The notes under the pieces: model-generated
Database searches by the model: none
What the model saw: the letters and a program-made list of their open reading frames with translations, nothing else
What the model was told of the DNA's origin: nothing
NCBI GenBank assembly: GCA_051294375.1
Contig: JBJCIZ010000104.1
Coordinates: 1 to 26,069, forward strand
Direction of reading: 5' to 3'
DNA from: Paraspadella gotoi
Lineage: Eukaryota; Animalia; Chaetognatha
DNA: 26,069 nt
Position numbers and translations under genes: made by a program
Shown here: piece by piece, positions 1-26,069 of the stretch
Position numbering within the stretch: position 1 is the first letter of the stretch
Layout: the number at the start of each line of letters is the position of its first letter

Positions 1-302
1 AAAACTTTCTTTCGCCGAAAAGAAATATGGCGAAGAATGAGAGCAAAATGAGAGAAGAGGAAACTTCGGTTCATTTGGTTCACGGGCTAATGGTTTGAAA
101 TTCTTCTTGAAAAAAGTGAGCGTGTGTAACTTTAGTATTGAAAGATTTAAGCTTATTAGCTGGAACCAAATTAAAAGACTCCAAGTTAAGGAAGTGAGAA
201 TGGAATAAATGAGACGATTTGAACAATCGAATCGGTTAAAGACTAAACGAAACCAATCACATAAAAGACAGTCGCAAAGAAAGAAAGGCAATCATTTCTT
301 TT

Positions 303-325
303 CTCTCTCTCTCTCTCCCTCTCTT

Positions 326-359
<34 letters not shown>

Positions 360-363
360 GTCT
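303..363. repeat. (CT)n microsatellite
   Basis: Directly visible. Confidence 0.9.
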
Positions 364-569
364 CAACCCATTCTAGTACTGCCCACATCCAGGGACGACT
401 CAGTCGATTAAAGAAGACATCTGAAAAAAAGGGAAGAACTCGACCCTTTTTTTTTTCCGTACATCATGTTCATGGTTTCTCACCTTAAGAATCAATCCGT
501 GAGCAAGAGCACACACACTGAAGATAAATGACCAACACGGATTCTCCCCTTTTTTTTACCCTTCGTCGT

Positions 570-660
570 CTTCTCTCTCTCCTCTCTCCTCTCTCTCTTT
601 CTCTCTACTCATCTCTCTCTCTCTCTCATCCTCTCTCTCTCTCTCTCTCTTCTCTCTTTC
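570..660. repeat. Imperfect (CT)n microsatellite
   Basis: Directly visible. Confidence 0.9.
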
Positions 661-861
661 TTTGCTCTTATTTTCGATAGCTAATGACCACAAACTCTGT
701 TGATCTCTCAGATCACGTCATCAGATGACCGAAGCATGTTGATGACCACTAACGCTCTCTAGATATTAAGATTTACCATTTTTTTAGTTTTAAAAAACTC
801 ATGGATAATATTCAATAATATTAATAAAGACTAATTTCTCTGACTTTTCAAGGTATCATAC

Positions 862-1082
862 CTTGCGACTTGAGGCAACTTCTGTTGATCCATTTGAAGT
901 TGCAAATTTTGCGCATCCGGTGGGCGATTTGCAGCCGCCGCTGGTCGATGCAGGAGGAAGAAGAGACGCGCGGCGTGAGCCCTAGAGGCCGTTAATCGTG
1001 TGGACACTTCGACACGCGAGTCGTGAGGCGACGTGATAGACAGGGTCTCTAGCAGGAAGCATTTGGCGCTTTGATTGAAACT
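862..1082 (-). CDS. Possible exon of an unidentified host gene
   Basis: GC-rich island in AT-rich DNA; acceptor GACAG and donor AAG|GTATGA on the minus strand; one open frame (SFNQSAKC...MDQQKLPQVA). Confidence 0.3.
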
Positions 1083-2114
1083 CTGTCCTAATTACGCTCA
1101 AGTTCTGGCGGCGAATTTTTTTAATTCCTTTTTCGAAATTAAGGAATTTATTATTTTTTGAAAATGATAAATAATTTCATTATGTTCTGAGTTTGAGTTA
1201 TTTTTCTTATTAGATTTCATCGACTCTTGGGTAAGGAAAAGTCGCGATGATTAAACTTTTTTATTTAAATTTATCCTAATACTTTAAAAAAACATGCTGC
1301 TTTAATGTGTTGTTTCCCGTTATTTCAAAGGAATTCATCCAATGTCTTCCGCTTCGGTCGGACTTTCTCCAAACATTAAATAAAGGGGAAATGATAAACA
1401 ACAACTACAAGGGAAACTTCCTTCGGACTTTCCCCGTATTGTCCTGAGAAATGTTGGAAGGTGTGGACAAGCATCGGCTCTGAACGGTTGGAGGAAGAGA
1501 GAAGAGAGAGGAGAGAGACGCAGAGAGAAGAGACGGGAGAGGAGAGATGGAGAGAGAGAGAGAATGAAGTTGTGACGTGGTGGGCGTCCTTCATGGAACG
1601 TGGTATAAACGATCAGTATGACGGCGCGAAAGGGTGTGGAAAACTGAGGAGGTAAGAGGAGGGGAGGCAAGAGAGGAGAAGGAGTGAGGGGAAAATAGGG
1701 AATAAGACGAGGAAGGGAGAACTGGAAAATATTTACGATAGGCCATATAATGGAGTTAGGAAATAGGAAGGAATGACAGCAAAATAACGGGGGCGGTTGG
1801 AAGAGAAAGACTGAAGACGAAACGCGCTCATTTCGAAATTCGTTCGAAAACTGGAAACTTGAAACTTGAAACTTGAAAGAGATCAAACGAGAGATTTATC
1901 GCGTTGTCAGTTGTTGCCGTCTTCTAGGCAACAAAAAAGAATTGAGTCCGCTTTCCGTCGATCTCGTGACTTCGTTATGATTTAATTCAATACACAGCTA
2001 AAAACATTTGGTTAAACCGAGAACCTCTTTTGATATTTTTTGGTTTTTGTCATGTTTTCCTTGTGTTGTTAGTTTGTTTAACTATGTATCTTCGCCAAAG
2101 CAGTTTTTTCTAAC

Positions 2115-2330
2115 TTAGTCGCTGCTCCTCCGATGATCGAGCTATGTTAATATGGTTAATAAGATTTTTCACGCTTGCCAACTCTGATTGTAACTCGCGA
2201 AGGCTGCTGCGAGATACTGCTGCAGGAAACGGCAACACGACCTGGCTGCGGCGAGCGGCGTCGATAAAGTCTCTGTTCTCCCGTCGGGATTCCAGCGTCT
2301 TTCTCATTCATTCCAGTTTTCGCATCGATT
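2115..2330 (-). CDS. Probable exon of an unidentified host gene (coiled-coil-like)
   Basis: Polypyrimidine tract plus TTGACAG acceptor, donor GTTAG; translation MRKTLESRREN...LRELQSELASVKNLINHIN; one TGA near the 5' end, possibly a sequencing error. Confidence 0.4.
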
Positions 2331-4248
2331 CTGTCAACAGGAGGAGGAGGAGCGAGATAGGAGAGGGAGAGAAGGAGGAGAGAGGCAAGGGGAGAAGAAA
2401 AAGAAAATATGGAAGGATTTCCCAGAAAGAGAGAATGACTAGGGAATTGAAGATTGGATTTAAGAAAGTGGAAGAGAGAAAGAGAGGAAAAGAAAAAGAA
2501 AGGCAATAATAAAGAGAAAAAGGAAGAAAAGTTGGGCGAAAGTAAAAAATACAAAAGGATATAAAATGTTGTAAGTAATGAAAAAGAATAGACAGGGGAA
2601 TATTAAGTGATGTAAAGTGAATGTAGAGAATGAATAGAATTGGAAGGACAATATACTATTACTGGTGCGAATCCTAACATGCGCGTTCCCTTATAGCTTG
2701 GTGAACTAGCTCGTCCCATTGGCTAAGTGCGCGTGCATCCACCTCACGGTCACCACTGGTAGTGTGAATGGTGTCGTCCATAATCACGCCAGTTGACATG
2801 GCGATGAGTGACTGTTAGGTTCAAAATCCTGTGCACAACTGTCAGGAGATGCCTCATACCCCCGTTCATCACACACATCTCCCCGTTGCCATAACAATCC
2901 ATTCTTCTTTTTTTTAGGTTTTTTCTAGATTCCCTTGTCTATTTTGTGCGTTATTGTTCAGTTTGTCAAAATTGACTTCTTTATTCTCTTTCTTCTCTTT
3001 CCTCTTGTCTTTCACTTCTTCACATCCATTCATTTCTCATATTCACGCTCTCTCAATCACCCTTACAAAATCCGACATAACAAAAACGAAACGACGACCA
3101 AAAAAGTTTGGTTTCGAAAAACCAAAAAAAACCCCGAAGAATATAATGATAAACCGGGAAGGAACGCGTTTTTCTGGCAGAAAAAAAAAAAAAAGAAAGA
3201 GAAAATTTTGTAATCCCCCGGGGTTCTCAGTCTTGCATAACAAAGTATCAACTTTTTCTTCATTCCTCGTCTTCGGCCTCATCGGCTGCTCCCTCTCGCT
3301 CTTCCTCCTCCTCCTCTCCTCCTCTTCCTCCGCCTCTTCTCTTTCTAATCTAAGGCAATTTCGCCGCATTAAATTCCCCCAACAATATCCGATATTTCCT
3401 CCCCACACACCCCCAGGGCCCCCACCTCCTTTTCCCCCTTTTCTTTCGATCGTGCATAAGGGAACTCACAAACTCTTCCTCTCTACGTCAACATCGCGTT
3501 GGCGCGCGTATTACCCGGTTAATCTTTTTCGAGACCCAGTATTTTGACCGGTCGGTCTTTATCGAATTCACCTTCGACCCATCCTTGAACCAATCGCCCA
3601 CATCCACCCGTGACCCGGTGCGTTTGATCGCATTGACCATCAACGATTAGAGCGTCATCGCCATCCTTGACCATTCATCTTTGATCCCGAATTGAAAAAC
3701 ATTTCGCTTCGTCCCGACCCAGCTTGTGATCTACTCCCCCGCCCAAAATCATACCAATGCCCTCAACCTCTTCTCTGCCATCCACACTCACTTCATACTC
3801 GCTTCACTCTTCCCTTCTCCCCCCCCTTCTTCCTGACCCCCACGATTCCCCTTCGCGTTTTTTGCTGTGTAGATCGCGTCGTAACCGCCGCATTTTCGTG
3901 TCCCGGCGTTATTCTCATATCATATTACCTGGTGGCCGATACCCCGAACGGAACCCATTTCCTTCTTTTTCTTTCTTTCATTTGTTCTTCTGTTTGTTTT
4001 TTTTTTCTATCTTTACTTCTTTCTGTTTTTTGTTTGTTTTCGCTTCTTTTTTTTCTCTTTCTTCTTATCATTTCTTTTTAATTCTCCTTTATCCTTTATT
4101 ATTTTCTCTTTCTTCTTCTTCCTCATCGTCCAATCCGGATTTATTTACATTTTTCTGGATTTTTGTTACGTTTAGACGCGTAATGCACGGCTTTTTATTT
4201 TTGACTCTTTTTGGAGCTTTCGTAGAGCCCAGTTTTCATCCGGAATTT

Positions 4249-4266
4249 CTCTCTCAACTCTCTCTT

Positions 4267-4300
<34 letters not shown>

Positions 4301-4357
4301 CTCTCCTCTCCTCTCCTCTCTCTCTCTCTCTCTCTTCTCTCACTCTCTCTCTTCTCT
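4249..4357. repeat. Imperfect (CT)n microsatellite
   Basis: Directly visible. Confidence 0.9.
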
Positions 4358-4556
4358 TTCCAATATTTTGTTTTTGTCTGTTTGTTTTGGTTGTCGCGCC
4401 ATCCAGCGGCTTTGACCTCTACCCTCTCCATTCGTCGTTCGAGTCTTTTGTTCTTCCTCGCCGGGCGCTTCCTCGTCGGTTTCCTCTTTGTTTTTTCTTC
4501 GGTTTTTGTTTTGTTTCCGTTTCTTTTCGCAGGGCCTCCCTCGGTTCTCCGCAATA

Positions 4557-4815
4557 GAAAAAAAAAAAAAAAAACAAAAAACAACACAAACAAAAAACTA
4601 ACAAGTAAAATTAAAACATGACAACAGGTTAAATAACTTTAATCAAAAAAAAAATAAATAAAAATAACAAAAATAAAAATAAAATAAGCATGAAAAAAAA
4701 ACAAAAAATTAAAAAAAAAAAAAAAATTAAAAAATATACATAAAATAAAAAAAAAATAAAAATAAAAGAAAAAAATAAATAAAAAAATAAAAATAACAAA
4801 AAAAAAGATAAAAAC

Positions 4816-4846
<31 letters not shown>

Positions 4847-4895
4847 TAAAAATAAAAAAATTCAAAAAATGACAAAATAAAAAAATAAATCGACC

Positions 4896-4932
<37 letters not shown>

Positions 4933-5039
4933 GAAAAGCAATTACAACATTCAAAAAAAAAAACTAGATAACCGAAAAAACAGAAAAAAAAAACATAAAA
5001 AAAAAACAAAAAAAAAAAAACAAAAAAAAGAAAAAAACA

Positions 5040-5081
<42 letters not shown>

Positions 5082-5400
5082 AGAAAAAAGAAAAAAAAAA
5101 AAAAAAATAAAAAAAAAACAATTAAAGGAAAATTAACAAAATAAATAATAAAAATAAAAAAAAAGAATAATAAAATAAAAGAAAAATAAAAAAAAAAAAA
5201 AAAAAAAAAAACAAAAAAAAAAAGAAAAAAAAAAGAAAAAAAACCAAAAAAAAAAAAAAAAAAAAAAGATGAAAAAAAAAAGAAAAAAAAAAAAAAAAAA
5301 AAAATAAAACAGATAAAAAAAAAAATCAAGAAAAAAAAATAACAAAAAAAAAAAAAAGAACACAAAAAAGAAAAAAACATAAATAAATAAGAAAAAACTT
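4557..5400. repeat. Extremely A-rich low-complexity tract, likely long-read base-calling artefact or a garbled repeat
   Basis: A-runs of up to ~30 nt interrupted by isolated bases; source of the poly-F ORFs. Confidence 0.85.
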
Positions 5401-5673
5401 AATTGAACGGTTACTTGCAGTTTTCTAAGAACGTTTGCCGAATAAAAGAAATCTGTTTCACTTTTGTGCTTTTTCGAGTTCTTTTTTTTTTAAATTCGCC
5501 AATTTTGCCGGCAAGAGAGAGCAGATGGGCTAAGGATTACCCTGATCGGCTCAAATTTAATTTAAAAAGCTATTAAAGAAGATCAAATTTTCAAAATGCG
5601 GCAAAAAAAACGAGAGAGAGAGAGAGAGAGAAAAAAAAAGGGAAATCGATGTTTTGCTGGAAAACGTCGCCAC

Positions 5674-6120
5674 CTGACGCTTTTCCTAAGTTTTAAATGG
5701 CGTCGAAGGGGAAAGTCGGAAGGCGAGAACTGGGAGGTACTCGTCGGTCAGCACACAATTCAAACAGGCCGTCAAACGGACTCAGATTTGCGTCGGAAAA
5801 TTTTGACGGAAGAGAAATCGACTCTGTTATTTTGAGTTCGATCGATCCGACTTTCGATGAAATCTTCCGTCGTCCGCCAGGTATATTAGAGACAATAAGG
5901 AGCATTCTACGTAAGCTAGAAGCCGTGTTCAGTTCTTTAACCAGGACAGGCCCGCGCCTTTCCATGGTGCAGATTACCTTTCTTAACTGTTTTTGACGCC
6001 GCCGCCCACCGCACCTGCCGCATCTATGGCGTCGCTCGTGGCGCCATTCGACGTCAATTAATCGCGACGGAGACGCTTTTAATAAACAGCAGATGGACGT
6101 CGAGGGATGCGAGGACAATG
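5674..6120 (-). CDS. Probable exon of a host gene, possibly a PH-like domain, broken by indels
   Basis: GC-balanced island; across frames it reads VKKGNL..., SWLKN..., KVGSIEL..., LFELCADRR, in the order of PH-domain strands; donor CAG|GTGGCG. Confidence 0.3.
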
Positions 6121-6510
6121 GCCGGGGTAGGAGGGTGAGTTTTCGAGAATTTAGACTGAGTTCGCGAGATGAAATTGGCGTTAAGGAAAAGCTAAGTGAC
6201 CGTGGTTGATCAAGAGGGGCCTTTTTTTGAAAAATCTCAGTTTAGAATATGAGAAGCGACGAAAAATCTTTTTTAAACGAATTTGACGCGAGATGAGACA
6301 TATAAGCTTAAATAAGTTATATCTAAGTTTATAATTTTTAAATGGTTCACTAATTTCTTTTGTGAAATATTTACATTTTTTGCACCAGCTGTAAATACAT
6401 CGGGTAAGGTTTATTCTAATCTGAAAACCGCTTGCGGAAACCTCAGACCGCAATTCTCATTTCATCTGCATCGACGTCAGTAATGAATCAATCTCCGCTC
6501 AACGCGCCAT

Positions 6511-6513
<3 letters not shown>

Positions 6514-6564
<51 letters not shown>

Positions 6565-6613
6565 CTCTCTCTCTCTCTTCTTCTCCCTCCTCCTCCCTCC
6601 CTCCCTCCCTCCC
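6514..6613. repeat. (CT)n microsatellite followed by (CCCT)n
   Basis: Directly visible. Confidence 0.9.
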
Positions 6614-8378
6614 TTCGTTTCCGCTCAATTTATACATAAATAACATCAACGAAGTCGAGGCTTCATATTTTCCTTATCTCTCCGCCACCCAGACTTTCGC
6701 TCCTCCTCCTCCTCTCTCCTCTCTTCTCCGCGTTCATTTCTTTTGTACTTTTTGTTTATTTTTTTTGTAATTTTTTTTTATTTCGCATTGTTTATTTTTC
6801 TTAAACTCTTTTTCTTCCTTTTTCTTGTGCTTTGTGTGTTACGAAAGTGCTCAGCGCCACCCAATTTTCGTTATTTGTTTCCACCTTTGGACTTTTCTTG
6901 TTGATTTACGAAGAAGAGGTTAAGATTCTGTAATTCTGTAGTTTGTATTAGCCGAATTTATAATATTATTTTTCATGTAAAACGAACTTTGAAACAATTC
7001 AATGTATTCAGATATTTTTTTTTTTACTTTTACAGGAGTCGTTTCGGCGAAATGTCAGAATGTCAGAAAAATTGGATTATTCTACGCTCATTTAAAAAAA
7101 AAAACCTCGCAACAAGGATGAATATAAAGAAAAAAAAAAAACATTCGTAAGATAAAAAGTGACGTAAAACAACTAGACGCACGAAGTCAAAACATTCTTG
7201 TTGTAATCAATTCAATTTTGCTCCGCACATAAAAATTAAAATTGAAAAAAAAAATAAGTGAAAATTTTGGAAAAAAGAAAAGGCAAGAAATAACTCTGTC
7301 TTACCTCCTTATTTGGTATGTATTTACTTTCATCGTTCAAATATTAGTTTTATTGATAGGTTTCGTTTGACTTTTTTTTTCGTACATGATTCTTTTCTTT
7401 ATCTCTGTTTCTTTCTCTTTTTCTCCATATCTTTCTTTTTTTCTTAAATAAAAAGGCCCTTTCGGGGGGTAAAGGGGGAAAAGCCAAAATAAGTTCGTTA
7501 TTTCCCCTCTACGCCCACAATTTAAAAACCTTTAAGCCGTCATAACGGTTGAGGCGGGTCGTAAACTATTTTATCTTGTCACATTTTAGTCGAACAACAG
7601 AATAAACGTTCGAAAAAGCTGCGTAAATATTTAAAATTTTCTTTGACCTTTTTTTTTTTTTAAATCCCCTTTCTTACCAAAGGTTGGAAACCGCGGGGTT
7701 AGCGGATCGATCGCTCCGTATGTCGTCCGTTCCGTCGGGTTTTTTTGTTGTCGGTTTTTAGTTCTCGAACTGTCTGTTTGGCCAACGCGGACGAGTCGAA
7801 ATTAGTGGTTTCCGACGCTGCGGTGGAGAAGGAAGGAAGCTTCCGGGTTCTGAACCCGTGACTCGTCCCCATTGTCGTCGTCGTTCGTTCGCTTTGATTC
7901 TAATCTTGACTTTGAGGGCTGGTGTCGATAATCTGGCGAATTTTATTTTAATTGAAGTAATGACCGAAGAAACAAGAGCAAATCAGTCGCGAGGAGTTAA
8001 ATAGGAGAAAAGCGGACAATGCTTGCTTTTTCTGATTGAGTCACTTTTTATTTTAGTCAAACATTTTAGCCAAAAATTTATCTATTTTTTTTTTTAAATA
8101 ATGCAGATTCAGAAAGAAACATTTATGACAAATAGTCATTCACTGGTCTAAATAATCAGTTTTAGATCTTCAAACATTTTTTTGACTAAACTTTAATGAT
8201 GTCAAAATGTATATAACGGGAAAAAAGTGAGAAGTCAAAAACGTTCTTCTTCTCGTCGTCGTCGTTGTCGTCTGTCGTCGTCGTCGCCGTCTCGTGTCGC
8301 CTCATTCGTTTCAAAGAGGCGTCACTTGTAGATGGACGTCACTTCCTCACCTTGGTGATCAGTTGCACACTATTTCTC

Positions 8379-8401
8379 AGAGAGAGAGAGAGAGGAGAGA
8401 G

Positions 8402-8432
<31 letters not shown>

Positions 8433-8433
8433 A
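8379..8433. repeat. (GA)n microsatellite
   Basis: Directly visible. Confidence 0.9.
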
Positions 8434-8588
8434 GAAATCTGTGATTTTCCTCCGTTATATTCCGATAAAGAGCAGACGTAAACTTGCTCCTCTACCTTTG
8501 GTTTCGAGATTTTTTTCCGCCTAGAATCCAATTTGTGGGGAATCCATTTTAATTTAGATTGCTTGCGATTTGTCTTCTGCCCCTGAGA

Positions 8589-8592
8589 CTCT

Positions 8593-8648
<56 letters not shown>
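8589..8648. repeat. (CT)n microsatellite
   Basis: Directly visible. Confidence 0.9.
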
Positions 8649-8651
<3 letters not shown>

Positions 8652-8745
8652 TCCTATGCAAGGCTTACTTTCTTTTTCCGCTTCATTAAGCTACACTTTT
8701 ACTTCTTCCAGCATCTTCTTCGTTTTCCAGCCCTCGCTTCCAGCG

Positions 8746-8788
8746 TCATCATCATCATCATCATCAGCATCATCATCGTTCATCATCT
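8746..8788. repeat. (ATC)n microsatellite just upstream of the satellite array
   Basis: Directly visible. Confidence 0.85.
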
Positions 8789-8811
8789 TTGTTCATTCCC
8801 CCAGGTCCCCC

Positions 8812-11800
8812 CACTAAGGATCCTCAATAGGGTGGACAGCAGAAAATTTTTCCCAGCCTCGCTACCCAGCACCATACGACCTACACTAAGGATCCTCAAT
8901 AGGGTGACAGCAGAAAATTTTTTCCAGCCTCGCTACCCAGCCCTAACGACTACACTAAGGATCCTCAATAGGGTGGACAGCAGAAAATTTTTCCCAGCCT
9001 CGCTACCCAAGCCCTAACGACTACACTAAGGATCCTCAAATAGGTGGACAGCAGAAAAATTTTCCCAGCCTCGCTACCCAGCCCTAACGAGCTACACTAA
9101 GGATCCTCAATAGGGTGGACAGCAAAAAATTTTCCCAGCCTCGCTACCCAGCCCTAACGACTACACTAACGATCCTCAATAGGGTGGACAGCAGAAAATT
9201 TTTCCCAGCCTCGCTAGCCAGCCTAACGACTACACTAAGGATCCTCAATAGGGTGACAGCAGAATTTTTCCCAGCCTGCTACCCAGCCTAAGCACTACAC
9301 TAAGGATCCTCAATAGGGTGGAACAGCAGAAAATTTTTCCCAGCCTCGCTACCCAGCCCTAACGACTAACACTAAGGATCCTCAATAGGTGGACAGCAGA
9401 AATTTTCCCAGCCCTCGCTACCCAGCCCTAACGGACTACACTAAGGATCCTCAATAGGGTGGACAGCAGAAAATTTTCCCAGCCTCGCTACCCAGCCCTA
9501 ACGACTACCACTAAGGATCCTCAATAGGGTGGACAGCAGAAAATTTTTCCCAGCTCGCTACCCAGCCCTAACGACTACACTAAGATCCTCAATAGGGTGG
9601 ACAGCAGAAATTTTTCCCAGCCTCGCTACCCAGCCCTACGACTACACTAAGGATCCTCAATAGGGTGGACAGCAGAAAATTTTTCCCAGCCTCGCTACCC
9701 AGCCCTAACGACTACCATAAGGATCCTCAATAGGGTGGACAGCAGAAAATTTTTCCCAGCCTCGCACCAGCCCTAACGACTACACTAAGGATCCTCAATA
9801 GGGTGGACAGCAGAAATTTTTTCCCAGCCTCGCTACCCAGCCCTAACGACTACACTAAGGATCCTCAATTAGGGTGGACAGCAGAAAATTTTTCCCAGCC
9901 TCGCTACCAGCCCTAACGACTATACTAATGATCCTCAATAGGTGGACAGAGAAATTTTTTCCTCAGCTCTCGTCTACCCAGCCCTAACGACTACACTAAG
10001 GATCCTCAATAGGGTGGACAGCAGAAAATTTTTCCCAGCCTCGCTACCCGCCCTAACGACTACACTAAGGATCCTCATAGGTGGACAGCAGAAAATTTTT
10101 CCCAGCCTCGCTACCCAGCCCTAACGACTACACTAAGGATCTCAATAGGTGGACAGCAGAAAATTTTTCCCAGCCTCGCTACCCAGCCTAACGACTACAC
10201 TAAGGATCCTCAATAGGGTGGACAGCAGAAAATTTTTCCCAGCCTCGCTACCCAAGGCCCTAACGACTACAGCTAAGGATCCTCAATAGGGTGGACAGCA
10301 GGAAATTTTTCCCAGCCTCGCTACCCAGCCCTAACGAGACTACACTAAGGATCCTCATAGGGTGGACAGCAGGAAATTTTCCCAGCTCGCTACCCAGCCC
10401 TAACGACTACACTAAGGATCCTCAATAGGGTTGGACAGCAGAAAATTTTCCCAGCCTCGCTAGTCCCAGCCCAACGACTACACTAAGGATCCTCAATAGG
10501 GTGGACAGCAGAAAATTTTTCCAGCCTCGCTACCCAGCCCTAACGACTACACTAAGGATCCTCAATAGGGTGGACAGCAGAAAATTTTTCCAGCCTCGCT
10601 ACCCAGCCTAACGACTACACTAAGGATCCTCAATAGGGTGGACAGCAGAAATTTTTTCCCAGCCTCGCTACCCAGCCCTAACGACTACACTAAGGATCCT
10701 CAATAGGGTGGACAGCAGAAAAATTTTTCCCAGCCTCGCTACCCAGCCCTACGACTACACTAAGGATCCTCAATAGGGTGGACAGCAGAAAATTTTTCCC
10801 AGCCTCGCTACCCAGCCCTAACGACTACACAGGATCCTCAATAGGGTGGACAGCAAGAAAATTTTTTCCCAGCCTCGCTACCCAGCCCTAACGACTACAC
10901 TAAGGATCCTCAATAGGTGGAGCAGCAGAAAATTTTTCCCAGCCTCGCTACCCAGCCCTAACGACTACACTAAGGATCCTCAATAGGGTGGACAGCAGAA
11001 AATTTTTACCCGCCTCGCTACCCAGCCCTAACGACTACACTAAGGATCCTCAATAGGGTGGACAGCAGAAATTTTTCCCAGCCTCGCTACCCAGCCCTAA
11101 CGACTACACTAGATCCTCAATAGGGTGGACAGCAGAAAATTTTCCCAGCCTCGCTACCCAGCCCTAACGACTACACTAAGGATCCTCAATAGGGTGGACA
11201 GCAGAAAATTTTTCCCAGCCTCGCTACCCAGCTCTAACGCTACATAAGATCCTCAATAGGGTGGACAGCAGAAAATTTTTTCCCAGCCTCGTACCCAGCC
11301 CTAACGACTACACTAAGGATCCTCAATAGGGTGGACAGCAGAAAATTTTTCCCAGCCTCGCTACCCAGCCCTAACGACTACACTAAGGATCCTCCAATAG
11401 GTGGGACAGCAGAAATTTTCCCAGCCTCGCCTACCCAGCCCTAACGAACTACACTAAGGATCCTCAATAGGGTGGACAGCAGAAAATTTTTCCCAGCCTC
11501 GCTACCCAGCCCTAACGGACTACACTAAGGATCCTCATAGGGTGGGACAGCAGAAAATTTTTCCCAGCCTCGCTACCCAGCCCTAACGGACTACATAAGG
11601 ATCCTTCAATAGGGTGGACAGCAGAAAATTTTTCCCAGCCTCGCCTACCCAGCCCTAACGACTTACACTAAGGATCCTCAATAGGTGTGGGACAGCGAAA
11701 ATTTTTCCCAGCCTCGCTACCCAGCCCTAACGACTACACTAAGGATCCTCAATAGGGTGGACAGCAGAAAATTTGTTTCCCAGCCGGACTACCCAGCCCT

Positions 11801-13509
11801 ACACGACTACACTAAGGATCCTCATAGGGTGGACAGCCAGAAATTTTTCCCAGCATCGCTACCCAGCCCTAAACGCACTTACACTAAGGATCCTCAATAG
11901 GGTGGACAGCAGAAAATTTTTCCCAGCCTCGCATACCCAGCCCTAAGACTACACTAAGGATCCTCAATAGGTGGACAGCAGAAAATTTTTCCCAGCCTCG
12001 CTACCCAGCCCTAACGACTACACTAAGGATCCTCATAGGGTGTACAAGCAGAAAATTTTTCTCCAGCCTCGCTACCAGCCCTAACGACTACACTAAGGAT
12101 CCTCAATAGGGTTGGACAGCAGAAAATTTTCCCAGCCTCGCTAACCCAGGCCCTAACGACTACACTAGGATCCTCAATAGGGTGGACAGCAGAAAAATTT
12201 TCCCAAAAGCCTCGCTACCAGCCCTACGACATCACTAAGGCATCTCAATAGGTGTGACAGCAGAAATATTTTCCCAGCCTCGCGCTACCCAGCCTCTAAC
12301 GACTACACTAAGATCCTCAATTAGGGTGGACAGCAGAAAATCTTTTCCCAGCCTCGCTACCCAGCCCTAACGACTACACTAAGGATCCTCCATAGGGTGG
12401 ACAGCAGAAAATTTTTCCCAGCCTCGCTACCAGCCCTACGACTACACTAAGGATCCTCAATAGGGTGGACAGCAGAAAATTTTTCCCAGCCTCGCTACCC
12501 AGCCTAACGACTACACTAAGGATCCTCATAGGGTGGACAGCAGAAAATTTTTCCCAGCCTCGTACCCAGCCCAACGACTAGCACTAGGATCCTTCAATAG
12601 GGTGGACAGCAGGGAAAATTTTTCCCAGCCTCGCTACCAGCCCTAACGATACACATCAGGATCCTCAATAGGGTGGACAGCATGAAATTTTTCCCAGACC
12701 TCGCTACCCAGCCTAACGACTACACTAAGGATCCTCAATAGGGTGGACAGCAGAGAAATTTTTCCCAGCCTCGCTACCCAGCCCTTAACCGACTACACTA
12801 AGGATTCCTCAATGAGGTGGACAGCAGAAAATTTTTCCCAGCCTCGCTAACCCAGCCCTAACGACTACACTAAGGATCTCAATAGGGTGGACAGCAGAAA
12901 ATTTTTCCCAGCCTCGCTTACCACAGCCCTAACGATCCGTACACCTAAGGATCCTCAAGATAGCGGTGCGACAGCAGAAAATTTTTCCAGCCCGCTACCC
13001 AGCCTACGGACTACAACTAAGGATCCTCAATAGGGTGTGACAGGCAGAAAATTTTCTTCCCCAGCACCATCGCTATAGACACCCAGCCCTAACGACTTAC
13101 ACTAAGGATCCTCAATAGGGTGGACGCAGAAAATTTTTCCCAAGCCTCGCTACCCAGCCCTAACGACTCACTAAGATCTCAATAGGGTGACAGCAGAAAA
13201 TTTTCCCGCCTCGCTACCCAGCACAACGACTACACTAAGGATCCTCAATTAGGGTGGACAGCAGAAAATTTTTTCCCAGCCTCGCTACCGCAGCCCTAAC
13301 GACTACATAAGGATCCTCAATAGGGTGGACAGCAGAAAATTTTTCCCAGCCTCGCTACCGCCCTAACGACTACACTAAGTCCTCATAGGGTGGAAGCAGA
13401 AAATTTTCCAGCCTCGCTCCCAGCCCTAACGACTACACTAAGGATCCTCGAATAGGGTGGACAGCAGAAAATTTTTCCCAGCCTCGCTACCCAGCCCTAA
13501 CGACTACAC
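8812..13509. repeat. Tandem satellite array, 70-bp unit (CACTAAGGATCCTCAATAGGGTGGACAGCAGAAAATTTTTCCCAGCCTCGCTACCCAGCCCTAACGACTA), roughly 67 copies, one BamHI site per unit
   Basis: Directly visible; period 70 (e.g. TAAGG at 10971 and 11041); no unique spacers; differences between copies are mostly 1-2 nt indels. Confidence 0.98.
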
Positions 13510-13923
13510 CAGAACGCGCTATGGTGATTCATTAAGCCACCAGCCCACCCACCTCCGAAATTTTGATTCATTTTTATAAGCCAACATAAATAGTTTGGTT
13601 TTCATTGTATTGATGATCAAACAATAGCTAAGTATCGTTTTTTTATACCTAAAATATTTTTATTGATTTATATTTTTGTTTAAAATATGAAGTATATTAT
13701 AATATAAAAAAGAAGAATTAATTTAAAAATAAAAATATTTAAGTTAAACGACTCATGATTTTTTTAATAGTTACTGCAATATGTAAATCATATTTAGTTA
13801 AAACCATTAGAAGATTGGAGTTAGTAGGGAACTAATGTAATGAATGATTTAGAGAAAAAGTTTTATTTTTTTTTTATACATTAACGGACATATAACGATT
13901 GATAAATCACCACAAGCGTCCTG
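13510..13923. mobile_element. Degenerate MITE-like element with ~25-bp terminal inverted repeats starting CAG
   Basis: CAGAACGCGCTATGGTGATTCATTAA (13510-13535) vs reverse complement of 13899-13923 CAGGACGCTTGTGGTGATTTATCAA; AT-rich non-coding interior; no target-site duplication seen. Confidence 0.6.
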
Positions 13924-14623
13924 AGTCTATGTAGATATACATGTTAAAAGTCCAGGAATTAGTTTTATTAAGCGATAATTTTTTTTAAGATGTTTGCTAA
14001 ATAAATCAAATTCGTTTTTTATAAATAAAACTCGATTGGAAGAACTTTCCCGGAAGATTTTTTTTGTCTAGATATCGACCTAAGTAATCAGCGTTTTGTT
14101 TGATGTTACTAACAACAAAAAGATAAATCATAAACTAAGTTTGGAATTTAAAACTTGAGAGCAGATTTGATTGATTTGATTTTTTTTTTAAGTCAAAAAT
14201 AAATCTCACTACTTTGTTCTATCTGTCTCTCTCTCCAGACAGACTGAGCTCTCCGGCGTCGCAGGGTAGGAATGGCTTGTCATGAGGAAGGCTCAATTGT
14301 ATCTGACAAGACTTTCAAACGTCAGATATAACTGAACATCAAGAGCGAATAGGCCAAAGGCAAAACAAATAATGAAAAGGTCGAATCATAAAAATGTAAA
14401 TCAGACAAAAATCCAGCATAAATCGAGAAAAAATCTAATGAAAATCAAAGAAAAAATCTCAGAAGAAAATGAAGGCGACAAACGGCGCGCGTTGAAAAGT
14501 TGTAAGAAAATAGAAAAAATAAAAAAAAAGAGAGAGAGGACGAACGATTTGAATGGTCAACCTTGGCCCGGCCGATCGGTCAGTACGTCGACATCAGTTG
14601 TCGTCTCTGTCGTTGTTTCCGTT

Positions 14624-14625
<2 letters not shown>

Positions 14626-14658
<33 letters not shown>
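14626..14658. repeat. (CT)n microsatellite
   Basis: Directly visible. Confidence 0.9.
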
Positions 14659-14662
<4 letters not shown>

Positions 14663-15448
14663 TGGAAAGATTTCACGAAACATGTTTAGGATAAAAACTC
14701 TACCCGATTTTTGTTTGTATCTTTTAATACTTTTCAACCTGGAAATATCATTTTATAAATTGATGTAACTTTTAGGGGCACAATGTAGCCCAAAGCCCGT
14801 TTCCTTAATTCAATTCAATTCTCTCTCTGTCTATACTTCTTTTTTTCCCTCTTTTTCTCTCCCTTCCTCTAAATCAATCTTCGCTTTTTATTCTCTTCCA
14901 ATAAAAAAACATTTAAAAAATACAAAAATAAAATAATCTTTCTGACAACCAAACGGAAGCAAAATATTTAATAATTATAACGTTTCTATTAAGAGAGTAA
15001 AAATATTTCATTTTTATCAATGATCTTTTAGTGGCTTTCCAGCCTGCATTAAATTTTTTAAAAAATTTAAAGTCAAAAGACTCCTACCTTTTGTTTACCA
15101 TTTTTGAGCCGTAACACTAGAGGTTCAATTCACCACAAACATGTCTGCCTCTATAGGATTTGGGAATTTCTAAGAATTCCCGTTCTTTGAACGTTTATAC
15201 TCCGTGTCCGTTCGCGAATGACACCCCAAAAAAATTAATATACTTTAAATATCAAATATATTTTGATAACGACTGGACGTATTTTGTTTGCAAGTTTCTT
15301 TGTTTAATTTATTTACTAATTTTAATCTACTATTTTATTGATTTTTATCGAACAAAATAAAATTGGAGTAAAAAGACCATTTTAAGCGTGTTCTTGATTG
15401 AATTAAAGAAATCGCTATGGTGGACTAAAATCCACCAACCGTTCATCA

Positions 15449-15520
15449 GCGGCCATTGGTGCCGGAGGCAAGTCATTCGCCTCCCAACCCAAAGGTCAGG
15501 GGTTTTAGCCCGGTGGCCGC
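15449..15520 (+). pseudogene. Degenerate tRNA-like sequence (tRNA pseudogene or head of a tRNA-derived SINE)
   Basis: 72 nt; 7-bp acceptor-like stem GCGGCCA/TGGCCGC; A-box-like TGGTGCCGGAGG; B-box/T-arm-like GGGGTTTTAGCCC; CGCCTCCCAA resembles a tRNA-Gly anticodon region, but the anticodon stem does not pair well. Confidence 0.55.
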
Positions 15521-15880
15521 CTAGCAGTTAAGAGGGACGGGGCGCTTAACCCGCCTGTAACACGGTGTTACAGCCTGATCCGAAGCTCAGGGACTGCTTA
15601 TATTGAACGGTTCTGTCACTTTCACATAACAATAATTACTGTCTCTTCATCGCCAACGATATTTTCATAAATTAAATTTATAAAAAATTGCAAGATTATT
15701 TGTTTTACTAAATTAGACTTGGAAATTTTAGATTAAAATTTTAAAATAGATGTAAGAATTTAATAAATTTCGCTATATATTAAATTTAATTATATTATAA
15801 GTTTTCATTGATAAATTTGTAAAATTAGGGGAAAATTGTGTCATGATCATGTTCTTAACTGTTAATAATCATTTTGGCAT

Positions 15881-16618
15881 TCCTGGAGTTGAATACGTTC
15901 TGGAGGCTTATGGAAAAATGAAGAGCAAGGTTTATTTTAATAAATTAACAGAAACGAGGAACAGAAAGAGAACGTAATATTTCTCAGAAAGAAAATTAAA
16001 GGAATTCACATATCATAATTTGTTTTAATATTTATTATTATTGTTATTATATTAATATTTAAATAATGATTACGTTATAGTTAAAAGTAAATTAAGGTTA
16101 AAGTAAATCAAAGTTAATAATAAAGTAAGATTAAATTTAATTAAAGATAAAAAGTAAGTTAAAGTTAAAAATAGGATAAGGGCAAGTTAAGGATAGGAAT
16201 AAGAAAGGGTTAAAAATAAGCTATGGTTAGGGTTCGGGATAAGTTAGGGTTAGGGGTAAATTAGGGTTAAAGATAAGCTTAAAACTAAGTCTCAGCTTAA
16301 GTATATGGTAATAAAGAATAAAAAAATAAAAAAAATATTTATAATAAAATATATTTAATAAAGGCTCATTGATTTTGTTGTTTCGTTGTTACCATCAAAA
16401 CTTTCGTCTCTCTTAAATTCTCATAAATAATAAAAAGAAAGGCTTTATATAATGTTTAATAAAATATAATATTTTGAAAAAAAATTTTAATAATAAAAAA
16501 TGAAAAAATATCTTATCCGATAAATTCAGCGTATTTAAGATCATTATTGTCACTGTCCTAATTTTTTTTCTTTTATTTTTTATCTTCTTCATTTTCCCAT
16601 AAGCCTCTAACTCCCGGA
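15881..16618. mobile_element. Non-autonomous inverted-repeat element with an internal degenerate hexamer (GTTAAA/GTTAGG) tract
   Basis: GAGGCTTATGGAAAAATGAAGA (15903-15924) matches the reverse complement of 16586-16607 at 21/22; TCCTGGAGTT (15881) pairs with AACTCCCGGA (16609-16618); hexamer tract ~16080-16280. Confidence 0.65.
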
Positions 16619-17357
16619 TCTCCATAATTTTTTTGTCACAATAATTATCAGTATTAGATCGTTCAAAAAAAGAGTATTGACTTAAATAAATATTAAATTA
16701 ATTTTAATTATAATAAAATAATTTATTTTGACAACGATGGTTTTATTTACAGAAAGAACAGATATGTTATTAGGTATGGACTCTTTTTTGGAGTCTTAGT
16801 GCAAATTTGATCGAAAACAGTGGAAACGTCGGTTTGTTCTGTAAATAAACACATCGTTTATGAAACAAACGAATTACTTGAATTATTAAACGTCAACTAC
16901 TCTGCTATAACATAAAATAAAATTTCAAAAGTATTCATCTAATAAGAAATGGTAAGGATTTTTTTGAAGTCACTCGCGAATGGACACGAGGTATTTTGAT
17001 TGTTTATCACTTTTTGGACGACTAAACTACCTCATTTATGTTTGTGTCTTTTTCTTACTGTGAAGTCCAGACGACAATCTCTCGTGCTCTTTTATATCGG
17101 AGATATTTACGTCCGTCTCCGTCTCTTTTGCGATCATTCGAAATTCTGCATTAAAACGGGACTCTTCCAAAATAATAAACCTACGTTGACGCTTTGTGAA
17201 CGCTCGTGGACATTTGTAGACGCTTAAATAAACAGTACGGCGCCCGCTGATCCCGGAGTCTTCAGCAAGATTCTGTCCACATTGTAGCGCTCATTACGCC
17301 TCCCTGTACCTGTTGACATTTTAGACGGACGGACCGGCGGGTCATAACACAAAGAAC

Positions 17358-18194
17358 ATGTCGAGCAAAGCCAAAAAAAGAAGATTGGTGACAATTGATG
17401 AAGCATTATCCAAAAAGAAAGAATGTGGTAGTTCTTTGGTCGTTGCTCTTTGGGCCATAGAAGAATACCAGGCCGAACTCAAGCTAATAGGCATCGATGA
17501 AGATTCGTCGGTTGTGAAGCGCGCCAAAACACGTGTTGCAAATTTTTTTCGTAAACAGCAGAAATCAAAATCTAAGTTAGCGACGAAAATTTCTGAAGGG
17601 CCGCTGTTGACCAAAAGTATGCAGACTCTTCTAACACCATCTGAACTCGTCCCCAAACCGAAAGAGAAGAGGAAACCAGGCAGACCTCGCGCGGAAACTC
17701 TAGATGACATCTCATCGCGCTATCAAACGGAAAAATTAAAGCCTATTGTTGCAAGTCTTCGTAAAATAGCTCGTCAACTCGGGAAGACGGTGACACAGTT
17801 ATGCGGCCGGATAATCCAGATGGAAAACTACGTACATGACCGTCATCTCGGGGAATTTGGAAAACGTATATATGACGAATCGTTCGAAGCTACTAAAGAA
17901 AAACGTCTCATGACAGTGGAAGAGGGTATGTTCATGAAATATCATGAACTGGAACTTTCCGTACGACAATGGACCGATCTACGTCTCCGCTGTTTAAAGT
18001 ATGGATTAAGTCTTCCTACCGCCAAGAATATTTTAAATTTTGAGAAGGATTTGTTGTATTCTCACATTGAGTTTGAAGGTGGTGTTCGGTCAACGCTTCC
18101 AGAAATTTTTCAAAAAACACTTCAACGAACATGCCTCCTTCCCGAAGTGCTTGAAAGCTTCAAAACTCTGGAAGAAAGCTCCTTTCCATTGAAG
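17358..18194 (+). CDS. RAG1-like gene, coding exon 1 (N-terminus, NBD-like GRPR motif, DDBD, pre-RNH region)
   Basis: ORF 17358-18317 up to donor AAG|GTACAT at 18194/18195. GRPRAETLDDISSRYQTEKLKP resembles the RAG1 nonamer-binding segment [20 protein letters not shown]. Confidence 0.88.
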
Positions 18195-20522
18195 GTACAT
18201 AAATATGTTGGTAAAATTTTACTTTCGCCGACCGGGGTTTTGGCGTCTTTTGAAAAACTATTTAAAAATATTTATTTAAAAAAAAAAATAAAACCTAATA
18301 ACCCTAAACCCTTTTAACCCTAACCACCCCTAACCCTAAACGACCCCAAAACCACCTAAAACCCCCCTTAAACCCGGTTGGCCAAAGTAAAATTAACCCT
18401 TCAAGGGGCATGATATCAATAACTACATTTTTGTAATATTTAAATTATTATTTAAATTTATATCAGGCTCGCTGGCTCACTGGTTTTGATGGCTCCGGAG
18501 ATCAGCATTCTTTGATGCAAGCCCCCAAGAATAAAGTCTCTCAAGAGCAACGAGAAACAATTGTTTCTTGCCTGAGGGATATTTCAACAGCGGATGAAAT
18601 AAAAATTTACACAAATTCCCACATTGCTTCTCCTTCCGGCATTCGACCATACATGATAATTCCACAAAAGGAAAATCGAGAACTCTTGGAAAAGTTTTTA
18701 CCAATAATGGATCGAGAGAAAAAAGTTGTTGAAGAAGATGGTACTAAAGTGACATTGCCAAATGATACTAAAATTCACTTCGACCATAAAGTAGAACTGA
18801 GATTGGCTGACGGGAAAGCGATGAAAGAGGCAGCTGGAACTGGTGGGGCATTTTGTATGTACTGCGTTTGCACAACGAAAGACGCTCAGACACTAGAAAA
18901 GATTGACGCCGGTTTTCCAATAAACCGTACAATAGAACAAATACATTCCATTTTTCAATTGCTGAAAGATACAGAATCAGGAGAAATACCAAGACGACGT
19001 GACGATTATGAAGAACGCAAAGGGGTCACCCAACGACCTCTCACTGACCAAAGCATTAACTTATCTCCTCGTCCTCTACACCTTCGCCTTTGCACATACA
19101 AGTTTTTTCAGAACTTTTTATTTAGACTAAAAGCGAATGTTAAGCTTTGGCAAGGCAAACATCTAACCGACAAACAAAAAGAGAAACTGGAAAAAGCTCG
19201 TCACGATTGCATCCGGGAAATCGCAGCCAAGACAGGGATTGTGATCGACACTCCAACTGCTCGAGGTTAAACAAAAGAGAATATTTTTCTTATTTTGGTT
19301 TTATTTTCGTTCTTGACATTAAAATTTAGTGGTTAAAGAACAAAAATTATTTATAATTAAAAAAATTTTGTTTTTTATAAATATTTTTTAAAATAATAAA
19401 GATCGAAAATAAATCTAATAATAGCGAATGGCTAGCTTGTTATTTTTCATTGATATAATTCATTCAATCATTCATTTCAATTCATTCATTCACTTTATTC
19501 ATTTAACTTTTTTTAGGCGGAACCTCAGATACTGGAAACGCCGCATGGAGATTTTTTTCCTCTGAATTTGTTCCCATTTTGGAATTGCTTTTACCTCCGG
19601 AAACTAAAGAAAAAGTCCTTTTATTGCATTACCAGTTATCTATCATTCTTCGAGTCATATCTTCAAAACGACGGGTTGATACTGAGCGGCTTAGACAGAC
19701 TTGTATGACCACGTATCATTCTCTCGTTCAATCTTTTCCTTGGATTAGCATCAGCGAGAGTCTACACGCAGTGCTTGGCCATTCATACCAGCTCATAAGT
19801 CTTAATGATGAATACGGTCTTGGCCAAATGACAGAACAAGGGTCGGAGGGACTAAACAAATTCGTTCGACGCTTCAGTGAACGTAATGCTCGACAGACAA
19901 AACTCGAGGACAACATAACAGATGTCTTCAAACGACTCCAGCTTCGCTCCGACCCAGTCATCCTTACATTTAAAAGAAATCCTTACTGCAGTATTTGTAA
20001 ACTTCATGGGGATCATTTTACCATTGCCTGCCATTCAAAGAAGGTCCAAGTGTCCGTCGCTAAAACCGCTATGCAATCTTTGGATGATGAGGTCGAATCT
20101 TTTTTTCCAGGTAAGATAAACTATTTTTTGATTCATTGAAATTTTATGTATTCTCTGGTTTAGCGATTATAAGATATACATATAATTTGATAATGGTTCG
20201 TGGTTCCGATTGCCCTCGGCGTCCATAAACTGAATGACAACTGTGGTTTGACCTATGTAATCACAATTTGTATGTTAACATCATTTAGTTTTTTCATAAG
20301 AAGATAAAATATTACGTTTATTGAAAATTTTGCCTTTCCTGTTACAATTGCTCTATTAAGATTATAATCTGAGCAGATTGTCGCTTTTCACATATAACTA
20401 ATAACTGTAATAGATAATTTAAGTAAATGTTAAATTTTTTTTTCAAGCAGTATTTTTAAATGTCATTCATAAATTATTTCTTAGGTGACGATGATGCCTC
20501 TACAACATCGACATCTTCTTAA
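17358..20522 (+). CDS. RAG1L: RAG1-like (Transib/RAG1L superfamily) DDE transposase/recombinase, spliced, ~755 aa; exons 17358-18194, 18467-19265, 19517-20110, 20485-20522 (alternative unspliced end at stop 20139, ~752 aa)
   Basis: Three same-strand ORFs join in frame at canonical GT-AG sites (AAG|gtacat...tatcag|GCT, phase 0; CGAG|gttaaa...ttttag|GC, phase 1; CCAG|gtaaga...ttag|GT, phase 1). The joined protein carries RAG1/Transib motifs in order: KPGRPR (NBD-like), LSVRQWTDLR...LPTAKNILNFEK (DDBD-like), TGFDGSG (first catalytic D), SPSGIRP, LADGKAM (second D), FCMYC (Zn), RKGVTQRP, PLH, GGTSDTGNAAWRFF, LHAVLGH (Zn), TEQGSEGLNKFVRRFSERNARQ (catalytic E), DVFKRLQLRSDP. No internal stops or frameshifts. 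Confidence 0.93.
18210..18398. mobile_element. Small MITE-like foldback element with (TAACCC)-like core inside intron 1 of the RAG1-like gene
   Basis: GGTAAAATTTTACTTTCGCCGACCGGGGTTT (18210-18240) vs reverse complement of 18370-18398 GGTTAATTTTACTTTGGCCAACCGGGTTT; degenerate AACCCT repeats 18290-18372. Confidence 0.7.
18467..19265 (+). CDS. RAG1-like gene, coding exon 2 (RNase H fold with two catalytic Asp, ZnC2)
   Basis: Acceptor tatcag at 18461-18466; the exon reads ARWLTGFDGSG... (D codon 18488), LADGK (D codon 18809), CMYC, PLH; donor GTTAAA at 19266. Confidence 0.92.
19517..20110 (+). CDS. RAG1-like gene, coding exon 3 (ZnH2, catalytic Glu, CTD, Cys/His tail)
   Basis: Acceptor ttttttttag ending 19516 restores GGTSDTGNAAWRFF across the junction; HAVLGH; SEGLNK (E codon 19846); CSICKLHGDHFTIAC at 19987-20031; donor CAG|GTAAGA at 20110/20111. 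Confidence 0.9.
20485..20522 (+). CDS. Probable short terminal coding exon of the RAG1-like gene (GDDDASTTSTSS*)
   Basis: Strong donor at 20111 and acceptor ttcttag ending 20484 are phase-compatible; composition shifts from AT-rich to balanced at this point. Not provable without RNA. Confidence 0.5.
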
Positions 20523-20602
20523 GGTTCGCGCTGATGAGCGGGATTTTCCAACAGTGCTTCTAAACTTCTTTGTCACTGGAAAACATCTATTCTGCCTACA
20601 TG

Positions 20603-20922
20603 GCCATCCACAACGTCTTTTGCGTCGCCATCCACAACGTCTTTTGCGGCGCCATCCACAACGTCTTTTGCGGCGCCATTCACAACGTCTTTTTTCGGCG
20701 GCATCCACGTCTTTTGCGGCGCCATCTACAACGTCTTTTGCGTCGCCATCCACAACGTCTTTTATCGGCGCCATCCACAACGTCTTTTATCGGCGCCATC
20801 CACAACGTCTTTTGCGGCGCCATCCATGTCTTTTGCGACGCCATCCTCGTCTTCAACGGCGCCTTCCGCAACCTCTTTTGCGTCGCCATCCACAACATCT
20901 TCAATGGCCCCTTCCGCAACTG
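20603..20922. repeat. 24-bp minisatellite (GCCATCCACAACGTCTTTTGCGGC), ~13 degenerate copies
   Basis: Directly visible; explains the repetitive ORFs (RHPQRLLR, FAAPSTTS, AIHNVFCG) in all frames. Confidence 0.93.
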
Positions 20923-21895
20923 TAAGAGATGATGATTTAATATGATCTTAAATGAGATTGAATTTCTCAATCTCATTTAAATATATATATATACATATAC
21001 AAATGAGTTCCTTTTAAATTTGGATTTCAGTATTAGTTAAGTTTTTCAGTAGTTAAATATAGTATTTAGCAATGTTAATGATTATCATCAACTTTAGTAA
21101 TATTTCAACTAAGTAATTAATAATAATTATTTTTCACTTTATTAGAGTTTGACTTGCTCATTAAAGCATAGTAAAAAGTTTAAATTTAACTTAAATTAAA
21201 ATTCTAAATGTGAGGAATGAACAACGTTGTAATAATGAATATTAATGTAAAAAAAATTTTATTATAATTTTTGCAATTTATGCAGTAGGCTATATTTATA
21301 TATACTATAGTATTAACTCTATAAATGTTAAAATTTTAAAATGGTTTTTATATGATTTTTTTGCAGATTTGGATTCGTCATAATAATTCTTTCATTAAGT
21401 TGGTCAAAAATTTAAAAAACATATATTTTAAGCTGAAAATTTTTAATCTACTTAATAAAATTTTTTTTAAAAATGAGTTATATTTGCTTTTATCAACTTT
21501 TGACGAGGAAATTAAATCTGCCATCAAAATTAAGAAAAGTTCATTTTAAAATTTTAAGATTTTTTAAGGATAGTATTATATATATATATATTGGTATTAT
21601 ATTGGTTGTACCAATTTCATATATATTTATATATATACATACTGCAAAAATTAAAAAAATATCAAATTAATTTTTTAATAATTTAATGTTTAATTGTGGT
21701 ACGTTGTTTATAATTGACCATTAGAATTTCCATATGTGACTTTCACTACTCTCTATTGCTCAATATTTGGTGATTTCCTTATTCCTTCAGAAGTTGGTCG
21801 CATTGATTTTAATTAGAACATCCTAAACAGTAAATCAAAATAGTACCAAATTTTGTTCAGAAAGGTTTAATTATGTTTTCATTTCTCTACTTCAG

Positions 21896-23244
21896 GCAAG
21901 GTCCAGCACCTCCAGGAACACACGGCCGGTCAGTTTCAGGAGGTGGAATAAAAGCTTCAGGAGGGTCTCGATAAGCGGATGAATCTCCTCGAAAATGAGA
22001 TCGGGAACCACCAACGCGTCCTCATAGACCACGAAAACAATGTCGAGATAGAGGAGAGAATCGCCGCCCGCCATAACGAGAACCATCAAGGCCATCACAC
22101 CATGCTGGCCAAGATCAACGAAGGGTTGAACCTGTTGGAAGAGCAATTTTGCGAGTACTGCCGGCAGCTGGAACGCATCATGGCGGCGATCAAGCAGCGC
22201 CAGCAGAGGGACGTCTGGAGCCGCCAGCAGCTGGAGGGCGTGCAGGAGCAGGTCCGCCTCAGTGACCTCCTCTCGAACCTCAATGCAAAGGTTGCCTTGC
22301 TCACCCAGTGGCAAGAAATCACGCAGCAAGCCTTCACCATCTCCGCACGGCTCTCGGTTTCATTTGTTTTAAAACATTTCAAACACAACATTCAAAACAT
22401 TCAAAATATGCCTTAAATTTCATATTGCGTCAAAACAGTTTCTGGGAACGTATGGCAATCATTTACGAGACATGACGGACCTCCGGAGCAAATTGACGTA
22501 AACAACCGTTTGAGCGGCGAGGCGCTTCAAAGGACTTCTCCCGCTTCCAGGCATCGTTGGAGCAAGTCCAGATGGTCGCGAATAGCAGCGTCTCGGAGCA
22601 AAAGGTACTTGGATGTTTGACAAAGTTTCAGGTATTAAGGACCATTTTGTTGTTCGCAATATTCGGTAATTGATTCCTCGCTGTTTTCAGACCCCCTGAG
22701 ACAAAGAAAATCGCGGTATCTTTGCACAACTTCAAGAACATCAACAACAAGCTTCAAACAGAGACGTCAGCGCCTTGAAAGCGGAAATCAAGGCGCTGGA
22801 AGAAAAGTTGAGCAAGATCAAGGCGCAGTATTAAGAACAGTTTGAAATGCTTGGACTCTCCGCGCACGACGTTGGATCGGGTAAGTCGAAGGAGATTGCA
22901 AAGGAATTTAACGAGCTGATCCTAAAATTTTTATTCCTACCCCAGGATATTCAGCGTCGACGCGAGATCCCGCAAGCCTTTACGACGACCGTGGCGTTGG
23001 CAGCGAAAAGAGTCAGCAGCAGCAGCAGCCGCCTCTGACGCTACCCAAACCTAGGAAAAGCTTCGCAACTTCTTCGCCGGCGCCGTTCGCAACATCTTCG
23101 GCGGCGCTCTTTGCAGCGACTGTGCAACCTTGTTCGGCGGAGTCATCGGCCGCTCCACCAGTGAAAGAATCTTTATTGACGCGCCCTCCGCAGCGTTTTT
23201 GGCAGCCGCTTCTGCAGCGACTATCGCGTGAAAATTCTAAATGA
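21896..23244 (+). pseudogene. Four-exon coiled-coil protein pseudogene (exons 21896-22356, 22439-22604, 22691-22880, 22946-23244), unknown family
   Basis: GC-rich blocks separated by 82, 86 and 65 bp GT-AG introns; Q/E/L-rich heptad-like translation (e.g. VSALKAEIKALEEKLSKIKAQY); in-frame stops at 21949, 22499, 22697 and 22832 and a +1 frameshift near 22510; no start exon identified. Confidence 0.72.
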
Positions 23245-24395
23245 TATTTACACTTATATAATTTTTTTTTTAAGTTTGTTTTTGGTTGTTTTTACTAGCT
23301 TATTATATTTGTCCCACTCGTTTAATTAAGTTGAGCCGGTTGAAAATTAAAATGACGATATTTAATAATTTTAAATCATTACAGCGACTTCAATCTGACT
23401 TGATTAAATTCGTAGTTCTTTCACTGTATATCATTTTTATAACATTTATAGGTAAAAAAATTATTTGATGTTTGTTTTTTATTAATATAAAAAAATTTAA
23501 AACCTGATTGCTCTTCGTTTCCATTATATTACAAGTTTTTTCCTATCACTCCAGATTGAAGTCCCTGTATAATCCAAACTTGGAGAATAGGAGATTTACT
23601 TTTTACTGCATATTTTTAGTTGCGTCGCGAGTACTCGGTCGGTCTTTCGCTTGTCCCACTTACGTTAAAAATGCTCATAATTCGCCTATAGTTGGTTGCT
23701 AATTTGTTAGGATAGTAAAAAACTTCAAATCTAAGTGACTGCTAACATCGCCTTCAAGAAATTCTAAAACTAAACAAACGGAATTCCCATGCAGTGCGTG
23801 TTATAAATACAATTATAAAAGGAAACTTTACGATTCGACGTCCGTAACAAACCTTAGTACCACCGGTCGGTGCTTTGTTAATCCATTTAATTTTGTTTTT
23901 CCTCTAGCATCGAGTTTCACTTTGCGCAATAATATACATTTTTTTTGTTCAGTAATACAAATTTTATAATAAATAATAATTGTTTTAAATTTATTTTAAT
24001 TGCTATTTTTATGTTTGAGGTAGAAAATGAATTATTTGCTTACGTACGAGTTTTATAAACAAGTTTGAGCAAACAATGTTGGATCTGTCCACGATCATTA
24101 TCGGTAAGTAATTAATTAATAATTATTAATTAATTAGGCAATTAATTAATTAATTTGATCCCAAATGTTTGTTTTTAGGTCTTTTCGTCACTAACCTCGA
24201 CAAAAGCAATGATGACGAAGAGAATAATGCCGATATCGATTGGCTTAATTGATTGACTGATTTTTTAATTATTGATTAATTAATTGATTTGTGAAACAAA
24301 TATTTTCACAGACTTTCTCTCTCTCTCTCTCTTTTTAAACTTCGAAGACTGAAAAAATATTTTTTTTCACAAATCAATTCGTTTTTGCGCTGATG

Positions 24396-24610
24396 GTTTA
24401 CATATCCGAAATTTGTTCCTTAAGAAAACTCGTCGTATGTAAACAAACAAGGAAAGAAAAAAAAATATTATGTTATATTTTTTTAAACGGTTAGCAATTG
24501 GGTTACGGTTGGTTAGGGATTAGGGGTGGTTAGGAATTTGTTATAAAAAGTTTTTCTACCCTTACCAGTTTCTTTCTTTTTATTTTTCCGTAGCGAGATT
24601 TCTATATAAG
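24396..24610. mobile_element. Degenerate element with a 5' hairpin and GTTAGG-rich core
   Basis: GTTTACATA (24396-24404) / TATGTAAAC (24436-24444) hairpin; GGTTAG-type repeats 24489-24534; weak inverted similarity between 24419-24439 and 24589-24610. Confidence 0.35.
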
Positions 24611-26069
24611 TCGCTCATAAGAAGCGAAAAAAAAAACGACCGCAACATCCCGATTGGCAAATGTAAAAATAAGCCAATACAAATATAGTATAAAAACGTT
24701 GGTAATACCTAAATTTCTTAATCATATGATAATACGTGAAAAGAAAGTCACTGCGGTGCAACACATCGGTTGGACCAATCATGTGATCTTTTGGAAATGC
24801 AGGCAAGTGATGAAATGGTCAATGCTAAATTGCCTTTGCTTGACAATGCTTGTAATCTTTGACGGAGCGAACATGTGATCCTAAAAATCGTGTAATATAA
24901 TCTATATTCTATAAATACTTGGCAGACGGATAAAGAAACATTAGTCGCTTAAGTGGATACCTTTTTTTGCTAGACTAGACCCGTGACCACCCTTTTTTGG
25001 GATTTTCGTCACATTCCTCATGCAATAACTAAAATATTTATTAATTTATATTTGTTTTCCTATTTATCTAGACTTTTTTGAAAATCTTTATCAAACTTTC
25101 GTTTTGCCAGATTGAGTCGTAGTTAATTTATATAGAATATAAAAATTTCGGAGTTGTTTACTTGTTTGTCTTACTACTCAAAAAATATTCAAAACCGAAG
25201 ACATCCGATTTGGGATAATACTCAAGAATGATAAAACTGTGTATTAAAATACATAATAATGCTTCGGTAGTATAACCATAGATAAGAAATAAACTTGTAT
25301 GTGGGGACAGAATAATCAGCAAAATTGTATGAGCGATATGTCCATAGTTTGCCCATTAATAACAATATTTTTAAAAAAAGAATTGTACCAGGAGATAGTT
25401 TAGGGATAACGCTTTTCGATTTTGTAAAAATTATTAACTATTTTAAGGTTTTAGTAATATTTTTATTGCACTAAATAACCAATTCTGTCGGAATTTTATT
25501 CAAATATGCATAAACTAGTCTACTTGCAAGTCAGATTTCTTTCTTAAAACGAAAAACCGCAAAAAACCGCAACAGGGGGTTATGTCTCAGAAGCCATCCC
25601 AGCGATTAAATGCCTTCTGAAGCTAAATTTCGATGATCCCTAAATATCCCGGCACCTTAAAGCTGAGCTTTATGAAAATCCTGGAGGCTCATTTCATTCT
25701 AAATCACTTTGCCAACTTAATGTTACCATATTGCGACTTTCTTTAAACAAATTAATTAAAAATATTATGTCAACAGAAACCTTAGCGAAAGAGCTGTTGA
25801 TTGATATAAAAAAATATATAGTTTTTAATAAAAAATAGTCATTTCGGACGTGATATAATGTTGTGGTAACCAAACGAGCAATCAAAAATTCAATTTGCAT
25901 CGTCAAGACCTAACGAAAATAAAAATTCCGTACCAAGACAAAACATCTAAATAACGTTTAATAGAAATGGCAAAGGACTTTAAAGACAAGATATTTGTCA
26001 AAAATTAATAGAAATTGCTAAAACGATAATATGACTTCCGGACATTTTCCACGGTGTGGAAACGCTGTG

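Follow-up and report, generated by a model that had tools for sequence, protein, structure and literature searches.

A tandem array of 70-bp units resembling a Transib-type transposon end lies near a transposase gene in the chaetognath Paraspadella gotoi

In a 26,069-nucleotide stretch of the genome of Paraspadella gotoi (assembly GCA_051294375.1, contig JBJCIZ010000104.1, positions 1 to 26,069, hereafter the window), a head-to-tail array of 70-bp units occupies positions 8812-13509 of the forward strand. We read this array as a neutral, recent satellite that grew from a Transib-type transposon end and that is separate from the left end of the neighbouring transposase gene's own element, and we give this reading a probability of about 0.5. 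It is probably a by-product of transposon activity, and not a working device.

TRF describes the array with a period of 70, 67.0 copies, 90% matches and 7% indels, and 67 scores best among the unit counts of 64 to 70 that were tried. The same extent and copy number had been proposed by the initial annotation, made from the sequence alone, and unit alignment also delineates the array, while the short-read contigs of three studies show its tandem form and its consensus letters. Unit 1 opens with CACTAAG at 8812. Directly before it stands CCCCC (8807-8811, forward strand), a possible GC-rich target 5-mer that has no duplicate at any candidate partner end, whereas GACTA stands before the inner units. 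The array closes on a final CAC (13507-13509, forward strand), which gives it the form (unit)67+CAC, with start and end in one phase over a 3-base microhomology. Any tandem duplication over such a microhomology yields this product, and so the CAC start and the CAC end, both correctly described in the initial annotation, count as one fact. The left junction CCCCC/CAC is known from the window alone, since 8790-8808 is uncovered in four of four runs, which is uninformative; the segment 8660-8789 was left out of the contig comparison as a repeat. Each unit consists of the heptamer CACTAAG, a 22-nt spacer and the A-tract 9-mer AGAAAATTT at unit positions 30-38, as had been annotated. Unit positions 32-35 are AAAA, so that A34 and A35 are both present. 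By sequence and by the criteria of PMC1131882, the first 38 nt of unit 1 (8812-8849, forward strand) likely form a Transib-type terminal inverted repeat (TIR). Decayed unit-like letters are seen in the left flank of the array (P 0.06 and 0.02). As a structured RNA or DNA, the unit gave a fold z of -1.57, with no Rfam match over the array and no tRNA.

In the noisy window sequence, CACTAAG is read exactly in 53 of the 67 units. The differences between units comprise 86 insertions, 90 deletions and 42 substitutions, almost every one of them confined to a single unit. Short-read contigs from three studies (P1, P2 and P3, of which P1 perhaps used the same sample as the window) overwrite these differences with the consensus, and those that cover units 1-2 give consensus letters at five listed difference places. 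Most of the differences are therefore likely long-read errors, and the true units are likely near-identical. In X2, X5 and X9, of which X9 is perhaps an RNA sample, a 100-letter contig (70+30) crosses from one unit into the next; X1 and X2 show a goes-back joint. The depth ratios of the unit, roughly 20-120, are compatible with tens of copies, and so low a number is in keeping with a single locus or a few. A related repeat, which is far more abundant (31-letter contigs, depth 25,000), matches only unit positions ~25-60 and not the CAC end. The window sequence is unpolished and has an A-rich, junk-like stretch at 4645-5400.

According to PMC1131882, five TIR positions are invariant, namely the CAC and positions 34 and 35, and the unit carries all of them as CAC, A34 and A35. 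The motif alone is weak, as CAC+A34A35 is found somewhere, on either strand, in 18% of shuffled units; rarer is an array edge that falls on such a site, at about 0.3%. The unit was compared with the 3' TIR of MleTransib_2823 (supplement of PMC9435367), which was chosen from about 16 termini viewed. Phase 1 of the unit aligned best to this TIR out of 140 phases, and unit positions 27-37 agree with it at 10 of 11 letters. The gapped likeness has a P of 0.0016, or ~0.025-0.03 when corrected for the ~16 termini, and its score is reached by none of the 302 other CAC sites of the window. The ungapped likeness, 19/38 with a P of 0.006 (~0.1 corrected), is weak, being equalled by two of the 302 window sites and by two CAC sites in L001, a 2.9-kb metagenome locus. 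An all-GC 5-mer precedes the CAC in both of the CAC-starting copies, one of which (CCCCC) is taken from the window sequence alone, as compared with 6 of 303 other CAC sites. The heptamer matches CACAGTG, the opening letters of the compared ctenophore termini, at only four of seven positions. Based on the CAC and A34/A35 at the array edge, the TIR likeness, and a solo copy that likewise opens with CAC directly after an all-GC 5-mer, the unit is likely a Transib-type transposon end.

Copies of the unit elsewhere were tallied by their entry and exit points in the contigs. The tally covers 25 of 111 contig pieces and excludes the tandem-junction row, and entries above phase ~40 are hard to detect because of errors in the compared stretch. 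Among the pieces listed, there are six entry rows of three types: two at CAC, three at phase 4 and one at phase 20 (9 letters). The CAC entries come from samples S1 and S2, and their flank ends in an all-GC 5-mer. Seven exit rows, among the same pieces, lie at phases 36, 44, 57 and 59. Two of the three entry types listed are thus at most 3 nt from CAC while the exits are scattered; the commonest entry, phase 4 (3 of the 6 rows listed), lacks CAC. A solo 44-nt copy of the unit begins at CAC, and its source element was not observed whole. The CAC-starting solo copy also shares three C before the CAC, and the true edge may lie 3 nt further out. The interiors of three solo copies were searched for in the window and are absent from it.

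Under the preferred reading, a transposon end would first have inserted behind a GC-rich 5-mer. Slippage or repair that joined the CAC at 1-3 with another one at 71-73 may then have duplicated its outer 70 bp, a route that fits the observed (unit)67+CAC; less parsimoniously, one end could have inserted 70 bp inside a sister end. The dimer would have grown to tens of units by unequal exchange or rolling-circle copying, as the homogeneity of the units suggests. The array would be part of a non-autonomous or decayed element, belonging to a repeat family with solo copies in the contigs, and the transposase gene would be a separate or nested insertion within a transposon-rich stretch. Several points count against an origin from a transposon end: the decayed letters to the left of the array (P 0.06 and 0.02) would suit an older satellite with an edge of another kind, no target site duplication (TSD) and no clear partner end were found in the window, the heptamer shares only 4/7 letters with CACAGTG, and the commonest entry is without CAC.

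An ordinary young satellite of a larger repeat family, with its breakpoint on a CAC microhomology and with the Transib gene adjoining by chance, is unlikely but a serious candidate. The form (unit)67+CAC is generic for microhomology duplication, 18% of shuffled units carry the motif, and the far commoner related repeat matches the unit at ~25-60 only; half of the entry rows lack CAC, and unit-like remains lie to the left of the array. This account is harder to reconcile with an edge on a site expected in ~0.3% of arrays, with an independent solo copy, present in two studies, whose first letters are CAC and follow an all-GC 5-mer, with entries that cluster while exits scatter, and with a corrected P of ~0.025 for the TIR likeness.

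The ATG of the transposase gene (17358) lies 3,848 nt beyond the array end, close to the ~3.8 kb annotated before. The gene is a 755-aa open frame over four predicted exons and is 44-49% identical to intronless relatives. Predicted exon 1 (17358-18194, forward strand, as are the others) has a GRPR motif at aa 108. Predicted exon 2 (18467-19265) includes D287 in GFDG, D394 and CxxC at 409, and predicted exon 3 (19517-20110) includes HxxxGH at 629, the catalytic E656 and a CTT1-like Cx2Cx3GxHx4C at 703. Exon 4, which runs to the stop (20485-20522), is predicted from GT-AG sites only. The D-D-E triad (D287, D394, E656) and the zinc ligands (CxxC 409, H629/H634) are present in the sequence. The CTT1-like motif is one residue longer than the published one and is also found in 8 of 10 close relatives; the motifs in common with MleTransib_2823 were judged by eye. 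A structural model of the relative P0001, which is not the gene itself, has a pLDDT of 91, a Foldseek E of ~1e-23 to both RAG1 and HzTransib, and a TM of 0.57-0.61 to RAG1 chains. By sequence, the protein is nearer to Transib than to RAG1, with E values of 5.5e-24 for HzTransib versus 1.2e-10 for BbeRAG1L. Where HzTransib has 24 residues, profile segment 436-501 spans 65 positions, and this segment can be aligned to BbeRAG1L, from which we infer that the alpha11-alpha12 region, lost in Subgroup II, is probably retained. For RAG2L, no kelch or PHD match was found in 16 ORFs tried around the gene, where short spliced exons could escape, and exon 1 has no Pfam match to the N-terminal RING/zinc region of RAG1L. 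The gene, first annotated as a RAG1-like recombinase, is better read from these motifs and scores as an intact Subgroup I-type Transib transposase.

Close relatives of this transposase are known only from metagenome contigs, and related loci were found in none of 40 viral contigs and none of 59 prokaryote genomes. At L001, the one related locus among 218 metagenome candidates, no TIR was found from the CT repeat to 500 nt past the stop, and a wide alignment of relatives gave no usable pattern. An 18-nt pattern of the unit had no viral and two bacterial matches in 596 billion bases, below chance expectation.

Judged from the sequence around both, the array probably does not represent the left end of the transposase gene's own element. 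They are separated by 3.8 kb of unrelated DNA, and no inverted partner of the unit was found in the 5.5 kb between the stop codon and the window end. No candidate partner is followed by CCCCC as a TSD for 8812 (the best among the ten best pairs is 3/5), and a screen of 3,366 CAC/GTG pairs in the window for an asymmetric TIR pair gave none that was convincing. A stretch that weakly resembles the unit start in inverted orientation lies at 16764-16801 on the reverse strand and faces the array 557 nt before the ATG; it has the same heptamer, is 23/38 identical and has a post hoc shuffle P of 0.011-0.032, with CAAAT after 16801 and no TSD. CACAATG at 14779, CACAGCG on the minus strand at the window end and the pair 13550/25852 (11/13) were each tried as the gene's ends and rejected as at chance level or without a TSD. 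In three of three ctenophore TIR pairs compared from the literature, the 5' TIR exceeds its partner by 10 nt, and an A-tract at ~29-35 belongs to the 3' TIR (by eye). The A-tract of the unit is in this short 3'-type register, which would lead one to expect a gene on the minus strand, but the transposase gene lies on the plus strand; this asymmetry argument is borrowed from other families.

It is rather improbable that a large element containing the transposase gene has the array as its amplified 5' end, with a protein that recognises the unit and a 3' end past the window. Here the intervening 3.8 kb would be interior plus nested insertions. Such an element would exceed 17 kb, against 3-4 kb for published relatives (PMC1131882). 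The unit does have the right orientation, and the gene is near and intact, and its GRPR motif suits an A-tract. The window stops 5.5 kb past the stop codon, so that a partner could lie outside; within it there is neither partner nor TSD, the weak look-alike closes before the gene, and the A-tract register, by eye, is of the 3' type. Of the initial annotation, the RAG/Transib-type end is supported by the CAC, A34/A35, the GC 5-mer and the TIR likeness; its role as the left end of the element with the neighbouring gene is not supported, as neither an inverted partner nor a TSD was found in the 5.5 kb that follow the gene.

A non-vertebrate tandem signal-sequence cassette, with ~67 intact signal ends bound and cut by the neighbouring transposase through GRPR and a CTT1 clamp, is highly doubtful. 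More doubtful still is an array kept for a function, as a transposase-titrating sponge or as a cut-site cluster for programmed breaks or length change: CACTAAG is exact in 53/67 units, even though an array whose TIRs are intact is regarded as short-lived (PMC5932611), and an intact enzyme gene is nearby, but homogeneity is expected of a young neutral array, the copy number is low (rough depth ratios ~20-120), in keeping with one or a few loci, and no RAG2L was seen around the gene. A sequencing or assembly artefact (a noisy long read or an amplification concatemer), at least in length and position, is scarcely credible, as the indel-rich private errors and the junk-like stretch at 4645-5400 are set against a tandem unit in contigs of three studies with depth ratios compatible with tens of copies.

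A satellite grown from a Transib-type end would have precedents. TIR-derived satellites are on record in PMC9659126, namely Tetris TIR-220 and Xstir, the latter from the Xmix MITE; they are head-to-tail and homogeneous with a unit from a DNA-transposon end, as is likely here. Satellites and tandem arrays of transposable elements grow by unequal exchange or rolling circle, as proposed here. PMC5932611 describes tandem arrays of hobo, Bari1 and P; lasting whole-element arrays have mostly lost their termini, whereas here the unit is the outer 70 bp, with the CAC kept in each copy. No case of a satellite grown from ends of the RAG-related superfamily surfaced in a literature search at the level of search entries.

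Transib TIRs (PMC1131882, by Kapitonov and Jurka, 2005, and the Subgroup I elements in PMC9435367, by Tao et al., 2022) share with the unit the CAC, A34/A35, the outer GC-rich 5-mer and an A-tract 9-mer after 22-23 nt. The heptamer matches CACAATG at 5/7 and CACAGTG at 4/7. The 19/38 identity to one ctenophore TIR is close to the mean of 49% given between families in PMC1131882. The array has 67 direct copies, whereas a Transib element has one inverted pair. The ProtoRAG TR1, CACTATG (PMC8289069), matches CACTAAG at 6/7, as had been pointed out. With RAGL (PMC8289069, PMC7204232, bioRxiv 2023.08.20.553239), the unit fits the six-letter protostome consensus CACTWM but lacks AAA at positions 8-10. 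The neighbour's protein shares with RAGL the RAG1 core fold, seen in the model of the relative P0001, the GRPR motif and the CTT1-like zinc knuckle, but no RAG2L or N-terminal RING was seen in the window, and the protein is closer to HzTransib by sequence. The unit resembles a 23-RSS in its CAC, its 22-nt spacer (23 +/- 1 being allowed) and A at nonamer positions 5 and 6, and differs in heptamer (4/7) and nonamer (5/9). In contrast to RSS clusters, the array has a single spacer class, one orientation and no coding segments between units.

Taken apart from any enzyme, the array would be a further example of a satellite that arose from transposon sequence. If the cassette reading were true, the array could titrate the enzyme or undergo programmed breaks and length change, and would be a model for the seeding of RSS clusters from a transposon end. 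Should the unit be a Transib end, the array would be a satellite built solely from RAG-type ends, every copy of which retains the cut site, it would allow a direct test of the instability of intact-end arrays under an active transposase, and it would supply a candidate TIR for an unstudied marine branch of Subgroup I-type Transib.

The array at 8812-13509 has a period of 70 and 67.0 copies by Tandem Repeats Finder, and in alignments to its commonest 70-mer repeated 64-70 times, 67 copies scored best. CCCCC precedes the first CACTAAG, GACTA precedes the inner units and the array terminates on CAC, so that alignment and sequence bear out the arrangement described in the initial annotation. With a CACTAAG start and a CAC end, the array has the form (unit)67+CAC. 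Differences between units amount to 86 insertions, 90 deletions and 42 substitutions; nearly every one is private to a single unit, the pattern of unpolished long reads. This reading may extend to the left part of the window, where positions 4645-5400 hold 750 nt of noisy, A-rich, junk-like poly-A, as is usual in long-read sequence of poor quality. Both array flanks (8682-8743 and 13528-13537) contain the 10-mer TTCATTAAGC (P about 0.02), and at about 8722-8743 there is a 22-mer resembling the unit (P 0.06); these may be decayed remnants of units or an artefact of the consensus. Another 10-mer, CGCTATGGTG, found 9 nt past the array end, occurs again at about 15415. A GC-richer island at 15460-15530 is tRNA/SINE-like by eye and has no match by ARAGORN or Rfam.

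The region is present in nine public sequencing runs of one organism from three studies, four of which were compared with the left junction and two units. Runs X1 and X2 come from one sample, possibly the source of the window itself, and X5 and X9 from other studies. The unit junction is crossed by a 100-letter contig that holds one unit and 30 further letters in X2, X5 and X9, and a goes-back joint was found in X1 and X2. Units 1-2 deviate from the consensus at five positions, and the contigs that cover these give the consensus letters. Unit contigs have a depth of 819 in X2, about 2,960 in X1 and 3,341 in X5, compared with about 10-50 where the contig carries a solo copy, that is, a piece of the unit outside a tandem array. 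Since contig depth does not equal copy number, this ratio of roughly 20-120 makes tens of unit copies, in one or few arrays, plausible and nothing stronger. Contigs of 31 letters with a depth of 25,000, among the listed pieces of X2 and X5 with none in X9, align to unit positions about 25-60 (window 8907-8942) and differ from them in three places. The middle of the unit is thus shared by a much commoner related repeat, perhaps a MITE family or a satellite of larger size.

The unit probably originates from a transposon end (probability about 0.7). According to PMC1131882, the 38-bp Transib terminus consists of CACAATG followed by a spacer and AAAAAAATC and is invariant at CAC and at positions 34-35; the unit has all five invariant letters. 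Such a site occurs in 18% of shuffled units and is weak when taken alone; arrays with an edge there are expected at about 0.3%. The CAC start and the CAC end count as one fact, because any duplication over CAC microhomology yields both. An all-GC 5-mer precedes both CAC-starting copies, versus 6 of the 303 CAC sites found elsewhere in the window. Among about 16 termini printed in the supplement of PMC9435367, the closest is the predicted 3' terminal inverted repeat (TIR) of MleTransib_2823, for which phase 1 of the unit ranks first among 140 phases, with 19/38 ungapped identity, 10 of 11 letters at 27-37 and a gapped P of 0.0016, about 0.025 corrected. Elsewhere in the window, 0 of 302 CAC sites attain the gapped score and two attain the ungapped score, as do two sites in L001, a related metagenome locus. 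The unit heptamer matches CACAGTG at 4/7, CACAATG at 5/7 and, as first proposed, ProtoRAG CACTATG at 6/7 (PMC8289069); the RSS nonamer is given as ACAAAAACC in PMC1131882. With the protostome consensus CACTWMCAAA..., as excerpted from PMC7204232, the unit agrees over the first six letters only. Unit positions 11-20, CCTCAATAGG, match the algal AanRAGL at 9/10 letters of its second conserved TIR element (PMC9435367), at a different distance from CAC and in a post hoc comparison. Transib TIRs and target site duplications of 5 bp (TSDs) are described as labile in the accessible part of bioRxiv 2026.08.26.747230, which weakens both the motif support and the absence of a TSD.

It had been asked whether copies elsewhere begin at CAC, and in the contigs this holds in part. 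Copy edges were counted in 25 of 111 contig pieces, leaving out the tandem-junction row, and entries beyond about phase 40 are hard to detect. The six entry rows represent three types: two rows enter at CAC (X2 and X5, two studies), three at phase 4, without the CAC (X1, X2 and X5), and one, of nine letters, at phase 20 (X1). The CAC entry is a 341-nt contig carrying 44 nt of the unit with one difference, behind an all-GC 5-mer whose last three C are common to the window. The seven exit rows lie at phases 36, 44, 57 and 59. In these 25 pieces, outer edges cluster and inner edges scatter, which is the pattern shown by families with a common terminus.

The neighbouring gene has four predicted exons on the plus strand (17358-18194, 18467-19265, 19517-20110 and 20485-20522), whose three introns have GT-AG sites, and these give an open frame of 755 amino acids with 44-49% identity to six metagenome-assembly relatives that lack introns. 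Exon 3 matches HzTransib with an E-value of 1.7e-14 and RAG1 with 5e-4; with a profile built from five relatives, the E-values are 5.5e-24 for HzTransib, 1.2e-10 for BbeRAG1L and 4e-7 for RAG1. The model of a relative, P0001 (78 sequences, pLDDT 91), matches the RAG1 and HzTransib structures alike with E about 1e-23. In the predicted protein, D287, D394 and E656 are accompanied by the zinc ligands, by GRPR at position 108 and, at 703, by a CTT1-like knuckle, and a region that BbeRAG1L has and HzTransib lacks is retained; these are Subgroup I Transib marks in PMC9435367. Ctenophore elements would also belong to Subgroup I, judging from their tails and asymmetric ends. The initial annotation had called the gene RAG1-like; a RAG1L of a RAG-like (RAGL) pair is rejected, as the protein has no RING match, the ORFs tried around it no kelch or PHD match, and the sequence is nearer to HzTransib. 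By its motifs and sequence, the gene is classed as an intact Subgroup I-type Transib transposase. GRPR is absent from 10/10 close intronless relatives, which have GRPT, GRPP, GRPA, GRPV or GAPC. The intronless relative at L001 1-2913 has a long CT run about 45 nt upstream of its ATG, and no TIR was found within that 2913-nt contig. Downstream of the gene, there is a 24-bp minisatellite at 20603-20901 (12.7 copies, similar motif near 23062) and exon-like pieces with a coiled-coil look at 21895-23244 (+), with no Pfam match. No second transposase piece was found within the window.

The unit had also been described as oriented like a left end facing this gene; that array and gene form one element is not borne out by the window. 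No inverted unit copy lies behind the gene, and none of the 3,366 CAC/GTG pairs in the window combines high inverted likeness with a 5-bp duplication. In 3/3 ctenophore pairs of the PMC9435367 supplement, compared by eye, the 5' TIR has a spacer 10 nt longer and an A-tract near 29-35 is that of the 3' TIR; the unit, in this 3' register, would point to a minus-strand gene. Array and gene as one element would exceed 17 kb, and autonomous Transib elements are 3-4 kb where described in the accessible part of PMC1131882. Of the inverted sequences that resemble the unit start, the best, at 16764-16801 (-), has the same heptamer and 23/38 identity (shuffle P 0.011-0.032, post hoc) and no TSD; facing the array and standing before the ATG, it would, if real, close an old element without the gene. 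The interiors of three solo copies are absent from the window. Since the window ends 5.5 kb past the stop codon, a partner end of the array may lie further out. CACAATG at 14779 (+), behind AGGGG and 2.6 kb before the ATG, and CACAGCG in the last bases (26063-26069, -) are possible, unsupported own ends of the gene's element.

The tandem form, phase and homogeneity of the array, its solo relatives and the intact gene are established parts of the mechanism that we propose. A transposon end would have inserted behind a GC-rich 5-mer, and its first 70 bp would have been duplicated via the CAC at 1-3 and 71-73 or, alternatively, when one end inserted into a sister end; the array would then have been built through unequal exchange or by rolling-circle copying. 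Dimers of transposable elements expand into arrays, and arrays with intact termini are suggested to be cut and lost sooner, according to the accessible part of PMC5932611. A role of the array as decoy or substrate of the transposase is very improbable, and nothing in this analysis points to selection or function. Literature titles and abstracts, a coverage that excludes subscription papers and bioRxiv supplements, yielded no array grown from a Transib or RAGL end. Further TIRs are listed in the supplements of bioRxiv 2023.08.20.553239. TIR-derived satellites are listed in PMC9659126, as far as accessible, and the array is likely a satellite of RAG-type ends, of a kind already on record for TIRs. 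Its units are near-identical with CAC intact, which suggests that the array is young or that the enzyme does not act on it.
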